Shown here piece after piece: positions 1 to 64,000 of a stretch of 64,000 nt of DNA. The DNA is from Thermoanaerobaculia bacterium (GTDB lineage Bacteria; Acidobacteriota; Thermoanaerobaculia; Multivoradales; JAGPDF01), in the NCBI GenBank assembly GCA_963821905.1, contig CAWGFP010000003.1, positions 683 to 64,682 of the forward strand, given 5' to 3'. The notes beneath the pieces are model-generated. The model searched no databases. It worked only from the letters and a program-made list of their open reading frames with translations, and had not been told where the DNA came from. The translations under genes and the position numbers were made by a program. Each line of letters begins with the position of its first letter. The first letter of the stretch is position 1.

Positions 1-1955
1 GGTCCTCGACCGGCAGGCGATCCCTCCACCCGCCAGTCGAGGTTGCGCGACATCCAGTCGGCCGAGCCGATGAAGTACTCGGGCGCGCCGCCGTTGGCGA
101 AGCAGAAGATGCGCGCGTGCTCCAGGAAGCGGCCGACGATGGTGATCACCCGGATCGTCTCGCTGCAGCCCGGGCAGCCCCGGGCGCAGCCGGCAGATGC
201 CGCGCACGAGCGAGGTCGATCTCGACGCCCGCCGCGCGAGGCGTCGTAGAGCGCGCTCGATCATCTGCCGGTCCTCGAGCGCGTTCATCTTGGCGACGAT
301 GCGGCCGCCGCGGCCCGCCTTGCTGGTGCTCGATCTCGCGCTGCGATCAGGTCCAGGAAGCGCTGGCGCATGTTGATCGGCGCCACCAGCAGCTTCTTGA
401 ACGCGCGGCTGGTGGACGAAGCCGGTGAGCAGGTTGAACAGCTGCGCCACGTCGCTCGGCGATCGTCGGGCCGGCAGGTGAAGAGCCCGAAGTCGGTGTA
501 GAGCTTGGCGGTCTCCGCGTTGTAGTTGCCGGTGGCGATGTGGGCGTAGCAGCGCAGCGCGTCGCTTCTCCTGGCGCACCACCAGGGCGACCTTGGCGTG
601 GGTCTTCAAGCCCACCACGCCGTAGGCGACGTGGGCGCCGGCCTTCTCCAGCGGCTCGGCCCACTCGATGTTGCGCCGCCTCGTCGAAGCGCGCCTTGAT
701 CTCCACCGTCACCGCCACCTGCTTGCGCGCCTCGGCGGCCGCGGATCAGCGCGCGCATGTTCGGCGAGTCGGCCGAGGTGCGGTAGAGCGTCTGCTTGAT
801 CGCCAGCACCGCCGGATCGGCCGCCGCGACCTCGATGAAGCGCTGCACGCTGGTGGCGAAGGAGTCGTACGGGTGGTGGACCAGGATGTCGCCGCGCCGC
901 GAGGTCGGCGAAGAGGTCCGCCGGCTCGCCGTCCGGGCTCGTGCGAGCCGCGGGTGGGTCACCGGCGCCCAGGGCGCGGTAGCGCAGCGACGGCGAGCGG
1001 CAGGTCGAGCGAGCGGCATCAGGTCGCGCGAGGGCGAGCGGCGGCGGCATCTCGAAGACCTCCTCGGCCGCCGACCTCGAGCTCCTCGGCGAGCAGGTCG
1101 CGCATCCACTGCGGCATGCTTCGGCCCACCTCCAGGCGCACGACGGTGGCGAAGCGGCGCTCGCGCAGCTCCTCCTGGATCGACCTCCAGCAGGTCGTCG
1201 GCCGTCTCCTCGTTGCGCTGCACGTCGGCGTTGCGAGTGACCCGGAAGGGGTGGGACTCGACGATCTCCATGCCGGGGAAGAGCTGGTCGAGGTTGTGGG
1301 CGATGACCTCCTCCAGCGGCACGAAGCGCAGCGATCTGCGGCAGCTGGATCCAGCGCGGCAGGATGTGCGGCACCTTGACCCGGGCGAAGCGCTGCTCGG
1401 CCGTCTCCGGATGCCGCACCGCGACGGCCAGCGACAGGCTGAGGTTCGAGATGAACGGGAACGGGTGGGCGGGATCGACGCGCCAGCGGCGTCAGGATCG
1501 GGAACACCGAGCTGCTCGAAGAACTGCCGTCAGCTGCGCGCCGCTCGCCGGCCTCGAGCTCGTCCCAGCGCAGCGATCTCCAGCCCGTGCTGGCGCAGGG
1601 CCGGCAGCAGCTCCTCGGAGCAGACGCCGCTGCTGCTCGGCGACCAGCGGCCGCACCGCGGCGTCGATCGTCGCGAGTTGCTGGCGCGGCGTGCGGCCGT
1701 CCGGCGACAGCTCGCGCACGTTGCAGGCGAGCTGCTGCTTCAGGCCGCCGACCCGCTTCATGAAGAACTCGTCGAGGTTGGAGTCGAAGATGGCGACGAA
1801 CTTCAGCCGCTCGAGCAGCGGGTTCGCGGGTCCTCGGCCTCGGCCAGCACCCGGCGTTGAACTCCAGCCAGGACAGCTCGCGGTTGAGGAGCAGCGCGGC
1901 GTCCTGCGCCGGCGGGCGCGGGGATGCGAGCGGTCTCGCGTTCGGGTTCGGCCAT
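1..1955 (-). CDS. ppk1: Polyphosphate kinase 1 (3' end runs off window; multiple indels)
   Basis: PPK1 motifs across frames: [101 protein letters not shown] at 1955. Confidence 0.93.
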
Positions 1956-2120
1956 GGCTGGACTTCGTAGACGGGCAGAGGAGCAGCGGTATCTTGACCA
2001 CCGCGGCGTTCGGCGGCGCCACGAGAGTCACAGCATCGCTACGTCTGCGGGCCACGGATCGCCACGCTGCCTCCATGGCGCTGCGATGGCGGCTGGTCCG
2101 CGACGCGGGCCAAAACGGCG

Positions 2121-3737
2121 ATGGCTCGGCCCGCCGGACCTCCGCCCGCGCGGAAGACCGCCGCCCGCCCATGTCCGCCGGTGCCCGCCGGCGAGCGCCT
2201 GGCGGCGATCGACATCGGCTCGAACTCCATCCACATGGTGGTCGTCGAGCGTGCGCGCCGGCGGCGGCTACCGCGTGCTCGACCGCGAGCGCGACATGGT
2301 GCGCCTGGGACGCAGCGGCCTCGGCCGCGGGCGCGCTCTCCGAGGGCGCCATGCGACGACGGCCTGGTGGCGCTGCCAAGATGACCACCCTGGCCCGGCT
2401 CAAGGGGGCCGACGCGCATAGTGGCGGTGGCGACCAGCGCCGTGCGCGAAGCCGGCCAACGGCGACGATTTCCTCGCCCGGGTCAGGGCCCGGACCGGGC
2501 TCGAGGTTCGCAGCTCCTCGACCGGCGTCGAGGAGGGCCGGCTGATCTACCGCGCGGTGCGCGAGGCGGTGGACCTCGGACGCCGGGCGGCCGCTCATCG
2601 TCGATGTCGGCGGCGGCTCGCACGGAGTGGATCGCCACCCGCGCCGGCGAGCTCGGGCAGGTGGTGAGCCTGACCCTCGGCTCGCTGCGCTGCGCCGGCA
2701 GATCTCGAGGGCGACCCGCCCGCGGCGCGCTCGCTCGACGCGCTGCGGCGACGCATCCGGCGCATCGGCTGCGCGGGTTCGCGCCGCGCGCGCCCGCTCG
2801 ATCGAGCTCGTGGCCACCTCCGGCACCGCGGTGTGCGTGCGCCGACCTGATCGATCACTTCGGCGGCCGCGACTGGAAGTCGCGCGGCGGCGTGCTGCGC
2901 GAGGTGCGCAAGCGCGACCTACGGCTCTCGTTCGAGCGGCTCGCCGCGTTCAACCGCCGCCAGCTCGCCGGCTGCCGCCGGTCGGCGGCCCGCGCTCCGA
3001 ATCGATCCTCGCCGGCGCCGTCCTGCTCGAGGAGCTGGTGCGCCACGCGGGCGTGGAGCGCTTCGCGGTTTCCGATCGCGCCCTGCGCGAAGGCCTGGTG
3101 CTCGCGGCCATGGCAGCCGACCCGTCGATCGCGCACCCGCCGACGTGCGCGGCCGCCAGGTCCGCCAGCTCGCCGAGCGCTCGCCCAGCGTGCTGCTGCA
3201 CGCCGAGCAGACCGCCCGGCTGGCGCTGCGGCTGTTCGACATCACGCCCTCGCTCCACGGCCTGGGACCGCGTGAGCGCGAATGGCTGGAGCACGCCGCC
3301 CTGCTCCACGACGTCGGCTACGCAGTCGACTACGAGCGCCACCACAAGCACGGCTACTACCTGATCACCAACGCCGCGCTCGACGCCTTCGATCCGCGAG
3401 AGATCGAGGTCATCGCCCACGTCGTGCGCTACCACCGCGGCGCGCGCCCTCTTCGCGACACGCCTCGTTCGCGCTGCTGCGCGGCTGGCAGCGGCGCACG
3501 GTCGAGGCGCTGGCGGCTCTCCTGCGCCTGGCCGACGCGCTCGACCGCAGCCACGCCAGGCGGGTCGAGGAGATCTACTGCGCGATCCGCAGGAAGCGGG
3601 TACGCATCGAAGTCGTCTCGCCCTGGGACGTAACGCTCGAGCTCGACACCGCGCGCTCGCGCAGCGACCTCTTCGAGCGCGTCTTCGACCGCAAGGTGGA
3701 GGTTCGCCAGGGCCTGCGCGAGGCGAAAGCCAAATAG
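2121..3737 (+). CDS. ppx: Ppx/GppA exopolyphosphatase with C-terminal HD domain (multiple indels)
   Basis: [80 protein letters not shown]. Confidence 0.92.
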
Positions 3738-3747
3738 CCTCGCAGGC

Positions 3748-4749
3748 TCAGAGGGCGCGGATCTGAGTTCTTTCAGGTCCCGCGACCAGGGCTTCGGTCA
3801 ACAGCCGGTCGATCGCCGCCGCCGCGTTCTCACCCAGCCACTCGTTTTCCAGTGCGCCGTGGAGCTCGTTCTGCCGCTGGCGCAGTGCGTCGAGCAGCGA
3901 CCACCACGACACGCCGCCGCGACGGCGCTCGCTGCGGAACTCGTCGCTCGCGACGCCGCGCTCTACCGCGAGCTCCGCGAGCCGGCGGGCTCGCTCACGA
4001 GCCTCGCGGCCGGCGACCCTGGCGACCCGCCTCATCAAACCGTGGACATCGTGCAGCTCGCCGAGCAGGTCCTGGAGAGTCTTCAGCCGGGCGAGCGGAC
4101 GGCGCGCGCTGGGCGCGGCGATCTCGACACCGTAGCGCAAGCGCTTGCCGGCGATGCGGGCCTCGTGGGCACCCTCTTCGTCGCCCGGGCGCTCGATCGC
4201 TGACAGACGCTTCGCCAGGTCCGCGCCGAGCTCGCGCACGCGGCGGGCGGCCAACGCCCCGAACGTTTCCTGGTCCGGCGGCGCGTCGAGGCGCACGGTG
4301 TAGCTGGCGAGCTCTTCCCGCAGGCGGGAGGCGGCGCGGTCGAAGCGACGCGCCGCAGCAGCAAGCTCACCCTGCTCCTTTTCGAGCTTTGCGCCGAGCT
4401 CGCCGATCAGGGCGCGTGCCGCCCGAAGCGCCGAGGGCGACAGGTTTGCCTGCGCCGCGCTCAGCCATTCGCCTTGCGCTTCGGCGTCGCGGCCTGGCCC
4501 GGTCGCCGAAGCGATCTCACCCCAGCGCCGCCGGCTGCGCTTGTCGCCGGCCGTGCCGAGCTCGGGAGTGAAGGTACGCAGGGCGCTGCGCAATCGACGG
4601 ACAGCGACGCGGAAGTCGTGCAGCGCTTCGGCGTCGCCACCGGCGCGCAAGCGCTCGCGCGCCGCCTGCGCCCGCTCGAGCAGATCGAGCGTCACCCGCC
4701 GGGAGCCCTCCTGCGGCGTATCCTCGAGCCAGGAATCCGGTCGATTCAT
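3748..4749 (-). CDS. CHAD-domain (polyphosphate-binding) protein
   Basis: EALHDFRVAVRRLRS, HEARIAGKRLRY, LQDLLGELHD. ATG overlaps the sixA stop codon. Confidence 0.9.
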   Translation of the reverse strand: MNRPDSWLEDTPQEGSRRVTLDLLERAQAARERLRAGGDAEALHDFRVAVRRLRSALRTFTPELGTAGDKRSRRRWGEIASATGPGRDAEAQGEWLSAAQANLSPSALRAARALIGELGAKLEKEQGELAAAARRFDRAASRLREELASYTVRLDAPPDQETFGALAARRVRELGADLAKRLSAIERPGDEEGAHEARIAGKRLRYGVEIAAPSARRPLARLKTLQDLLGELHDVHGLMRRVARVAGREARERARRLAELAVERGVASDEFRSERRRGGVSWWSLLDALRQRQNELHGALENEWLGENAAAAIDRLLTEALVAGPERTQIRAL

Positions 4750-5249
4750 CGCCGTAGCCGGCGCAAGACGCGGGGTGGCGCCAGCCAGAGGAGCCGGGCC
4801 TGGCGCGCGGCTGGCTTGTCGAGATCGAGCAGACACGCCGCGCCCTTCCCCAGCTCGACGACCGCGCGCGTCGACCCGCAGAGCAGCCACGAAACCAGAC
4901 CACTCAGATGCGGCTCGTGTCCGACCACCGCGACGGAGGAAGCGGCGGGTTGACGTTCCAGCCACGGCATGAGCTCCGACGGCGGCGAGCCCGGGGAAAG
5001 CGCTTCGACGGTCTCGAGGGTCGAGCTGTCGAACGCCTCGGCGAGGATTTCGGCGGTTTCCAGCGCACGCTGCAGGGGGCTGGTGGCGATCGCGTCGAGA
5101 CGCTCGATCAGACGCCGCAACCCGGTGGCGCCGTCGCGCATCTTGCGACGCCCTTCGTCGGTCAGCGGCCGCTCGTCGTCCGGGCGACCACTCTGCGCAA
5201 AGACGATCTTGTCGCCGGCGGGAGCGTGGCGTACCACCAGAAGCTGCAC
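4746..5249 (-). CDS. sixA: SixA-like phosphohistidine phosphatase
   Basis: LLVVRHA..DDERPLTDEGRRK, TSPLQRALETAEI, VVGHEPHLS. GTG start with GGAGG upstream. The ppx-CHAD-sixA neighbourhood is typical. Confidence 0.88.
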   Translation of the reverse strand: MQLLVVRHAPAGDKIVFAQSGRPDDERPLTDEGRRKMRDGATGLRRLIERLDAIATSPLQRALETAEILAEAFDSSTLETVEALSPGSPPSELMPWLERQPAASSVAVVGHEPHLSGLVSWLLCGSTRAVVELGKGAACLLDLDKPAARQARLLWLAPPRVLRRLRR

Positions 5250-5309
5250 CGCGGAGCCCTCCTCCGAGTCCGGCGGCAAGGTACCACAAGCGAATGCTCT
5301 GACGCGCCG

Positions 5310-5327
5310 CCGTAACCTTCTTGTCAC
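5310..5327 (+). promoter_or_regulatory. Pho-box-like direct repeat upstream of phoR
   Basis: CCGTAAC-cttc-TTGTCAC with 11-bp periodicity, resembling CTGTCAT-N4-CTGT(C/A)A(C/T). Confidence 0.55.
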
Positions 5328-5403
5328 CGTACCGCTGCCGGAGCAGCGCCGACGGCCGCGATCCCGCTGCTACACTGCCGCCCACACCCAGCGCTCGCTC
5401 GTC

Positions 5404-7182
5404 ATGCCCGCCCGGTCCCCCCTTCTCGCCCGACTCCAGCTCGCCGTCCTCGTACCGACCGCGATCGCGCTCGTCGCGATGGCAGTGCTGACCGGCATTC
5501 TGGAGCTGCAAGTGATTCGCGAAGGCTCCGCCGCCCAGCTCGCCGAAGTCACTCGCCTCCTGCTGCCGACGGTTTCCGAGCGCGTCGCTCGTCGCGACCC
5601 GGTGGAGCTCGAGCGTTGGGCCACCGCACTCGTCCGCGGCACCAATCTGCGATTGACCGTCATCGACGGCCGGGGTTCGGTTCTGGCGGACAGCGCGCGC
5701 AGCCCAGACGAGCTGGCGCGGATGGAGAATCACCTCGACCGGCCGGAGGTGCGGGCGGCGCTCGACCGCGGCTCCGGCACCGCCACGCGCCGCAGCGACA
5801 CGACCGGGGTCGAATACGTCTACGCCGCGCAGACTTTCACCGTCGGGCAGGGTGAGCTGGTGGTGGTGCGCGTCGCCCAGCCGCTCACCCATCTCGGCAG
5901 CCTCTACGGCAAGTTCTGGAAGAGCCTTCTGCTCGCCAGTCTCGCGGGCCTGGCGAGCGCCGCGCTGGTCGTGATCTGGCTGCGACACCGGCTGCTGGCG
6001 CCGCTCGCCGGCGCCGCGGATGGCGCCCACCGTCTGGCCAGCGGGGATCTCGACCACCGTCTGCCGCTGCCGGAGGAACCGGAGGCTGCCAGGCTGGCGG
6101 CAGCCATCAACCGGCTGGCAGACCGTGTGGCCGAACAGGTGCGCGCCGCCGAGGCGGAGCGCGATCACCTGCGGGAAGTGCTGGCCAGCATGTCGGAGGG
6201 AGTGCTGGTCACCGGGCCCGACAGCCGCGCGCGGCTCGCCAATACGGCCTTTCGCGACCTGTTCGCCTTGCAGAGCGAACCCTCGGGGCAAACGCCGCTC
6301 GAGATCGCCCGCCAGCCGCTGCTCGATGACCTGGTACGGCGTACGGCGCGTGAAGGCCGAGCCGGCTCGGGCAGCGTCGACCTCGAGGACCCCGAGCGCC
6401 GCACCATCGCGCTGACCAGCGCGCCGCTTTCGCGCGACGGCGGCGTGGTGGTGGTGGCGCGCGACGTCAGCCCATTCGCCCGCGTCGCCGAGATGCGACG
6501 CGATTTCGTGGCCAACGTCTCGCACGAGCTCAAGACGCCGCTGTCTGCGATCCGCGGCTACGCCGAGACCCTGCGCGAAGGCGCCCTCGACGATCCGCCG
6601 GCGAGCCGCCGCTTCGTCGAACGCATCCTGGCGCAGTGCCGCGCGGCTGCAGGCCCTGCTCGACGACCTGCTCACCCTGTCGCGGCTCGAGAGCGTCGAC
6701 GCAGACGCCGGCCTACGAGACCGGTCGACCTCGACGCCCTGGCCGAGCGCGCCGTCGAGCTGGTCTGCGGCCGCAGCGCGAGGCAGCGCGGCTCGACCCT
6801 CGAGTCGAGCGGCAGCGCCGGCTCGGTGATGGGCGACCCCGACGGCCTCGAGCGCGTGCTGGTCAACCTGCTCGACAACGCGATCAAGTACAACCGCGCC
6901 GGGGGCAGCGTCACGGTGCGCCTCGCGGTCCTCGACGGCCACGCGACCATCGAGGTGGAGGACACCGGCATCGGCATCCCGCCCGACACCCTGCCGCGGA
7001 TCTTCGAGCGCTTCTACCGCGTCGACAAGGGTCGCAGCCGCGACCAGGGCGGCACCGGACTGGGCCTCGCCATCGTCAAGCACGTCGCCCAGACCCACGG
7101 CGGCAAGGTCGACGTCGAAAGCGAGCTCGGCAAGGGCACCCGCTTCAAGGTCACCTTGCCGCGGCGTCCCGCCCGCCCCTGA
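5404..7182 (+). CDS. phoR: PhoR-like sensor histidine kinase (TM-sensor-HAMP-PAS-HisKA-HATPase); compensating indels ~6640-6800
   Basis: [72 protein letters not shown]. Lies next to pst genes. Confidence 0.9.
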
Positions 7183-7189
7183 ATTCTAC

Positions 7190-8042
<853 letters not shown>

Positions 8043-8081
8043 GGCGGTCTCCTCGGCATGCTCTCGGTCATCGTCTCGGCA

Positions 8082-9785
8082 TCAGACCGCGCTGCCGGCG
8101 TACTTGCGGCGCAGGTGGTTGCGCAGCGAGATCGCGACCAGGTTCATCACCGTCACCACCACGATCAGCAGCAGCGCGGTGGCGAACACCAGCGGCTTGG
8201 TGGCCTCGACGTTGGGGCTCTGGAAGCCGACGTCGTAGATGTGGAAGCCCAGGTGCATGAACTTGCGCTCGAGGTGGACGAACGGGCAGTCGGCCGTCGA
8301 CCGGCAGCGTCGGCGCGAGCTTGACCATGCCGACGATCATCAGCGGCGCCACCTCGCCGGCGGCGCGCGCCATGGCCAGGATCATGCCGGTGAGGATGCC
8401 GGGCGCCGCGGCCGGCAGCACCACGCTGCCAGATGGTCTCGAACTTGGTGGCGCCGAGCGCGAGCGAGCCCTCGCGCACGATGCGCGGCACCGCGGCGAG
8501 GCCCTCTTCGGTGGCGACGATCACCACCGGCACGGTGAGCAGCGCGAGCGTCAGCGCGGCCCAGAGGATGCCGCCGGTGCCGAAGGTCGGCGTCGGCAGC
8601 GCCTCGGGATAGAACAGCCGGTCGATCGAGCCGCCGATCAGGTAGACGAAGAAGCCGAGGCCGAAGACGCCGAAGACGATCGAGGGCACGCCGGCCAGGT
8701 TGTTGACCGCGATGCGCACCATGCGCACCAGCAGCCCCTGCTTGGCGTACTCGCGCAGGTAGAGCGCCGCCAGCACGCCGAGCGGCGCCACCGCGAACGA
8801 CATCAGGAAGACCATCATCACGGTGCCGAAGATCGCCGGGAAGATGCCGCCCTCGGTGTTCGACTCGCGCGGGTCGTCGGCGACGAACTCCCAGCACGCG
8901 CGCAGCGTAGAGCCCGAGCTTGCCGCAGCGCGCCCAGCTCGTTGGGCCGGATCGCGCGCACGACGTCGCCGACCGGCATCTCCTTGCGTCTCGCCGTCGG
9001 CGGTCTCGCATGCACCAGCGTCTCGGCCTCGAGCTCCTCGCGCAGCTGCGAACAGGCGCGTCGGCGAGCTGCTCGTACTCGGCCTCGCGCTCGGCGAGCT
9101 GCGGCGGTCGAGCTCGGCGCTGCGCGGCGCGCGCTCTCGGCCGCCGGCAGGTCCTGCGAGCTCGAGCGCCGCGCGGTCGCAGGCGCAGCTGCTCGATCTC
9201 GTAGTTGACGTCGCCGATCGCGCCCCTTCTCGAGCTCGCGCGATCGCGCTCGCGCTGCGCCGCCTTCTGCGTCGTGCAGCGGCGCCGAAGCGCCTGCCAG
9301 ACGTCGTCGCGGCCGCTGGCCAGCACCTTGTCGCCGTCGCCGCAGCTCGCCATGCGAGCCGTAGAAGTTGCCCCACTCCAGCCGCTCGAGCAGCACCGCG
9401 TCGGCGGGCGTGCGCGCGCGGCGATGTCGCTCTCGTCGATCCAGACGAAGTCGAGCCCGCTCGAGGTCGCGGTTGCCGATCTTCGAGCTGCAGGCGGTGC
9501 GGTCGCTTCGGCGCGGCCGTGCCCGCTCCGCTGCCGGCCGGCGCTCGGATCTCGCGCTCGCCAGATCTCGCCGAGCAGCTCGCGGCCGTCGGTGAGCGTC
9601 AGGAGCTCGAGGCAGGTCGCTTCTGCCAGAAGTAGCCGCCAGGCCCTAGCACGCCGATGCAGCAGCCAGGACGCCGAGCGACCAGCAGCAGGTTGAGCGC
9701 CAGCGCGCCGCCGCAAGCGCGGTCGAGCGAGTCGCCCGAGACGCGTCGCCGTCGACGCCTTCGGATCTGCGCGCGTTGCGCTCAT
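8082..9785 (-). CDS. pstA: Phosphate ABC transporter permease PstA, long form with extra periplasmic domain (indels)
   Basis: PRESNTEGGIFPAIFGT, VRIAVNNLAGVPSIVFGVFGLGFF, REGSLALGATK, ARAAGEVAPL, FMHLGFHIYDVGFQSPNVEA. Confidence 0.9.
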
Positions 9786-12094
9786 CACAGCTCGCGCGTA
9801 CCGCTCGCGCAGCCGCTGGCGCACCAGCTCGGCCGCGGTGTTGACCACGAAGGTCAGCGACGAAGAGGAGCAGCGCGGCGAGGAACAGCGTGCGGTAGAG
9901 CGTGCCGCCGTGCGGCGCCTCGGGGATCTCGACCGCGATGTTGGCCGACAGGGTGCGGAAGCCGTTGAACGGGTTCCAGTCCATGATCGGCGTGTTGCCG
10001 GTCGCCATGAGCACGATCATGGTCTCGCCGACCGCGCGGCCGAAGCCGATCATGATCGCCGAGAAGATGCCCGGGCTGGCGGTCGGCAGCACCACCCGGG
10101 TCACCGTCTGCCAGCGGTTGGCGCCGAGCGCGAGCGAGCCGGCGACCAGGTTGCGCGGCACGTTCGAGAAGGCGTCCTCGGCGATGGCGAAGATGATCGG
10201 GATCACGGCGAAGCCCATCGCCAGGCCGACCACGACGGCGTTGCGCTGGTCGTAGGCGCAGGCCGGTCGCCTCGCAGCAGCCAGGCCTGGAAGTTGCCGC
10301 CGAAGGCGAGCCGCTCGAAGCGCGGGCGAGAGCTGCGAGGCAGAGCCAGATGCCGAGCGCCAGCACGACGACGAAGAGGAACGACCTCGGTGCCGGCCGG
10401 GAAGCGGCCGCGGAAGCGCGCGCGGCAGCCGGTGCCACAGGCCAGCCGGCGACGAGCACAGCGAGCGGCAGCACGACCAGCATCAGGACGCAGCGCCGGG
10501 AACGCCCGCTCGATGCGCGGCGCCAGCCAGAGCCCGGCGAGGAAGCCGAGCACCACGCTGGGCAGCGCCGCCATGATCTCGACCGTCGGCTTGACGACGC
10601 GCTTGTAGGCCGGGTGCATGAACTGCGAGGCGTACATCGCGCCGAGGACGCCGAGCGGGATGGCGAGCAGCAGCGAGTAGAAGGTCCCCTTGAGCGTGCC
10701 GACGAGCAGCGGCGTCAGCGCGAGCTTGGGCTCGAAGTCGTCGGTGCCGCCGGTCGACTGCCAGACGTAGCTCGGGCTCGTCGTAGCCCTCGTACCAGAC
10801 CTTGCCGAAGAGCGCCGCCAGGAGACCTCGGGATGCGGGTTGTCGATCGTCGAGCTCGGCCAGCCTGACCGCTCGCCGGCGAGCATAGGCGCCGTCGCCC
10901 TTGGGCGAATAGAGCAAGGCGCCGTGGCTCCGGGCAGCGGCGACTGGCCCGCTCCACAGCGGTGCGCTCGGAGGTCGAGTAGTAGAGCCCGAGCTCGCCG
11001 CCCTGCGTCGTGCGGCCAGGAAGCCCTTGTTGCGCACCGACGGCGCGAGCAGGCGGATGGCGCCGCGAGTGGCGGGCGAAGTCGCGGACCCGGGTCAGGC
11101 GTGACGTCGTCCTCGTCCCGTCGCGCACCGGGAACCAGACGCGACAGCGCGCCGTCGTCCTGGCCGACGACCAGCGAGCGGCCGCCGATCAGCAAGGTCA
11201 GGGCGGTGACCGCGGCGCCGCCGGCGGAAGCGACCGCGCGGCTGCGCCGGGCTCGCCGTCGACGAGCGGCCACCAGCAGGAGCTCGCCGCTGGCGGTGCC
11301 GCCGAAGAGGTGCGCGCCGATCGCGGTCGATCACCAGGGCGGTCAGCGGTCGGCGTCGGCGCGGACTCGACTCGCGCGTCGACGATCTCGCGTCGTCTCG
11401 CCGGTCATCGCGTTCTCGCTCGACTCGGCGCGTCGACCACGCGCGAGCGTGCCGTCCGGCGAGCTGCGCCGCGGCGCGGCCGCCGCGCCGTCGGTGCTGG
11501 CCCGAGCGGCCGAAGGCGCCGACCGCGCGGCCGTTCGGGATCGAGCTCGAGCACGACCGGCTCGCCGAGCCGCGGCGCTCGACCTGCGCGCGTCGGCGCC
11601 GTCGAACGTGACGTCGAAGGCGACCGGTGACCAGCGACGACGCGGCCGTCGGCGGTGGCGCGCGGCGAGAGCCGGCGACCGCCGGCGGCGCTGCGCGCGC
11701 CAGTCGGAGCGGCGCGGCCGCCGCGTCGGCGTCGGCGAGCGAGCGCGGCTGCTCGCAGTCTCGGCCGTCGGCCAGCGCACGGCACGCACCAGCCCGTCGC
11801 CGCCAGGGCGCCGACGTGGCTGCGGTGCTCGTCGACCGAGCAAGCGCCGTCGGCGCGGCCGGGCAGCGGCATCGCGCCGGCGCCGGCGACACGCGCGCCG
11901 GCGCGTCAGCGGGCAGCACCTCGGCGACGATGAAGACAGGATGCCCAGGATGCTGGCGATGATCGCCAGCCGCCCGCGGTGACGAGCCAGCGCGCCGCGC
12001 GGTCGAGCGACCAGGCGCCGGCGGCGGCGACGTCGGTGCGGCGCGCGGCCGCGCCGGTCGGCGGGCTCGAGCTGTCGCTGGAGCCGTGCTCCAC
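9785..12094 (-). CDS. pstC: Phosphate ABC transporter permease PstC, long form with large N-terminal (probably beta-propeller) domain; start approximate, many indels
   Basis: NPHPEVS, KVWYEGY, YVWQSTGGTDDFEPKL, KPTVEIMAALPSVVLGF, GFGRAVGETMIVLMATGNTP, RTLSANIAVEIPEAP. Confidence 0.88.
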
Positions 12095-12170
12095 TCGGCA
12101 GAGCCGTGCGGTCCGCGGCGCGAAGACGTCCGGCCGGACGCGTCTCCGAGTCGCCGGACGTCGGTGCGAC

Positions 12171-13160
12171 TTACTGGAGCTTCGCCAGCTCTTCGCTGGC
12201 GATCTTCGCCGGTGAGCGGCAGGTAGCCGTCCTTGACCACGATCTCCTGGCCCTCCTTGCGACAGCACGAACTTCACGAACTCGCGCGACCAGCGGATCG
12301 AGCGGCTTGTTGGGCGCCTTGTTGACGTAGACGTAGAGGAAGCGCGCCAGCGGGTACTTGCCGGAGTAGACGTCGTCCGGGTCGGTGCCGAAGAACGGTG
12401 CCGCCGTCCTTGGCGGCGAGCGTGCAGCGGCTTGCACGCCCGAGGTCTGGTAGCCGATGCCGCTGTAGCCGATGCCGAGCTGGTCCTCGGTGACGCCCTG
12501 CACCACCGACGCCGAGCCCGGCTGCTCCTTGACCGTGTCCTTGTAGTCGCCCTTGCAGAGCGCGTGCTCCTTGAAGAAGCCGTAGGTGCCGGAGGCCGAG
12601 TTGCGGCCGTAGAGGCTGATCGGCTTGCTGGCCCAGTCGCCGGCCGAGGCCGAGCTGGCCCCAGTTGGCGATCGTCCTTGCCGCCGCAGCTTGCGGGTCT
12701 TCGAGAAGATCGCGTCGACCTGCTGCAGGGTCAGCTGCTCGAGCGGGTTGTCCTTGTTGACGTAGACCGCGAGCGCGTCGACCGCGACGCGGATCGCGGT
12801 CGGCTTGTAGCCGTACTTCTTCTCGAAGTCGTCGATCTCCTCGGCCTTCATCGCGCGGCTCATCGGGCCGAGCTGCGCGGTGCCGGCGATCAGCGCCGGC
12901 GGCGCGGTCGAGGAGCCCTTGCCCTCGATCTGGATGCGCACGTTCGGGTACTGCTTCTGGAAGCCCTCGGCCCACAGCGTCATCAGGTTGTTGAGCGTGT
13001 CGGAGCCGATCGAGTTGAGGTTGCCCGAGACGCCGCTGGTCTTCGAGTAGGCGGCGATCGCGGCGTCGACCTGCACCGCCTGGGCGTCGACAGCCGGCGC
13101 CGGCGACACAGGGCGGCGGCGACGCCGAGTCGGAGTTCGTCGGTTCTCCTTCATGCGCAT
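12171..13160 (-). CDS. pstS: Phosphate-binding periplasmic protein (indels)
   Basis: [70 protein letters not shown]. Confidence 0.95.
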
Positions 13161-13262
13161 GCTCTCCTTGGGCCTGGTCCTGGCGGAGCGCCGACCTGCG
13201 CGGGCTCCTCGGCGCGAGTGTGAGGCCGTCGCAACCGGCCGGTTGCAGAGGGGGAACGGAGT

Positions 13263-13280
13263 GTGACAGCGGTGTGACAG
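13263..13280 (-). promoter_or_regulatory. Pho box upstream of pstS
   Basis: Minus strand CTGTCAC-accg-CTGTCAC, a perfect 7-mer repeat with 11-bp period about 100 nt upstream of pstS. Confidence 0.8.
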
Positions 13281-13308
13281 CGGGCCCGGAATCGCGTGCG
13301 ATCGCCGC

Positions 13309-13982
13309 TCACGAGTTCGGGCTCGCCTGTCGAATGCCGGATGTCGCGCCCTTCGACGTAGTAGATGACGTCTTCGGCGATGTTGGTGGCATGGTCGGCG
13401 ATGCGCTCGAGGTTGCGCGCGATCGAGCAGCAGGTGGAGCGCCCGGGTGACCGTCTTGGGGTCTTCGATCATGTAAGCTGAGCAGCTCGCGGAAGAGCTG
13501 CTTGTAGAGGCCGTCCACCTCGTCGTCGCGCCTGCAGACTTCGAGCGCCCGGGCGGCGTCGCGGCTGACGAAGCTGTCGAGCGCGTCGCGCACCATCTCG
13601 CGCGCTGATCTGGGCCATGCGCGGCAGATCGATGTAGGGCTTGAGCTGTGGCTCCTGGTTGAGAATCTCTACCGCTTGCGCGATGTTCACCGCCGAGTCG
13701 CCCATCCGTTCGAGGTCGGTTTCGATCTTCATCACCGCCACCAGGAACCGCAGGTCGCTCGCCGTCGGCTGGCGGGTGGCGAGCAGGGTGTGGCAGTCCT
13801 CGTCGATCTGCTTCTCCAGCAGGTCGACTTCGCGGTCGGTCTCGATCACGGCTGTCGGCGTGCACCTGGTCGCGCTCGACCAGGGCCTGCATGGCGCCGC
13901 CGATCATGCCCTCCACCAGTCCGCCCATGCGCAGCAGCGACTGGCGGACGCGGCTCATGTCTTGATCCAGATGTCGTTCCAT
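13309..13982 (-). CDS. phoU: Phosphate signalling regulator PhoU (indels)
   Basis: [63 protein letters not shown]. Confidence 0.93.
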
Positions 13983-14000
13983 CTTGGGAGTGTACTCCGT

Positions 14001-14048
14001 AAAAAGACCGGCCAGGACGCCGTTGCAGGCAAGCGGCGTCCCGGCCGG
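14001..14048 (-). terminator. Rho-independent terminator after porin gene
   Basis: Long GC stem (CCGGCCAGGACGCCG...CGGCGTCCCGGCCGG) followed by TCTTTTT on the minus strand. Confidence 0.7.
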
Positions 14049-14057
14049 GAGGGAGCT

Positions 14058-15353
14058 CTAGAAGGTGAAATAGAGGGTCAGCCGGACCAGCGTGTCGTCT
14101 TCGGGGTCGGCAGCGCTGGTGACCGACTTGTATTTCACGTGTTCGACGTTGGGAATGAGGTTGATCTTGGGGCCGATCGTCCAGTCGACGCCGACGATGT
14201 AGAGCTCAGACTCGGCGGTGTTGACCATCGGCAGGTAGGCGATACCCGAGGCGCCCGGGTTGGGATCCATCACGTTGTCGTAGCGCGCCAGCAAACTGAC
14301 CGTGGGCCTGACCTTGAAGACCACGAAGCCCGAGACCAGATCGATGTCGATGTCGGCGCGGCCGGGCTGGCTGCGAGTCTGACTGGTGTACTGCCCACCG
14401 AAGCGACCCCAGCCACCGGAGAAGCCGACGAAGCCCTGGTAGGTCGTGCGCTCTTCGTCCGCCGAGCGGTCTTCCTTGTCGCCGTAGACCTCGAAGAAGA
14501 GGTTGCTCGACGGATACCAACCGAGCGACAAGTAAGCCGCCTGACCCTCGTTATTCTCCTGCGGCACGTTGCCGCCGTTGGCGTACATGGCGTGATACTT
14601 GAACCTGCCGCCGGTGAATGCGCCCTTGAAACCCACGCCGAGATCGCGCGAGCCCTGCAGGCGCTGCAGATCGACCGGGGTCTTCTCGACCGAGCGATAG
14701 CCCCAGAAGTTCTCGATCACCTCGAAGGTGGGCGGCGGTGAGATGCCGGCGATCACCGAGAAGGCGTCGCTACGCTTGTAGTTCAGGTAGGCGTCCTTGA
14801 CGAACGGCGTGATGGGAGTGGTAGTGGTGAAGTCACCGGGGCTGTTCATCTCGAAACGCAACCGCGAGCTGAACTTGCTGTTGAAGGTGTAGTCGGCGGT
14901 GAGGTAAGCGCGCCGAATCCAGAAGCCGCCGTCGATGGCCTGCGCCGCCGGCAGGTGGTGATCGACGATGGCGTAGGCATCGCCGAAGATGTAGCCGCCG
15001 ACCTTCATCTTGTTGTACCAGGCGCCCGGGTCGTAGACCGGCGTCGCCGGCTTCGGCGTCGGCCGGTCGTAGCCCGGCAGATTGTGGCGGAACAGGTAGA
15101 GGTCGATTGCGGTCTCGTTTTCGGCGACCACGGTCTCGCCGTTGGGTCCGCGGCCGATCAGGGTGATCGCAATGCCCATGTCGCCGGACTCCTGCCAGAG
15201 GGCGTACTTCTCCGGCGTGTTGAAGACATAGACCCGGCCGTCCTTCTCGACCTCCTGGTAGTACAAACCCATGATCTGACCCTGGGCTGCGGGTGGCGGC
15301 GCCATCACGGCCAGCGCCAGGGCGCCGGCCAGCAGAAGTGCGATTCGACGCAT
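14058..15353 (-). CDS. Outer-membrane beta-barrel (putative phosphate porin) with extra N-terminal domain
   Basis: Signal peptide; porin-like segments GFWIRRAYLT, PFVKDAYLNY, SRDLGVG; C-terminal LYFTF; first gene of the porin-phoU-pst series. Confidence 0.8.
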   Translation of the reverse strand: MRRIALLLAGALALAVMAPPPAAQGQIMGLYYQEVEKDGRVYVFNTPEKYALWQESGDMGIAITLIGRGPNGETVVAENETAIDLYLFRHNLPGYDRPTPKPATPVYDPGAWYNKMKVGGYIFGDAYAIVDHHLPAAQAIDGGFWIRRAYLTADYTFNSKFSSRLRFEMNSPGDFTTTTPITPFVKDAYLNYKRSDAFSVIAGISPPPTFEVIENFWGYRSVEKTPVDLQRLQGSRDLGVGFKGAFTGGRFKYHAMYANGGNVPQENNEGQAAYLSLGWYPSSNLFFEVYGDKEDRSADEERTTYQGFVGFSGGWGRFGGQYTSQTRSQPGRADIDIDLVSGFVVFKVRPTVSLLARYDNVMDPNPGASGIAYLPMVNTAESELYIVGVDWTIGPKINLIPNVEHVKYKSVTSAADPEDDTLVRLTLYFTF

Positions 15354-15463
15354 TTGCGATCTCTCCTCTTCCCTCGTTGGCTACATGGAGGCGCCGCGGG
15401 CGCCTGCGAAACGTTACCGAGGCAGAGGCTAGAAAGAAGGCCCGTCGGAGGCGCGGCGGATCT

Positions 15464-15481
15464 GTGACAGACGTGCAACAG
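15464..15481 (-). promoter_or_regulatory. Pho-box-like repeat upstream of porin
   Basis: Minus strand CTGTTGC-acgt-CTGTCAC, 11-bp period. Confidence 0.55.
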
Positions 15482-15565
15482 GCGCCGCGGCGGTCACACT
15501 TTGGACTCCGGCCGCCTATCTCGGATGGCGGGCGAATGCACGCCCCCGATTCGAGGAGACTCCCG

Positions 15566-15709
15566 ATGCGTAGAAAGCTGGCTTGGTTGGCGCTGGCGGC
15601 GGTTCTGGCAGTGCCGGCGTCGCTGGCCTGGGCGGCGGCCGGTGGCGAGACGGACACGAAGGAGCACTCGTCCTGCTGCTGCTGCGACACCTCCTGTCCC
15701 AAGAAGTAG
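15566..15709 (+). CDS. 47-aa secreted Cys-rich peptide
   Basis: GAGGAG RBS. MRRKLAWLALAAVLAVPASLAWA signal peptide followed by AAGGETDTKEHSSCCCCDTSCPKK. Ends 10 nt before the ECF sigma start. Confidence 0.7.
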   Translation: MRRKLAWLALAAVLAVPASLAWAAAGGETDTKEHSSCCCCDTSCPKK

Positions 15710-15719
15710 GCTCCACCGG

Positions 15720-16256
15720 GTGGAGCGCAGCGAACGAGACACTCTGCAGCGCGACATGGTTGCGCTCGCGGACGGCGACCGCGAGGCGTTCCACCCGGTA
15801 TTCGTGCGTCTCTGGCCCTTGCTGCGCGGCTTCGCGGCGCGGGCGCTCGACGACCGCGACGCCGACGATGTGGCGCAGGAGGCTCTACTGCGCGTCTTCT
15901 CGCGGGCGAGCGAGTTCGACCGCGAGCGCGACGCGCTCTCTTGGGTTTTGGGCATCGCCGCCTACGAGGTCCGCACCGCCCGCCAACGCCGTCGCCGGCG
16001 CCGGGAGAACGCGGGCCAGCCGATTCCCGAACGTCCGGCGAAGGAGCCCTCCGCCGAGACCGCGGTGATGCGCTCGGAAGCGGAGCGTCAGCTGGCCGAC
16101 GCCCTCGCCACCCTGCGCCCCGAGGAATGCGCCACGCTACTCGCCTACGCCCGTGGCGAGCGCCCGAGCCTGCCCGGACCGACCTTCCGCAAACGCGTGG
16201 AGAGGGCGCTGCGCCGATTGCGCTCCGCCTGGAGGACAGCCCATGGAATCGATTGA
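15720..16256 (+). CDS. ECF sigma factor
   Basis: LADGDREAF, DADDVAQEALLRVF, LSWVLGIA, LADALATLRPEE, RKRVERALRRLR. Confidence 0.88.
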   Translation: MERSERDTLQRDMVALADGDREAFHPVFVRLWPLLRGFAARALDDRDADDVAQEALLRVFSRASEFDRERDALSWVLGIAAYEVRTARQRRRRRRENAGQPIPERPAKEPSAETAVMRSEAERQLADALATLRPEECATLLAYARGERPSLPGPTFRKRVERALRRLRSAWRTAHGID

Positions 16257-16767
16257 GCTCGCCGGCTTCGCCCGCTCCACCTACGAACGCGGGCGCTGGC
16301 TGTGGGCGTCCCGCCGCGGCATCGCCGCGGCGGGTGCGGCGGCGCTGACCCTCTACGCTTGCCCGCACGCGGCCAGCGCGGCGGTTTGCATCACCGGGCT
16401 GGGCATCGCAGTGACGGCTTTCCTGGCCCGCGGTCAGGCGTCCGCGGCCGGGGCGCGCCTCGGCATGATCGCCGGCCTGGCGCCATGCTTCCTGCCCGCA
16501 CTCCTCCGGCTCACCGGTCTGTGCACCCTCAGCGGCGGCGGCGATCTCTCGATGCTGGCCTGCGCTACCGGCGGGTTGCTGGCGGGGATCGTGCTCGGAG
16601 CCAGCGTCACTCCCGGCCGGCCCCCCGCGTTCTGGCTTGCGGCCGGGACCGTCGTGCTCCTCGCCGGCGGCGTGGGGTGTCTGCCAGTGGGCGTGCTGGG
16701 ACTCGGCGGATTGGTCCTCGGCACGGCATTGGGCGTCGCGCCGGCGTTGGTGCGACGACTGGCTTGA
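16243..16767 (+). CDS. Multi-pass membrane protein with several Cys (putative anti-sigma factor)
   Basis: Overlaps the sigma 3' end; GGAGG RBS; 5-6 hydrophobic segments carrying 6 Cys. Confidence 0.7.
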   Translation: MESIELAGFARSTYERGRWLWASRRGIAAAGAAALTLYACPHAASAAVCITGLGIAVTAFLARGQASAAGARLGMIAGLAPCFLPALLRLTGLCTLSGGGDLSMLACATGGLLAGIVLGASVTPGRPPAFWLAAGTVVLLAGGVGCLPVGVLGLGGLVLGTALGVAPALVRRLA

Positions 16768-16772
16768 AAGGT

Positions 16773-17276
16773 TTACGACTTGCCCGGGTCTGACTTCAGG
16801 GAATGCCGCATTCGGCCCAGCAGGACGTTGAGAAAGTTGTCGCGTCCGAGGAACCCGAAAACCGGCGACCGGCGACTGCCCAGATCCTTGCGCAGAGTGA
16901 CCAGCTCGCTATGGTCGGGATCGATCTGCAGGCCGCGAGTGATCGCCTCGATCGCCTTCTTGCGGTTGCCGTTGAGCAACAGCGTGCGTGCCAGGTTGAG
17001 CTGGTTGTCGGGCTGGTAGAACTCGACCTTCACCGCGTGCTCGCACAGCGCCAGGCCTTCGCGGCGCTTGCCCTTGAACTTGGCGATGCCGTAGCCGAGG
17101 TACGAATACATCAGGCTCGACACCTCGCCCGAGCTCTTGCGGTCCGCGGCGGCGGCCAATCGCTCGATGCCCTGGTTCCAGTGTCCCTCGCGACAGAGGG
17201 TGACGCCTTCGCTGATCAGACGTGCGATATCCACCGAGTGAATTCTCGCTCCGGATGCTAATCGACCGTCCGACAT
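16773..17276 (-). CDS. TPR-repeat protein
   Basis: YSYLGYGIA..GLALCEHAV..FYQPDNQLNLARTLL..AIEAITRGLQIDPDH. Confidence 0.75.
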   Translation of the reverse strand: MSDGRLASGARIHSVDIARLISEGVTLCREGHWNQGIERLAAAADRKSSGEVSSLMYSYLGYGIAKFKGKRREGLALCEHAVKVEFYQPDNQLNLARTLLLNGNRKKAIEAITRGLQIDPDHSELVTLRKDLGSRRSPVFGFLGRDNFLNVLLGRMRHSLKSDPGKS

Positions 17277-17347
17277 GAGGCAAACCCTCTGCGAGAACCG
17301 TGCCCGAGGCAGCGTGGTAGACTTCGAACTTCGACCAGCGCCGGACG

Positions 17348-19123
17348 ATGAGCAAGACCCCGATCCCTCCCCTCGACATCGAGGAACTGGCGGAGCTCGC
17401 CCGCCGTTTCGCCGATCGCGGCGCGCACGAAGAAGCCGCCGAGCTCTACCGCCTGGCGCTCAGTCTCGACCCCAAGAACCTAGGCTTCAAGGTGACACTG
17501 GCTCAATTGCGCCGGCTGCAGCAGCAGGACCGTTCGCGCGGCGAACGCGATCCGCGGGTGGCGGTGCGCGAGGAGGCGCGGCGCAACGCCATCGACGCGG
17601 CGCATTTCCTGGGCCTGGCGCATCTCTACGCCGAAAAGGGCGAGCACGGCCGGGCGATCGAATGCCTGCAGGTGGCGAAGGCGAAGGACGTGGCCAACCC
17701 GGCGCCGTACAAGCTGCACGGCAGGGTGCTTTACCGGCGCGGCGATTTCGACGGCGCGGCGGAGGAATTCCGGCGCGCGCTGCGCTTCAATCCCTTCGAC
17801 CGCGAAACCGCCGAGCAGCTCGGCCGCGCCGAGTACGAGCGGCGCCAGTTCCAGGCTTCGCTCGGCGCCTGCATCGATTCCTATCTGCTGCTCCACGAGG
17901 CGGATTCCGAGGGCGCCGATCGCCTCCGGCGCCGCATCCGCACCCTGCGTCGCGCGCTGGGCTGGGACAGCCAGCGGCTGGTCGAGCTGTTCCACGAGCG
18001 CCAGGAAGGACTGCGCGTCGCATTCGAGCGGCTGGAGTGGCGGCGCGAGCTCTTTCGCGAAGAGGGCGAGGCCGCCGAGCGCGGCCTGCTGCACGCCCCC
18101 GCCGGGCTGCGCAGAGGCGCGGGCACCCTCGACGTCGCCACCCGCCTGCGCCGGGTCGAGCTGTTCACCCACCTGCTCGATGAGCAGATCTACGCGCTCA
18201 CCGGCGCGGTGCAGCCGGAGTACTACGAAAAGGGCGCGCTCATCTTTTCGCACGGTTCGAGCGGCGCCGATCTCTACCTCCTCGAGCGGGGCGAGATCAC
18301 CATCCGCAGACCGACGTCCTACGGCATCTTCACCCTCGGCATCCTCGGCGTCGGCGAGGTCTTCGGCGAAGTCAACTTCATCAGCCGCTATCACCGCTCG
18401 GGCGACGCGGTGGCGAGCCAGCCGTGCGAGCTGCTGCGCTTCCAGGCCGCCGACCTCGACCGCCTGATCGCCGAGTTTCCCGACCTCGGTGTGCAGCTCT
18501 ACTGGTGCTTCTGGCACGGCCTGGCGCAGAAGCTGCGTTCGACCAACGCCCAGCTGGCGAGCTTTTTCTCCGCCGACTCGAATCCCGAGAACTTCCTGCG
18601 CCTGCGGCGCTCCAAGGTTACGACGGCCGGAAAGGCGCAGGTCGACTCGAACGACAAGATCCGCCTCTTCCGCGAACAGGGGCTGTCGGGCAAGGAGCTC
18701 GACGCACTCGCCACCTTCTCGAAAGAGAAGCGGTTCCCCGGCGGCGCCTATATTTTCCAGGAGGGGGATCCCGGCGACGAGATGTACGTCGTCGTCGATG
18801 GCAAGGCGCGGATCTCGAAGTTCATCCCCGGCGGCGGGGAGGAAGCGCTCGCCATCCTGGAGCGCGGCGATTTCTTCGGCGAGATGTCGCTCATCGACGG
18901 CCAGCCGCGCTCGGCCGACGCCCGCGCCCACGGCGGCCCGCTGACCGTGCTGGCGCTCGATCAGCCGACCGTCCACGAGGTGCTGAGCATGGATCCGCAG
19001 GCCTCGCTCGACTTCCTGCGCCTGCTCTGCCGGCTGGTCGCCAAGCGCCTGCGAGAGATCGACGAGAAGGTGGTCTCGTGGCGAATCATGGCCGGCGAGC
19101 GCAGCGAGACCGAGACCGCCTGA
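17348..19123 (+). CDS. TPR + tandem cyclic-nucleotide-binding domain protein
   Basis: N-terminal TPRs; two CNB domains (GEVFGEVNFISRYHRSGDAVA; GDFFGEMSLIDGQPRSADARA); no HTH. Confidence 0.88.
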   Translation: MSKTPIPPLDIEELAELARRFADRGAHEEAAELYRLALSLDPKNLGFKVTLAQLRRLQQQDRSRGERDPRVAVREEARRNAIDAAHFLGLAHLYAEKGEHGRAIECLQVAKAKDVANPAPYKLHGRVLYRRGDFDGAAEEFRRALRFNPFDRETAEQLGRAEYERRQFQASLGACIDSYLLLHEADSEGADRLRRRIRTLRRALGWDSQRLVELFHERQEGLRVAFERLEWRRELFREEGEAAERGLLHAPAGLRRGAGTLDVATRLRRVELFTHLLDEQIYALTGAVQPEYYEKGALIFSHGSSGADLYLLERGEITIRRPTSYGIFTLGILGVGEVFGEVNFISRYHRSGDAVASQPCELLRFQAADLDRLIAEFPDLGVQLYWCFWHGLAQKLRSTNAQLASFFSADSNPENFLRLRRSKVTTAGKAQVDSNDKIRLFREQGLSGKELDALATFSKEKRFPGGAYIFQEGDPGDEMYVVVDGKARISKFIPGGGEEALAILERGDFFGEMSLIDGQPRSADARAHGGPLTVLALDQPTVHEVLSMDPQASLDFLRLLCRLVAKRLREIDEKVVSWRIMAGERSETETA

Positions 19124-19160
19124 GCGGTCCTCGATTCATCCGCCAGCAGCGAGATCGATC

Positions 19161-20324
19161 TTGACCGGCGCGGACGTCGTCATCGTCGGCGGCGGGGTGA
19201 TGGGGGCGAGCGTCGCATGGCACCTGGCGCGCCGTGGATTGCACGACGTCGTGGTGCTCGACGCCGGCTGGGCGCCCGGCGCCGGATCGACGAGTCGCGC
19301 GACCGGCGGCTATCGCGCCCAGTACGGCTCGGCGATCAACGTGCGCCTGTCTCTCCTGTCGCGCGACAAGCTTCGGGCTTTCGCCGACGAGGTGGGCCGC
19401 GACTCCGGTTACCTGCCGGCCGGCTACCTCTGGTTGGCGCAAGACCAAGCCCAGCTCGCCAAGCTCGAAACGACGCTCGGCGTGCAGCGTGCCGCCGGAC
19501 TGGCCGAAGCGCGCATGCTGTCGCCCCGCAAAATCGCCGAGGTCAATCCGGCCGTCGCGCTCGACGATATCGTCGGCGCCGCCTTCTGCCCGACCGACGG
19601 CTTCATCCGGCCGCTCGAGATTCTCAACGGCTATCTCGACGGCGCGAGGCAGATGGGCGTGCGCATCGTCTGGGGCGCTGAGGTGCGAGGCTTCGGCTTC
19701 GACGCCCACGAGCGTATCGTGACAGTCGAGACCTCACAGGGCCGCCTCAGCGCCGGCCGGGTCGTGAACGCCGCGGGTCCCTGGGCTGGCGAGATCGCGA
19801 AGCTCGCTGGCGTCGACCTGCCGGTCTGGCCGCTGCGCCGTCAGGTCGCGGCGACGGTGCCGACCGACGCGCTCCCGGCAGACATGCCGATGACGATCTT
19901 CTGCGGCGACGGTTTCCATTTGCGGGTCCGCGACAGACGCGTGCTGCTCCTCTGGCCGATCGCTGGCGTCGAAGGCGCGCCCTTCGACACCCGCGTCGAA
20001 GACTCCTGGATCGCCGAAGTCGTCGCCAAGGCGCACCGCCACATCCCGGTCCTGCGCCACGTGGCGATCGACCGCGCCGCCTGCTGGGGCGGGCTGTACG
20101 AAATGTCGCCCGACAAGCACGCCGTACTCGGTCCGGCGCTGGAGTGCGAGAACTTCTACTTGATCAACGGCTCATCGGGCCACGGCGTGATGCACGCGCC
20201 CGCCTTGGGCCAGCTGCTCGCCGAGATCCTGCTCGATGGACGCGCGACGGCCCTCGACGCGACAGCGTTGCGGCCGACGCGTTTTCTCGAGAACGATCTC
20301 AATCCGGCTATGGGGCTTCTCTAA
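19161..20324 (+). CDS. FAD-dependent oxidoreductase (DAO/sarcosine oxidase beta family)
   Basis: DVVIVGGGVMGAS, GSTSRATGG, VVNAAGPWA, WGGLYEMSPD, GSSGHGVMHAPALG. Confidence 0.9.
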   Translation: MTGADVVIVGGGVMGASVAWHLARRGLHDVVVLDAGWAPGAGSTSRATGGYRAQYGSAINVRLSLLSRDKLRAFADEVGRDSGYLPAGYLWLAQDQAQLAKLETTLGVQRAAGLAEARMLSPRKIAEVNPAVALDDIVGAAFCPTDGFIRPLEILNGYLDGARQMGVRIVWGAEVRGFGFDAHERIVTVETSQGRLSAGRVVNAAGPWAGEIAKLAGVDLPVWPLRRQVAATVPTDALPADMPMTIFCGDGFHLRVRDRRVLLLWPIAGVEGAPFDTRVEDSWIAEVVAKAHRHIPVLRHVAIDRAACWGGLYEMSPDKHAVLGPALECENFYLINGSSGHGVMHAPALGQLLAEILLDGRATALDATALRPTRFLENDLNPAMGLL

Positions 20325-21574
20325 TTCGCGCGCCCCGGTAACCCGACCGTCACCTTGAGCTTCTCGAGATCGAGATGCCGGCGCGCCGCTGCCTCGACCG
20401 TCGCCCGGTCGAGAGCCCGGTAGCGGGCCGAGGTCCAGGCGGGATCCTCGAGCGGCTGGCCGTAGATCTCGCTTTCGGCGAGGAGATCCGCCCACTGGCG
20501 CGCGGCTTCCCGGCGGAAAGGCTCGCGGCCGAGAAGGTACGAGCGCGCCTCGTCCACTTCGCCGTCGGTCAGCCCGTCGGCGAGCAGCCGTGCGAGCTCC
20601 TCGCGCGCTCCCTGCTCGGCCCGCGCGACTTTGTCGGGCGAGGTGCCGACGTAGATCACCAGCCGGCCGGGATCGATGCCGGCGCCGGCGGCGGCCGAGC
20701 CGACCGCGGTGTAGGCGAGGCCGTCGCGCTCGCGGATACGCGTCGGGATGCGGCCCGCCAGGCCGCTGCCCGCTCCGAGCACCACCGAAAGCAGCTCGAG
20801 GGCGGGAAAATCCGCATCGATCCGGCGGGCGGTCAGCTGACCGAGATAGAGATGGGCTTGGTCGGCGGCGCCGGTGAGAACTTCGCGGCGTTCCGCCGAC
20901 GCGCTCTTCGGCGCCGGCGGCGGCAGCGCCGCGACGCGCTCGCCGGCGAGCGCGGCGAAACGGTCGAGGATGCGCGCCACGACCGCGTCCTCGTCGATCG
21001 CGCCGGCCACCGTCACCAGCACTCCGCTCTCGAGGCCGCGGCGGTGAAAGTCCGCGCATTCCTGCGCCGTGAGCCGCGCCAGATTCTCGGCATCGCCCTG
21101 CAGCGGCCGGCCGAGCGGATTGGGCGCATACAGCTGATCCAGGAAGCCCCAACCCGCGAGCACGTCCGCCTGATCGGCCAGGCTCTCCAACTCGCCCTGC
21201 GCCTGACGGCGCAGCCAGGCGCAGCGCTCGTCGGGAAAAGCCGACTCGAGCAGCAGCTCCGCCACCCAGTCCACCGCCAACTCCCAGTCCTGGGCCAGCG
21301 CGTCGCAGGAAACACCGTGCGTTTCGTAACCGCCGAAGCCGTTCAGCGCCATGCCACGCGCTTCCGCGTCCTCGGCAATGGCGTGGAAGTCGCGCCGCAC
21401 CGTGCCCTCGCCCAGCAGCCGCCCGGTGATGAGCGCGGTGCCGGGTCGCGTCTCGGCGCGCGCACCGCCGCGCACCCAGGCACGCAGCGCCACCACCGCC
21501 GCGCCCTCGAGACGCCGGGCGCGCGCCACCAACCGGGGGCTTCCCCCAGTACGGCTGGGGGCACAGCCGCTCAT
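20321..21574 (-). CDS. M16 peptidase family, non-catalytic subunit
   Basis: M16 fold motifs (GTALITGRLLGEGT, IRERDGLAY) without HxxEH. Confidence 0.82.
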   Translation of the reverse strand: MSGCAPSRTGGSPRLVARARRLEGAAVVALRAWVRGGARAETRPGTALITGRLLGEGTVRRDFHAIAEDAEARGMALNGFGGYETHGVSCDALAQDWELAVDWVAELLLESAFPDERCAWLRRQAQGELESLADQADVLAGWGFLDQLYAPNPLGRPLQGDAENLARLTAQECADFHRRGLESGVLVTVAGAIDEDAVVARILDRFAALAGERVAALPPPAPKSASAERREVLTGAADQAHLYLGQLTARRIDADFPALELLSVVLGAGSGLAGRIPTRIRERDGLAYTAVGSAAAGAGIDPGRLVIYVGTSPDKVARAEQGAREELARLLADGLTDGEVDEARSYLLGREPFRREAARQWADLLAESEIYGQPLEDPAWTSARYRALDRATVEAAARRHLDLEKLKVTVGLPGRAN

Positions 21575-22194
21575 GAGTCGGGGAACAGCGCCCGATAGTC
21601 GTCGCGGCTGCGCTGGATGACCTCGTGCGCTTCGGCGCGGCCGTAGGTGCCGGCGATCTCGACCACCCGGCTTTCCGCGGTGTCTGGATCCAGCTTGTAA
21701 GTCAGGAAGTAATGGCGCAGGCGGCCGAGCAGCGCCGCCGGCACTTCGGCGAGCTCGCGCAGCGAGCCGTAGGCCGCGTCGCCGGCGAGCACAGCCACGA
21801 TCTTGTCGTCCGCCTGGTCGCCGTCGATCATGCGCAAGCCGCCCAACGGCACCGCCTGAAGAAGGATGTCGCCGTGCGTCACCGCCCGCTCCGAGAGCAC
21901 GCAGATGTCCATCGGGTCGCCGTCGCCGACGATGCGCGCTCGTCCGGTGCGCTCGCTGCACAACGCGCCGACGCGCTCGCCGCAGTAGGTTTGCGGAATG
22001 AATCCGTAGAGCGTCGGACAGACGTTGGAGAACTTCTGCGGGCGGTCGACCTTGAGGTACCCCGAGGCCTTGTCGATCTCGTACTTGACGGTGTCGGTGG
22101 GCACGATCTCGATGTACACGGTGAGGCGCTCGGGCGCTTGGGGTCCGATGTCGACACCGTGCCAGGGATGGGGCCGGAAGCGCTGCCGATCCAT
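21571..22194 (-). CDS. ppa: Family I inorganic pyrophosphatase
   Basis: HPWHG, YIEI, VKYEIDKASGYLKVDR, YGFIPQT, GDGDPMDICVL, MIDGDQADDKIVAV, HYFLTYK. Confidence 0.93.
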   Translation of the reverse strand: MDRQRFRPHPWHGVDIGPQAPERLTVYIEIVPTDTVKYEIDKASGYLKVDRPQKFSNVCPTLYGFIPQTYCGERVGALCSERTGRARIVGDGDPMDICVLSERAVTHGDILLQAVPLGGLRMIDGDQADDKIVAVLAGDAAYGSLRELAEVPAALLGRLRHYFLTYKLDPDTAESRVVEIAGTYGRAEAHEVIQRSRDDYRALFPDS

Positions 22195-22198
22195 CGTG

Positions 22199-23497
22199 CT
22201 ATTCGCCCGGCAGCGACCAGGCCGTGAGCGTCGACTGCTCGAGGTCGAGCGCCCGCTCGGCGCAGGCCGCGGTGTCGTCGCGTCCGGCCTCGATCACCGC
22301 GCGTAATTCGCGTTCCGCGTGCTCGAGATCGAACAGTGTCAACGCGAACCCTGCCGCCAGGGCCTGCTGGTGCACGCGCTCGTGGCCGAAGACCCAGTCG
22401 GCGACCACGATCTGCCGGGCGCGCTCGAGCTCCTCGTCCGAGGGCGGCTCGCGCCGCAGCCGCTCGAGCTCGCCGCAGCAGCTCCGCCTCGACGCGCGCC
22501 GGCTCGACGCCCGGCACCACCTCGCATGGCGACCACCATGGCGCTCGGCAGCTGGCTCTCGGGGAGATCCGCCGAGACCGGCGACGCAGAGCTGGCCCTC
22601 GTCGACCAGCGCGCGATGCAGCCGGCTGGCGCGGCCGCCGGCGAGAACCGTGACCAGCAGACGCTGCAGCGGATGGTCGGGATCGCTCGCGGCCGGCGAC
22701 GGCAGCACCATCAGCAGACCGCGGCACCTCGCCCTGGCGGCGTTCGAGCCGGGCGGGCGACGGCAGGCGCTGCGGCGGCGGCAGCGATGGACGCGGACAA
22801 CCGGCGCCCATCGGCACGGCACGAAGGCCGCCTCCACCTGCGTCCAGGGCGTCGGCGCCGATGTCGCCGGCGACCACCAGCACGGCGTTGTCGGGCCGGT
22901 AGTAGCGGCGGTGGAAGTCGCGCAGCGCCTCGGCACCGATGGCCATCAGGTCCGCGCGTGTGCCGAGCACCGGCCGGCCGTAAGGATGGCCGCCGAAGAA
23001 GTCGGCCAGCGCGGCGATCTCGAGCGCGTCCCAGGGATCGTCCTCGTACATCGCGATCTCTTCGAGGATCACCTGCCGCTCGCTCGCCACCTCGGCCGGG
23101 TCGAGCGAGCAGGCCGTCCATGCGGTCGGCCTCGATCGCCAGCGCCTCGGTCCAGCGGTCGGCGGCGAAGTTGAAGTAGTAGGCGGTCGCGTCGTGGCTG
23201 GTGAAGGCGTTGTTGGCGCCGCCCAGGGCCTGCGTGCGGCGGTCGATCTCGCCCGAGGCCGTAGCGCGGCGAGCCCTTGAACATCATGTGCTCGAGGAAG
23301 TGCGCGACGCCGCCGTGCCCGGCCGGCTCGTCGCGCGTGCCGACGCGATACCAGACCGCGCTGGTCACTACCGCCGACTGAGGGTTGCGCAGCAGGCAGA
23401 CGGTGAGACCGTTCTCCAGCCGGCTGACTTCGAGGGTTCCCGGCAGCCGCGGCACCGCCATGCGGGGCGCGACGGTCGAGACGGCGTTCCGACTCAA
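22199..23497 (-). CDS. M16 zinc peptidase, catalytic subunit (indels)
   Basis: LENGLTV, WYRVGTRDE, GVAHFLEHMMFKGS (HxxEH), NAFTSHDATAY, HPYGRPVLG. TTG start after GGAGGAG. Confidence 0.88.
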
Positions 23498-23510
23498 GGC
23501 TCCTCCGCGA

Positions 23511-25305
23511 TCAGCGTTTCTTGGGCGGAGCGAGATTGAGGACGATCGGCGTCGAGGGTCCACCCGGCTGGGCATGGATGAGGTAGGTCACCGTCTTGTC
23601 GGCGAGGATGCCGACCAGATAGTCACCCGGCTCGGGGTTCCACTTTCGCATGTCCTTCTTCCCCGACCACTCCTTGGCCTGTCCGAGCACGGTCCAGCGC
23701 GCGTCGCCGACCTCCTTGTAGCGGATCAGCGCGGTGTCGGGGACGATCTGGAATGCGATCGACAATCCCGTGGTGATCTCCTTGTCGAACGAGGGGAGTG
23801 GAACGGGCTCGGGCTCCGGTTCGGGCTCCGGTGGCGCTGCGGGCTGCACCGGAGGCGGCGCGGGCGGCGTGACCTGCGCCGGACGCTGCACCGGCGGGCG
23901 CTGCTGCACGGGCTCCTGGGCTTTCGGCTCGGGAACCGGCGGCGGTGCGGGCTTCGCCGGAGCCGGCTCGGGCGCCACCGCCACGGGTTTGGCAGGCGTC
24001 GGCTCGGGTTCCGCCGGCTTGTCTTCCGGCACTGAGGGTGTGGCCGGTGGCTGCGGCGCCGGATTGGTCTGCGCCGGGCGCTGCTGAGATGGCTCGACTG
24101 TCGAGGTCTGCACGTCCTTCTTGCCGATCTCCGGCGGCTTGGGTTTGAAAACCAGCTTGCCGAGCAGGAGATAGAGCCCGATCGCGCCGCCCACCACGAA
24201 AACTCCCACCAGGGCCAGCACGATCGGCAGCGCGCTGCGCTTGGCCGGTACGGGCGGAGCCTGCGCGGCCACCATCGGCTCGACCGCTCCCGTCGGCGGG
24301 CGTTGTTGTGCCCCCGCCGGTGGAGGCGCGAAGGCGGTCGGCGAGGAGCTGAGCGACGGGGACGGCGCCACGACCGGCGATTGGCCGCTGGCCGCCATCA
24401 TCCGGGTGCCTTGGATCTCCGAATCCGGGGCGAGGATGGCCTGCGCCAGCCGCTCCGGCCCGAGATCGCGCTCCAGGCCGGCGATCTCGGCGGCGACCGC
24501 GCCGGCGTTCGGGAAGCGCTGCTCGCGGTCCTTCGCCATCATGCGGCGCACCAGGCCGTCCAGGCGCGGGGCCAACTCGGCGCGCAGCTGCGGGATCGGC
24601 GGCGGCTCCTGGTGCAGGATCTGGTAGACCAGTGTGGTCAGGCTTTCGCCCTGGAACGGACGCCGGTGGCCGAGCAGCTCGTAGAGCACCACGCCGAGCG
24701 AGAAGACGTCGGTGCGGCCGTCCAGCTCCTCGCCGCGCACCTGCTCGGGCGACAGGTAGTGCGGGCTGCCGACCACCGAGCCGGTCATCGTCAGCTCGGT
24801 CGCCTGCCCCACCACCTTGGCGATGCCGAAGTCCGCGACCTTCACCCGGCCGTGCGGTGTCGAGCAGGATGTTCGCCGGCTTGATGTCGCGATGCACGAT
24901 GCCCTGCCGGTGGGCGAAATCCAGCGCGTCGGCCGACTCGCGCACGATGCGCAGCACTTCGCCGAGGGTCAGCGGCGGCGCGGCTTGCATGCGGTGCGCG
25001 AGATCCGAGCCGCCGACGAACTCGAAGGCCAGATAGAGCACGCCCTCGGCTTCGCCGGCGTCGAACAGCGTGACCACGTGCGGGTGGATCAGCTTGCCCG
25101 CCGCCTTGGCTTCGCGCAGCAGCCGCCGCTTGCGGTCCTCCACGTCCTCCGGCTTGCCCTCCGCCACGCGTACCGTCTTGATCGCCAGCTGGCGCTCGAT
25201 CTGGGGGTCCTCGGCCAGGTAGACGTCGCCCATGGCGCCCGAACCCAGCAGGCGAACGATCCGGTAGCGACCGAGGACGGCGCCGAGGGGCAGCGTCCCG
25301 GTCAT
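23511..25305 (-). CDS. Hanks-type Ser/Thr kinase with TM helix, Pro-rich linker and C-terminal extracytoplasmic domain (frameshift ~24850)
   Basis: LGSGAMGDVY, AIK, HRDIKPANIL, KVADFGIAK, GSPHYLSPEQ, DGRTDVFSLG. Confidence 0.92.
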
Positions 25306-25601
25306 GCCCGCTCTTCCTCGCGCTGCTCTTCGGTATCCTCTTCCGCGGCCTCGGAGCCTGCTTCGCCGTGGATCAGCCCGAACCGCAAGCGCCGCTGAGA
25401 GAGTAACTTACGGGCTTCTCCGGTTTGTGACGCAGGAACCAGCACGCGCACTTCCCCGAGCCTGCCGAAGGTCACCGGCTCGGCATGGAAGACCAGCGAC
25501 TCGAGATTGACGTCCATTCCCCGGCTGCGCAGGAAGCCGGCGATGAGCACCGCCTCCTCTTCCGTGCCGACCACGTCGCAGACTTCCCAGGCCTCGCTCA
25601 T
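25302..25601 (-). CDS. DUF2007-like putative signal-transducing protein
   Basis: EAVLIAGFLRSRGM..GEVRVLVP..EARKLL; stop overlaps the kinase ATG. Confidence 0.7.
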   Translation of the reverse strand: MSEAWEVCDVVGTEEEAVLIAGFLRSRGMDVNLESLVFHAEPVTFGRLGEVRVLVPASQTGEARKLLSQRRLRFGLIHGEAGSEAAEEDTEEQREEERA

Positions 25602-25624
25602 CCGGGCCGAATGATAACCGAGGA

Positions 25625-25684
25625 TCACTTGGCAGGCGGGTAGATCTCCTTCCAGTCCTTCTTCAGGTCGACCACCGTCCAGTA
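25625..25684 (-). pseudogene. 3' remnant of a HAD-like hydrolase gene
   Basis: Reads YWTVVDLKKDWKEIYPPAK*, matching the C-terminal WxVVxMKxDW pattern I recall for that family. No upstream coding region remains. Confidence 0.5.
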
Positions 25685-25708
25685 CAAGGGATACCTACGA
25701 CTTTGGTC

Positions 25709-26554
25709 CTACGCTTCGCGAAGCCCCTCGAGCGTGTACGGCCGCCGCTCTTGCCGCGGATAGAGATGCCGGCTGTGCTCGGCGTAGCGCCCGAGCGCGG
25801 GCTCCCAGCGCAGGTGGGAGACCTGGATGGTCTCGCCGCGGATCTCGATCCAGTTGCAGGTGTTCTTTTCGCGCTCGCTGCCGCGACCGCGGCTCGAGGT
25901 GGTGGTGCCGGAGTGGAGGATCACCACCGGCGGACGGCCCTTGGGATAGAACTCCTCCGAGTTGCCGATATAGGCCTGGTGCAGATGGCCCGAGAGCACC
26001 AGATCGACCCCGGCTTGCGAGAAGAGATCGATCGCCTCGTAGGCGTTGCCGAGCACGTGCTGGGTGCCGAAGTTCGGCGGCGGGATCAGATGATGGTGGG
26101 CGACCACCACTTTGGACACCGACTCAGGCGTCTCATCGAGAATCTTGGCGACCTCGAGCAGACGGCGCAGCTTGATGCGGCCTTCCTTCAGAGTCCAGTT
26201 GAAAGCGGTGTTGATTCCCACCACCAGCAGCCCGTCGTCGCGGAACACCGGCTCGAGCTCGTTCGCGAAGTGACGCCGGTAGGCGCCGAACGGCGCGAAG
26301 ACCCGCTCCCAGACCCGGTACATCGGCACGTCGTGATTGCCCGGCACGACCAGCGCCGGCACCAGCGCGGTGATCGCGTCGACGAAGGCCCGCGCCTGGC
26401 GAAACTGCGCCGGCTTGGCGCGCTGCGTGAGATCGCCGGAGATCACCACCAGGGTGGGCAAGCGTTCGGCGACCATCGCCAAGACTGCCTGCGACAGCTC
26501 GGCGCGGTGCGGCGGGCCGAAGTGGACGTCCGAAATGTGAAGGATGGAGCGCAT
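25709..26554 (-). CDS. Metallophosphoesterase (Icc/CpdA-like)
   Basis: HISDVHFG, SGDLTQ, PGNHD, HHH, LSGHLH. Confidence 0.9.
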   Translation of the reverse strand: MRSILHISDVHFGPPHRAELSQAVLAMVAERLPTLVVISGDLTQRAKPAQFRQARAFVDAITALVPALVVPGNHDVPMYRVWERVFAPFGAYRRHFANELEPVFRDDGLLVVGINTAFNWTLKEGRIKLRRLLEVAKILDETPESVSKVVVAHHHLIPPPNFGTQHVLGNAYEAIDLFSQAGVDLVLSGHLHQAYIGNSEEFYPKGRPPVVILHSGTTTSSRGRGSEREKNTCNWIEIRGETIQVSHLRWEPALGRYAEHSRHLYPRQERRPYTLEGLREA

Positions 26555-26619
26555 GAATCAGACGAGTGAGCCGCCACCGCCTCGGCTGCGCTCGGGACGA
26601 GGAGGCGGCACGAGCGAGG

Positions 26620-26961
26620 TCACTCTTCTTCGAACAGGTCCTCGCCGAGGATGTCGTTGGCGGCTTTGGTCACGTTGGAGGCTGCGAAGGCGGTGAGCGC
26701 GCCGAGGATACGCGGGCCGCGGCTGCGGCCCAGCCAGTAGCCACCGATCGCGGCGACCGCGAGCGCCGGCAGCGGATAGTCGCGCACCAGCCGCCGCCAA
26801 TCCAGGTTCGCCGGCAGCAGCGTGTCGAGCAGCTCGTTGGCCGCCGAGGGTGGGTCTTGATCGTCCTCGGCCAGCGCGCCTCGCAGGTCGTCGTCGAAGG
26901 CCACCGACCGCCGACGGGGAGGCGCCCAGTCGGCGGCGGGATTCGCACGCTTGCCGGGCAA
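26620..26961 (-). CDS. Hypothetical protein with DUF883-like C-terminal anchor
   Basis: LVRDYPLPALAVAAIGGYWLGR; co-oriented directly after the DUF883 gene. Confidence 0.6.
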   Translation of the reverse strand: MPGKRANPAADWAPPRRRSVAFDDDLRGALAEDDQDPPSAANELLDTLLPANLDWRRLVRDYPLPALAVAAIGGYWLGRSRGPRILGALTAFAASNVTKAANDILGEDLFEEE

Positions 26962-26965
26962 GCGC

Positions 26966-27310
26966 TCAGTCCTCGCGGCCGCGGCGCAGCAAGAGGCCGA
27001 TCACGAAGCCGACACCGGCCGCCATGAGCAGCGACTTGCCGGGATTCTCGCGCACGTAATCGGTGACGTCGGAAGACAGCTTGTCGACGTCCTTGCGCAC
27101 CTTGGCGTAGCCGCGGCGAACGCTCTCGGCGGCCTCGTCGTACTTGGCGCTCGCCGCGCGGCGCGCGTTGCGGTAGCGGCTGTCCATCGACTCGGCGGCG
27201 TCGTCGAAAGCCTCGCGCGCCGAATCCAGTCCGCTGTCGATGGTGTCCTTGGTCCTGTCCACGGTTTCCGAGACGAATTCTTTGGCTCGATCCACAGTTC
27301 GCTCCGCCAT
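26966..27310 (-). CDS. DUF883/ElaB/YqjD-family protein
   Basis: Helical repeats then YVRENPGKSLLMAAGVGFVIGLLLRR; AAGGAGG RBS. Confidence 0.85.
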   Translation of the reverse strand: MAERTVDRAKEFVSETVDRTKDTIDSGLDSAREAFDDAAESMDSRYRNARRAASAKYDEAAESVRRGYAKVRKDVDKLSSDVTDYVRENPGKSLLMAAGVGFVIGLLLRRGRED

Positions 27311-27337
27311 GACATGCCTCCTTCGCAGCCATGGCGA

Positions 27338-27977
27338 TCATATACCCGGTGGCCGGCGAGGCTTCGGGCCGCGGCCGCGGCTCGGCTTGGCTGGAGACGC
27401 GGCCCGGCGGTTCTGGCTCCTGCGCCGAGTCCTCGGCAAAGGCCGCCGTTCTATCCGGCTCAAGAACTCGGCGAAGCGGTCGGAGTGGCCCTCGTCGGCG
27501 CTCCAGCGCCGGACCAGTTCCAAGTCGATGTCGTTCGTAGCGGCGATCGCGACCGCTACCTCCAGGCTTTGACGATCGCTCCAGTGGTAGAACGCCGCGA
27601 GACGATCGCGGCAGGAGTCGGTGGCGGAAAGCGCCGGCACACCTCTCTTACCCGGACCCAGGCGGATGGGCTGCAGATCGAGATCGGCACCAACGGCCAG
27701 GGGTCCACGCGGGGAACTCCACCCAGAAACGAGAATGCGGATGAACATAGCGGTTCGTCAGGCGCACGAAGCCGAGCCCACTCATCGCTTCGTCCAAGTC
27801 AGCAGGCAGCACGCGGCCCTCGAGCACGAAGTCGACGTCCTCCGACACGAATCTGCCGTCCGAATGGATGCTGGCGCAGGCTCCACCCGTCAGCACCGCG
27901 CGGATGCCGTGGGCGCCCAAGGCGCGTCCGACAGCCAACGCCACGGTGCGCAGCGACGATCGCCGCGTCAGCTTCAC
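27338..27977 (-). CDS. Putative nucleotidyltransferase-fold protein (single indel in C-run ~27712)
   Basis: AVLTGGACASIHS..SEDVDFV, FWVEFP(R)GPL, DSCRDRLAAFYHW..W..EG. GTG overlaps the upstream stop. Confidence 0.65.
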
Positions 27978-28309
27978 AGCGGCTTGCCGGCCTGCCGCGG
28001 CCGCCGTCGCAGCTTCTTGACCGCGTCCTGCAGCTCGCGGTCCGCCTCGGCGAGGCGCGCCAGGTAGGTCTTGAGCTCCCGGCGAGCGAAGTAAGCCGGA
28101 TTGAGCTGGACGATCCGCGTCCGTCCGACCAGACGGCCGCTCACCAACCCGTCGCGCTCGAGCCCGAGGAGGGCCATGCGCACGCCCGATATCGGGGCCT
28201 CCAGCAGGCGGGAGAGCTCGCGCGGATAGCTGGTCTCCAACTGGCCGAGGGCGACCAGCAACCGGGTCCGGGTCAAACCCCCGAAGGGGCTGGATTGGTT
28301 GAGCCTCAT
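27974..28309 (-). CDS. Winged-helix DNA-binding protein (putative antitoxin/autorepressor)
   Basis: FGGLTRTRLL..YPRELSRLL..ISGVRMALLGLERDGLVSGRLVGRTR, an ArsR/MarR-like wHTH. Confidence 0.75.
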   Translation of the reverse strand: MRLNQSSPFGGLTRTRLLVALGQLETSYPRELSRLLEAPISGVRMALLGLERDGLVSGRLVGRTRIVQLNPAYFARRELKTYLARLAEADRELQDAVKKLRRRPRQAGKPL

Positions 28310-28311
28310 AT

Positions 28312-28346
28312 GTGCTCATGTGAGCACTTATAGTGCTCATTGTCAA
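28312..28346 (-). promoter_or_regulatory. Triple operator (TGAGCAC/GTGCTCA) next to a TTGACA -35 element
   Basis: GTGCTCA-tg-TGAGCAC-ttata-GTGCTCA between the HTH ATG (28309) and TTGACA (minus, 28341-28346). Confidence 0.75.
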
Positions 28347-28436
28347 GCCGCGCTCTGGGCGCCGGCGGCACCGGCGCCGCCCACTCGCGGCGGCCAGCCG
28401 GACACACTCCGGGTGATACACTCGCGGCCCCCGCAC

Positions 28437-29832
28437 ATGGCAGACATCCGATTCATCGGCGCGTGCGGCACCGTCACCGGCAGCTCGACGCTCGCCGAAT
28501 GGAGCCAGCGGCGGATCCTGGTCGACTGCGGACTCTTCCAGGGCGGCGAGGCGGCCGAGCAGAGGAATCGCGAGCCGTTCCCGTACGACCCGCGGGCCAT
28601 CGACGCGCTGGTTCTCACCCACGCCCACCTCGACCACACCGGGCTGATTCCCCGCTTGGTGGGCGGCGGCTTCAAGGGACCCATCTACTGCACGAAATCG
28701 AGCCGGGCGCTGATATCCCTGGTGCTCGAGGACTCGGCCAAGCTGCAGGAAGAAGAAGCCCGTTACGCGCGCAAGCGTGGCTATTCGCGGCACCCCGATC
28801 CGCAGCCGCTCTACACCGCCGCCGACGCGCGACGGGCGATCGAGCTTCTCCAGACGCAGCGCTTCGACGACGAGCGCGAGATCTTTCCGGGGATCCGGCT
28901 GCGCTTTCGCCGCGCCGGCCACCTGCTGGGCGCGGCGTCCGTCGAGCTCACCGCCAAGGGCGGCGACGGGGACAGCTCGTACCTGGTGTTTTTCGGGCGA
29001 CATCGGACGTTACGACGCGCCGATCCTTCACGATCCACAGCCGCCGCTCGCCGCCCCCTCGGCGCTGGTGCTCGAATCCACCTACGGCGATCGCCTCCAC
29101 GCCACCGCCGATCCCGAAGCGGAGCTGCGAGCGGCCATCGAGACCACCTTCGGGCGCGGCGGCCTGATGGTGATCCCCGCATTCGCGCTCGGCCGCACCC
29201 AGGACGTCCTCTACCACCTCTCGTCGCTTTGCGAGAAAGGCGTGCTGGATCCGGAGCAGGTCTGGCTCGACAGCCCGATGGCCCTTTCGGCCACGGATCT
29301 GTACCAGCGGTCCGAAAGCGAGCACGACGCCGAGCACGAGGCGATGGTGCGCCGCGGCGTCGATCCGCTGGCCGTCGACCGCTTCCGCCGCGCCCACACG
29401 CGGGAAGAGTCGAAGGCGCTCAACCGCCAGGAGGGCTCGAAGATCATCATCTCCGCGAGCGGCATGGCGGAGGGCGGCAGGGTGGTGCACCACCTGCTCC
29501 ACCATCTCGGCGACGCGCGCAACTCGGTGGTCTTCGTGGGTTACCAGGCGGCCGGCACGCGCGGCCGGGCGCTGGTCGACGGCGCCGACACCGTCGGGCT
29601 GCTCGGCGAGCGGGTCACCGTGCGGGCCGAGGTCAAGCTGATCTCCAGTCTCTCCGCCCACGCCGACCGCGGCGAGCTCCTGCGCTGGTGTCAGGCGCTG
29701 CCAGCGCCGCCCGAGCGCATCTTCCTGAACCACGGCGAAGACCCGGCGCGCAAGGCGCTGCAGGCCCTGCTCGCCGAGGCCGGCCTGCCGCGTCCGGCGC
29801 TGCCGCTGGCGGGAGAGTCCGTGCCGTGGTGA
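28437..29832 (+). CDS. MBL-fold/beta-CASP ribonuclease family protein (frameshift ~28980)
   Basis: GTVTGS, VDCGLFQG, LTHAHLDHTG, AGHLLGA, SGDIG, ESTYGDR, PAFALGRTQ, SASGM, SAHAD, NHGE. Confidence 0.92.
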
Positions 29833-30743
29833 CCGACCCACCGCCGCCATCGCGGTGGCGGCGCGTCGCGCAGTTCGTCCGCTTCATCCTGGTCAAGGCT
29901 TGGCGCGACACATTGGCAGTCGAGGCGTCAGCTCTCGCCTACACCACCTTGCTGTCGTTCGTGCCGCTGCTCGCCGCCTTCCTCTTCGTCGGCGAGCAGG
30001 TGTTCCAGGAGTACCCGTTACAGATCCTGAGCGTGCTCAGCCACGTGCTGCCTTACTCGGAGGCGGCGATCCTGGGCGCGATCCACGACTTCCTCGAGCA
30101 GGCGCACCTCATTCGCGGCCCGGCGCTGCTCGGTTTCCTGGGCATCGCCCTCTTCGCTGTGGCGGAGGTCGAGAAAACGCTGAACCGCATCTGGCAGGTG
30201 CCGACCGGCGGGCGCTGGGGCCGGCGGCTGCTCACCAGGGTGGGACTTTTCGTCTTCGTGCCGCTCCTGCTCGGCAGCCTGGTGTCGCTGCTCTTGCTGA
30301 TGCGCCAGCAGGGGCGGTTGCAGGAATCGGCTTGGGGTCAGATCCTTCCCTACGCCGCCACCGCTGCCACGCTGACTCTGCTCTACTGGCTGGTGCCGCA
30401 CACCCGGGTCCGTCTCAGCGCGGCGATCGCCGGCAGCCTGCCCACGGCCCTCGCCTTCGAGCTGCTGCGCTGGTTCTTCCGCCTCTACCTCGAGGCCTTC
30501 CCGGCCATGAGCCTGGTCTACGGCGGCTTCGCGCTCGCCATCTTGTTCATGGTTTCAGTTCAGGTATCCTGGTTGCTGGTTCTGCTGGGCGCCGAGGTCG
30601 CCTACGCCGTGCAACACTTCCCCCAGATCGAAGCCGCCGCCGCTCTTCCCGCGCCGCCCCCCAACACGGCTGGGAGCACCCCCAATAAAGCTGGGGGCAC
30701 AGCAGCGCCCGCCGACGAGATCAAGCCCGAGGCCGAGACATGA
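29829..30743 (+). CDS. YihY/BrkB-family membrane protein
   Basis: ASALAYTTLLSFVPLLA, EKTLNRIWQV, YWLVP, YGGFA, LLGAEVAY. Confidence 0.88.
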   Translation: MTDPPPPSRWRRVAQFVRFILVKAWRDTLAVEASALAYTTLLSFVPLLAAFLFVGEQVFQEYPLQILSVLSHVLPYSEAAILGAIHDFLEQAHLIRGPALLGFLGIALFAVAEVEKTLNRIWQVPTGGRWGRRLLTRVGLFVFVPLLLGSLVSLLLLMRQQGRLQESAWGQILPYAATAATLTLLYWLVPHTRVRLSAAIAGSLPTALAFELLRWFFRLYLEAFPAMSLVYGGFALAILFMVSVQVSWLLVLLGAEVAYAVQHFPQIEAAAALPAPPPNTAGSTPNKAGGTAAPADEIKPEAET

Positions 30744-31015
30744 TCCGCGCCTACCGGGTGCACGGACTGCGCTGCGCCCATTGCGTAGAGATTCTGCAGC
30801 GCGACTTGAGCCGCATCCCCGGCGTGCGGCGGGTGACCGTGGTGCCGTCCGAGCAGCGCCTGTCGGTCGACTACAACCCGTATTTCGCCAAGCCCACCAT
30901 GCTGGTCGCCGCGATGCGCGACGCCGGCTTCCACCCCGCCGAGTTGCCGGTGCGCGAAGAGAGCCTCGACGAGTGGATGCGTGCGTTCGCTGTCCCGAGA
31001 GAGCAGGGCCCGTGA
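30740..31015 (+). CDS. Heavy-metal-associated (HMA) domain protein
   Basis: VHGLRCAHC..L..IPGV..V.V; ATGA overlap. Confidence 0.8.
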   Translation: MIRAYRVHGLRCAHCVEILQRDLSRIPGVRRVTVVPSEQRLSVDYNPYFAKPTMLVAAMRDAGFHPAELPVREESLDEWMRAFAVPREQGP

Positions 31016-31389
31016 GCCGCTTCTTCAACTGTTCGAACTGTCCCGCCCACTGCTGCAGTTACGAGCACATCGAAGTCAACGAGCGCGACATGAAGCGCCT
31101 GGCGCAGCATTTCGGCCTCGAAATCGAGGTTGCTCGGCGCCGCTTCACCAAGGGCGCCGAACGAGCGGGCCGCGAAGTCCGGATCATGCGGCACCAGAAG
31201 GACCCCGTCTTCGGCTCGGCCTGCCGCTTCCTCGACCTCGAGACCCGGCAGTGCACCATTTACGAGTCGCGCCCAGAGGTCTGCAAGGCGTATCCGGGTT
31301 TGCCGCGCTGCGGCTTCTACGATTTCCTCATGGCCGAGCGCAAATCGCAGGGCGATCCCGAGCACGTGCCCGATTTCACCCGCGGCTGA
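31012..31389 (+). CDS. YkgJ-family CxxCxxCC cysteine-cluster protein
   Basis: CSNCPAHCC, CRFLD...CTIYESRPEVCKAYP. Confidence 0.85.
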   Translation: MSRFFNCSNCPAHCCSYEHIEVNERDMKRLAQHFGLEIEVARRRFTKGAERAGREVRIMRHQKDPVFGSACRFLDLETRQCTIYESRPEVCKAYPGLPRCGFYDFLMAERKSQGDPEHVPDFTRG

Positions 31390-31486
31390 TTGCAACTCGG
31401 GATCTCCGGTCGACGGAGAGGGACCGGCCGCGGCAACCCGGCCTCGAGCCGCACGTACACAGAGGGAACCAGGAGGAGGAGGAACC

Positions 31487-32536
31487 ATGCCCACGACTCG
31501 TCTCGTTTCGTTGGCGCTCGGCGCCGCCGTGCTCAGCGCGGCAGCCGCGAGCGCTCAAGCCCCACCGCTCAACTTGCCGCAGCCGAGCCCGGCTGCCTCG
31601 GTGACCCAGACCGTCGGAATCACCGAGATCGCCATCCACTATCACCGCCCGCTGGTGAAGGGCCGCGCCGTGTGGGGCGACCTCGTGCCCTACGGCCAGG
31701 TCTGGCGCGCCGGCGCCAACGAGAACACCACGATCTCGTTCTCGACCCCGGTCTCGATCGGCGGCCGCGAGCTTCCCGCCGGCACCTACGGGTTGCACAC
31801 GCTGCCGACCGCCTCGGACTGGACGCTGATCCTGTCCAAGAACAGCAGCAACTGGGGCAGCTTCCGTTACGAAGAGAAGGACGACGCCCTGCGGGTTGCG
31901 GTGAAGCCCGAGCCCGGGCCGATGACCGAGGCGCTGACTTACACCTTCGAAGAACCGACCGACAACCGTGTCCGGGTGGTCCTGTCCTGGGAGAAGCTGC
32001 GGGTGCCGTTCCAGGTCGACGTGGCGACCAACGACGTGGTGATCGCCAGCCTGGAGCGCGAGCTCTACGGGCTCGGGCAGTTCTTCTGGCAGCCCTGGAA
32101 CGACGCCGCCAACTGGGCGCTGGCGCACGACACCCATCTCGACAAGGCGGGGGAATGGATCGAGCGCTCGCGCGGCATCAACCAGAACTTCGCCAACACC
32201 CGCACCAAGGCGCGGCTGCTCGCCAAGTCCGGCGACACCGCCGGCGCCGAGGCGCTGATGGCCAAGGCCCTGCCGACCGCGACCGAGGCGGAGATGAACG
32301 CCTACGGCTATCAGTTGCTGGGTGAGAAGAAGACCGCCGAGGCGGTGGCGATCTTCAAGGGCAACGCCACCAAGCACCCCGGGTCGTGGAACGTCCACGA
32401 CAGCCTGGGCGAAGGGCTCGAAGCCGCCGGCAAGAAGACGGAGGCGGTCGCCTCCTACAGGAAGGCTCTGAGCATGGCGCCGCCGGAGCAAAAAGGCCGC
32501 ATCCAAGGCATCATCGACAGGCTGTCGAAGACCTGA
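31487..32536 (+). CDS. DUF2911-domain secreted protein with C-terminal TPR
   Basis: PSPAASVTQTVG, YHRP.VKGR.VWG.LVPYGQVWRAGANE; strong RBS. Confidence 0.88.
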   Translation: MPTTRLVSLALGAAVLSAAAASAQAPPLNLPQPSPAASVTQTVGITEIAIHYHRPLVKGRAVWGDLVPYGQVWRAGANENTTISFSTPVSIGGRELPAGTYGLHTLPTASDWTLILSKNSSNWGSFRYEEKDDALRVAVKPEPGPMTEALTYTFEEPTDNRVRVVLSWEKLRVPFQVDVATNDVVIASLERELYGLGQFFWQPWNDAANWALAHDTHLDKAGEWIERSRGINQNFANTRTKARLLAKSGDTAGAEALMAKALPTATEAEMNAYGYQLLGEKKTAEAVAIFKGNATKHPGSWNVHDSLGEGLEAAGKKTEAVASYRKALSMAPPEQKGRIQGIIDRLSKT

Positions 32537-32544
32537 AAAGCACA

Positions 32545-32576
32545 GCGCCCACCTCGCCGCAGGGCGGGGTGGGCGC
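32545..32576. terminator. Hairpin between convergent genes
   Basis: GCGCCCACCTCGCC-GCAG-GGCGGGGTGGGCGC. Confidence 0.6.
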
Positions 32577-32594
32577 AATGTCACGTCGAGAGGA

Positions 32595-33584
32595 TCAGGA
32601 GCCCGTGCCCGTCGCCGGCGGGATCGGGGCCTCTTCTTCGCCCTCGTCCTCGACGATCTCCAATGACTCACCCGTCGGTTGCCAGCTCGAATCCGGATCG
32701 AACGCCTGGATCGCAGCGACGGCTTGCTCGGTTTCCGCACCCAGATCCTTCTGGAAGACGATGCCGCGGTGGTTGACGATGAACGTCATCACTCCCGAGT
32801 TGCCATGCTTCGCCGGCCAGGCGATTGCCGCGAAGCCTCGGGTCATCCGCCCGCGCGGGTCGAGATAGCTCTGTTCACCCCCAGGCGCGTTCTTGCCCTG
32901 GGCCTTGAGCATTCGATACCGATAGCCATTGAAGGGCTGATCCGCCGTGATCTCCCCGCTCGCAGCTGCGGCCAACAAGTCGCCGAGCGGGCTCAAGGGC
33001 TCGCCCTCTGCCGTCGGCCAATACAGGCCGTCTTGCTTCCTCTCGGTGCTGAGGAACTTCTGTGCAAAGGCCGGGGGGTTCCCGTCGAGTCCCAGGGCCG
33101 CGTACTCTTTCTGCGCCTCGACGACTTCGTGCAGGGTCGAGAGCACCGAGAGCTCGTTGAACCCGACCCGCCGGTTGAGCAGTTCTTCGCGGCCCGCGGC
33201 GGTGTCGAAACGCCAGCGCTTTTCGGCGCGCACCAGTGGAATCGGGAACGGCCACGCCTTCTCGCCGAAGAGCGCCACCCGGGTGTTCTCATCGAGCTCC
33301 TCGAAGACGACCTTCTCCGCGATCAGCTCCTTGACACGCGCTCCGGCCTTGCGGTCTTCGACCTCATCGCCCGAGCGGAAGATATCGATACTGCCCGGCC
33401 CGAAGATCTCTTCGGCGCGGCGCTGGTCCCCGGTGCCGATGAGGTCGTTCAAGGCCTGAACGGCCTCCTCCGGAGTGGCGAAAGTGCCGGGCGCGGGGCG
33501 CTTGCAGGCAGAAGCCACCAATAGGAGGCCGGCGACACCGGCGAGGCCGGCCAGACGTGAGATGCGTTGGATGCTCGAGATCAT
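32595..33584 (-). CDS. DUF2950-family protein
   Basis: FATPEEAV, WPFPIPLV, RRVGFNE, DGLYWP, SPLG, GFAAIAWPAKHGNSGVMTFIVN. Confidence 0.88.
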   Translation of the reverse strand: MISSIQRISRLAGLAGVAGLLLVASACKRPAPGTFATPEEAVQALNDLIGTGDQRRAEEIFGPGSIDIFRSGDEVEDRKAGARVKELIAEKVVFEELDENTRVALFGEKAWPFPIPLVRAEKRWRFDTAAGREELLNRRVGFNELSVLSTLHEVVEAQKEYAALGLDGNPPAFAQKFLSTERKQDGLYWPTAEGEPLSPLGDLLAAAASGEITADQPFNGYRYRMLKAQGKNAPGGEQSYLDPRGRMTRGFAAIAWPAKHGNSGVMTFIVNHRGIVFQKDLGAETEQAVAAIQAFDPDSSWQPTGESLEIVEDEGEEEAPIPPATGTGS

Positions 33585-33597
33585 GGCTCGCTCTCTC

Positions 33598-35013
33598 CTA
33601 ACTCCGGCCGCCGCGACCGCCGCCACCGCGACCGCCGCCGCCTCGACTGCCACCACCACCGCTATACGACCTCGAGCCGCGGCTCGAAGATCCTCGGCTG
33701 CTCGAGGCGCTCGAAGCGCTCGATCGCGACGAACCACTGTAGGCGCTGCTACCGGGGCTGGCGCTCGACGAACGGCCGCTGCCTGACGAACGTTGGCTGG
33801 CGCTCGGGCTGCTGCCACTGGAGCGCGAGGTCGCGCCCGTCGCGCCGCTACCCTGGCCGCGAGAAGCGGTGCCCTGGCCGGATCCACGCGTCCCCGCTCC
33901 CTGGCCGCTGGCCGTCGTACTCGGCCGGGTTCCCGAGCCTCGGCTCGACGCACTCGTCCCAGTGGGACGGGTTCCCGCAGACGCACCCGAGTGGCCGCGC
34001 GCTTGTGAGCTGGAGACACGGCTCGTACCGCTCTTGGCGCCGTACTGGCTCGCGGTTTGGCCGCTCTTGTAGTTGACGCCCTTGCGATGGCTGGAGTCAT
34101 GCTGGAAGGAGGCTCGATTCCCGCTGGTAGCGCCGGCGCGGTTGCCGGTGGTCCCCGCTCGGTTGCCGGTGGTCCCGGCGCGGTTCCCAGCGCGGTCCCC
34201 GCTCAGGTTGGTGCGGTCGGCGTTGATGTTGGTGTTGCGGTTGAAGTTGTTGTAGCGGTCGACGTCGATGTTGACGTCGCCGCCACCCCAGCCCCAATTG
34301 CAGTCCCCCCAGATCGCCGCACCCATCGCCATCCCGACTCCGAAGGTGATCAGGCCGGCGCCCGGCGGATAGTACGGATACATCGGCGGGTAGTAGTAAG
34401 AAGGATAGGACCAGCCGCCATAGACGGCGGGCGGAGAATAGGTCGGCACGTAGACGACTTCGGGCGAAGGGGACTCGATGATGATGATCTTGTCCTCCTG
34501 CACCGTCACGACCTGCTGCTCGGTCGTCTTGAGATTGCCCGAATCGTTCGCCTTGCCACGCATCCGCTGCACGGTGTCCATCAGCTCCGTCTTCTGGCCC
34601 AGGAAGGCATCACCGAGGTCTTGAGTCCAGTCGAGGTTCTCGCTCATCTTGGCGAGCACATCGGGGACCGTGCAGAGCGACTTCACCGTGGCATCCCAAT
34701 CCTCGGCCTTGAGCTTCTCGTCGAGCGCCGTGCCCTTCAAGCCGGCGTTCTGCTTCATGAAGCGATCCGCTTCCACCACCTCCAGGGGATAGGTGGACGC
34801 CATGAGGATCTGGCTCAACAACGAATCGGCATAGAGAGCGATCGGCGCCACCAGTTGCTCGAGCTGTTCCTTCGAGAAGGTTTCGGCGGCGGGAGCGGCT
34901 GCGGCGGCCGGAGCGGCGGTCGGCGCGGTGGTTTGGGCGGCGAGATCGGCGTCGACGGGAACAGCGAGAACCGTCAGAAGCGCGATCGTGCTCGCGACGC
35001 GAGAGTTCGGCAT
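33598..35013 (-). CDS. DUF3300-family protein with low-complexity G/S/R tail
   Basis: LEQLVAPIALYADSLLSQILMASTYPLEVV, WTQDLGDAF, PEVVYVPTY. Confidence 0.9.
   Translation of the reverse strand: MPNSRVASTIALLTVLAVPVDADLAAQTTAPTAAPAAAAAPAAETFSKEQLEQLVAPIALYADSLLSQILMASTYPLEVVEADRFMKQNAGLKGTALDEKLKAEDWDATVKSLCTVPDVLAKMSENLDWTQDLGDAFLGQKTELMDTVQRMRGKANDSGNLKTTEQQVVTVQEDKIIIIESPSPEVVYVPTYSPPAVYGGWSYPSYYYPPMYPYYPPGAGLITFGVGMAMGAAIWGDCNWGWGGGDVNIDVDRYNNFNRNTNINADRTNLSGDRAGNRAGTTGNRAGTTGNRAGATSGNRASFQHDSSHRKGVNYKSGQTASQYGAKSGTSRVSSSQARGHSGASAGTRPTGTSASSRGSGTRPSTTASGQGAGTRGSGQGTASRGQGSGATGATSRSSGSSPSASQRSSGSGRSSSASPGSSAYSGSSRSSASSASSSRGSSSRGSRSYSGGGGSRGGGGRGGGGRGGRS
34118..34200 (-). repeat. Coding 21-bp tandem repeat (GNRAGTT) in the DUF3300 tail
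   Basis: CGGTTGCCGGTGGTCCC(C/G)GC units; the protein reads GNRAGTTGNRAGTTGNRAGATSGNRAS. Confidence 0.7.
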
Positions 35014-35102
35014 GGGCCTACCTCCTTGCAACTACCGGACAAAAATCTACCACCGCTGGCGAAGGCGGAGATGCGACCAAAGTCCTATGGTCACGAGGTA
35101 GC

Positions 35103-35687
35103 TCAGGCGGGGTGCTCGGGCAGAACACGCTCGATGCGGCGGTCCGGGACCAGCCAGATGAGCGCCACCAGAACGTAAAGGCCCAACGACACCCAGCGCC
35201 ACCAGGAGGCGGCGGCGATCGCCACGAGGTAGAGGACGGGAGACAGCTTGCCTTTCCAATCGCCGCCCACCGCCTTCCGCAGAATCGCGTCCCGCCCCTG
35301 GGAGGCGATGATCAGCGTTTGCAGGATGTAGTAGGCGATCGCCGCCATCAGCAGCACGAGACCGTAAAGCGCCGTCGGGGCGGCCGCGAAGTGGTTCTCA
35401 CCCATCCAGCCGGTCGTGAAGGGCACCAGCGAGAGCCAGAACAGCAGATGGAGGTTCGCCCACAGAATCGGTCCGCTGACCCTGTGGATGGTGTGCAGCA
35501 TGTGGTGATGGTTGTTCCAGTAGATGCCGAGGTAAACGAAGCTCAGCACGTAGCTCAGGAACGCTGGCAGCAGCGGCCGCAGCGTCCCGAACCCCTCGCC
35601 GTGCGGCACCTTGAGCTCCAGCACCAAGATGGTGATGAGGATGGCGATGACGCCGTCGCTGAAGGCTTCGAGGCGGTTCTTGCCCAT
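35103..35687 (-). CDS. TMEM175-family K+ channel
   Basis: RLEAFSDGVIAILITILVLEL, YWNNHH, SLVPFTT. Confidence 0.92.
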   Translation of the reverse strand: MGKNRLEAFSDGVIAILITILVLELKVPHGEGFGTLRPLLPAFLSYVLSFVYLGIYWNNHHHMLHTIHRVSGPILWANLHLLFWLSLVPFTTGWMGENHFAAAPTALYGLVLLMAAIAYYILQTLIIASQGRDAILRKAVGGDWKGKLSPVLYLVAIAAASWWRWVSLGLYVLVALIWLVPDRRIERVLPEHPA

Positions 35688-35774
35688 CGGCTCGTCAGTC
35701 TATGCCGCTGGCGCCCGCTCTCGCACAGAGCCGGGTCCACGCCCGCAGCGCGGTCAGCACCCGCTAACACCTGA

Positions 35775-35803
35775 TTGACTGGGGCCAGACGTGTGATTAC
35801 GCT
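35775..35803 (+). promoter_or_regulatory. Sigma70-like promoter
   Basis: TTGACT-N17-TACGCT upstream of the ester cyclase gene. Confidence 0.5.
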
Positions 35804-35868
35804 CGTTTCCGGCGGCCGGAGACATCCAGCCACGCCGGCAAGAAAACGAAGTGTCACCGGAGGACCGC

Positions 35869-36311
35869 ATGCCGACCGACGTGGAAGCGCGCAACATGGA
35901 GCTGATGCAGACGCTGGACGACGCTTGGAACGCTCAGGACGTGGAGATCTTCCGCGCGCGCCACAAACCAACGTGGTCGTGCGCTGGCCGGGACAACCAG
36001 ATCCGACGGTGGGGATCGAGGACCATACGGCCGAGTCGATCGCGTTCTGGAAGACGTTTCCCGATCAGAAGCTCGACAACCGGCCGTATCGCGTGTTTTT
36101 CGCGTCAGGCGATTGGACCTGCTCGATCGCCCGCTTCCGCGGCACGATGAAGGGGCCGATGCTCGTGGGCGGCAACGAGATCCCGCCGACCGGCAAGTCG
36201 TTCGAGGTGGACTTCTACACGATCGCCAAGTGGAACGACGGTCAGATCGTGGAGGAGAACCTCATGTACGACCTGGTGGGCTTCCTCAAGCAGATCGGCC
36301 TGAGCCAATAG
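35869..36311 (+). CDS. SnoaL-like/ester cyclase family protein (frameshift ~35968)
   Basis: LDDAWNAQD, FWKTFPD, GTMKGP, IPPTGKSFEVDFYTIAKW..G.IVEE. Confidence 0.82.
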
Positions 36312-36319
36312 ACGGGCAT

Positions 36320-36525
36320 CCTCACGCCCCTCCGTCTCCGGCACGAACGTCGATGCGCGCCTGGCGCAGCGCCTTGAGGACCCGACGCTCACGTCTCCAG
36401 GGATCCCGTCATAGATGAGCACCTCGATAGGGCGCCACATGAGCACCCAGCCCGAGATTACGAGCGCCTCCCGACGCGACTCGACCTCGAGGATCGCTTC
36501 GCCGTTCTCGGTTCGGAGTCGAGAG
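36320..36525 (-). pseudogene. C-terminal remnant of a small membrane-protein gene
   Basis: REALVISGWVLMWRPIEVLIYDGIP..RRERRVLKALRQARIDV with no N-terminus. Confidence 0.4.
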
Positions 36526-36526
36526 C

Positions 36527-37191
36527 TCATCCCGGGATCGGGTCGACGCGGTCGGCGCCAGCGCCGGGCGGCTCACCGAGGAACTCGACCCACGCTCGCT
36601 TGATGCACGGATAGTGCTTCGCCGCCTCGGCGAGCGAGAGGAACGCCTGGATGTTCTTGTCGAAGCGAGCGCGCAGCGCGGCGTCGGCGATGTCGCCTTC
36701 GACGAGGGCCTTGTGCGCTTGAGCGAGCGAGAACATGTCCGGGTAGATCCGCGCGCCCAGATGCTCGAGCGGCATCCGCAGCGCCCAGAGCCCTCGGTTA
36801 CCGCCTACCATCGACGGTGACGCGCTCAGCAGCAGGCCATGCTTCCCATCGAACGGCTGCGGACGAAAGCGCGAGGTCCAGTCGATCAGGTTCTTGAACA
36901 TCCCCGGCATCGAGCCGTTGTACTCGGGCGACGAGACGATGAAGGCGTCGCTTTCCGAGAGTCGGCGTCGCAGCTCCTCGGCTCCCTTCGGGATACCCTT
37001 GCGCCTTCTCGACGTCTCCGTCGTAGGAGGGAACGTCGAAGTCGCGCATCGACGCATGATCCACCGCCGCTCCGCTCTGCTCGGCCACCCGAGCTGCGAG
37101 TGCGGCGAGCTTTCGATTCAGGGAGTCCGCGCGAAGCGAGGCCGCCGAACACGAGCACCTTGAGCTTGGGCTCCGATTCCGGCTTGAACAT
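36527..37191 (-). CDS. NADPH-dependent FMN reductase (indels)
   Basis: SLRADSLNRKLA, PSYDGD, SPEYNGSMPGMFKNLIDWTSR, SASPSMVGGNRG. Confidence 0.88.
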
Positions 37192-37227
37192 GTTCGGTCC
37201 CCTCATGTCTGCGGCGGGTCGGGCTCA

Positions 37228-38075
37228 TCAGTCTATGTCGCTCGCGCCCCCTCGCGGACGTCGCCGGGTCAACGCCCTCAACGCCGCTAGCACCAGCAGC
37301 GTGCCGCCGAACGTCGCCACGATGGTGGCGCCCGTCGGAAGGTCCCACTTGAACGACAGCCACACTCCGAGCGCCGACACCAGCGCCCCCATGCCCCAGC
37401 CGATGGCCAGCCGTGGCACGAGGCGCTCAGCGAACAGCATCGCGGTGACCGAGGGCACGATCAGGAAGCAGAAGACCAGGAGCACGCCGGCGATCGCCAC
37501 CGACGAGGTCACGACGAAGCCGAACGACATGTAGAAGAGGAAGTCCCACCAGCGAATGTTCAGCCCCTGCCGCTCCGCCTCCGGCTCGTTCATCGAGATA
37601 AGCAGGAATCGCCGGCGGAAGAAGTAGTGGAAGAGGCCGACGAGCGCGTAGAGCACCGCGGTCTTGCCCAGCTCGGGCCAGGTCACCGAGAGGATGTTGC
37701 CGACCAGCATCTCCTTGAGGTGCTCGGTCTCTTGCGTCGCCTTCGACATCACCAGGATGGCGATCGCCGCCGACACCGCGTAGACGATGCCGATGATCGC
37801 CTCCTGCGGCATGCGGGTCTTGCGGTGGACGCGCGACATGGCGAAGATCGCCGCTCCCAGGAAGGTGAAGCCGAGCGAGAAGAGGTAGGGCATTGGAGTG
37901 CAGGTCGTAGCCCGCGAGGTAGCGCCACGGTGGTGCCGAGGGCGGCGATCTGGGCGAGCGAGAGGTCGACGAAGATCACCCCGCGCTCGACGACGTGCAC
38001 GCCGAGGTAGGCGTGGATGCCGGTCAGGATGAGGCTGGCGACGAAGGCCGGCAGCAGGAGCTCGAAGAGCGTCAT
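37228..38075 (-). CDS. Metal (Zn/Mn-type) ABC permease (indels)
   Basis: HAYLGVHVVERGVIFVDLSLAQIAALG, PQEAIIGIVYAVS, LVGNILSV, VTSSVAIAGVLLVF, DLPTGATIV. Confidence 0.88.
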
Positions 38076-38995
38076 GGGGCCGCCCTCGAGCGCGGCGACG
38101 AGAGTGTCCACGTTGGTGTCGAAGAGGGAGAAGTAATCGCGTGATCTGCGGCAATGCCGCCGACCGACGGGTAAAGACGTCAGCATCGTCGCGCCGCGTC
38201 TTCGAGGCGATGTACTTCGGCGTCTTGGTGTCGAAGTAGGGCTCGACCAGGATGAGCTTGATCTTGCGCTCGAGGATCAAGTTGATGGTCGCCAGCGTGT
38301 GGGCGGGCTCGGCGGGATGCCGGGCTTGGGCTCGACATGGCCGACGACGTGAGCCTGAACGCCTCGGCGAAGTTGGGCCAGGAGTCATGGAAGGTCACCA
38401 CCTCGACGCCGGCGTACGGCGCCAGCGTCGCCGCCCACTCCGCCTGCTTGGCGGTCAGCTTGCTCTCGAAGGCCTGCCACGTTGCGGTCGATAGTCCGGC
38501 TTGCCTGCCGGGTCGAGCTGCGCAAGCCGTGCCGCGATGGCGCGGGCGATGACTGCGGCCGTTCTCGGGGTCCGGTCCAGTAGTGCGGATTGCCGTAGGG
38601 ATGGACGTCGCCCATGGCCCGCGTCACCTGAGTCGTCGGCCGGTTGAGGATCTCGCAGCCCGACCGAGGCGTCGAGGTAACCGGGGTTGCCGGGATGGAT
38701 CTTGGCGTTGCGGCTCTGGTCGACGAGCGGCGGCAGGTAGCCGGCCTCGAGCTCGAGACCGGCGACGATGAGCAGATCGGCGCGCGACAGCAAGAGGACG
38801 AAGGACGGCTGGCGTCGACGAAGTGCGGATCCTGGTAGCCCTTGGCGATCGGCGGAGGTCTGACGCGATCGCCGCCGACGGCGTGGCGATCGAGGCGAAG
38901 TCCTGCAGGCTGCTCACCACGTTGAGCTTGGCGTGGGCGGCGCCGGCTAGCGGCGAGCTGACGGCAAGGGCGACGAGGATGGGAGAGAGCTTCAT
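38072..38995 (-). CDS. Metal ABC substrate-binding protein (cluster A-I; indels)
   Basis: QDPHFV, ADLLIVAGLELEAGYLPPL, MGDVHPYGNPHYW, VTFHDSW, VEPKPGIPP. Confidence 0.88.
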
Positions 38996-39004
38996 GACAT
39001 CACC

Positions 39005-40247
39005 TCAGAACGGATGGGCGCCGTGGGCGCCGATCGCAAACAGCAGTTGGAGGAGAAACTCGTTGGCGTCGTCGCCGTCGGCGAAGTGGCGGCGCCGGAA
39101 CTGGCCGCGTAGCTGCGAGAACTCGGTCGGGTTGAAGGTGAGGATCAGGGACTGCCGCGGTGTCGCGCAGCGCGGCGTCGAGCGCCGCTCCGACTCAGTC
39201 GTAACGTCCACCGATCCACCACCGCCTGGCAAGCTGGTAGTCGCCGGGGGAACCAGCCGGTCGCGCTCTGGCGTCGGTCCTCGCTGTCGCGGTGGCTGCG
39301 GAAGTACTCGCCACGCAGCTCGGCGGAGCGATAGGTCGCGGTTTGCAGCGGCTTCCAGCGCAGCATCAGGTCGACGCCCTCGAGCGTCGGTGTCGTCGAG
39401 CGACCCGTTGGGCCCGCGGCCGTAGGAGAGCCCGAGGTCGAGATTGGTGGCCTCGCTGAGATCGCGAAACAGCGCGGAAGTGGGCGTTGTAGGAAAGGTC
39501 GGAACGGGTTTCGGCAGTCCGAAAGCTCCTCGCCGGCGGTGCCGTCGAATGCCTGTAGGGTGAGCTCGGAGAAGGTGTTGCCGGGAGGGGAATCAGTCGC
39601 GCCACTGAAACGCCGTCGCCGATCCAGCCCTCCTCGCCGCCGAGCAGATTGACGATCGGCAGCGGCTTGTCGGCCCACGGCAGCGAATGCGGGTGCAGCG
39701 TGTTGACCTTGCCGAAGCCCCTTTCATCCGTCCGACCTTGACCCAGCAAATCCACGGCAGCGCGGTGAAGGTGACGTAGCCCTCCTCGATCTCGGCGCCC
39801 TCGTCGCCGAAAGCGAGGAAAATGTCGGCGCGGGCATAGGGGTCGATCACCGCCTGCAGGCCGATCTCCGCTTCTTCCAGATTCATCGCCCGCCCGGGGT
39901 CGACGTCGTTGTGACCGCCCACGCCGATGAAATTGCCAATCACCGCCATCGCGGGATTGAAGTAGCTCGACGTCTGGCCGGGCCCTGCGGCGGGCGGCGG
40001 AGGCTGAGGTGGCGGCACGGCGGCGGTTGCAGCGCCGGTTTCGAGCGCCGCCAACCTGGCTTCCAGGGCCCCGAGCTTGGCTTGATAGTCGGCCCGCAGC
40101 GCTTCCAGCTCGGCGCGCACGGCGGCGATGTCCGGCACCGGAACCTGCGCCCATGCCGCGCCTTCGGCGGCGACCGACGCGATGCAGCACACGAGTCCGG
40201 CGAGGGCCCATCGGGCGCTCGACCGGACTCCGGTCCACGGAGAACAT
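39005..40247 (-). CDS. Outer-membrane beta-barrel of metal-uptake operon (indels)
   Basis: Signal peptide + coiled coil; FNPAMAVIG, EAEIGLQAVIDPYARAD, EEGYVTF, FGKVNTLHPH, PTEFSQLRGQ; C-terminus IGAHGAHPF. Confidence 0.8.
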
Positions 40248-40317
40248 GGAACCTCCCCCGCCCGGGTGCGGGCGGGACACTCACGTCATCAGTAGATGCG
40301 CGGCGATGCCGCGCGCG

Positions 40318-40725
40318 TCAGGCCGCGACCGGAGTCGCGGGAGAACCGCGCGGGGAGGAAGGAGCGCCCGAGGCGCAGACGGAGAACGGCGAGTCGACCG
40401 GTGCGCCGGCGGCAAGCGGCTCGTCCACAACGGCGACGAGCGCCGGCGACGACTGCAACGAACCCGCCGATTGGAGCTGGAGGACGCAGTACGTGCAGCG
40501 CTCGCGCTCTTCCGATGCCGCGGCGTCGAAATGCGCCGGCAGGGTCGGGTGAACGGCGTCGGTGAAGATCTCGACCGGCTGGTCGAGCGGCGAGTGCTCC
40601 TGGGGCCTGGAATGGAACTCGAGCAGCAACGGCCCGAGCGCCAGGGTCAGCAGGACCGCCGTCAGGCAGGAGGCCCAGTGCCGCCGCGTCGGCCGGAGAG
40701 CGGTCGAGCTCGTCATCGGTGCCAT
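40318..40725 (-). CDS. DUF2946/CruR-like upstream ORF (hydrophobic N-terminus, His residues, CxxC, C-terminal PRGSP)
   Basis: WASCLTAVLLTLALGPLLL; H residues; CTYC at 40486-40497; RGSP at 40339-40350; ends 70 nt before the barrel gene. Confidence 0.6.
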   Translation of the reverse strand: MAPMTSSTALRPTRRHWASCLTAVLLTLALGPLLLEFHSRPQEHSPLDQPVEIFTDAVHPTLPAHFDAAASEERERCTYCVLQLQSAGSLQSSPALVAVVDEPLAAGAPVDSPFSVCASGAPSSPRGSPATPVAA

Positions 40726-40743
40726 GGTAACAAATCGCGTGGC

Positions 40744-40986
40744 CTAGCCCGCTTCAGATGGGGCTGGCGGGCTCAGCGGCGGGATCGGCTCTTGATGCCG
40801 TTCCCAGTCCCGCAGCTCGGCTTCAGCGCGCTCGGCGGTCAAGCCGTAGAGGTGGCGCAGCTTGGCGAGCAGGTCATCTCGCTGGCCGGCGATACCTTCG
40901 ATGTCCTCGTCGGTGAGCTTGGCCCACCGGAACCTCAGATTGCTCTTGATCTGCTTCCAGTTTCCTTCGATGTATTCCCAATTCAC
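40744..40986 (-). CDS. csbD: CsbD-family stress protein
   Basis: MNWEYIEGNWKQIK..WAKLTDED..IAGQRD.L..KL...YG. Confidence 0.9.
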   Translation of the reverse strand: MNWEYIEGNWKQIKSNLRFRWAKLTDEDIEGIAGQRDDLLAKLRHLYGLTAERAEAELRDWERHQEPIPPLSPPAPSEAG

Positions 40987-41051
40987 CTCAGCCTCCTGAC
41001 TGCGGTCAGGCCGGGTGCATACGAAGCCGGCAGAGCGCGCGGGTTTTCAGC

Positions 41052-41066
41052 GCAAGTGACGTGCCA
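41052..41066 (-). promoter_or_regulatory. Sigma54 promoter of csbD
   Basis: TGGCAC-GTCAC-TTGC, a perfect -24/-12 match. Confidence 0.8.
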
Positions 41067-41098
41067 AGAATGGCGACGACCACTTCAGATGCGACGGC

Positions 41099-42444
41099 TC
41101 ACTCGGAGCCGTATTCGCGCAGCCGGTTATAGAGGGTGCGCAAGCTCACGTCCAACGCTTTGGCGGCCTCCCGCCGGTCGCCAGCGAAGTGCGTCAGAGT
41201 GGCCAGAACCAGGCGCCGCTCGGCGGCAGCGAGCGTCGTGAGGGGGACCGGAAGCGCCGCGGCGGGCTGGTGACCCGACAGATCGGGGGCCAGGTGCGAG
41301 GGATCGATCTCTCCCTCGGCGAGGATGAAGCCACGATGGATCACGTTCTTGAGCTCGCGCACGTTGCCCGGCCAGGCGCAGCGCTGGAGGATACCCAGCG
41401 TCGCCGGCGTGAAGGTCTTGGTGGCGCCTTCCTTGCGGTTGAGCTCGTCGAGGAAGTGATGCGCCAGGCCGGCGATGTCTTCGGCCCGCTCGCGCAGCGG
41501 CGGCAGCGGGATCGGGAACACCTTCAGGCGGTAGAGCAGGTCGTCGCGGAACTTGCCCTCCGCGACGCGCGGCCTCGAGCTCGCGGTTGGTCGCGGCGAT
41601 GATCCGCACGTCGACCTTGACCGGCTTTTCCCCACCGACTCGCGTCACGGCGCCGGCTTCGAGCACGCGCAGCAGCTTGGCCTGGAGCTCGATCGGGATT
41701 TCGCTCACCTCGTCGAGAAATAGCGTGCCGCCGTCGGCGCGCTCGAAAAAGCCGTGGTGGAGCCGATCGGCGCCGGTGAAGCTGCCGCGCTCGTGGCCGA
41801 ACAGCTCGCTCTCGATCAAAGTGCGGAGTGAGCGCGCCGCAGTTCACCACCTGGTAAGGACTGGCGGCCCGGCGGCTGAGTTTGTGCACGCTCTCCGCCA
41901 CCAGCTCCTTGCCCGTGCCGCTCTCGCCAGTGATCAGCACGGTGGCGCTCGAGGGCGCCACACGGCTGACCATCTCGTAAACCCTCTCCATCGCCGGCGA
42001 TCCACCCACCAACGGGCCGAAGCGGCCAGACTCACGCGCCTGCCGGCGCAACTCGCTCAGCCGGGGCCGCAGCCCCCGCGAGCGCGACAGGTTGGCGAGC
42101 ATCAACTTGAGTCGCGCGGTGTCGACCGGCTTGGTGAGGTAGTCGGTGGCGCCGTGGCGCAGCGCCTCGACGGCGGTGTCGACGCTGGCGTGGCCGGTGA
42201 TCACCACGATCTCCACGCGATCGGTCTGCCCCTGAAGCTCCGCAATGAGGTCGAATCCGGTGCCGTCCGGCAGGATCAGATCGAGCAGAACGACGTCGGG
42301 AGGCTGGGCCACCAGGCGGGCCCGCGCCGCGGCCACGGTGGTGGCCGTCTCGACCGCGAAACCCTCGTCGGCAACCAGCTCAGCCAGCGCTTTGAGCGAG
42401 TTCTTGTCGTCCTCGACGACCAGCGCGTGCAGCAAGCCGGTCAT
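41099..42444 (-). CDS. NtrC-family sigma54-dependent response regulator (indels)
   Basis: REC domain, [43 protein letters not shown], Fis-type HTH. Confidence 0.92.
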
Positions 42445-43853
42445 CCCTGCCCGAGCGCCGGCAGCCGCAGCCGGAACTCGCTGCCGCGGCCCGGCCGGTT
42501 CTCGACGCTGATCTCACCGCCGTGGGCCTCGACGATCGAGCGCGCCAGGTAGAGGCCGATACCGGTGCCGGTGGTCTTGGTGGTGTAGTGCATGTCGAAG
42601 ATCCGCTGCCGCTCTTCCTCCGGAATCCCCGGACCGGTGTCGATGATCCGCACTTCGGCCTCCTGAGGAAGCGCCTCGAGAATCATTTCCAGCTCGCCGC
42701 CGTCGGACATCGCCTCGAGACCGTTGAGGGCGACGTTGAGGATGGCTTGCTTGAGGCGGTCGCGCTGGCCGGCGATGCGCACCGCGCTGCCCGGGAGCTG
42801 CGCCTCCAGGGCGACGTGCTGCAGACGCGCCTGCGGCTGCAAGAGCCGCTCGATTTCCTGCAGCGTGGCCCGGACGTCGAACTCCTCGCGTCCGCTGCCC
42901 GCCGGAGTGGTGTCGGCGAGCAGGCCGAGGAGCGAGCGGTCGAGACGATCGAGCTCCTCGCGCAGCACGTCGAGATATCCCTGGGTCTTCTCGGCCTCCG
43001 CCGCGCCCTCACCCTTGCGCAGGGCGACCTGCAGCCGATCGAGATTCAGCACCATGGCGTTGAGCGGTGCTTTGATCTCGTGCGTTACGGCTCGGTAGAC
43101 CCGGCTCAGGGCGCGGAGCTGGCTGGCGAGCAGCAAGTCGGTCTCCAGCGCGTCGAGCGCTGTCCGTTCGCGGAGCAGATAGAGGAGACCCTGGTGCTCT
43201 TCCTCCGCCAAAGGGTACATCCGGCAGTGCACCGCCAGCGGCTGTACCGATCCCGGCACATCGAAATCGAACTGCGCCGGTTGATTCGGTGCACCGCGAT
43301 CGAGGAGCGGGAGGATCTCGGGCCAGCGCCGCTGCAACTCCGTGAGATCCGCGCAGCCCAGCAGCTCGCAGGCCCGCGGGCTGGCAAATTCCAGCTGGCG
43401 AGAGGGATGGACGAGCAGCACGCCAACATCCACCAGACGCGACAAAGTATGGAGACGCTGGCGAGCTTGCGCTCCTCGCTCGCGCTCCATGTTGAGCTCC
43501 TGCCCCACCCTCGCCGCGACCTCGACCGCGGCGGCGAACTCGTCTTTGACCCGGGACGGCGCCGGCGCCTGGCCGGCGAGCGCATCCTGCAGCAGCGCAG
43601 TGACGTCACGGCCGCGTCGCACCAACAGCACGTATAGCGCCACAGCGAGGGCTCCGGCCGCGGCGAGAGCCGCCAGGGCACCCGCGCCGAGGCGGCGCAT
43701 CGCGTCGTCGTGGACCGCGGACTCGTCCCGCGTCACGTCGATCGCGGCGAGCCTCGCTGCACGAATCTCCCCCCGTTGCCAGAAGGCAAAACCGCCCACC
43801 AGGGCGGCGTAGATCAAGCAGACGGCGACTATGTTCCGCGTCAAGGATCGCAT
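42441..43853 (-). CDS. Sensor histidine kinase (NtrB-like)
   Basis: [38 protein letters not shown]. Confidence 0.9.
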
Positions 43854-43895
43854 GGTGGGAGAGCGGTGTTCGCAGACAAGTTATCACCTTCCGCG

Positions 43896-43911
43896 TGGCA
43901 TGGATGCTGCT
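43896..43911 (+). promoter_or_regulatory. Sigma54-like promoter
   Basis: TGGCAT-GGATG-CTGCT, upstream of a small ORF with an AAGGAG RBS. Confidence 0.55.
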
Positions 43912-43945
43912 CTTGACCTCCCTGACGTTTTTTCAAGGAGACGAC

Positions 43946-44128
43946 ATGGAACCTGCGAGCTGGATCCTGGCAGCGCTCGCCGCGAGCTTCGTCGCGGCGG
44001 TTCTCCGTTGGGCGCGCGGCCAGAGGAGCGGATATCGAACGAGCTATGGCGAGCGACGCTTTCCCGCCGACAACGTCGACCAGTTGCTCGCGCTCGAGGC
44101 ACGCCGGCCGCGACGAAGTGGTGGATGA
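43946..44128 (+). CDS. Small membrane-anchored hypothetical protein (60 aa)
   Basis: AAGGAG RBS; MEPASWILAALAASFVAAVLRW hydrophobic start; upstream sigma54-like site. Confidence 0.45.
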   Translation: MEPASWILAALAASFVAAVLRWARGQRSGYRTSYGERRFPADNVDQLLALEARRPRRSGG

Positions 44129-44388
44129 GCTGTCGCGCCGTCACGGCCGCAGCTGGGCTGCGCTACCACGTCATCACAACGATTTGAGGTCATCCGGCTC
44201 GTCGTGTACCAGGATGCGAGAAACGGATGTCCGCGCGGCCTTCGGGGGATCCAGGCCTTGAACGCAGCCGAGCGGACATCCGGATTGGTGCTGATCACGA
44301 TGCCCTCCAGTGCATGGCGTATGCCACGGACCCCCGTCGCCGACGGCAACGCCCTGCAGCAGGTCGCGTCGCAGTCGATCGCCAGCCG

Positions 44389-44404
44389 TGGCTTGGCTAT
44401 TGCA
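44389..44404 (+). promoter_or_regulatory. Sigma54-like promoter
   Basis: TGGCTT-GGCTA-TTGCA upstream of the 44489 gene. Confidence 0.6.
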
Positions 44405-44488
44405 CTGCTCACTCGTAGGTCGCAAGCGCGTCCGAATTAGTTCAGCCGGTCGTGGCACTCGCGGCCTAATCTCCAAGGGAGTTACATC

Positions 44489-45451
44489 ATGAAGCGATGG
44501 GTACTTACGGCGCTGGTGTGCGCCTCGATGTGTGGTGCGGCCGCTAGAGCCGACGACTTGATCCCCTATGGCTCCGGCGGGTGGAGCTACTCGATCGTGC
44601 CGTACGACCAGCAGCTTGGCTTCTCGGCCCCGGCCTACGACTCGACTGGTTGGCCGGTCGGCCAGGGCCCGTTCGGCGGTTGGGAGAAGGGTCTCGACCA
44701 GGTTTGCGTGTTGAACGCGAGCATCGTCACGGAGTGGCCCAACTACACCGACCTCCTGGTCCGGCGGTCGATCCAGCTCTGCCCGGGCGCGAGCGGCCTC
44801 GAAATCGAGGCGGCTATCGACAATGACATCCAGGTGTTCTTCAACGGCGTCGACATTTCGAACGGCATGGTCGAACACGAGCTTTGCGCCGAGTACGGCG
44901 CAGCGGAGTCCACCTTCGCCGTGCCCGACGCGCTCCTCCAGATAGGCGAGAACGTCCTCGCCGTGCGAGCCCGGGATCGCGAAGTCATCAGCTTCCTCGA
45001 CCTCACCGTACGCGGGGACGCTGGAGACTGTGTACCGACGCCGCAGGCCACGGTCGACTGCACAGGGGCCGTGCCGAGCGTCGTTGAGCTGTGGCCGCCG
45101 AACCACAAGTATGTTCCGATCAACGTCGAGGGGTTGCTCGACTCCGACGGCAACGAGGTCGAGATCACCATCGACTCGATCTTCCAGGACGAACCGGTGC
45201 GGGACCGCAGAACGGGCAGCGGCAACACGTGCCCTGACGGCAGGGGTCTCACCACCGATACCGCCTGGGTGCGAGCGGAGCGCAGCGGTGAGCTGGGCGA
45301 CGGCCGCGTATACGCGATTCATTTCACGGCGACCGCCGCCGATGGCGAGGTGTGCCAGGGAGTATTGAGAGCGTGCGTGCCGCACGATCGAGGACACGGA
45401 CTCGGCTGCATCGACGACGGTCCGCTCTACGACTCGACGATCTGTCCGTAA
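44489..45451 (+). CDS. Secreted Cys-rich protein: N-terminal beta-sandwich + C-terminal LWPPNHK-type domain
   Basis: Signal peptide; YDSTGWPVGQGPFG, IDNDIQVFFNG, GENVLAVR; LWPPNHK..VRAERSG..DGRVYAIHF..VPHD. Confidence 0.8.
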   Translation: MKRWVLTALVCASMCGAAARADDLIPYGSGGWSYSIVPYDQQLGFSAPAYDSTGWPVGQGPFGGWEKGLDQVCVLNASIVTEWPNYTDLLVRRSIQLCPGASGLEIEAAIDNDIQVFFNGVDISNGMVEHELCAEYGAAESTFAVPDALLQIGENVLAVRARDREVISFLDLTVRGDAGDCVPTPQATVDCTGAVPSVVELWPPNHKYVPINVEGLLDSDGNEVEITIDSIFQDEPVRDRRTGSGNTCPDGRGLTTDTAWVRAERSGELGDGRVYAIHFTATAADGEVCQGVLRACVPHDRGHGLGCIDDGPLYDSTICP

Positions 45452-45477
45452 GCGAACGATCAGACTTTCCGAGTATG

Positions 45478-45511
45478 GGCGCCGGCCTTGGCAGGGCCGG
45501 CGTCGCTGTTT
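45478..45511 (+). terminator. Putative terminator
   Basis: GGCGCCGGCCT-TGGCA-GGGCCGGCGTC followed by GCTGTTT. Confidence 0.45.
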
Positions 45512-45673
45512 CAGAACCCCGTCGCCGGCCGGGTCGCGTCCGCACGGGGGCCGGAGCCCCTAGCCACGGGCAGTCTTTGCCGAAAATACCCGCCGCTTTG
45601 CATTAATCGGTGCAGGTTCTGCAATCCAACTCGCGCGGCGACGCTGGGAGACCGGGATGCGTCGCCGGCTGGC

Positions 45674-45689
45674 TGGCACGAGGACTGCT
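45674..45689 (+). promoter_or_regulatory. Sigma54-like promoter of desaturase operon
   Basis: TGGCAC-GAGGA-CTGCT. Confidence 0.6.
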
Positions 45690-45702
45690 CTTCTCCCGGG
45701 AA

Positions 45703-46809
45703 ATGGGACCGCTATCCGGGGTAAATGCTGGCACGGAACGACCGACGATCGTCGCGACTCTCGACGAGCAGAACTGGCGCAAGGTCCTGGCGCCGTACAA
45801 GCGAGCCAATGTGCGTTCAGCGGTGGTGCAACTGTTCGACACCGCCCTGCCATTCGCGCTCGTCTGGTTCCTTATGGTGCGCAGCTTGACGGTTTCCTAC
45901 GCCCTGACCCTGGCGCTTGCGGTGCCGGCCGGATTCCTTTTCATCCGGCTCTTCATCCTGCAGCACGACTGTGGCCACGGCTCGTTCTTCCCCTCGTCCA
46001 CCGCCAACAACGTGGTCGGCTCGCTACTCGGCGTCGTCACGCTCTTCCCCTATGGTTACTGGCGGCGCACCCACGCCGTCCATCACGCGACCTCCGGCAA
46101 CCTCGACCATCGCGAGCTGGGCGACGTCAAGACCTACACCGTCCGTGAGTACCTGGGCTTCACGCCCATGCACCGGTTTTTGTACCGCCTCTACCGCCAT
46201 CCGCTGACGCTGCTCGGCTTCGGCCCGGCCTACCAGTTCGTGCTCAAGCATCGCTTCCCGTTCGACATCCCGTGGTCGTGGAAACGCGAATGGGCGAGCG
46301 TGTTGTGGACCAACCTCGGCATCGCCGTCAGCTTCGCCGCGCTGGCGGCCGCGATCGGCTGGCGAGCGGTGATCCTGGTGCACCTGCCGGTCGTCCTGGT
46401 CGCGGGCGCGGTCGGGGTCTTCCTGTTCTTCGTCCAGCACCAGTTCGAGGACACCTACTGGGAGCCCGATGTGACCTGGGACTTCTACCGCGCCGGCGTT
46501 CACGGCAGCTCGTTCCTCGACCTGCCGCCGGCGCTGCACTGGCTGACCGCCAACATCGGCTACCACCACATCCACCACCTGGCGAGTCTGATCCCCAACT
46601 ACCGCCTGGCCGAGTGCTTCCGCGACAACCCCGGCCTGCAGCGCGTCACGCACTTGACGCTGCGGCAAGGACTGAGTTGCCTGCGCCTCAAGTTGTGGGA
46701 CGAAGAGTCCCGCACTCTCGTCGGCTTCGACGCCGTGCCCCAGCACGAGCTGCGCGCGAACCCTCGCCTGGCCGGCGGCCGGCGCGAGCCAGAAACGCCG
46801 AGCGGCTGA
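45703..46809 (+). CDS. Fatty acid desaturase
   Basis: Three His boxes: HDCGH, HAVHH, HHIHH; IPNY. Confidence 0.92.
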   Translation: MGPLSGVNAGTERPTIVATLDEQNWRKVLAPYKRANVRSAVVQLFDTALPFALVWFLMVRSLTVSYALTLALAVPAGFLFIRLFILQHDCGHGSFFPSSTANNVVGSLLGVVTLFPYGYWRRTHAVHHATSGNLDHRELGDVKTYTVREYLGFTPMHRFLYRLYRHPLTLLGFGPAYQFVLKHRFPFDIPWSWKREWASVLWTNLGIAVSFAALAAAIGWRAVILVHLPVVLVAGAVGVFLFFVQHQFEDTYWEPDVTWDFYRAGVHGSSFLDLPPALHWLTANIGYHHIHHLASLIPNYRLAECFRDNPGLQRVTHLTLRQGLSCLRLKLWDEESRTLVGFDAVPQHELRANPRLAGGRREPETPSG

Positions 46810-46816
46810 CAGGGCC

Positions 46817-47932
46817 ATGGACTCGAGCCAGGAGAGGCAGGTCTACCGCTTCCTCTTCTTCATCGCCGCCATCCTCGCCGTCGGCTACCTCGTCTTCCGG
46901 GTGCTCCAGCCGTTCTTCGCCGCGCTCGCTTGGGCGGTGGTCCTGGCCATCGTCTTTCACCGTCCCTGGCAGGCGCTGGACCGCCGGATGCCGCGGCGGC
47001 GAGCCCTCGCCGCGGGGCTCCTCACCCTGGCAATCGCGATCGTCGTGCTGCTCCCCGCCTCGCTGTTCGTGGGCGTGCTGACCGCGCAGGCCGTCGAGAC
47101 CGCCGACGACGTCGTGGTGGGTCTGCGCAGCCGCCACATCGCCACGTTCTCGGATCTCGTCGCCTCGCCGGCGGCGGCGCCGCTGCTCGAGGCGCTCGAC
47201 CAACGGTTGGGCGTGTCCTCCGATCGCTTTCAGCAGTTCGCCTCGACCTTCGTGGAGCGGGTCACGGGTTTCCTCGGCTCGTTGAGCGGGCTCCTGGTCC
47301 TGAGCCTGTTCGATGCCGTGCTCACGTTCGCGGCGACGCTGTTCCTGCTTTTCTTCTTCTTCTTCGACGGTGATCGGATCAGCGCGGGAGCGCTCGACCT
47401 GCTGCCGGCCGACGAAGAGGGACGCCAGGAAGTGAAGCGCTCGCTCGGCACCATGGTGCGCGCCATCTTCCGTGGCTCGTTGCTGCTCGCCCTGGTGCAA
47501 GGCCTCTCCGGCGGCCTCAGCTGGTGGCTTGCGGGACTCGGATCGCCGGTGCTCGCGGGCGCGAGCATGGCCGTGCTTTCTCTCCTTCCGCTCGGCGGCT
47601 CCGCGATCGTCTGGCTGCCGGGGAGCATCTGGGCCTGGTATTCGGGCCACCCCGGCGCCGCCGCATTTCTCTTCCTTTGGGGAGCGCTGGTGACCTCGTT
47701 CCTGGCCGACAACGTCCTGCGGCCACTGCTCATCCGCGGCGCCGAGGGCTTGAGCGCCCTGGTCGTTTTCCTCGGCGTCTTCGGCGGCCTCGCGACGTTC
47801 GGCCTGCTAGGCGTCTTCATCGGTCCGATGGCGCTGGTGGTCGGCCTGACGCTGCTCGACGCGATGCGCCGGCGGGCCAGCGCCGGTCACTATGAACGGA
47901 TCGAACAGCCGCCAGAGCCCTTGGTCACGTGA
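46817..47932 (+). CDS. AI-2E family transporter
   Basis: LFFFFFDG, ALVQG, LPLGGSAIVWLP, DNVLRPLL, GVFGGLATFGLLGVFIGP. Confidence 0.9.
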   Translation: MDSSQERQVYRFLFFIAAILAVGYLVFRVLQPFFAALAWAVVLAIVFHRPWQALDRRMPRRRALAAGLLTLAIAIVVLLPASLFVGVLTAQAVETADDVVVGLRSRHIATFSDLVASPAAAPLLEALDQRLGVSSDRFQQFASTFVERVTGFLGSLSGLLVLSLFDAVLTFAATLFLLFFFFFDGDRISAGALDLLPADEEGRQEVKRSLGTMVRAIFRGSLLLALVQGLSGGLSWWLAGLGSPVLAGASMAVLSLLPLGGSAIVWLPGSIWAWYSGHPGAAAFLFLWGALVTSFLADNVLRPLLIRGAEGLSALVVFLGVFGGLATFGLLGVFIGPMALVVGLTLLDAMRRRASAGHYERIEQPPEPLVT

Positions 47933-49597
47933 GAATGCGACGGAAGGCAGCCACCGGCCGCGCCGCCGCAGCCACCGAGCTTCTGGCGGCTGCGCGGGCC
48001 GAGGTGCGGCAGAGCACCAACCAACGGCTCGAGGCCGAGCAGTCCTTTCGCACCTTGGTAGAGAGCCTGCCCGACGTCATCGCGCGCTTCGACCCGCAAG
48101 TGCGATACCTCTACGTCAGTCCCGCAATCCAAGAGGTAGCCGGACGGCCGGCGCGTGACTTCGTGGGCCGGACGAACCGACAAATGGGGATGCCGCCCGA
48201 GCTGATCGAGGAGTGGGACGCGGCCGTGCGCAGGGTCTTCGCAAGCGGACAGCCCGAGAGGCTCGAGGTCAGTTTTCCGACCGCCAATGGACCGCGGCAT
48301 TTCGATTGCCAGTTGGTTCCCGAACCTGGGAAAAATGGCTTGGCGGCGGCGGTGCTGACCGTGGCGCGAGATGTCACCCACCGCTGGCTCGCGCTCGAAG
48401 CCGAACGGCGGGCCCGGAGCGTCGCGGATTCGTTGCGCGAGGCGACGGTGGCGCTCACCCGCAGCCTCGATCGCGAGACCGTGCTGGCGACTCTGCTCGG
48501 CCGCCTGCGCGGCATGCTCCCGTTCGACCGCGCCAGCGTCATGCTGGTCGAGGAGGCGTCGCGGGTCTCCGTGCGCGCGATCTTCGACGGCGAGCGCGTG
48601 GTTTCTCTGCCGGCCGACGGGCGGCCGGAGTTCGACCCCGCCGATCACCCGATCGTGCAAGGGATCCTGACCAATGGCGCGGCGGTTCTCATTCCGGATC
48701 TACGGGCTGATGCCCGACTGGAGCCTGCCGGTCGACCGCTCGTCCGAGGCGAGTTGGATGGGAGTGCCGCTGTTCGCGCGCGGCGACGTGGCAGGGTTGT
48801 TCTCGCTCTCCAAGCGCGAGGCCGGCTATTTCAGCGAGGAGCACGTGAGGCTGGCCGAGGCGATGTCGTCGCAGGCCTCGGTCGCGGTCGAGAACGCGAT
48901 CCTCTTCGAACAGATGCAGGCCTCGACCGTGCGGATGCAGTCGCTCTCGCGCCGCCTCGTCGAGGCGCAGGAAAGCGAGCGGCGCAACATCGCCCGCGAG
49001 CTGCACGACGAGGCCGGTCAGGCACTGGCCTCGCTGCGCTATCGGCCTGCGCCTGCTGGAGACGGGAGATCGGCGAGGGCCGCGGCGTCACCGAACGGGT
49101 GGCCGAGCTCAAGCAGAGGACCGATGCCGTCATCGACGGCCTGCACCGACTGGCCGCGGACCTGCGGCCGGCGAGCCTCGATCACCTGGGGCTCGAGGCG
49201 GCCCTGCGCCAGTACTCGCGCATCGGCGGCGTCCAAGTTCGGCCTCGCCGTCCGCTTCAAGGCCCGCGGGCTGGGCAGCGAGCGGCTTCCTCCGGCGATG
49301 GAGACGGCGCTCTATCGCGTCGTCCAGGAGGCGATGACCAACGTCGTGCGGCACGCGAAGGCGACCCGGGTCGACGTGCTGGTGGAGCGCAGCGACGGCC
49401 GCGTCATGGTGATGGTCGAGGACGACGGAGTCGGCTTCGAGCCCGACCGCGCCCAGCAAGGCGAGCACTTCGGGCTGCTCGGGCTGCGCGAGCGGGCCGA
49501 GGCACTGGGCGGGACGCTGACCCTGGAGAGCGCGCCGGGAGCGGGAACGACGGTCGTGGTGGAGGTGCCGAGTGCCGATCCGCATCCTGATCGCTGA
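47929..49597 (+). CDS. PAS-GAF HisKA_3 (NarX-like) cytoplasmic sensor kinase (indels)
   Basis: ESLPDVIARFD..YVSP (PAS); GAF; AQESERRNIARELHDEAGQAL; QEAMTNVVRHA; DDGVGF; FGLLGLRERA. Confidence 0.88.
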
Positions 49598-50211
49598 CGA
49601 CCACGCCGTCGTCCGTTCCGGCCTGCGCGCGCTGCTCCGAGCCGACCCCGAGCTCGAGGTGGTCGGCGAGGCGGAGGACGGTGAGGAGGCGCTGCGCCTG
49701 GCGGAGGCGCTGCGCCCCGACCTGGTCCTGCTCGACATCACCATGCCGCCCGAGAACGGCATCACGACCGCGCAGCGACTGAAGGCAAAGCATCCCGAGG
49801 TCGCCGTGCTGTTCCTCACCATGCACGAGGACGAGAGCCTGCTGCACGAAGCGCTGCGCGCCGGCGCGGCCGGCTACCTGATCAAGCGGGCCGAGGAGGC
49901 CGAGATCATTCGCGCCATCCATGCTGGCGAGCCAGGGCGACATCTACGTGCACCCCGCGATGACCCGCGCGCTCCTTCGCCAGCCGGTGACCTCCGCGCA
50001 CCGGCGCAGTTCGCCGGTGGACGAGCTGACCCGCCGCGAGCTCGATGTCCTGCGGCTGCTCGCCAAGGGCAACACCAACCGGCAGATCGCCGATCTGCTC
50101 GGCCTCTCGATTCGCACGGTCGAGAACCACCGCGCCAACCTGATGGGCAAGCTCGGGCTGGTCAGCCGGGTCGAGCTGGTGAACTACGCCGAGGAGCACG
50201 ACCTGCTCTAG
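49572..50211 (+). CDS. NarL/LuxR-family response regulator (frameshift ~49925)
   Basis: ILIADDHAVVRSGL, LLDITMP, LTRRELDVL..G.TNRQIA..L.LSIRTVENHRANLMGKL. Confidence 0.92.
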
Positions 50212-50250
50212 GGCTTCCGTGCGCCGGCCGGCGAACGATCTCGCAGCGCG

Positions 50251-50529
50251 TCAGCGCCGCCGGGAGGCCAGATGGATGAGCGCCACGAAAAGGGCGGCGC
50301 CGATGATCGACCACAGAACCGGGAACGGATGCCCGCCGACGGTGATCATGAGCGGCTCGGCTAGCTTCAGCTGCCGCGCGACCCACGGCCCGAGCAGAGC
50401 CCCGACGAAGCCCAAGGCGATCGAGACGAGGAGCCCGCCGCGCGAGCCACCCGCGATGGCCTTCCCGATCGCGCCGCAAACGGCGGCGATCACGATGAGA
50501 ATCAGGAGTGTTGTTAGTGACAGCGTCAT
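50251..50529 (-). CDS. GlsB/YeaQ/YmgE-family membrane protein
   Basis: GLLVSIALGFVGALLG, WSIIGAALFV. Confidence 0.82.
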   Translation of the reverse strand: MTLSLTTLLILIVIAAVCGAIGKAIAGGSRGGLLVSIALGFVGALLGPWVARQLKLAEPLMITVGGHPFPVLWSIIGAALFVALIHLASRRR

Positions 50530-50580
50530 GACAGGTTCCCTCCGCTATGGCTTGGGCAACGTGGCGATCTCCGCGCCAGA

Positions 50581-50760
50581 AATCTAGTCCTCTGGCGACC
50601 CGAGTTGAAGCGCACTTTCTACCCGGAATCAACGCCGCGACTCGGGTAGAAACTACGCCGGCACCGTCGCGCGACGGCGATCGGGTAGTTCCCACCTAGC
50701 TCGCGATCTCGCCATCAGGTAGAAAGTGCGCTTCTCAGACGAGTGCCGGAGGGCTAGCCT
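50581..50760. promoter_or_regulatory. Two divergent copies of a conserved bipartite promoter motif
   Basis: GTAGTT(T/C)C(T/C)ACC(C/T)-N19-(G/A)GGTAGAAAGTGCGCTT-N21-TA(GATT/GCCT) on each strand. Confidence 0.75.
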
Positions 50761-50789
50761 CGAGGTGGCCTCGAAAGGGAGGAAACGTC

Positions 50790-50879
50790 ATGGACAGCAC
50801 CACCCTCATCATCCTGATCCTCGTACTGGTTCTACTGTTTGGCGGCGGTGGCTTGTACTGGCGGCGCGGTCGCCGCTAA
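50790..50879 (+). CDS. 29-aa single-TM small protein
   Basis: GGGAGG RBS; MDSTTLIILILVLVLLFGGGGLYWRRGRR*; has its own copy of the motif; missed by the ORF track. Confidence 0.7.
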   Translation: MDSTTLIILILVLVLLFGGGGLYWRRGRR

Positions 50880-50977
50880 ACCCGCGAGATCGCGATTCGG
50901 ATCGCGGCAGGGCGCGGTGTGGCAGTTCACCAGCGGTTCGCTGGTCCGAGCCGCACTCCGCGCCCTGGGCGCCGGCC

Positions 50978-51355
50978 TCAGGCCGACAACCGCCGTCGGC
51001 GCGCCAGCAAGCCGACCAGGAATCCGGCAGAGGCCGCGAGCAGCAGGGCCTTGCCGGGATTCGCGACGACGTACTCGGTCGTCGCGGTGGCCATTCGCGT
51101 GACCTCGCCGCTTGCCCTCGCGTAGCCGCGATCGACTGCCTGAGCGGCGCGCTCCACGCGCTGGTGCGCGCCGCGCGACGCCGTCTCCGCTCCCTCACGG
51201 ACCTGCGTGCCCGCGCCGCGGACCGTTTCCACCGCGCGCTTCGCCGCCGTCTCGACGCCGCGCTCCGCGCGATCGGCGGCGCCGACAACGGCGTCGCGAG
51301 TGCGGTCGATCAGGGAATCCATTCCGTCCTTCGTCCGTTCGATGTTCTTGATCAT
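50978..51355 (-). CDS. DUF883/ElaB-like protein
   Basis: YVVANPGKALLLAASAGFLVGLLARR; AAGGAG RBS. Confidence 0.8.
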   Translation of the reverse strand: MIKNIERTKDGMDSLIDRTRDAVVGAADRAERGVETAAKRAVETVRGAGTQVREGAETASRGAHQRVERAAQAVDRGYARASGEVTRMATATTEYVVANPGKALLLAASAGFLVGLLARRRRLSA

Positions 51356-52419
51356 GCGCTTGCTCCTTCGGTTCGTGTCATTGGCGATTTGGAGCCCCCA
51401 CGGTCCGTGGGCTTGTACTCCGACAGCTGTACCAATTGCTTGCCTTGGCTTTTTCCCCGTAGCATTGCGATGAAGGCTTGCGGCGCGGCCTCGATGCCCT
51501 GAGCGATGTCCTCGCGGTACTGCAGCTTCCCCTGCCGCAGCCATTCGCGCAGACGCTCGCACGCTTCGGGGAACCGCTGCCGGTAGCTGGCCACCAAGAA
51601 GCCGCGCGCGCTCGCCTGCTTGACCCTCAACTGGTCCAGCCAGCGCGGCGCCATCTCGGGTTGCTCCAGGTTGGACTGTGAGCTCTGACCGCAGACGCAG
51701 ATCCGGGCCCGGTCGTTGATTCTCTCGATGACCGCGTCGGTGATGGCTCCGCCCACATTGTCGAAATAGACGTCGATGCCGGCCGGGCAGAGCGTCTCGA
51801 GCGTCCCGCGCAGGTCCGAGCCGGCCCGATGGTTGAACGCCGCGTCGAAGCCGAGCTCGTCGCGCAACCACGAGGTCTCGGCATCCGAGCCCGCCACTCC
51901 GACGACGCGGCAACCGGCGATCTTGGCCAACTGGCCGGCCACCATCCCGACCGCCCCGGTCGCACCGGAGACCACGACAGTCTCGCCTGGCTCGGGGCGA
52001 CAGATGTCGAACAAGCCGAAGTAGGCGGTCAACCCCGGTGTGCCCAGTACTCCGAGAGCCGTCGACAAGGGCGCCGAGGTGGCGTCGAGCTTCCTCAACT
52101 CCCGCCCCTGGACGACGGCGTACTCCTGCCAGCCCAGCAGGCCTTCGACCGCATCACCGGCCACGAACTGCGGGTCCTCGGATGCCATGACCAGGGCGAC
52201 GGCGCCGCCGATCATGAGATCGCCGATGGCCATCGAGCTGGGGCCCGCGGCGTTCATCCGCCCCCGCATCCAAGGATCCAGGGAGAGGTACAACTCCCGC
52301 ACCAGCACTTCGCCCGCGGCGAGTGAAGGCAAGGGCGAATAGACCAAGTCGAAGTTCGAGACCCTGGGGAAACCTACCGGGCGCGAGGCGAGGGTGATCT
52401 GTCGGTTGACGGTTGCCAC
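51352..52419 (-). CDS. NADP-dependent oxidoreductase (MDR, CurA/PTGR-like)
   Basis: LASRPVG, YLSLDPWMRGRM, LGTPGLTAYFGL, SGATGAVG, CPAGIDVYFDNVGG. Confidence 0.92.
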   Translation of the reverse strand: MATVNRQITLASRPVGFPRVSNFDLVYSPLPSLAAGEVLVRELYLSLDPWMRGRMNAAGPSSMAIGDLMIGGAVALVMASEDPQFVAGDAVEGLLGWQEYAVVQGRELRKLDATSAPLSTALGVLGTPGLTAYFGLFDICRPEPGETVVVSGATGAVGMVAGQLAKIAGCRVVGVAGSDAETSWLRDELGFDAAFNHRAGSDLRGTLETLCPAGIDVYFDNVGGAITDAVIERINDRARICVCGQSSQSNLEQPEMAPRWLDQLRVKQASARGFLVASYRQRFPEACERLREWLRQGKLQYREDIAQGIEAAPQAFIAMLRGKSQGKQLVQLSEYKPTDRGGSKSPMTRTEGASA

Positions 52420-52443
52420 GGCAAGTTCGCGACGCTGCGCCGG

Positions 52444-52662
52444 CTATGCCTTCGAGCGCATCAGGAGCAGTGCCCCTCCGACGACGATCGCGCCGACGCC
52501 TGCCCAAACCGGGATATTGACCGTCTCCTTGTCCTTGACCGACAACTCCAGCGGACCGATCTTGGCGTCGTGAGTCGTCTTGGTGTACGTGAAGCCACCG
52601 TACGCCAGCGCGACGACCCCGGCGACGATCAGCAGAATCGCGACCATCTTGAGACCGCTCAT
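52444..52662 (-). CDS. Small two-TM membrane protein
   Basis: LIVAGVVALAYGGFTYTK..KIGPLEL..KET..IP.WAG; AGGAGGAG RBS. Confidence 0.75.
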   Translation of the reverse strand: MSGLKMVAILLIVAGVVALAYGGFTYTKTTHDAKIGPLELSVKDKETVNIPVWAGVGAIVVGGALLLMRSKA

Positions 52663-52731
52663 TTCGCTCCTCCTGTCATTTCCCCGTCCGCGGCGTCAGG
52701 CCGGCGGAGGTGCCTTCTCGACATGCTCTCG

Positions 52732-52806
52732 AGGTTAGTCCCCGCACCGCCCGCCGAGAAGCGCACTTACTACCCGAGCCCGTCAATGCAACTAGGTAGA
52801 AACCAC
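52732..52806 (-). promoter_or_regulatory. Third copy of the bipartite promoter motif
   Basis: Minus strand GTGGTTTCTACCT-N18-GGGTAGTAAGTGCGCTT-N21-TAACCT. Confidence 0.75.
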
Positions 52807-52925
52807 TGCTACGCCGCGCTTCCCTCAAAAAGATCGAGGCCCGCGGCGCCAGGTGGCGCACGCGGACCTCGACTTGCTCGCCCTCGGCGGTACCGTGAAC
52901 CGGCGCCACCTCGAGGCTTCGCAGC

Positions 52926-53477
52926 TTAGCGTCCGCTCTTGCCGACCTGCAGCTCGTTGTGCACGTCGCTGACGCCCTTGGTGGCGCGCGCGATGCCCTC
53001 GGCGTCGGTCTTGATCCGCTGCGTGCTGACGCGGCCGATCAGGGTCACGACGCCCTTCGACGAGCCGACGTCGATATCGCTGGCTTCGATTCCGGGGTTG
53101 GCGATGAGCTGAGACTTGACCTTCGAGCTGATCATCACGTCATCGACCCACTCGCCGACCGTGCGCTCGCCGACCGTCAGACCGTTCCTCACGCCGCGCA
53201 CGCCTTCCGTGCGCCAAGACACCCGCGCGGCCTCGCGCCGAGATTCCTCGGTGTCGACCACGCCGGTCAGATAAACGACACCCTCGCGGGTCTCGACCTC
53301 CACTTGCCGCGCCTTAACCTTCTCATCCGTCTCCAGCGCTTGCTGAACGACCGAGGTGATGCTCTCGTCCGTCTTCTGCGTGCTCTTCGAAGTCATCGAC
53401 GACGAGGCACACCCCGTGAGGGCGATGATCGCGACACCGATCAGAGTCTTTGTTGCGAAAGCAGATACCTGCTTCAT
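52926..53477 (-). CDS. Dual BON-domain (OsmY-like) lipoprotein
   Basis: Lipobox LTGC; DESITSVV..VETREGVVYLTG; DDVMISSKVK..GVVTLIG. Confidence 0.9.
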   Translation of the reverse strand: MKQVSAFATKTLIGVAIIALTGCASSSMTSKSTQKTDESITSVVQQALETDEKVKARQVEVETREGVVYLTGVVDTEESRREAARVSWRTEGVRGVRNGLTVGERTVGEWVDDVMISSKVKSQLIANPGIEASDIDVGSSKGVVTLIGRVSTQRIKTDAEGIARATKGVSDVHNELQVGKSGR

Positions 53478-53506
53478 GGGATACCGTCCTTTCTGGACAG
53501 GTATCG

Positions 53507-53583
53507 AGCCTAAGCCGCGCCTCCCCGCCCCGAGAAGAGCACTTACTACCCGAGCGCCGAGCGCCGGACTGGGTAGAAACCAC
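53507..53583 (-). promoter_or_regulatory. Fourth copy of the bipartite promoter motif
   Basis: Minus strand GTGGTTTCTACCC-N19-GGGTAGTAAGTGCTCTT-N22-TAGGCT. Confidence 0.75.
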
Positions 53584-53602
53584 CCTGGCAAAGTGGCCTC
53601 GG

Positions 53603-53632
53603 TTGCGGCGATCTTTTCCCTGCGGGTAGAAT
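53603..53632 (+). promoter_or_regulatory. Sigma70 promoter of the tRNA
   Basis: TTGCGG-N18-TAGAAT followed by a GC-rich discriminator. Confidence 0.55.
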
Positions 53633-53652
53633 GCGCGCCCTGCCGTATCGGT

Positions 53653-53728
53653 GGGGCGGTAGCTCAGCTGGGAGAGCACCACGTTCGCAACGTGGGGGTC
53701 GAGGGTTCGAATCCCTTCCGCTCCACCA
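53653..53728 (+). tRNA. tRNA-Ala(CGC)
   Basis: 76-nt cloverleaf GGGGCGG...CCGCTCCA-CCA; G3:U70; anticodon arm CCACG-TTCGCAA-CGTGG; T-loop GTTCGAATC. Confidence 0.97.
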
Positions 53729-53784
53729 ATTTCGATCTCATTCGATTACAACACTCGCCTCTTCTCGAAGACGAGCAGGAGAAG

Positions 53785-54221
53785 ATGCGCGTTATGGTGT
53801 TCCACAAAGTCACCGAGAACAGCGAAAAGAGCATGGCCGCCCCTACGCCCGAGATGCTCGAGGCCTTCGCGGCGATGGATCGGTTCACCGAGGAGCTGGT
53901 CAAAGCCGGCGTCTTCGTGGCCGCCGCCGGCCTCAAGAATGGCGCCCAGGCCAAGCGCATCACCTTCGATGGTGCGGAGGCACGGTCACCGATGGGCCGT
54001 TCGCCGAGACCCGCGAGCTCATCGCCGGCTTCTCGATCTGGGAGGTCAATGACATGGACGAGGCCGTGGCCTGGGCGAAGCGCGCCCCCAATCCCATGCC
54101 GGGCCCGAGCGAGATCGAGATTCAGCCGTTCTACGAGGCGGAGGATCTGGCCGAATTCGTGACTCCCGAGGAGCTCGCGACGCCCCGTGAGGGGACGCGC
54201 GGGAAGCTCGGCGTCGCCTGA
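53785..54221 (+). CDS. YciI/DGPF-domain protein (frameshift ~53980)
   Basis: EELVKAGV..GL, VTDGPFAETRELIAGFSIWEV..MDEAVAWAKRAP. Confidence 0.88.
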
Positions 54222-54314
54222 TACGGTCGGCTGATACCGGCGGCTGGAGGCGGCCACCGCCAAACGCCGCGCCATCGACGGCTTCCTGCGCGTCGGTCTT
54301 AGACTGGGGCCACG

Positions 54315-55313
54315 ATGAAAGCGCTGGCCATTCGTCGTTACAAGGCACCGATGGAAATGATGGAGCTGCCGCGGCCCGAGCCGGGCCCGGGCGATCTGCT
54401 CGTGCGCGTACGCGCCGCCAGCGTCAATCCCCTCGACTACAAGATCCGCGACGGCGGCGTGAAGGTGCTGATCCCCTACTCGTTTCCGCTGATCCTCGGC
54501 AACGATCTCGCTGGCGACGTGGAAGCGGTCGGCCCCGGCGTCACCAAATTCAAGGTCGGCGACGCGATCTATTCGCGCCTCGACAAGGATCGCATCGGCG
54601 CCATCGCCGAGTATGCCCTGGTGCGCGAGAGCGCCGCGGCGAAGAAGCCCGCGCGCCTCGACTACGTGCAGGCGGCGTCGCTGCCGCTGGTGGGGCTCAC
54701 CGCCTGGCAGGCGCTGATCGATCTCGCGCAGTTGCAGGCGGGACAGAAGGTGCTGATCCACGCCGGCTCGGGCGGCGTCGGCACCTTCGCCATCCAGCTG
54801 GCCAAACACCTCGGCGCGCAGGTCGCGACCACTGCCAGCGCCAAGAACCACGCGTTGGTGAAGTCGCTCGGCGCGGATGTGGCCATCGACTACAAGACCA
54901 CCCGCTTCGAAGAGGTGGTCAGGGATCAGGACGTGGTCTTCGACACGCAGGGGGGGGAGACGCTGCTCCGCTCGTTCGAGGCGGTCAAATCGGGCGGCGT
55001 GGTGGTGACGGTCGGCGGCCGGCCCGACGGCAAGTTCGCGCGCGCCTGGGGCCTGAGCCTGCCGCTCGTCTGGATCCTCGGGTTCCTGAATCGCAAGGTC
55101 GATCGCCTGGCCAGGGAGAAGGGCGTGCGCTTCGAGTACCTGTTCATGCGCGCGAGCGGCGAGCAGCTGGAAAAGATCGGCGCACTGGTGGACCAGGGCG
55201 TCATCAAGCCGATCCTGGACAAGACCTTTCCGCTGGAAGCCGCGGCCGAGGCCGTCTCCTACGTGGAGTCCGGCCGCGCCGTCGGAAAAGTGGTCATTCG
55301 CGTCGCGGACTAG
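54315..55313 (+). CDS. NADP-dependent quinone-oxidoreductase-like MDR protein
   Basis: AASVNPLDYKIR, LGNDLAG, LPLVGLTAWQAL, IHAGSGGVG, GRAVGKVV. Confidence 0.92.
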   Translation: MKALAIRRYKAPMEMMELPRPEPGPGDLLVRVRAASVNPLDYKIRDGGVKVLIPYSFPLILGNDLAGDVEAVGPGVTKFKVGDAIYSRLDKDRIGAIAEYALVRESAAAKKPARLDYVQAASLPLVGLTAWQALIDLAQLQAGQKVLIHAGSGGVGTFAIQLAKHLGAQVATTASAKNHALVKSLGADVAIDYKTTRFEEVVRDQDVVFDTQGGETLLRSFEAVKSGGVVVTVGGRPDGKFARAWGLSLPLVWILGFLNRKVDRLAREKGVRFEYLFMRASGEQLEKIGALVDQGVIKPILDKTFPLEAAAEAVSYVESGRAVGKVVIRVAD

Positions 55314-55334
55314 CTTGCCATTCGGCTCAGCCGA

Positions 55335-56855
55335 CTACCCCGGGCTCTTCATCCAACCCGTGGCCTGACCATCGCGACATGTTTGCGCGCGCGGCGCCGG
55401 TCCCGGCGGATCGCTGTCTCCGAGCTCGCGGCGCAGCTCGCCCAGCCGTGCGCGGAGCGTGCTCATGACGGAGGCGAAGCGGGCGTCGCCCGCGAGGTTC
55501 CGGGTCTCGTCAGGATCGTTCTCCAGATCGTAGAGCTCCCACTCCTCGGGCTGCTCGAAGAACTGGATCAGTTTCCAGCGCGCGGTCCGGACACCGCGGT
55601 TCTTGCGCACGCAGTGGCCGGCGGGGTACTCGTAGTACTCGTAGAGGAAGTCGTCGCGCCACGGGACGTCGGCGCCCTCGAGCAGCGGGACCGCGCTGCG
55701 CCCATGGAGGTTGGGCGGGACCGGGATGCCGGCGAGCTGGAGGATGGTCGGCATCACGTCCACGTTCAGCACCATGTGGGTGCGATCCACCGTTGCAGCC
55801 GCGAAGCGCGCCGGGTAGCGGATCGCCAGCGGGACGCGAATCGAGGGCTCGTACATCAACCGCTTGTCGAAGAGTCCGTGCTCGCCGAGAAAGAACCCGT
55901 TGTCGGAGGTGTAGACGACCAGCGTGTTCGGCGTCAGTTTCTGCTCGTCGAGGAAGTCGAGCACGCGCCCGAGGTTCTCGTCCACGCTCAGCAGCACCCG
56001 GTAGTAGTCCTTCACCATCAGCTCGAGGTTGCGCCGCTTGCGCTCTTCGGGCGGCAGCGACGCTGGCACGCGATCGCGATAGTCGGGCATGTCCGCCAGC
56101 GCCATCTCGGCCGCCCGAACGGCCTCGGGCCGGCCTGCCAGCCGGTCTTCGAAGGTGCGCGGCACCGGGATGTCGACACCCTCGAATGCCGCCGCGTAAC
56201 GTGGCGCCGGTTTCCAGGTGCGATGCGGCGACTTGAACTGGTAGAGGAGGCAAAACGGCCGGTCGATCGGCCGCCGGCGAAGAAACTCCAGGGCTTGATC
56301 CCCCACCACGTCGTCGGCGTGGCCGCGCATTCGCAGCGGCACTCCCTTCGCCACCATTTCCGGATCCTGATAGTCGCCCTGCCACGGGAAGATGACCCAC
56401 TCGTCGAACCCACGCGGCTGCGACTTGAGGTGCCACTTCCCCACCAGCCCGGTGTGGTAGCCCGCCTCGTGCAGCAGGTCGACCCAGGTCGGTTGATCCG
56501 GACGCAGGCCCGGCCCGTTGTAGAACTGCGGCCCGTCTCCGTTGGTTACGACCCCGTGCGCATGCGAGTACAGCCCGGTGAGCACGGAGGCACGGCTCGG
56601 AGCGCAGAGAGAGTTGGTCACGAACGCCTCTTCGAAGCGAATGCCGCCGTTGGCGATGCGATCCATGTTGGGCGTCCGCAGGATGGTGTTCCCGTAGGCG
56701 CTCAGGGTGTCTTTTCGTTGATCGTCCGTCATCACGAAGAGGACGTTGGGCGGCGGCAGTTCTTGCGCCCGGGCCCGCCGCGAGAACGCGGCGGTGACAG
56801 CCGAAACACCGAACAGGCGGAGAGCGTCGCGGCGCGACAGCGGTTGGCCGATCAC
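55335..56855 (-). CDS. Tat-exported Cys-type sulfatase
   Basis: SRRDAL Tat motif; PNVLFVMTDD; CAPSRASVLTG; GKWHL; YTSDNG..GEHG.FDKR.MYE; ELYDL..DP.E. Confidence 0.93.
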   Translation of the reverse strand: MIGQPLSRRDALRLFGVSAVTAAFSRRARAQELPPPNVLFVMTDDQRKDTLSAYGNTILRTPNMDRIANGGIRFEEAFVTNSLCAPSRASVLTGLYSHAHGVVTNGDGPQFYNGPGLRPDQPTWVDLLHEAGYHTGLVGKWHLKSQPRGFDEWVIFPWQGDYQDPEMVAKGVPLRMRGHADDVVGDQALEFLRRRPIDRPFCLLYQFKSPHRTWKPAPRYAAAFEGVDIPVPRTFEDRLAGRPEAVRAAEMALADMPDYRDRVPASLPPEERKRRNLELMVKDYYRVLLSVDENLGRVLDFLDEQKLTPNTLVVYTSDNGFFLGEHGLFDKRLMYEPSIRVPLAIRYPARFAAATVDRTHMVLNVDVMPTILQLAGIPVPPNLHGRSAVPLLEGADVPWRDDFLYEYYEYPAGHCVRKNRGVRTARWKLIQFFEQPEEWELYDLENDPDETRNLAGDARFASVMSTLRARLGELRRELGDSDPPGPAPRAQTCRDGQATGWMKSPG

Positions 56856-56954
56856 GGGTCGGCTTCGATCATAGCCGCTCGATGGACCGGGCGCTTGAGC
56901 GAGGAGATAACGGCACGACCTTCGAGTATGGTGTGACCGGGAGCGGAGGCAACC

Positions 56955-58583
56955 ATGGAGGTATTCGAGGTCGTCATCGCGCTGCTGCTGGGCGGCGCGG
57001 CGCTCGCCGCCTTGTCCCGGCGGATCGGCGCGCCGTACCCGGCGCTGGTGGCGCTCGCCGGCGCCGCGCTCGCGCTCATCCCCGGCATGCCGACGCTCGT
57101 GCTCGATCCCGAGCTCGCGCTCGCGCTGTTCGTCGCGCCCGTGCTGGTCGACGCCGCGTTCGACGCCTCGCCGCGCGACCTGCGCGCGAACTGGCGCGCG
57201 GTCGCGAGCCTCGCCCTCGGCGCCGTCGCGCTCACGATCGCCGTCGTCGCCGTCGTCGCGCGCCTGCTCGTCCCCGACATGCCGTGGGCGGCCGCGATCG
57301 CGCTCGGCGCCATCGTCGCGCCGCCGGACGCGGCGGCCGCCACCACGGTGCTCAAGCAGCTCCGCCCGCCGCACCGGCTGCTCGTGATCCTCGAGGGAGA
57401 GAGCCTCTTCAACGACGCGAGCGCGCTGCTCGTCTACCGCCTCGCGGTCGGCGCCACGGTCACCGGCTTCGTGTCCGGCTGGAGCGTGCTGCCGACGCTG
57501 CTCGTGGTCACGCTGGGCAGCGTCGTGCTCGGGCTGGTGCTCTCGCGGCCGACCGCTCGCCGTCAACGCGCGCATCCACGACGTCGCGACCGCGGTGGTG
57601 TTCCAGTTCTGCGCGCACATTCGGCGTCTGGATGCTCGCCGAGCGGCTGCACCTCTCGGGCATCATCACGATGGTGGTCTTCGCGATGGCGGCGTCGCGC
57701 CGCGCGCCCGAGATCATGCCGGCGCGCATCCGCATCCCGTCGTGGGCGGTGTGGGAGGTCGCGGTGTTCGTGCTGAACGTGCTCGCGTTCATCCTCGTGG
57801 GCTTCCAGCTCAAGTCGATCGCCGCGCGCGCCACCGGGGCGACCGGCGCGCGATACGCCGCGGTGGCGGCGGCGGTGTGCGTCGCGGTCATCCTCGCGCG
57901 CATCGTCTGGGTGACCGGCGCGGCGGCGTTCAGCCGGTGGCGCTGCCGGCCACGCGCCGACGGGACGCCCGGTCCGCGCGACGCGGTCGGCTCTCACCGC
58001 CCGCGCGGCCGCGGTGGTCGGCTGGTGCGGCATGCGCGGCACCGTGACGCTCGCCGCGGCGCTCGCGCTCCGACGGAGCGGGGCGCGCCGTTCCCCTACC
58101 GGGACCTGATCCTCGTCACCGCGTTCGGCGTGGTGCTCGGCACGCTCGTGCTCCAGGGGCTCACGCTGCGGCCGCTCCTGCTGCGCCTGCGGCTCGAGGA
58201 CGACGGCACGGTCGAGCGCGAGGTGCGCCTCGCGCGGGTCGAGACGCTGCGGGCGGCGGTGGCGGCCGGCCGCGAGCGTCCGGGCGCCGAGAGCGCGGAG
58301 CTCGTCCGGCAGCGCTACGAGCTGCAGCTGCGCCGCGCCGAGGAGGAGTTGCGCACGATCGCGCGACGCGAGGCCGCGCCGGGGGACGGCGCCATCGACG
58401 GCCCCGGCGGCGGACGCCGCGCGTCGTGCGCGCCGCGACCGAGGCGCAGCGGCGGCGCCTGGTGGCGCTCCGCGCCGACGGCACGATCGGCGACGCCGCG
58501 TTCCAGCGCGTCGAGGAGGAGCTCGACTGGGCGAGCTCGACTGGGCGCAGCTGTTACCGGCGATGCGCGAAACGGGAGGGTGA
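56955..58583 (+). CDS. CPA1 Na+/H+ antiporter (indels; end approximate)
   Basis: LDPELALALFVAPVL, LGAIVAPPDAAA, LEGESLFNDASAL, GWCGMRGTVTLAAAL, TLVLQGLTL. Confidence 0.9.
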
Positions 58584-58616
58584 GCGGCGGAGGTTCGGCC
58601 TGACTAACTGGCCCCC

Positions 58617-59837
58617 CTACGGTGCAGCAGGCCTTCGGTTCGGTTCTCCGCAAAGCGGCTCGAGGACAAGCTCCGCGAGCGCCGCGCAAGGATCGACCCG
58701 GGCGCCTCGAGCGGGCGCGCTGGACCCGCCAGCATGTGCGGTGCGGCGCAGGAGGTCGCGGAGCTCTTGCGGCGGCAGTCCGGGCTGGGCGGCGAGCAAG
58801 AGCGCGCCGATCCCCGACACGTAGGCGGCGGCGAACGAGTCACCGGAGAAGAAGTCGTAGCCGCCGCCCGGCGTCGTGGTCAAGATTTCGTTGGCGGGAG
58901 CGATCAACACGGAACTCGGTTCGTGCTCTTCGGTCCCGGCGGCACCGGCGACGGCGAGCGCCGCCGGATGACTGGCGGGAAAACCCACCGTCGCCGGTTC
59001 GACCGCGGCGACGATAAGGATGCCGCGGCGCGCGGCCTCGTCGAGCAGCCTCGTCAGCAGCCGGTCGGGCGGGCCGCTCAGGCTCAAGTTGAGTATGTCG
59101 GCGCCGCTCGACACGGCGAAATCGAGCGCCAATGCCAGGGTGTACGAGTCACAGGCCGCCACCCGCGAGTCCGGCGGCTCGTGCCAGCACGCCTTGAGCG
59201 CCAGCAGCCGGGCGCTCGGCGCGGTGCCAACGATGCCGATGCCGTTGTTGGCAACCGCCGCCAGTACGCCGGCCACGGCGGTGCCGTGAAGATCCGGGGT
59301 CGAGCCCTGAGCACCCGGGGTGACGAAGTTGCGCGCCAGCTCCACGCGGCCTTCGAGGTCGGGATGGTCGACGTCGACGCCGCTGTCAATCAGGGCGATG
59401 CGCACGCCGGCACCACGCGTCCGGTGATGCACCTCGGCCAGGTGAAGCTCGGCGAGCCCGTGCTGCAGGTTGGCGTACGGATCGTTCCATTCGTCGCCGA
59501 GGACCCGATAGCGCTCGACCGGTTGCGCCAGAGTCACGCGTGGATCCCGCTCCAGCTTCCCCACCATCTCGGCGGCGCTGGTTCCACCGGGCAGCTCGAA
59601 GATCAGGCACTGCTCGGAGAGCGACACCATCTTCCAGCTGCCGACGATGCGAAGCTCGAATGCATCCTGCATGTCCCGGGCGAACCGCTGCCAGTAGTTC
59701 GTGTTGGTCGAGTCGAGCGTCACCAGCAGGCGTTCCGCGGCCGCATGCGCGTTCTCACCCGGCGGCGCGACGGTCGCGCAGCCGCCGAACAGGCAGGCGA
59801 GCAGCAGGCCAGCGGCCCATCGCCGGCTAACGCTCAT
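58617..59837 (-). CDS. S8 (subtilisin-like) serine peptidase lipoprotein
   Basis: Lipobox FGGC; IDSGVD, HGTAVAG, NLSL, SGDSFAA. Confidence 0.9.
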   Translation of the reverse strand: MSVSRRWAAGLLLACLFGGCATVAPPGENAHAAAERLLVTLDSTNTNYWQRFARDMQDAFELRIVGSWKMVSLSEQCLIFELPGGTSAAEMVGKLERDPRVTLAQPVERYRVLGDEWNDPYANLQHGLAELHLAEVHHRTRGAGVRIALIDSGVDVDHPDLEGRVELARNFVTPGAQGSTPDLHGTAVAGVLAAVANNGIGIVGTAPSARLLALKACWHEPPDSRVAACDSYTLALALDFAVSSGADILNLSLSGPPDRLLTRLLDEAARRGILIVAAVEPATVGFPASHPAALAVAGAAGTEEHEPSSVLIAPANEILTTTPGGGYDFFSGDSFAAAYVSGIGALLLAAQPGLPPQELRDLLRRTAHAGGSSAPARGARVDPCAALAELVLEPLCGEPNRRPAAP

Positions 59838-60531
59838 CCCCCACCCTCCCCGCCACCGGCTCGGCGAACTGCACGGCCGGATGGGCGCGGAGCAGCGCCA
59901 CGATGTCGTCGACCGGGTCGGGTGGCGAGTCCAGCTCCCTGATAGCCAGCCTGTACGCTCCCAGGGGCGAGGGCCCACCCACGATCTGGGTTCCGGTGGT
60001 GAGCAGCACGGCCCGAACCTCGGTTTCGGAGGCTCCCGGCCGAAAAATCACCCGGACTTCGGGCCCCGCCGGCCGCGACACCGCCGGCGACGTGGACAGC
60101 GTGCGATACGCGGGCGCCGGACCGCGACGCGTCAGCCACAGTGACCCTGCGACGACCAGAACGAGCAATGCCTGGGTCCCCAGTATCCAGCCGAATCGCG
60201 CGCCGGCGAGCGCTCGCCACCAAGCAAACGGGCTGTGCGCTCGGGCCGCGGCGGATTCATCGTCCTCGGACGGGCCGCGATCGAGGCGCGATAGCAAGCG
60301 CCCCAACTGCGCCGGGTGTGGCGCCGGCGCGACCGCCTCCAGCGGCGGAAGGTGGGCCGCCATTTCGCGACAGCTGTCCACCTCTTCACGGCAGACTTCA
60401 CATTCCCCGAGATGGCTGGCGATTCGCTTCTGCTCCTCGGGCTCCAACCGCCCGGTCACGAACCAGGGCAGGAGCTCCGAGGCGAACCGGTGATCGGCCT
60501 CGAATTCGCTGCGACGGCGATAGCGGCTCAT
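59827..60531 (-). CDS. Zinc-binding (HxxxCxxC) anti-sigma factor with TM and extracytoplasmic domain
   Basis: LLPWFVTGRL..HLGECEVC; TM helix; YRTLS; C-terminal LRAHPAVQFAEP. Confidence 0.88.
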   Translation of the reverse strand: MSRYRRRSEFEADHRFASELLPWFVTGRLEPEEQKRIASHLGECEVCREEVDSCREMAAHLPPLEAVAPAPHPAQLGRLLSRLDRGPSEDDESAAARAHSPFAWWRALAGARFGWILGTQALLVLVVAGSLWLTRRGPAPAYRTLSTSPAVSRPAGPEVRVIFRPGASETEVRAVLLTTGTQIVGGPSPLGAYRLAIRELDSPPDPVDDIVALLRAHPAVQFAEPVAGRVGDER

Positions 60532-61112
60532 TCGACGGTCCCCCCTTGCTTGAGAACGCCGGCCCCCCGCTCCTCTCCATCTACCGGCAACAGCTCCCGC
60601 AGGCGGCGGCGGGCGTGGAACATCCTCGTCTTCACCGTGTTGACCGGACACTCGAGGATCTCGGCGATCTCGGGATAGCTCAACCCGTGGACGAAGGTGA
60701 GCTCGACCACGGCGCGCTGCTCCGGGCTCAGCTCTCCGAGTGCCTTGCCGATGCGAGAGGCGCGCTCCTGGTGATCGAACAGCAGATCCGGGCCCGGTTC
60801 GTGCCGCGGCCATGACAGGTCGTTCGTGGTGACATGCCGGTTCGCGCGACGGAGCGACTTGAGGCCGAGGTGATAGGCGATGCCGAGGATCCAGGTGGAG
60901 GGAGCAGAACGGCCGGCGAAGCGATGCGATGACCGCCAGACCGCCAGCAGAGTCTCCTGCAGGAGTTCCTCGACCACGGCTGGCCGCCGCGTCAACCGGA
61001 GGAGAAAGGCGAACAGACGCTGGTAGTAGCGGTGATACAGCTCCTCGAATGCCCGCCGGTCGCCGTTCGCGATCGCCGCCATCAGGGCTCGGTCATCGTT
61101 ACCCGGCTGCAC
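60528..61112 (-). CDS. ECF sigma factor
   Basis: GDRRAFEELY, EELLQETLLAVW, STWILGIA, LSPEQRAVVEL, SYPEIAEIL..PVNTVKTRMFHARRRL. Confidence 0.92.
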   Translation of the reverse strand: MQPGNDDRALMAAIANGDRRAFEELYHRYYQRLFAFLLRLTRRPAVVEELLQETLLAVWRSSHRFAGRSAPSTWILGIAYHLGLKSLRRANRHVTTNDLSWPRHEPGPDLLFDHQERASRIGKALGELSPEQRAVVELTFVHGLSYPEIAEILECPVNTVKTRMFHARRRLRELLPVDGEERGAGVLKQGGTVE

Positions 61113-61135
61113 GCGCTTCACCCTCCATCGCTCTG

Positions 61136-61164
61136 TTAGTCCCGCCAGCGGCCCGAACGGTTCA
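61136..61164 (-). promoter_or_regulatory. Possible ECF-type autoregulatory promoter
   Basis: TGAACC-N17-GACTAA upstream of the sigma gene. Confidence 0.4.
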
Positions 61165-61262
61165 AAAGCGGCGCCGATCCTCCTTCCGCTGTGGGCATGA
61201 CCTTCGGGACCGCTGCAAGAATTACACCGCGGCGGGCTCAGCCGGGCATCTCCGCCGCCGTT

Positions 61263-61736
61263 ATGATGCCCGCCATGATCGCCCGCGTTGCCCTGTCCGC
61301 GCTGCACATTCTCGCTCTGGCCATCGGTTTCGGCGCCGTCTTCGCGCGCGGACGGCGTCTGCGGGATCTTCGCCGAGCGCCGGGGGATGCCGGCGTCGTC
61401 GGCCGGCTTCTCCAGGCGGACAGTTTCTGGGGCCTGGCTGCGCTGCTCTGGATCATCACCGGTTTCGGGCGCGTCTTCAGCAAGCTCGAGAAGACGCCCG
61501 AGTTCTACCTCCGCAACGGATTCTTCTGGGTGAAGATGGGCCTCTTCGCGCTGATCATCTTGCTCGAGATTCTGCCGATGATCACCTTCGTTCGTTGGCG
61601 CATCGCGCGCGGCCGAGGCAACCAGCCCATGGGCAAGCTCGACACGCTGATCGCGCTCAACGACGCCGAAACGGTGATCGTGATCCTGATCCCCTTCGTC
61701 GCCGCGCTGATGGCGAGGGGTGCCTGGCTGTTCTAG
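61263..61736 (+). CDS. DUF2214-family membrane protein
   Basis: ADSFWGLAA..TG..R..EK..FY..N..FWVKMGLF..LEI.PM; AALMARG. Confidence 0.85.
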   Translation: MMPAMIARVALSALHILALAIGFGAVFARGRRLRDLRRAPGDAGVVGRLLQADSFWGLAALLWIITGFGRVFSKLEKTPEFYLRNGFFWVKMGLFALIILLEILPMITFVRWRIARGRGNQPMGKLDTLIALNDAETVIVILIPFVAALMARGAWLF

Positions 61737-61978
61737 TCGGCTGCGGCGACCAGCTGCTTCTTCTTCGCCCGGGTCAGCAACTTGATTCGCCGCTCCTCGC
61801 GCAGGGCCTCGCTCCAGGTCTCCACCTCTGCCGACCAGACCAGCACGACGGGTAGTCGCGACCTCGTGTAGTGGGACGCTGTGCCGGCCAGGTGCTCGTT
61901 CAGCCGGCGGTCCAGCTCGGTCGTGGCGCCGGTGTAGAGCGAGCCGTCCCGGCACTGCAGCACGTAGATGAAAGGCAC
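61733..61978 (-). CDS. GIY-YIG nuclease family (UPF0213-like)
   Basis: IYVLQCRDGSLYTG.T..L.RR..EH..G....YTRSRLPV; ALREERRIK. Confidence 0.88.
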   Translation of the reverse strand: MPFIYVLQCRDGSLYTGATTELDRRLNEHLAGTASHYTRSRLPVVLVWSAEVETWSEALREERRIKLLTRAKKKQLVAAAD

Positions 61979-62159
61979 ACACCCATTTTACGCGGGCAAG
62001 TACCCGCGGGCTCAGTTCAGATCTTGTTGTCGACCGCGATTCCCTCGATCAAGCAACCGCTCGAAGCCTCCGTTGGTTTTCGGCGCGGGGGCCTGAAGTC
62101 ATCATGCGCCTCGGCTGGGGGGAGTGAAGAGAGGTCGCGATAGAGTGCGCTTTCGCAAC

Positions 62160-63146
62160 ATGACCGACCACGAGTACCAGTTCGGACCGCCACGCCTCGC
62201 AACCGGGCCTTGCGCTCTCGCACTTGTGGTGCTCGGCGCGTTGATCCTGTCGAGCCGCACCTCCCCGCTCGCGGCCCAGAGCATCGAGCCGCGCAACTAC
62301 TCGAACGCTCCGGTCGGCGCGAGCTTCCTGATCGGCGGCATCGCCGCCACCGATGGCGGGCTGGCGATCGATCCGGCAGTGCCTCTGACCGAGCCCGAGC
62401 TTCGCACCTGGAGCGGCGTCGTCGGCTACGCGCGCTTCATCGACTTCTGGGGAAAGTCGGCGAAGTTCGACGTCATCGTGCCCTACACGTTTCTCTCCGG
62501 GAACGCCCTCTTCGACGGCGCGCCGGTCGAGCGCGAGATCAGCGGCATCAACGATCCCGCGTTCCGCCTGCTGGTCAATTTCTACGGCGCGCCGGCGCTT
62601 TCCCCGGGCGAGTTCAAGGATTACCGCCAGGACCTGATCGTCGGCGCGAGCGTGCAAGTGACGCCGCCCCTCGGCCAGTACGACGAGACGCGATTGGTGA
62701 ATATCGGCATGAACCGCTGGACCGTCAAGAGCGAGGTCGGCGTCTCCAAGACCGTGCGCGCCTGGACGATCGAGGGCTCTGCGGCCGTGACCATCTTCAC
62801 CGACAACGACGATTTCAACCGCGGCAAGCTTCGCGAGCAGGCGCCGATGTACTCCTCGCAGGGGCACGTCATCTACAACTTCCCGCGCGGCCGGTGGGCC
62901 TCGTTCGACGTCACCTATTTCGCCGGCGGCGAAACCACGATCGACGGCACCGACAAGAACGACCTGCAGAAGAACTGGCGCCTCGGCGCAACCTACGCTT
63001 TTCCAGTGAGCGTGCAGAACTCGATCAAGCTCTACGCCTCGAGCGGCGTTTCAGCGCGCACCGGCAACAGCTTCGATCTCCTGGGAATCGCCTTTCAGCA
63101 CCGCTGGAGCGGGATACCCTGGCGAACGCGCAGCGCCTCGGGGTAA
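62160..63146 (+). CDS. MetA-pathway/phenol-degradation-type outer-membrane transporter
   Basis: EPRNYSNAPVG, NFYGAPAL, PLGQYD..LVNIG.NRW, KLYASSG. Confidence 0.82.
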   Translation: MTDHEYQFGPPRLATGPCALALVVLGALILSSRTSPLAAQSIEPRNYSNAPVGASFLIGGIAATDGGLAIDPAVPLTEPELRTWSGVVGYARFIDFWGKSAKFDVIVPYTFLSGNALFDGAPVEREISGINDPAFRLLVNFYGAPALSPGEFKDYRQDLIVGASVQVTPPLGQYDETRLVNIGMNRWTVKSEVGVSKTVRAWTIEGSAAVTIFTDNDDFNRGKLREQAPMYSSQGHVIYNFPRGRWASFDVTYFAGGETTIDGTDKNDLQKNWRLGATYAFPVSVQNSIKLYASSGVSARTGNSFDLLGIAFQHRWSGIPWRTRSASG

Positions 63147-63167
63147 TCCTCGCGGCGCTTGCGGCCG

Positions 63168-64000
63168 TCAGAGCGACGCCGGATTGAGCTGCACCGTCAC
63201 CGAGATCGAACGGCCGTCGCGGATCAGATCGAAATCCACCCGTTGGCCGGCGAGCGGGGTGACGATCCCCGGCACGGCGCGTGGATCGGGGAGAGCCTGG
63301 CCGCCGATCGCCACGACCACATCGCCGACCACGATCCCCGCAGCGGCGGCCGGCGAGCCGGTCAAGACGGTTTCGACCACGATGCCGTCTCGCCGCTGGA
63401 GGCGCGCCTGCTCCTGCGCGTCGAGGGGGCGCGAGACGATGCCGAGGATCGCCGGCCGGGTCTTGCCCCAGTACGAGGCGAACTGATCGTCGGGTCCCAG
63501 GCTGCCGGTGATGAACCGCGCCGAGGCGGCGGGGGTCCCCGCGCCGACCGTCGCGCGTCGCGGCAACGGCAGGACCTCGAGTGCCATCCCGGGCGGCGGA
63601 GCGAAGTGTCCGTAGACGACGACGAGCGCAGCTCCGATCTCGCTGCCCTGCTCGATGGCCTGTTCCGGGTTCGTCGCGTTCCTCACGCTCGAGCCACCGA
63701 TCAGGACGTATTCGTTCTCCAGCAGCGTCTGAACGTCCGTCGTCATGTCGGCCGTACCGAGGTATATCTGCGGCGCCGCCGGCGGTGGCAAGAAGACTGC
63801 GCCGACGATTTCCGTGCGCTCGAAGTGATCACGATAGGGATTGCCCGTCGAAGGCCTGGACGCCTCCGACGACCCGCCCCCGGGATCGACCGCAACCATC
63901 GCCGGATTGTTCGGATCGAAGCGGACCGGGATCACGGCTCCGGGCTGGAACTGCGGAATAGCGATGCGCGAGACGGTCGTCTTGTCGATCGTAGCCTCGA
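63168..64000 (-). CDS. PDZ-domain protein (5' end outside window)
   Basis: ILGI..GIVVETVLTGSPAAAAGIVVGDVVVAIGG..LIRDG. Confidence 0.8.
   Translation of the reverse strand, partial: EATIDKTTVSRIAIPQFQPGAVIPVRFDPNNPAMVAVDPGGGSSEASRPSTGNPYRDHFERTEIVGAVFLPPPAAPQIYLGTADMTTDVQTLLENEYVLIGGSSVRNATNPEQAIEQGSEIGAALVVVYGHFAPPPGMALEVLPLPRRATVGAGTPAASARFITGSLGPDDQFASYWGKTRPAILGIVSRPLDAQEQARLQRRDGIVVETVLTGSPAAAAGIVVGDVVVAIGGQALPDPRAVPGIVTPLAGQRVDFDLIRDGRSISVTVQLNPASL

Follow-up and report, generated by a model that had tools for sequence, protein, structure and literature searches.

Directly ahead of a putative metal-uptake operon in the genome of a Thermoanaerobaculia bacterium lies a small ORF whose product combines an export-like N-terminus, a CxxC pair and, close to its stop codon, the tetrapeptide RGSP. 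The locus raises two questions, namely whether this ORF is a metal-sensing arrest leader of the CruR/CutF (DUF2946) type, as an initial annotation of the window (the whole stretch of 64,000 nucleotides analysed here) had proposed, and whether RGSP, found where relatives have R-x-P-P, is a new working arrest motif.

Features and family of the leader ORF

The features of the leader are as follows.

40318..40725, minus strand: leader ORF of 135 amino acids, gene for a probable CruR/CutF-family (DUF2946-like) arrest peptide (ORF list and homology)
40618..40680, minus strand: hydrophobic N-terminal segment (residues 16-36) following basic RPTRRH, predicted export signal or signal anchor (hydropathy scan)
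40531..40551, minus strand: H-P-x-x-P-x-H motif with His59 and His65, 11 residues before CxxC (alignment)
40486..40497, minus strand: CTYC, residues 77-80 with Cys77 and Cys80, the family's CxxC metal-binding motif (alignment)
40339..40350, minus strand: R-G-S-P (CGC GGT TCT CCC), residues 126-129, at the position of the family's R-[A/G/S]-P-P (sequence)

The C-terminal end reads ...SSPRGSPATPVAA*, with the Ser128 codon, TCT, at 40342-40344 and six codons between RGSP and the TGA; length, CTYC, RGSP and its distance from the stop are all present as first described. By hydropathy scan only, the N-terminus consists of a basic stretch and then a hydrophobic segment of about 20 residues (Kyte-Doolittle mean 1.6-1.9 over residues 16-37, with 19-residue means of at most 1.88). 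Histidines stand at residues 16, 38, 44, 59 and 65, and 45 residues separate CxxC from Arg126.

Against the Pfam DUF2946 profile (PF11162) the leader scores 18.6 bits (E 0.0033), under the cut-off of 23.7, in a match that spans profile positions 2-117 of 117. Eight of 23 clade members match DUF2946 at E<=0.01, the best at 3.8e-07, and one homologue, 56% identical to the leader, carries a precomputed PF11162 label. Taken together, the homology evidence points to a divergent branch of the DUF2946 family. Seven close homologues are 52-85% identical to the leader, and the nearest two (85% and 81%) both have RGPP at the C-terminus; a further 15 relatives' loci come from 14 related genomes, and a profile of the leader family finds 443 proteins at E<=0.001.

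Conservation is concentrated in a few residues. His59, His65, Cys77, Cys80, Arg126 and Pro129 are invariant in all 23 aligned sequences, while the stretch between CxxC and the Arg/Pro residues is not conserved. The spacing from CxxC to Arg is 44 in 14 of the 15 relatives and 45 in the other; among 147 family representatives it is 44 in 125 and lies between 43 and 45 in 144. H-x5-H is found in 139 of these 147, spaced 11 residues before CxxC in 129. Searches at the DNA level added no members: the leader alignment gave 597 pattern matches in metagenome contigs and 220 in genome contigs with zero confirmed relatives in either, and the degenerate pattern P-S-S-P-R-G-x-P-A marked 119 stretches of metagenome contigs, with CxxC at the family spacing in none of the 80 loci retrieved. 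Homology and motifs support the original reading of a CruR/CutF-like leader, and the ORF very probably belongs to the family both by descent and in its role as a regulatory leader.

The downstream operon and its genomic context

The neighbouring genes and the candidate promoter are listed below.

39005..40247, minus strand: porin-like outer-membrane barrel gene with N-terminal coiled coil and ...GAHGAHPF end, 8 frameshifts (frameshift-aware alignment)
38070..38995, minus strand: ZnuA-like periplasmic metal-binding protein gene, 13 frameshifts, ends approximate (alignment and Pfam)
37228..38075, minus strand: ABC-3 (ZnuB/AztB-like) permease gene, 2 frameshifts, start approximate (Pfam ABC-3 7.6e-35)
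40744..40986, minus strand: CsbD-like small gene, 18 nt upstream of the leader on the same strand, which may share its transcript (weak matches)
41052..41066, minus strand: perfect TGGCAC-N5-TTGC between an NtrC-like regulator gene and the CsbD-like gene (pattern search)

The initial annotation had the leader followed by a non-TonB barrel, a binding protein and a permease. All three genes are real, the second being ZnuA-like and the third of the ABC-3 type, with 23 frameshifts in the assembly. By frameshift-aware alignment the barrel gene is 58% identical to its intact homogue in the genome G002 and has no in-frame stop; the ZnuA-like gene is 71% and the permease gene 80% identical to their G002 homologues. 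A decayed pseudogene operon was rejected as an explanation, since the frameshifts come without any in-frame stop and the proteins are still 58-80% identical to those of an intact relative; it is also countered by a frame-split rpoB, an essential gene.

No Pfam or NCBIfam family matched the barrel. The model of its G002 homologue has a helix at 41-74 followed by 16 strands (mean pLDDT 59), with OprP, Omp32, OprO and DcaP as best fold matches (TM 0.43-0.54). The G002 homologue of the binding protein matches Pfam ZnuA at 1.3e-53, and the closest solved structures to the binding protein are zinc ZnuA proteins (E 2.5e-23 to 1.7e-20).

The barrel, ZnuA-like and permease module recurs in Acidobacteriota and other phyla, often with a leader. 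Inspection of the sequences upstream of homologous barrels, a check suggested at the outset, found a CxxC...R-x-P-P leader in 51 of 80 loci. When only complete operons of barrel, binding protein and permease are counted, 41 of 55 have the leader and 14 have none detectable. In seven of the 15 relatives' loci the barrel follows immediately on the leader.

The leader is not the first gene on its strand, as the CsbD-like gene precedes it (Pfam CsbD 1.5e-06 and NCBIfam PRK10428 7.4e-19, both below cut-off). Between 40100 and 41300 we found no sigma-70-type promoter and no intrinsic terminator. TGGCAC-N5-TTGC is the sigma-54-type -24/-12 consensus, and the site at 41052..41066 is the sole one with 0 mismatches among its 42 matches in the window. 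Across 95 related loci there was no CsbD-like or NtrC-like match, and just two kinase matches, both weak.

Predicted masking of the barrel gene's ribosome-binding site

The region between leader and barrel start contains the following sites and predicted structures.

40245..40256, minus strand: GGAGG (40252-40256) and ATG (40245-40247) of the barrel gene (sequence)
40257..40276, minus strand: intergenic hairpin 2, 8 bp, -16.5 kcal/mol, directly 5' of the Shine-Dalgarno site (predicted fold)
40298..40314, minus strand: intergenic hairpin 1, 7 bp, -12.9 kcal/mol (predicted fold)
40323..40340, minus strand: small hairpin in the last leader codons, CCGCGAC-UCCG-GUCGCGG (minimum-energy fold)
40354..40358, minus strand: CCUCC, predicted anti-Shine-Dalgarno partner of the barrel GGAGG (minimum-energy fold)

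The gap between leader and barrel is 70 nt. The leader tail and spacer together (131 nt) fold at -75 kcal/mol with z = -4.1, and none of 200 shuffles folds as well. Both intergenic hairpins fold as first noted, but GGAGG does not merely abut hairpin 2: in the predicted fold it pairs with CCUCC, within the Ser-Ser-Pro codons 4-8 nt before the Arg codon. Of the pairing probability of GGAGG, 62% goes to the window from -9 to +21 around the Arg codon, and the five CCUCC bases are the highest-ranked positions, at 0.12 each.

Relatives show the arrangement to varying degrees. Among 15 loci, the minimum-energy fold pairs the binding site with bases from -21 to +30 nt of the Arg codon in 12, partly so in one and elsewhere in two. 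Over 50 barrel loci, this 52-nt window takes 49% of the pairing probability, the 129 nt before it 28% and the spacer 12%; more than half of the pairing lies inside the window in just 26 loci and inside the strict ribosome footprint in 16. By a simple duplex scan, just 5 of 15 loci have their best anti-Shine-Dalgarno site close to the arrest codons, and we therefore claim no universal anti-Shine-Dalgarno element at the motif. A search of 40150-41150 for known RNA families returned none relevant, only two chance-level matches (E 0.45 and 0.65).

A serine codon at the P-site position

The third motif position is Pro in all 22 other aligned sequences and in all 148 complete family representatives. 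RGSP itself is absent from the seven close homologues, the 15 relatives' loci and the 148 complete representatives. Among about 218 relatives examined, all but one have R-[A/G/S]-P-P, the exception being RASP in a soil MAG (L181); Ser in this position is thus confined to the leader and L181, and the codon is TCT in both. As first noted, RGSP (TCT) is one base from RGPP (CCT), and that single C>T step leads away from the family's preferred codon for the P-site Pro, since CCT encodes this Pro in 8 of 14 loci from relatives and in 22 of 49 barrel loci, whereas it makes up 6.5-12.8% of the Pro codons at other positions. The preference could be suspected of being an anti-Shine-Dalgarno effect; this was unsupported, as loci with CCT and the others pair similarly (means about 0.32 and 0.29).

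Mutagenesis of related motifs indicates what the change should do. In ApcA and ApdA all 19 replacements of the third-position Pro abolished arrest, and in ApdP all but Gly did so (PMC12992588). Ser at the P-site should, by analogy, abolish or strongly weaken arrest, and with the arrest motif not intact as assembled the mechanism may not run in the source organism.

The first way out of this difficulty is that the Ser codon is an assembly error, the true sequence being RGPP and the leader an ordinary, fully working family member. The assembly gives grounds for suspicion: the genome is 55% complete and comes in 16 contigs, rpoB is spread over two frames, and the 23 frameshifts fall within the 3 kb immediately downstream, the closest of them about 125 nt away from the Ser codon. 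Short-read contigs from another sample stop aligning at 39585 and 39720, adjoining inferred frameshifts at about 39584 and about 39724, and over 287 bases of that zone they show 2 differences. The invariance of Pro at position 128 elsewhere points the same way, as do three Pro-to-Ser differences in the leader (residues 93, 116 and 128) relative to both nearest homologues. On the other side, all demonstrable errors are indels, from which the 408-nt leader is free, independent contigs agree with the assembly throughout 40642-40988, and a second, natural R-A-S-P (TCT) exists in L181, a curated short-read MAG. Of six public read runs, none recorded as RNA, four had small shares (0.06-0.10), and among the pieces listed from four runs none lies over 40320-40390; since no public read covers the Ser codon, error and real allele are about even. 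We put the chance that TCT is an uncorrected base error in a poor assembly, with an intact and working RGPP leader behind it, at roughly one half, and regard a real allele that cripples arrest and leaves the operon poorly translated as nearly as probable.

Proposed mechanism and alternative explanations

For this locus we propose the following sequence of events. The leader peptide would be translated and targeted for export via its hydrophobic N-terminus. Peptides of the family would halt the ribosome that is making them at R-[A/G/S]-P-P, at a point where its P-site is occupied by the third motif codon and its A-site by the fourth. On free mRNA, the CCUCC ahead of the Arg codon would hold the GGAGG of the porin-like gene; once stalled at the motif, a ribosome would cover CCUCC and the neighbouring helix, freeing the ribosome-binding site and permitting translation of the porin, the ZnuA-like protein and the permease. 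The putative metal site (CxxC, with H-x5-H in this clade) lies 45-66 residues from the arrest point, so that it should be just out of the exit tunnel at arrest. Metal binding would then release the arrest and turn the operon off, following the logic of CruR, and this sign, in which metal binding shuts the operon off, is the likeliest because the operon is for uptake. Judging from the predicted folds, unmasking of the ribosome-binding site has about an even chance of being the actual mechanism. The ZnuA-like partner makes zinc the leading candidate for the sensed metal, a tentative assignment in which we place appreciably less than even confidence.

A stalled ribosome might instead act as in CruR, blocking Rho-dependent termination in the spacer rather than unmasking a binding site. 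This mechanism has been demonstrated for the founding member (PMC9426467), and spacers are longer in many relatives (97-151 nt). The spacer here has 70 nt against 162 in CruR, is almost fully paired in the prediction and contains as many C as G residues (26 each), and such a composition and degree of structure would make a poor Rho loading site. The predicted sequestration of the binding site by sequence under the stalled ribosome, as in CutF (10.1101/2022.11.11.516240), also speaks for unmasking. Rho blockage is accordingly an unlikely account of this locus, although the two mechanisms are mutually compatible.

Less probable still is that RGSP is real and stalls the ribosome, as a SecM-like R-x-small-P variant and hence a new working arrest motif. 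SecM arrests on RAGP and the ApdP P133G variant, also RAGP, keeps partial arrest (PMC12992588); moreover, the RASP leader of L181 precedes an apparently intact barrel gene, and the predicted fold retains a U-G pair between the U of TCT and the G of the stop codon. Ser in this position nonetheless abolished arrest in all three peptides tested (PMC12992588) and occurs in none of the representatives, relatives' loci or close homologues counted above, while the use of rare TCT in both Ser cases is what would be expected of recent C>T changes and not of a maintained state. L181 has, in addition, a second C>T change, which replaces an Arg of the conserved tail by Cys five residues before this position. 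With every Pro replacement except Gly abolishing arrest in three RAPP-type peptides, we consider a working RGSP motif, one of the two possibilities first suggested for this locus, very unlikely.

It is about equally improbable that the leader product is mainly an exported periplasmic metal-binding chaperone or buffer for the porin/ZnuA system and not a regulator, for while the export-type N-terminus, the Cys and His residues and the tight linkage to transport genes would suit such a protein, the only other invariant residues are an Arg and a Pro at a fixed distance from CxxC near the stop, the region in between is not conserved, RAPP/RGPP is strongly avoided in ordinary proteins (PMC12992588), and neither CruR nor CutF could be detected as a protein in vivo (PMC9426467; 10.1101/2022.11.11.516240).

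Implications

Regulation of this kind is already published, for CutF (2021-2025), for CruR (2022) and for RAPP/RGPP leaders that precede diverse genes (2025); the leader ORF adds one member to a known family and no new principle. Relative to the parts of those papers considered here, what is new is the link between the leader and a porin plus ZnuA-type ABC importer, present in 41 of 55 complete operons and in several phyla, which suggests that high-affinity import, perhaps of zinc, is likewise under the control of metal-sensing arrest peptides. The family's preference for CCU at the P-site Pro and the two natural Pro-to-Ser changes there likewise go beyond those parts. In the literature on DUF2946, on DUF2946 with ZnuA and on arrest peptides with ZnuA, as far as the sources were covered, the link is undescribed; Fig. 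7 or Table S1 of Roy et al. and Fig. 4 or the Appendix of Fujiwara et al. may list it.

A broader reading would join these strands. A large clade of CruR-type leaders, marked by H-x5-H and thus by a possible Cys2His2 site, would sense zinc and not copper; in Acidobacteriota, Planctomycetota and other phyla it would gate an uptake module not yet described (coiled-coil porin, ZnuA-like binding protein and ZnuB-like permease, lacking a neighbouring ATPase gene) by anti-Shine-Dalgarno release under the stalled ribosome; and R-x-S-P would be an allele that recurs naturally and dampens the switch. All of this together is rather improbable. If true, the CCU preference at the P-site Pro would suggest that the codon or its tRNA makes a specific contribution of its own to the arrest.

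Comparison with known systems

The closest parallel is CruR (Bp2923) of Bordetella pertussis, a DUF2946 protein in which the spacing of 45 from CxxC to the motif was shown to matter (Roy et al. 2022, PMC9426467) and for which toeprinting placed the P-site of the arrested ribosome on the third codon (PMC12992588). As in CruR, there is a small, presumably exported leader with CxxC, 45 residues and then an R-x-P-P-type motif near the C-terminus, ahead of an outer-membrane uptake protein, and the sign of regulation (arrest = ON, metal = OFF) is likely common to both. The spacing also agrees with the 45 +/- 1-2 reported for the DUF2946 family (Roy et al., PMC9426467). The differences lie in the motif (R-x-P-P in CruR, RGSP here), in the target, a TonB-dependent transporter for CruR and a porin-like barrel with a ZnuA-like ABC importer here, and in the spacer, which in CruR has 162 nt with Rho termination and here 70 nt, structured and predicted to mask the binding site. 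The leader also has an extra H-x5-H and a preceding CsbD-like gene, whereas DUF2946 genes head their operons in the parts of Roy et al. considered (PMC9426467). The same source describes a family mostly from Proteobacteria, and the present leader comes from Acidobacteriota.

CutF of Rhodobacter capsulatus (Ozturk et al. 2021, 2023, 2025 preprint) resembles the locus in its DUF2946-like leader, exported in CutF and presumably so here, and in an RNA architecture predicted also for the locus, where a stem-loop shields the downstream Shine-Dalgarno sequence and is opened by the stalled ribosome, with the anti-Shine-Dalgarno element at the very end of the leader gene. CutF differs in having CxxxC and an EF-P-sensitive PPP motif in place of an R-x-P-P-type motif. 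There, copper induces stalling and turns on a detoxifying oxidase; because the target here is an uptake system, the opposite sign would be expected.

ApdA, ApdP, ApcA and SecM (RAGP) agree with the leader in the chemistry of the C-terminal core (Fujiwara et al. 2025, PMC12992588), with an irreplaceable Arg, a small second residue and a Pro codon in the A-site, and they have an N-terminal localisation signal such as is predicted for the leader. They differ in monitoring protein export (sec/yidC genes) and in functioning without a metal site. The mutagenesis of ApdA, ApdP and ApcA predicts that the Ser of the leader ORF is arrest-defective (PMC12992588).

Leader ORF and family assignment

The initial annotation had read the ORF ahead of the barrel operon as a CruR/CutF-like uORF with an export-like N-terminus, CTYC, a terminal RGSP, two hairpins in the spacer and a GGAGG ahead of the barrel gene, and all of these elements were found where it had placed them:

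40318-40725, minus strand: leader ORF, 135 aa
Residues 77-80 of the leader ORF: CTYC (CxxC)
40339-40350, minus strand: RGSP, residues 126-129, codons CGC GGT TCT CCC, with TGA after six more codons
40252-40256, minus strand: GGAGG of the barrel gene
40245-40247, minus strand: ATG of the barrel gene, after a 70-nt spacer

The leader opens with a basic stretch and then a hydrophobic segment some 20 residues long, and its C-terminal end reads ...SSPRGSPATPVAA, followed by the stop codon. Given its Pfam alignment, homologues, invariant residues and CxxC-to-Arg spacing, the ORF appears to be a divergent but genuine member of the DUF2946/CruR family by descent, in support of the earlier assignment. 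Pfam DUF2946 aligns over the full length at 18.6 bits (cut-off 23.7 bits), and 8 of 23 clade members match this model at E ≤ 0.01. Among 5.8 billion proteins, a word-indexed search picked out seven homologues of 52-85% identity (identities by alignment), leader matches were present in 15 of 41 genomes (40 related genomes and the source genome), and a 23-sequence leader profile, run on 1.84 billion representatives, detected 443 proteins at E ≤ 0.001. Across the 23 aligned sequences H59, H65, C77, C80, R126 and P129 are invariant, and only the window leader lacks Pro at position 128. According to the text of Roy et al. 2022 (PMC9426467), an export signal and a CXXC motif separated by 45 residues from a RAPP motif define the family, and control of the gene downstream by copper was shown to depend on these motifs and on their spacing. 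The CxxC-to-Arg gap is 45 residues in the window leader and 44 in 14/15 relatives (15 loci, fetched from 14 of the 15 matching genomes) and 125/147 family representatives.

A histidine pair, H-x5-H (leader residues 59-65), is present in 139 of the 147 family representatives, and in 129 of these 147, which are close to the window ORF, it lies 11 residues ahead of CxxC. Only 15 of 50 barrel-linked leaders carry the pair, across phyla, so it does not track the operon and is a mark of the leader clade rather than of operon context.

Downstream operon

The non-TonB barrel, binding protein and permease described behind the uORF were recovered as such. The barrel gene matched no Pfam or NCBIfam family. 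A model of its homologue in G002, a related genome with intact copies of all three proteins, has low-to-moderate confidence (mean pLDDT 59, about 70-80 over much of the barrel) and predicts a long helix at the N-terminus and then 16 strands; by fold it comes closest to the phosphate porins OprP and OprO, to Omp32 and to the coiled-coil channel DcaP (TM 0.43-0.54). The N-terminal coiled coil resembles the DcaP architecture. In barrel C-termini (39005-39030, minus strand, and homologues) the terminal aromatic residue is preceded by a His-rich strand (GAHGAHPF, GAHSAHKF, GAHAAHKF, GPHKHDKY); the periplasmic rim might conceivably bear a metal site.

The next gene encodes a ZnuA-family binding protein (Pfam 1.3e-53 for the G002 homologue), which among solved structures comes closest to zinc ZnuA proteins (E 2.5e-23 to 1.7e-20), with manganese binders behind at about 1e-17. 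DPH, NPH-x-W and FH-x-SW, which we take to be the zinc-ligand stretches, align with solved ZnuA proteins and are present in the window gene too. The third gene is an ABC-3 (ZnuB-like) permease, followed in the window by an FMN reductase (36527-38075, minus strand, for the two); no ABC ATPase gene adjoins the binding protein and permease there, and in the relatives' ORF lists no same-strand ORF comes close behind the permease.

The best 80 of at least 477 barrel relatives, from which loci were taken, are by record titles mostly from Acidobacteriota, besides Planctomycetota, Myxococcota and others. Barrel, binding protein and permease occur together in 55 of the 69 barrel loci with at least 1800 nt downstream; the leader was found in 41 of these 55 complete operons and was not detected in 14. 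Among the 15 relatives' loci, leaders of this type also stand ahead of TonB-dependent receptors (4 loci), of OEP + HlyD + RND efflux genes (2 loci) and, in one locus, of an HflK-like gene.

The RGSP motif

As assembled, the leader's motif does not fit the strict R-[A/G/S]-P-P pattern. Codon 128, the third of the motif, is Ser.

Arrest motifs in leader sets
Seven close homologues: RGPP 2 (the 85% and 81% identical ones), RAPP 5
15 relatives' loci: RGPP 8, RAPP 6, RSPP 1
Best 150 representatives: R-[A/G/S]-P-P 148, Ser at the third position 0
50 leaders ahead of homologous barrels: RAPP 30, RSPP 11, RGPP 8, RASP 1

The 148 comprise 145 parsed directly, two mis-parsed with RAPP nearer the end and one RGPP sequence lacking CxxC at the spacing scanned; the remaining two sequences end before the motif. 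In the comparison suggested as a check, of uORFs ahead of homologous barrels, R-x-P-P stands in 49/50 and R-x-S-P in 1/50. That one, at the barrel locus L181 of a curated short-read soil MAG, ends ...FPCAISPRASPAL before its stop, with RASP and a TCT Ser codon where relatives have CCT. It precedes an apparently full-length barrel gene and carries a second C>T change, Arg-to-Cys, five residues upstream of the Ser in the conserved tail.

The P-site Pro codon is CCT in 8/14 relatives' loci, against 11/170 (6.5%) of other Pro codons in the same ORFs, and 22 of the 49 barrel-linked leaders use it too (barrel genes: 12.8%; odds ratio 5.6). CCT also occurs in 17/37 clusters at 50% identity, and the preference extends to high-GC genomes (12/26 vs 7.6%). 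Since both Ser cases are TCT and CCT is the preferred codon, each lies one C>T change away from the codon favoured there. The CCT preference is not accounted for by binding-site pairing; arrest may be subject to an effect specific to the tRNA or codon.

Assembly error or real allele

The source assembly has 55% marker completeness (4.2 Mb, 16 contigs), and its rpoB is split once, between two frames. In frameshift-aware alignment with the intact G002 proteins, 23 single-base frameshifts crowd 37880-40220 over three genes (barrel 8, binding protein 13, permease 2), with 16 extra bases and 7 missing, most of them outside homopolymers. Because there is no in-frame stop and identity to G002 stays at 58% (barrel), 71% (binding protein) and 80% (permease), they count as assembly indels and not as decay. 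The NtrC-like gene at 41099-42444 is also broken into three ORFs. Inside the frameshift zone two short-read contigs from other samples differ at 2/287 bases, and one ceases aligning at 39585 and 39720, adjoining inferred frameshifts at about 39584 and 39724. Any single-base feature of this frameshift-ridden assembly, which needs polishing, is therefore suspect.

The leader ORF itself has no indel, the closest frameshift being at about 40218. Other-sample short-read contigs show zero differences over 40642-40988, and no piece listed spans the Ser codon. The initial annotation had offered a new variant or a read error; in our judgement an error and a real allele are about evenly balanced. A real Ser would leave the switch in a no-arrest state and the operon poorly translated.

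RGSP as a new working motif was not borne out, with Ser at the third position in 0/148 representatives. By the text of Fujiwara et al. 2025 (PMC12992588), a toeprint puts the third codon in the P-site of the ribosome stalled on CruR, and replacement of the P-site Pro by all 19 residues in ApcA, ApdA and ApdP raised read-through, save for Gly in ApdP, which gave partial arrest. By analogy with this loss of arrest, a working RGSP is unlikely. A decayed operon was rejected, given the lack of in-frame stops and the 58-80% identity to G002.

RNA structure around the barrel start

Folding confirmed the two spacer hairpins (7 bp, -12.9 kcal/mol; 8 bp, -16.5 kcal/mol), the second next to GGAGG. Leader tail and spacer together reach -75 kcal/mol (z = -4.1; 0/200 shuffles as stable). 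In the predicted minimum-energy fold and ensemble the barrel GGAGG pairs with CCUCC 4-8 nt ahead of the Arg codon, and in the predicted fold the adjoining CCGCGCGG pairs with sequence directly after the leader stop codon. Across 15 loci (window included; L018 left out, its downstream start being unclear), minimum-energy folds place the binding-site partner between -21 and +30 nt from the Arg codon in 12 loci, partly there in one and elsewhere in two. Over 50 barrel loci this arrest-site window takes 49% of binding-site pairing probability, per base roughly four times as much as elsewhere; in 26 of them its share is above one half. Arrest-site pairing is a tendency and not a rule, because a cruder duplex scan agrees in only 5/15 loci.

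In three loci of one genus (L014, L020, L023), the leader stop codon and following bases UGAACGGUU pair with downstream AACCGUUCA around a conserved GC hairpin; L017, of the same genus, has a diverged helix, UGAACGGUA with ACCGUUC, around another inner hairpin. A ribosome at or stalled before the stop would open this helix.

Transcription context

41052-41066, minus strand: TGGCAC-N5-TTGC, the only 0-mismatch match in the 64 kb window

This sequence, which fits the sigma-54-type promoter consensus perfectly, lies just after NtrC-like response-regulator and histidine-kinase genes (41099-43853, minus strand) and about 65 nt before a CsbD-like gene, which ends 18 nt ahead of the leader. The string from regulator to leader may be one sigma-54 transcription unit; the 95 related loci compared lack this NtrC-like/CsbD-like neighbourhood.

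Proposed mechanism and comparison with known systems

A ribosome with codon 128 in its P-site would cover the CCUCC helix and free the barrel binding site. Arrest would then turn the operon on and metal would release the arrest, the sign as in CruR and as expected for an uptake operon. The ZnuA-like partner and the clade's H-x5-H...CxxC suggest zinc as a candidate for the sensed metal.

CruR works through Rho termination; the window spacer is short and structured with C = G, which makes a Rho route less likely there. The predicted design matches that of CutF, where, by the published text, the cutO binding site is shielded by a stem-loop that starts within the final codons of cutF. The text of the CruR, CutF and RAPP papers, figures and supplements aside, names neither a porin + ZnuA-type context nor an Acidobacteriota host, and literature searches found no link between such a leader and a ZnuA-type porin operon. 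By descent and architecture this is a CruR-family leader, with a predicted RNA design like that of CutF and RAPP/RGPP-type core chemistry.

Follow-up and report, generated by a model that had tools for sequence, protein, structure and literature searches.

A recurrent two-box promoter motif in Acidobacteriota and its probable link to a neighbouring two-component regulator

Gene content of the locus

The window (the whole 64-kb stretch of Thermoanaerobaculia DNA analysed here) contains a sensor histidine kinase gene, an overlapping gene for a NarL/FixJ-family response regulator and, beyond them, four transcription units encoding small membrane and stress-type proteins, each preceded by a copy of a two-box motif and a -10-like hexamer (Table 1). 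The gene calls of an initial annotation (GlsB-like protein, DUF883, oxidoreductase, BON, kinase, and regulator) hold by Pfam, and the four motif copies that it placed here are recovered by both exact matching and profile search. These exact copies span 3 kb, the first lying about 400 nt from the regulator gene. The GlsB-like and smORF promoters stand back-to-back. All four target units have counterparts in relatives: GlsB-like orthologues occur in at least 13 loci, the 29-aa peptide follows the motif at 10 or more sites in other genomes, the gene order of the three-gene operon is repeated at one other locus (L058), and BON lipoprotein orthologues make up 11 of the 75 called downstream ORFs at the listed sites.

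Table 1. Features of the two-component locus and its motif-bearing genes (window coordinates).
Feature	Position	Strand	Description
Sensor histidine kinase, cytoplasmic	47929-49597	+	PAS_4, GAF, HisKA_3, HATPase_c
NarL/FixJ-family response regulator	49572-50211	+	Response_reg + GerE HTH
Target 1, GlsB-like membrane protein	50251-50529	-	92 aa; Pfam Transgly_assoc
-10-like hexamer, GlsB-like gene	50581-50586	-	TAGATT; 37 nt after box 2 start
Box 2, GlsB-like gene	50607-50623	-	GGTAGAAAGTGCGCTTC
Box 1, GlsB-like gene	50645-50656	-	GTAGTTTCTACC; palindromic arms GTAG/CTAC
Box 1, smORF	50685-50696	+	GTAGTTCCCACC
Box 2, smORF	50718-50734	+	GGTAGAAAGTGCGCTTC
-10-like hexamer, smORF	50755-50760	+	TAGCCT
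Target 2, hydrophobic smORF	50790-50879	+	29 aa; ORF; no Pfam family
Target 3, three-gene operon	50978-52662	-	ORFs, Pfam
Target 3, DUF883/ElaB-like protein	50978-51355	-	Weak DUF883_C match
Target 3, NADP-type oxidoreductase	51352-52419	-	ADH_N_2/ADH_zinc_N
Target 3, membrane protein	52444-52662	-	72 aa
-10-like hexamer, operon	52732-52737	-	TAACCT
Box 2, operon	52758-52774	-	GGTAGTAAGTGCGCTTC
Box 1, operon	52795-52806	-	GTGGTTTCTACC
Target 4, BON lipoprotein	52926-53477	-	183 aa; Pfam BON x2
-10-like hexamer, BON lipoprotein	53507-53512	-	TAGGCT; 38 nt after box 2 start
Box 2, BON lipoprotein	53534-53550	-	GGTAGTAAGTGCTCTTC
Box 1, BON lipoprotein	53572-53583	-	GTGGTTTCTACC

The assembly has interruptions in both two-component genes. 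The kinase gene changes frame near 48710, 49050, and 49230, leaving a clear HATPase_c match (Pfam, E 1.3e-18) and a partial HisKA_3 domain that is broken by a frame switch; intact orthologues carry GAF, HisKA_3, and HATPase_c and overlap the start of the regulator gene, and this combination of HisKA_3 and HATPase_c beside a regulator assigns the protein to the HisKA_3-type kinases. The regulator gene has, by comparison with three orthologues, one extra nucleotide near 49925 that divides the sequence between two frames, the pieces of which match Response_reg (E 1.9e-30) and GerE (E 3.6e-21); intact 212-aa orthologues carry both domains and place the protein in the NarL/FixJ family. The receiver residues DD at positions 9-10 and the aspartate at 55 within LLD(I/L)xMP are conserved in all eight sequences compared, and we take these, from knowledge of the family, to be the acidic pocket and phospho-acceptor. 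If the frame switches are real, the system would be inactive in this genome. All 25 of the best listed curated NCBIfam equivalog models score the regulator far below their cut-offs, the best being MctR (174.2 against 300 bits), with NarL at 156.1 against 250 and EvgA at 103 against 251.

The motif in the window and in related genomes

The 17-mer that describes box 2, GGTAGWAAGTGCKCTTC, has four exact matches in the window, all at 50.6-53.6 kb, and no further match in the 64 kb at up to three mismatches, compared with a mean of 0.15 and a largest count of 2 in 100 dinucleotide-preserving shuffles. Exactly the same four sites are retrieved by a profile made from 65 sites in other genomes (E 1e-18 to 2e-12); that search returned no fifth site in the window, only reverse-strand echoes of the four. 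At every copy, box 1, GTRGTTYCYACC, precedes the box 2 start by 32-33 nt; being so short, it is not significant when taken by itself (36 matches in the window against 20 expected, at up to two mismatches). A TAnnnT hexamer follows 37-38 nt downstream of the box 2 start in all four cases. The inverted CTACC/GGTAG repeat attributed to the two boxes is present, and its description was incomplete: box 1 alone already forms the palindrome GGTRG-TTY-CYACC, and the repeat thus comprises more than these two arms.

Reference genomes were scanned with the 17-mer; the resulting counts describe a sample, all drawn from the matches listed, and 46 of the loci were available with 300-nt flanks. At least 135 distinct matches were obtained (131 in loci of other genomes and four in the window), of which 81 carry box 1 at up to three mismatches and an offset of -30 to -34. 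Spacing between the boxes is nearly fixed across these 81 sites, with box 1 at -33 in 69 and no more than 3 nt away from that in the others. A search of relatives had been proposed along with the motif, and by this measure the bipartite unit recurs in at least 42 assemblies, of which 41 carry the label Acidobacteriota, Thermoanaerobaculia, Holophagales, or Sulfomarinibacteraceae. The genes that follow include BON, CsbD, GlsB-like, DUF883-like, DUF5670, and DUF892 proteins, a 26-30 aa peptide and an ECF sigma factor, and YtxH also figures in the motif-linked gene content. The proposal of a mini-regulon is thus upheld as to a motif shared by small stress and membrane genes; the term undersells the system, because in relatives no fewer than 15 gene families have the motif upstream. 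Motif-bearing genes also form islands: four loci share one contig (L014, L015, L023, and L033) and three another (L008, L091, and L092).

Repeated units of this kind could in principle be REP or MITE elements, or form a hairpin in transcribed RNA, without acting in promoters, and the inverted repeat and its several copies per genome would suit such an origin. The initial annotation had held that scattering of the motif irrespective of gene starts would speak for a repeat. The sites instead face gene starts at a set distance (median offset +74, with 57 of 80 called starts within 130 nt), TAnnnT stands at a fixed distance from the boxes, and the motif precedes orthologous and non-orthologous genes alike across the 42 or more assemblies. 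The spacers differ among the four window copies, and only the boxes are conserved, here and in relatives. At the single position that changes in both arms, pairing is possible in only 20 of 69 sites, and compensatory changes are lacking, which, together with the conservation of arm sequence, points to a protein site rather than a hairpin. Rfam at gathering thresholds finds only a tRNA-Ala in the window and no structured RNA match at the motif. A mobile repeat or RNA hairpin is accordingly an explanation to which we give almost no credence.

Promoter geometry

Among the 81 collected sites, TAnnnT occurs at +36 to +38 from the box 2 start in 71, compared with 0-4 at eleven control offsets, which bears out, beyond the window, the near-fixed spacing to the -10 that was noted initially. 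The hexamer is of the TAGNNT type, with A2 and T6 as its best-conserved positions. A canonical -35 was initially described as absent; there is, however, a weak TTCNCN that shares its first bases with the final three of box 2 and is separated from TAnnnT by 17-18 nt, and at +14 to +19 it reads TTCCCG in 26 of the 81 sites and TTCACG in 19. At the GlsB-like gene, the last three bases of box 2 begin the weak -35-like TTCAAC. In the collected sites, C replaces the key G of the -35, and the -10 matches three to four of six positions. The tRNA-Ala gene in the window has the promoter TTGCGG-N18-TAGAAT, from which it appears that the organism uses canonical sigma-70-type elements, by comparison with which the -35s of the targets are weak. 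Such a weak core promoter fits a need for activation. As a separate arrangement, box 1 and box 2 were considered as the -35 and -10 of an alternative sigma factor and rejected, the distance from GTTTCT to GGGTAG being 23-24 nt, both at the window copies and in the consensus, where about 15-19 is required.

All positions relative to +1 presuppose that transcription starts about 7 nt past TAnnnT, which would put the start of the GlsB-like gene near 50574 and that of the smORF near 50767. On the same assumption, the centre of the proximal site (box 2) computes to about -43.5 and that of the distal palindromic site (box 1) to about -77.5; in class II promoters, the activator site abuts or overlaps the -35, with its centre near -41.5. 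The centres are 34 bp apart, or 3.2 helical turns, which is no exact multiple, so that the phase is approximate. Two loci (L048 and L058) have two full copies of box 2, inverted and 20 bp apart, serving divergent genes, and three others (L050, L076, and L085) retain the arms of box 1 with a flipped centre; together these variants suggest that one kind of site underlies both boxes. On its promoter-facing side, box 2 has GTGCKCTTC, which is unlike the palindromic partner expected of a simple dimer site and is conserved even among sites found without requiring it; a further protein, or contact with sigma, may thus play a part.

One explanation that takes up this extension makes GTGCKCTTC(N)CG and TAGNNT the -35 and -10 of an alternative sigma factor, for example a SigH-like ECF sigma, with GGTAG as an accessory element. 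An ECF sigma gene lies beside the motif in at least five loci (L001, L026, L033, L036, and L060), its own promoter has a variant of the motif, as autoregulation would predict, and the extension is promoter-specific, appearing on both sides of the two-way L048 and L058 promoters. ECF sigma -10 elements are usually of the CGT type, whereas the -10 here conforms to the TAnnnT pattern of housekeeping promoters, its best-conserved positions being A2 and T6. The sigma-gene promoters moreover deviate exactly in the core elements (TTGCCG, TACGGT), the window holds no orthologue of this sigma factor (the best match, at 60.6-61.0 kb, has 29% identity), and L080 retains only a remnant of the sigma gene beside an intact motif promoter. 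Nor can box 1, placed at about -77, be contacted by sigma. An alternative sigma factor is thus improbable as the explanation.

The same geometry bears on whether the boxes are instead operators through which the regulator, or another protein, silences the stress genes. Box 2 shares three bases with the -35-like hexamer and could occlude sigma region 4, and paired sites about three turns apart could allow repression by looping; both sites nevertheless lie upstream of the core promoter, neither overlaps the -10 or the predicted start, and the core itself is weak, with C for the key G of the -35 and a -10 matching three to four of six. In the precedent of DevR, a site at the same proximal position activates (PMC3177182). 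Repression is on these grounds highly doubtful.

Association with the two-component pair

Regulator or kinase orthologues occur within 2 kb of a site at 13 of the 48 full-flank loci among those listed, which represent 10 of the 31 assemblies with such a locus; an eleventh assembly is added by L086, a locus with 300-nt flanks. The co-occurrence of motif and regulator, the check suggested at the outset, is to this extent positive. Regulator orthologues of 79-89% identity are found in nine loci (L013, L014, L025, L028, L044, L049, L050, L059, and L086), a more distant one in L069 has 52-58% identity to the regulator pieces of the window, and kinase orthologues occur in 11 loci; every one of these genes lies no more than 2 kb from a site. 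The predicted recognition helix, RTVENHRANLMGKL, shows two substitutions at most across six orthologues of 82-88% identity and a single change, N to S, in the orthologue from L069 (57% identity), a conservation that matches the unchanged motif.

Another transcription factor, encoded elsewhere, might instead bind both boxes, with the kinase and regulator merely neighbours or members of an island of stress genes. Such islands would make any gene within them look motif-linked, 35 of the 48 full-flank loci have no regulator orthologue within 2 kb, and the proximal half of box 2 is unlike a second GGTAG half-site. In those 35 loci, the regulator may be further away or absent. Against a different factor, no other DNA-binding family is as frequent in the flanks: GerE-type regulators were found in seven loci by Pfam and three more by tblastn, compared with TetR in two and a sigma-54 activator in one. 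Even in L069, a distant genome, the regulator gene is immediately next to a site, and compact 5-3-5 palindromes presumably suit GerE-type dimers, as in the layout of the DevR box. Binding by another factor therefore seems to us unlikely, though it carries some weight.

Proposed mode of regulation

The four copies are probably activator-dependent sigma-70-type promoters at which the NarL-family regulator encoded next door would bind both boxes and activate transcription, and the bipartite signal is most likely the landing site of this response regulator. We infer the regulator as binder, its activating role, the start positions and the signal from motif, geometry and synteny. Under this scheme, each target would have a weak housekeeping-type (sigma-70/sigma-A) promoter with a TAGNNT-type -10 and a poor TTCNCN -35, preceded by a conserved proximal site (GGTAG-WAA-GTGCKC, about -43.5) and a palindromic distal site (GGTRG-TTY-CYACC, about -77.5), mutually inverted. 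The cytoplasmic PAS-GAF kinase would phosphorylate the adjacent regulator, which would bind both sites as dimers, the promoter-proximal one recruiting RNA polymerase in a class II-like manner and the distal one adding cooperativity. The system is conserved among Thermoanaerobaculia-type and Holophagales-type Acidobacteriota, where it would drive a general-stress-like set of small proteins of the envelope and of stress responses, joined in some genomes by an ECF sigma factor gene.

More tentatively, the pair and its bipartite box could constitute the master switch of the general stress response in these Acidobacteriota, a possibility that we entertain without leaning toward it. A two-component activator at housekeeping promoters would then replace alternative sigma factors such as sigma-B, sigma-S, and EcfG, with the ECF sigma gene one tier below and the 26-30 aa membrane peptide as a core output, and the layout of the sites might be that of a regulator oligomer which bends DNA over about 45 bp towards RNA polymerase.

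Acidobacteriota are abundant in soils and sediments, and most members of these classes are uncultured; to our knowledge, almost nothing is known of how they control gene expression. An easily searchable promoter signature would offer a regulon definition for dozens of metagenome-assembled genomes, and the kinase-regulator pair is a candidate master regulator of stress or dormancy physiology in the lineage. The motif also gives functional context to unknown families, including the 26-30 aa peptide, a secreted protein of about 280 aa, DUF5670, DUF6600, and the 72-aa membrane protein.

Comparison with known systems

The motif was not initially recognized as belonging to a described regulon, and no earlier description of motif or regulon was found in the literature searched. 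Its gene content overlaps the sigma-B regulon of Firmicutes, the sigma-S regulon of Proteobacteria and the EcfG/PhyR regulon of Alphaproteobacteria: CsbD, BON/OsmY-like, GlsB/YmgE-like, ElaB/DUF883-like, DUF892 (YciE/F-like), and YtxH proteins belong to general stress regulons. Unlike sigma-B, sigma-S, and EcfG, control here is apparently exerted by a two-component activator at housekeeping-type promoters.

NarL, NarP, and EvgA belong to the same family as the regulator (Response_reg plus GerE), and their half-sites form inverted repeats with a TAC/GTA core. The spacing of the inverted half-sites is 20 bp here, compared with 2 bp in NarL-type sites, and the regulon is unrelated to the nitrate or acid resistance functions of NarL and EvgA. 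Among solved structures, the best match to the regulator is NarL (1a04, E 5.9e-38), with DevR (3c3w, E 1.9e-35) and VraR also matched, and the regulator is no closer in sequence to DevR than to NarL or VraR.

DevR/DosR with DosS/DosT of Mycobacterium tuberculosis resembles the present system in pairing a NarL-family regulator with a soluble GAF-containing HisKA_3 kinase and in having a stress/dormancy regulon mostly of small proteins. DevR requires at least two palindromic boxes in helical phase, the proximal one at -42.5 beside a weak -35, and its divergent promoters share boxes (PMC3177182), a layout similar to the one predicted here. As a dimer, DosR touches region 4 of sigma-A as well as domains of the alpha subunit (PMC13486717). 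OsdR/OsdK of Streptomyces is grouped here with DevR/DosR (PMC5069765). The two systems differ in the box itself (GGTAG-N3-CTACC here, compared with the G/C-rich Dev box), in the distance between centres (34 bp compared with 21 bp), in the conserved non-palindromic extension GTGCKCTTC of the proximal site, and in the sensor, which has PAS plus GAF (GAF-PAS-GAF in relatives) in place of the GAF-GAF of DosS/DosT. They differ also in phylum and in their targets, which here are BON, CsbD, GlsB-like, and DUF883-like proteins and the 26-30 aa peptide.

Occurrence of the Motif

The four copies of the bipartite motif proposed in the initial annotation are all present in the window at the places assigned to them, each with an exact match to the 17-nt box 2 sequence, box 1 (GTRGTTYCYACC) 32–33 nt 5' of where box 2 starts, and the TAnnnT hexamer 37–38 nt 3' of that point. 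Shuffled versions of the window sequence (68.9% G+C) gave a mean of 0.15 matches to the 17-mer and a maximum of 2. No fifth site was found in the 64-kb window by the 17-mer with up to three mismatches or by a profile search, and a profile made from the sites of other genomes alone recovers the same four (E-values 1e-18 to 2e-12).

One scan of reference genomes with the 17-mer yielded at least 126 loci, all from genomes other than the window's own; 80 of those listed have flanks of 2 kb, and the other 46 have flanks of 300 nt. At least 135 distinct matches were obtained, including the 4 in the window, and box 1 (≤3 mismatches) lies at offset -30 to -34 from the box 2 start in 81 of the 135 matches listed, 69 of them at -33. 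Such bipartite sites occur outside the window in at least 42 assemblies, 41 of which are labelled Acidobacteriota, Acidobacteria, Thermoanaerobaculia/-ales/-aceae, Holophagales or Candidatus Sulfomarinibacteraceae, the remaining one being a 13-kb contig labelled Chondromyces. The 54 listed matches that are without box 1, mostly single matches in unrelated phyla, were set aside; 11 of these fall within one conserved Bacillaceae coding gene and are unrelated to the motif. Loci L050, L076, and L085 are real sites in which the box 1 arms are kept and the centre is flipped, and L021 holds a divergent pair of variant form.

A mobile repeat of the REP/MITE type, named in the initial annotation among the findings that would speak against its interpretation, was rejected together with a structured RNA: the spacers vary from one window copy to the next, Rfam has no match at the motif (tRNA-Ala is its sole match over the whole window), and the arms of the boxes are conserved in sequence without compensation. 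A hairpin of RNA or DNA between the boxes was also rejected, there being no covariation, with the one position variable in both arms pairable in 20 of 69 sites.

Features of the window and of the loci from other genomes (L numbers; fetched by the box 2 17-mer scan)
Feature	Sequence	Position	Strand	Basis or remark
Box 2 17-mer GGTAGWAAGTGCKCTTC	window	50607-50623	-	exact match
Box 2 17-mer GGTAGWAAGTGCKCTTC	window	50718-50734	+	exact match
Box 2 17-mer GGTAGWAAGTGCKCTTC	window	52758-52774	-	exact match
Box 2 17-mer GGTAGWAAGTGCKCTTC	window	53534-53550	-	exact match
Kinase, PAS_4/GAF/HisKA_3/HATPase_c	window	47929-49597		Pfam
Regulator, Response_reg + GerE	window	49572-50211		Pfam
GlsB-like protein, Transgly_assoc	window	50251-50529	-	Pfam
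29-aa ORF	window	50790-50879		
Operon: DUF883/ElaB-like protein	window	50978-51355	-	weak matches
Operon: oxidoreductase, ADH_N_2/ADH_zinc_N	window	51352-52419	-	Pfam
Operon: 72-aa membrane protein	window	52444-52662	-	
Lipoprotein, two BON domains	window	52926-53477	-	Pfam
tRNA-Ala promoter, TTGCGG-N18-TAGAAT	window	53603-53632		canonical sigma-70 type
tRNA-Ala(CGC)	window	53653-53728		follows lipoprotein gene by coordinate
Frame switches flagged (examples)	window	near 3450, 7400, 24850, 29000, 37900, 41600, 48700, 49900, 53950		GC3 frame-plot
ECF sigma gene	L026	1314-1979		
ECF sigma gene	L033	2039-2734	-	
ECF sigma gene	L060	1251-1979		
ECF sigma gene	L036	517-891	-	
ECF sigma gene	L001	3251-4015	-	
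26-30 aa peptide	L001, L013, L036, L044, L048, L057, L058, L086, L087, L107			after motif
~280-aa secreted protein	L008, L014, L020, L030, L051, L067, L071, L090			after motif
Bacillaceae-gene matches	L005, L018, L019, L022, L031, L035, L047, L077, L079, L119, L124			without box 1

Organization of the Boxes and Core Promoter

Box 1 is a palindrome by itself (GGTRG-TTY-CYACC), and its inner half, GGTAG-WAA, is common to both boxes, being inverted in box 2, which continues on the promoter side as GTGCKCTTC. Aligned at offset -33, the 69 sites give the consensus ggGTAGTTtCTACCta.gtcGcgg....gctcccG-GGTAGaAAGTGCgCTTCccGg...gGacTAg.tT. Of the 81 sites, 71 have TAnnnT between +36 and +38 (58 at +37, 12 at +38, and 1 at +36), compared with 0–4 of 81 at eleven control offsets, and the most frequent hexamers there are TAGGTT (18) and TAGATT (16). 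A weak -35-like hexamer starts with the final TTC of box 2; in the window it reads TTCAAC, TTCTCA, TTCTCG, and TTCTCG, 17–18 nt 5' of TAnnnT, and the most frequent hexamers at +14 to +19 are TTCCCG (26) and TTCACG (19). The starts of downstream ORFs, which were called heuristically in relatives (GC3-based), have a median position of +74 and lie within 130 nt in 57 of 80 cases, many of them preceded by purine-rich GAAAGG-type sequence. The fixed distance to TAnnnT and the short offsets of the ORF starts argue that the motif unit is a promoter with a short fixed leader and with the boxes 5' of the core. If transcription begins at the predicted start 7 nt past TAnnnT, the site centres would be at about -43.5 and -77.5, 34 bp apart.

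The search pattern had forced box 2, and sites were therefore also sought by box 1 alone and by profile. The variants found by these routes retain GTAG-WAA-sTGCkCTT, which indicates that the promoter-side extension of box 2 is truly conserved. L048 and L058 each carry two full box 2 copies, inverted, 20 bp apart and serving divergent genes, an arrangement that shows boxes 1 and 2 to be the same kind of predicted site, the extension going with whichever side has the promoter.

Two other promoter classes were considered and rejected. If the boxes were the -35 (box 1) and -10 (box 2) elements of a sigma-B/SigF-type sigma (GTTT ... GGGTA), they would stand 23–24 nt apart, and the GG-GC spacing of a sigma-54 promoter within box 2 is, by inspection, one base short. 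A sigma-70 consensus scan of 50150–53800 found 0 promoters with 9 of 12 matches demanded, a level below which the weak promoters of the motif fall, so that the scan is uninformative about them. The -10 region of the tRNA-Ala promoter, GGGTAGAATGCGC, is similar to the start of box 2. At 11687–11783 (minus strand), ARAGORN gives a "tRNA-???" of 97 nt whose anticodon has four bases; it is possibly a false positive, Rfam gathering thresholds giving no tRNA there.

Genes Downstream of the Motif

Pfam bears out the gene calls of the initial annotation. In relatives, 75 called downstream ORFs at motif sites were scanned against Pfam, and the families recovered were BON (11), Ice_binding-like (4), DUF5670 (3), and CsbD (2), with single occurrences of DUF892, DUF6600, an ADH_N_2 oxidoreductase, an M48 peptidase with TPR, a CHASE3-PAS sensor, GGDEF, acetate kinase, cytochrome c, RcnB, and a DUF202-like orthologue of the 72-aa protein; most of the remaining ORFs are without a Pfam family. 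A hydrophobic peptide of 26–30 aa, M..TTLIIVIVVLVLLFGGGG.YWR.R, identified by eye after the motif at at least 10 sites in other genomes and as the 29-aa ORF of the window, is strongly conserved and among the commonest motif targets, its sole Pfam match being a weak one to DUF3309 (E 4e-4). At least eight sites, also picked out by eye, precede a secreted ~280-aa protein, in which a signal peptide is followed by ..ELTVNSILAAQ.SGA.. and for which no Pfam or NCBIfam family was found. The flanks contribute further genes, for Transgly_assoc, CsbD, YtxH, dodecin, YflT-like, and glycine-zipper proteins. Judged from these predicted products, the gene content of the motif targets is that of a general stress response.

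Of the further regulon members found in relatives, CsbD, DUF5670, DUF6600, DUF892, and YtxH were sought in the window and are absent from it, as are the M48 peptidase and the Ice_binding-like, 280-aa, 227-aa, and 402-aa proteins. Searches of the literature with 12-mers taken from the motif gave nothing but eukaryotic and viral papers unrelated to it, and nothing relevant was found there on a stress regulon of Acidobacteriota or on control of CsbD/BON/GlsB genes by a LuxR-type regulator; neither the motif nor its regulon was found described in the literature searched.

Association with the Two-Component System

The motif had been ascribed to the NarL/FixJ-family regulator encoded, with its PAS-GAF histidine kinase, beside the window's copies, and its co-occurrence with this pair in relatives lends support to that reading, binding itself being predicted. 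Orthologues found by tblastn with the window's proteins lie near sites in 13 of the 48 full-flank loci listed, equivalent to 10 of the 31 assemblies having a full-flank locus among the matches listed; L086, with 300-nt flanks, adds an eleventh assembly. By our estimate, the chance that a randomly placed site in a several-megabase genome would fall no more than 2 kb from a given operon is well under 1%. Regulator orthologues have 79–89% identity (L013, L014, L025, L028, L044, L049, L050, L059, and L086) or, in L069, 52–58%, and kinase orthologues occur in L013, L014, L025, L029, L033, L044, L050, L059, L060, L069, and L080. The regulators of L044 and L014 are intact, with 212 aa. Other DNA-binding families are rarer in the flanks (ECF sigma at 5 loci, TetR at 2, and a sigma-54 activator at 1). 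The predicted recognition helix is kept within one or two substitutions, even in the 57%-identical L069 protein. The regulator scores below all NCBIfam equivalog cut-offs (best MctR, 174 versus 300) and, among solved structures, resembles NarL, VraR, and DevR to about the same degree. The reading supported overall is that of a putative activator-dependent regulon, predicted to be governed by a NarL-family two-component system and conserved in a poorly studied lineage.

The kinases of L029, L033, L060, and L080 have an additional N-terminal GAF domain (GAF-PAS-GAF-HisKA_3-HATPase); that of the window is shorter (PAS-GAF) and is encoded directly 3' of an AI-2E family transporter gene (46817–47932). 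The intergenic DNA that separates kinase gene and ECF sigma gene in L026, L033, L060, and L080 holds a conserved block with TGGTATATT on the kinase strand, which resembles an extended -10 and may be the promoter of the kinase-regulator operon.

In several relatives, a gene for a SigH-like ECF sigma (a match below cut-off) lies between the kinase operon and a motif promoter. Its own promoter bears a motif variant with a better -35 (TTGCCG) and a TACGGT -10, and we read the ECF sigma as a target of the motif, which would give a cascade. The rival explanation, that the ECF sigma itself reads the motif promoters, is kept beside it; in L080 (about 2036–2330, minus strand), only a short ECF sigma remnant stands beside an intact motif promoter, and a search of the window for the orthologue found none, the only ECF sigma there being a 29%-identical one at 60.6–61.0 kb.

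Frame Switches in the Assembly

Compared with three orthologues, the regulator gene has a 1-nt insertion near 49925, and the kinase frame changes near 48710, 49050, and 49230; six target genes neighbouring the pair are intact. A crude GC3 frame-plot of the whole window flags about nine candidate same-strand frame switches in which the upstream frame is without a stop codon, which suggests indel errors throughout the assembly. Because these are spread over the window, assembly error is the simpler reading of the switches in the kinase and regulator, the alternative being that the pair has decayed in the window's genome. The small gene 3' of tRNA-Ala (53785–54220) changes frame near 53960.

Comparison with Known Systems

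By analogy of function, DevR/DosR is the closest counterpart of the predicted regulon. DevR/DosR belongs to the NarL family and is paired with a GAF kinase; it requires two or more boxes that are in helical phase, of which the proximal lies at -42.5, and divergent promoters have boxes in common (PMC3177182). In the same work, an insertion of 5 bp between the boxes is reported to bring loss and one of 10 bp partial rescue, as cooperative binding on one face would. The DosR dimer touches sigma-A region 4 and alpha (PMC13486717). The present system differs from DevR/DosR in box sequence, proximal extension, sensor domains, targets, and phylum, and its boxes are spaced at 34 bp, whereas those of DevR/DosR are spaced at 21.
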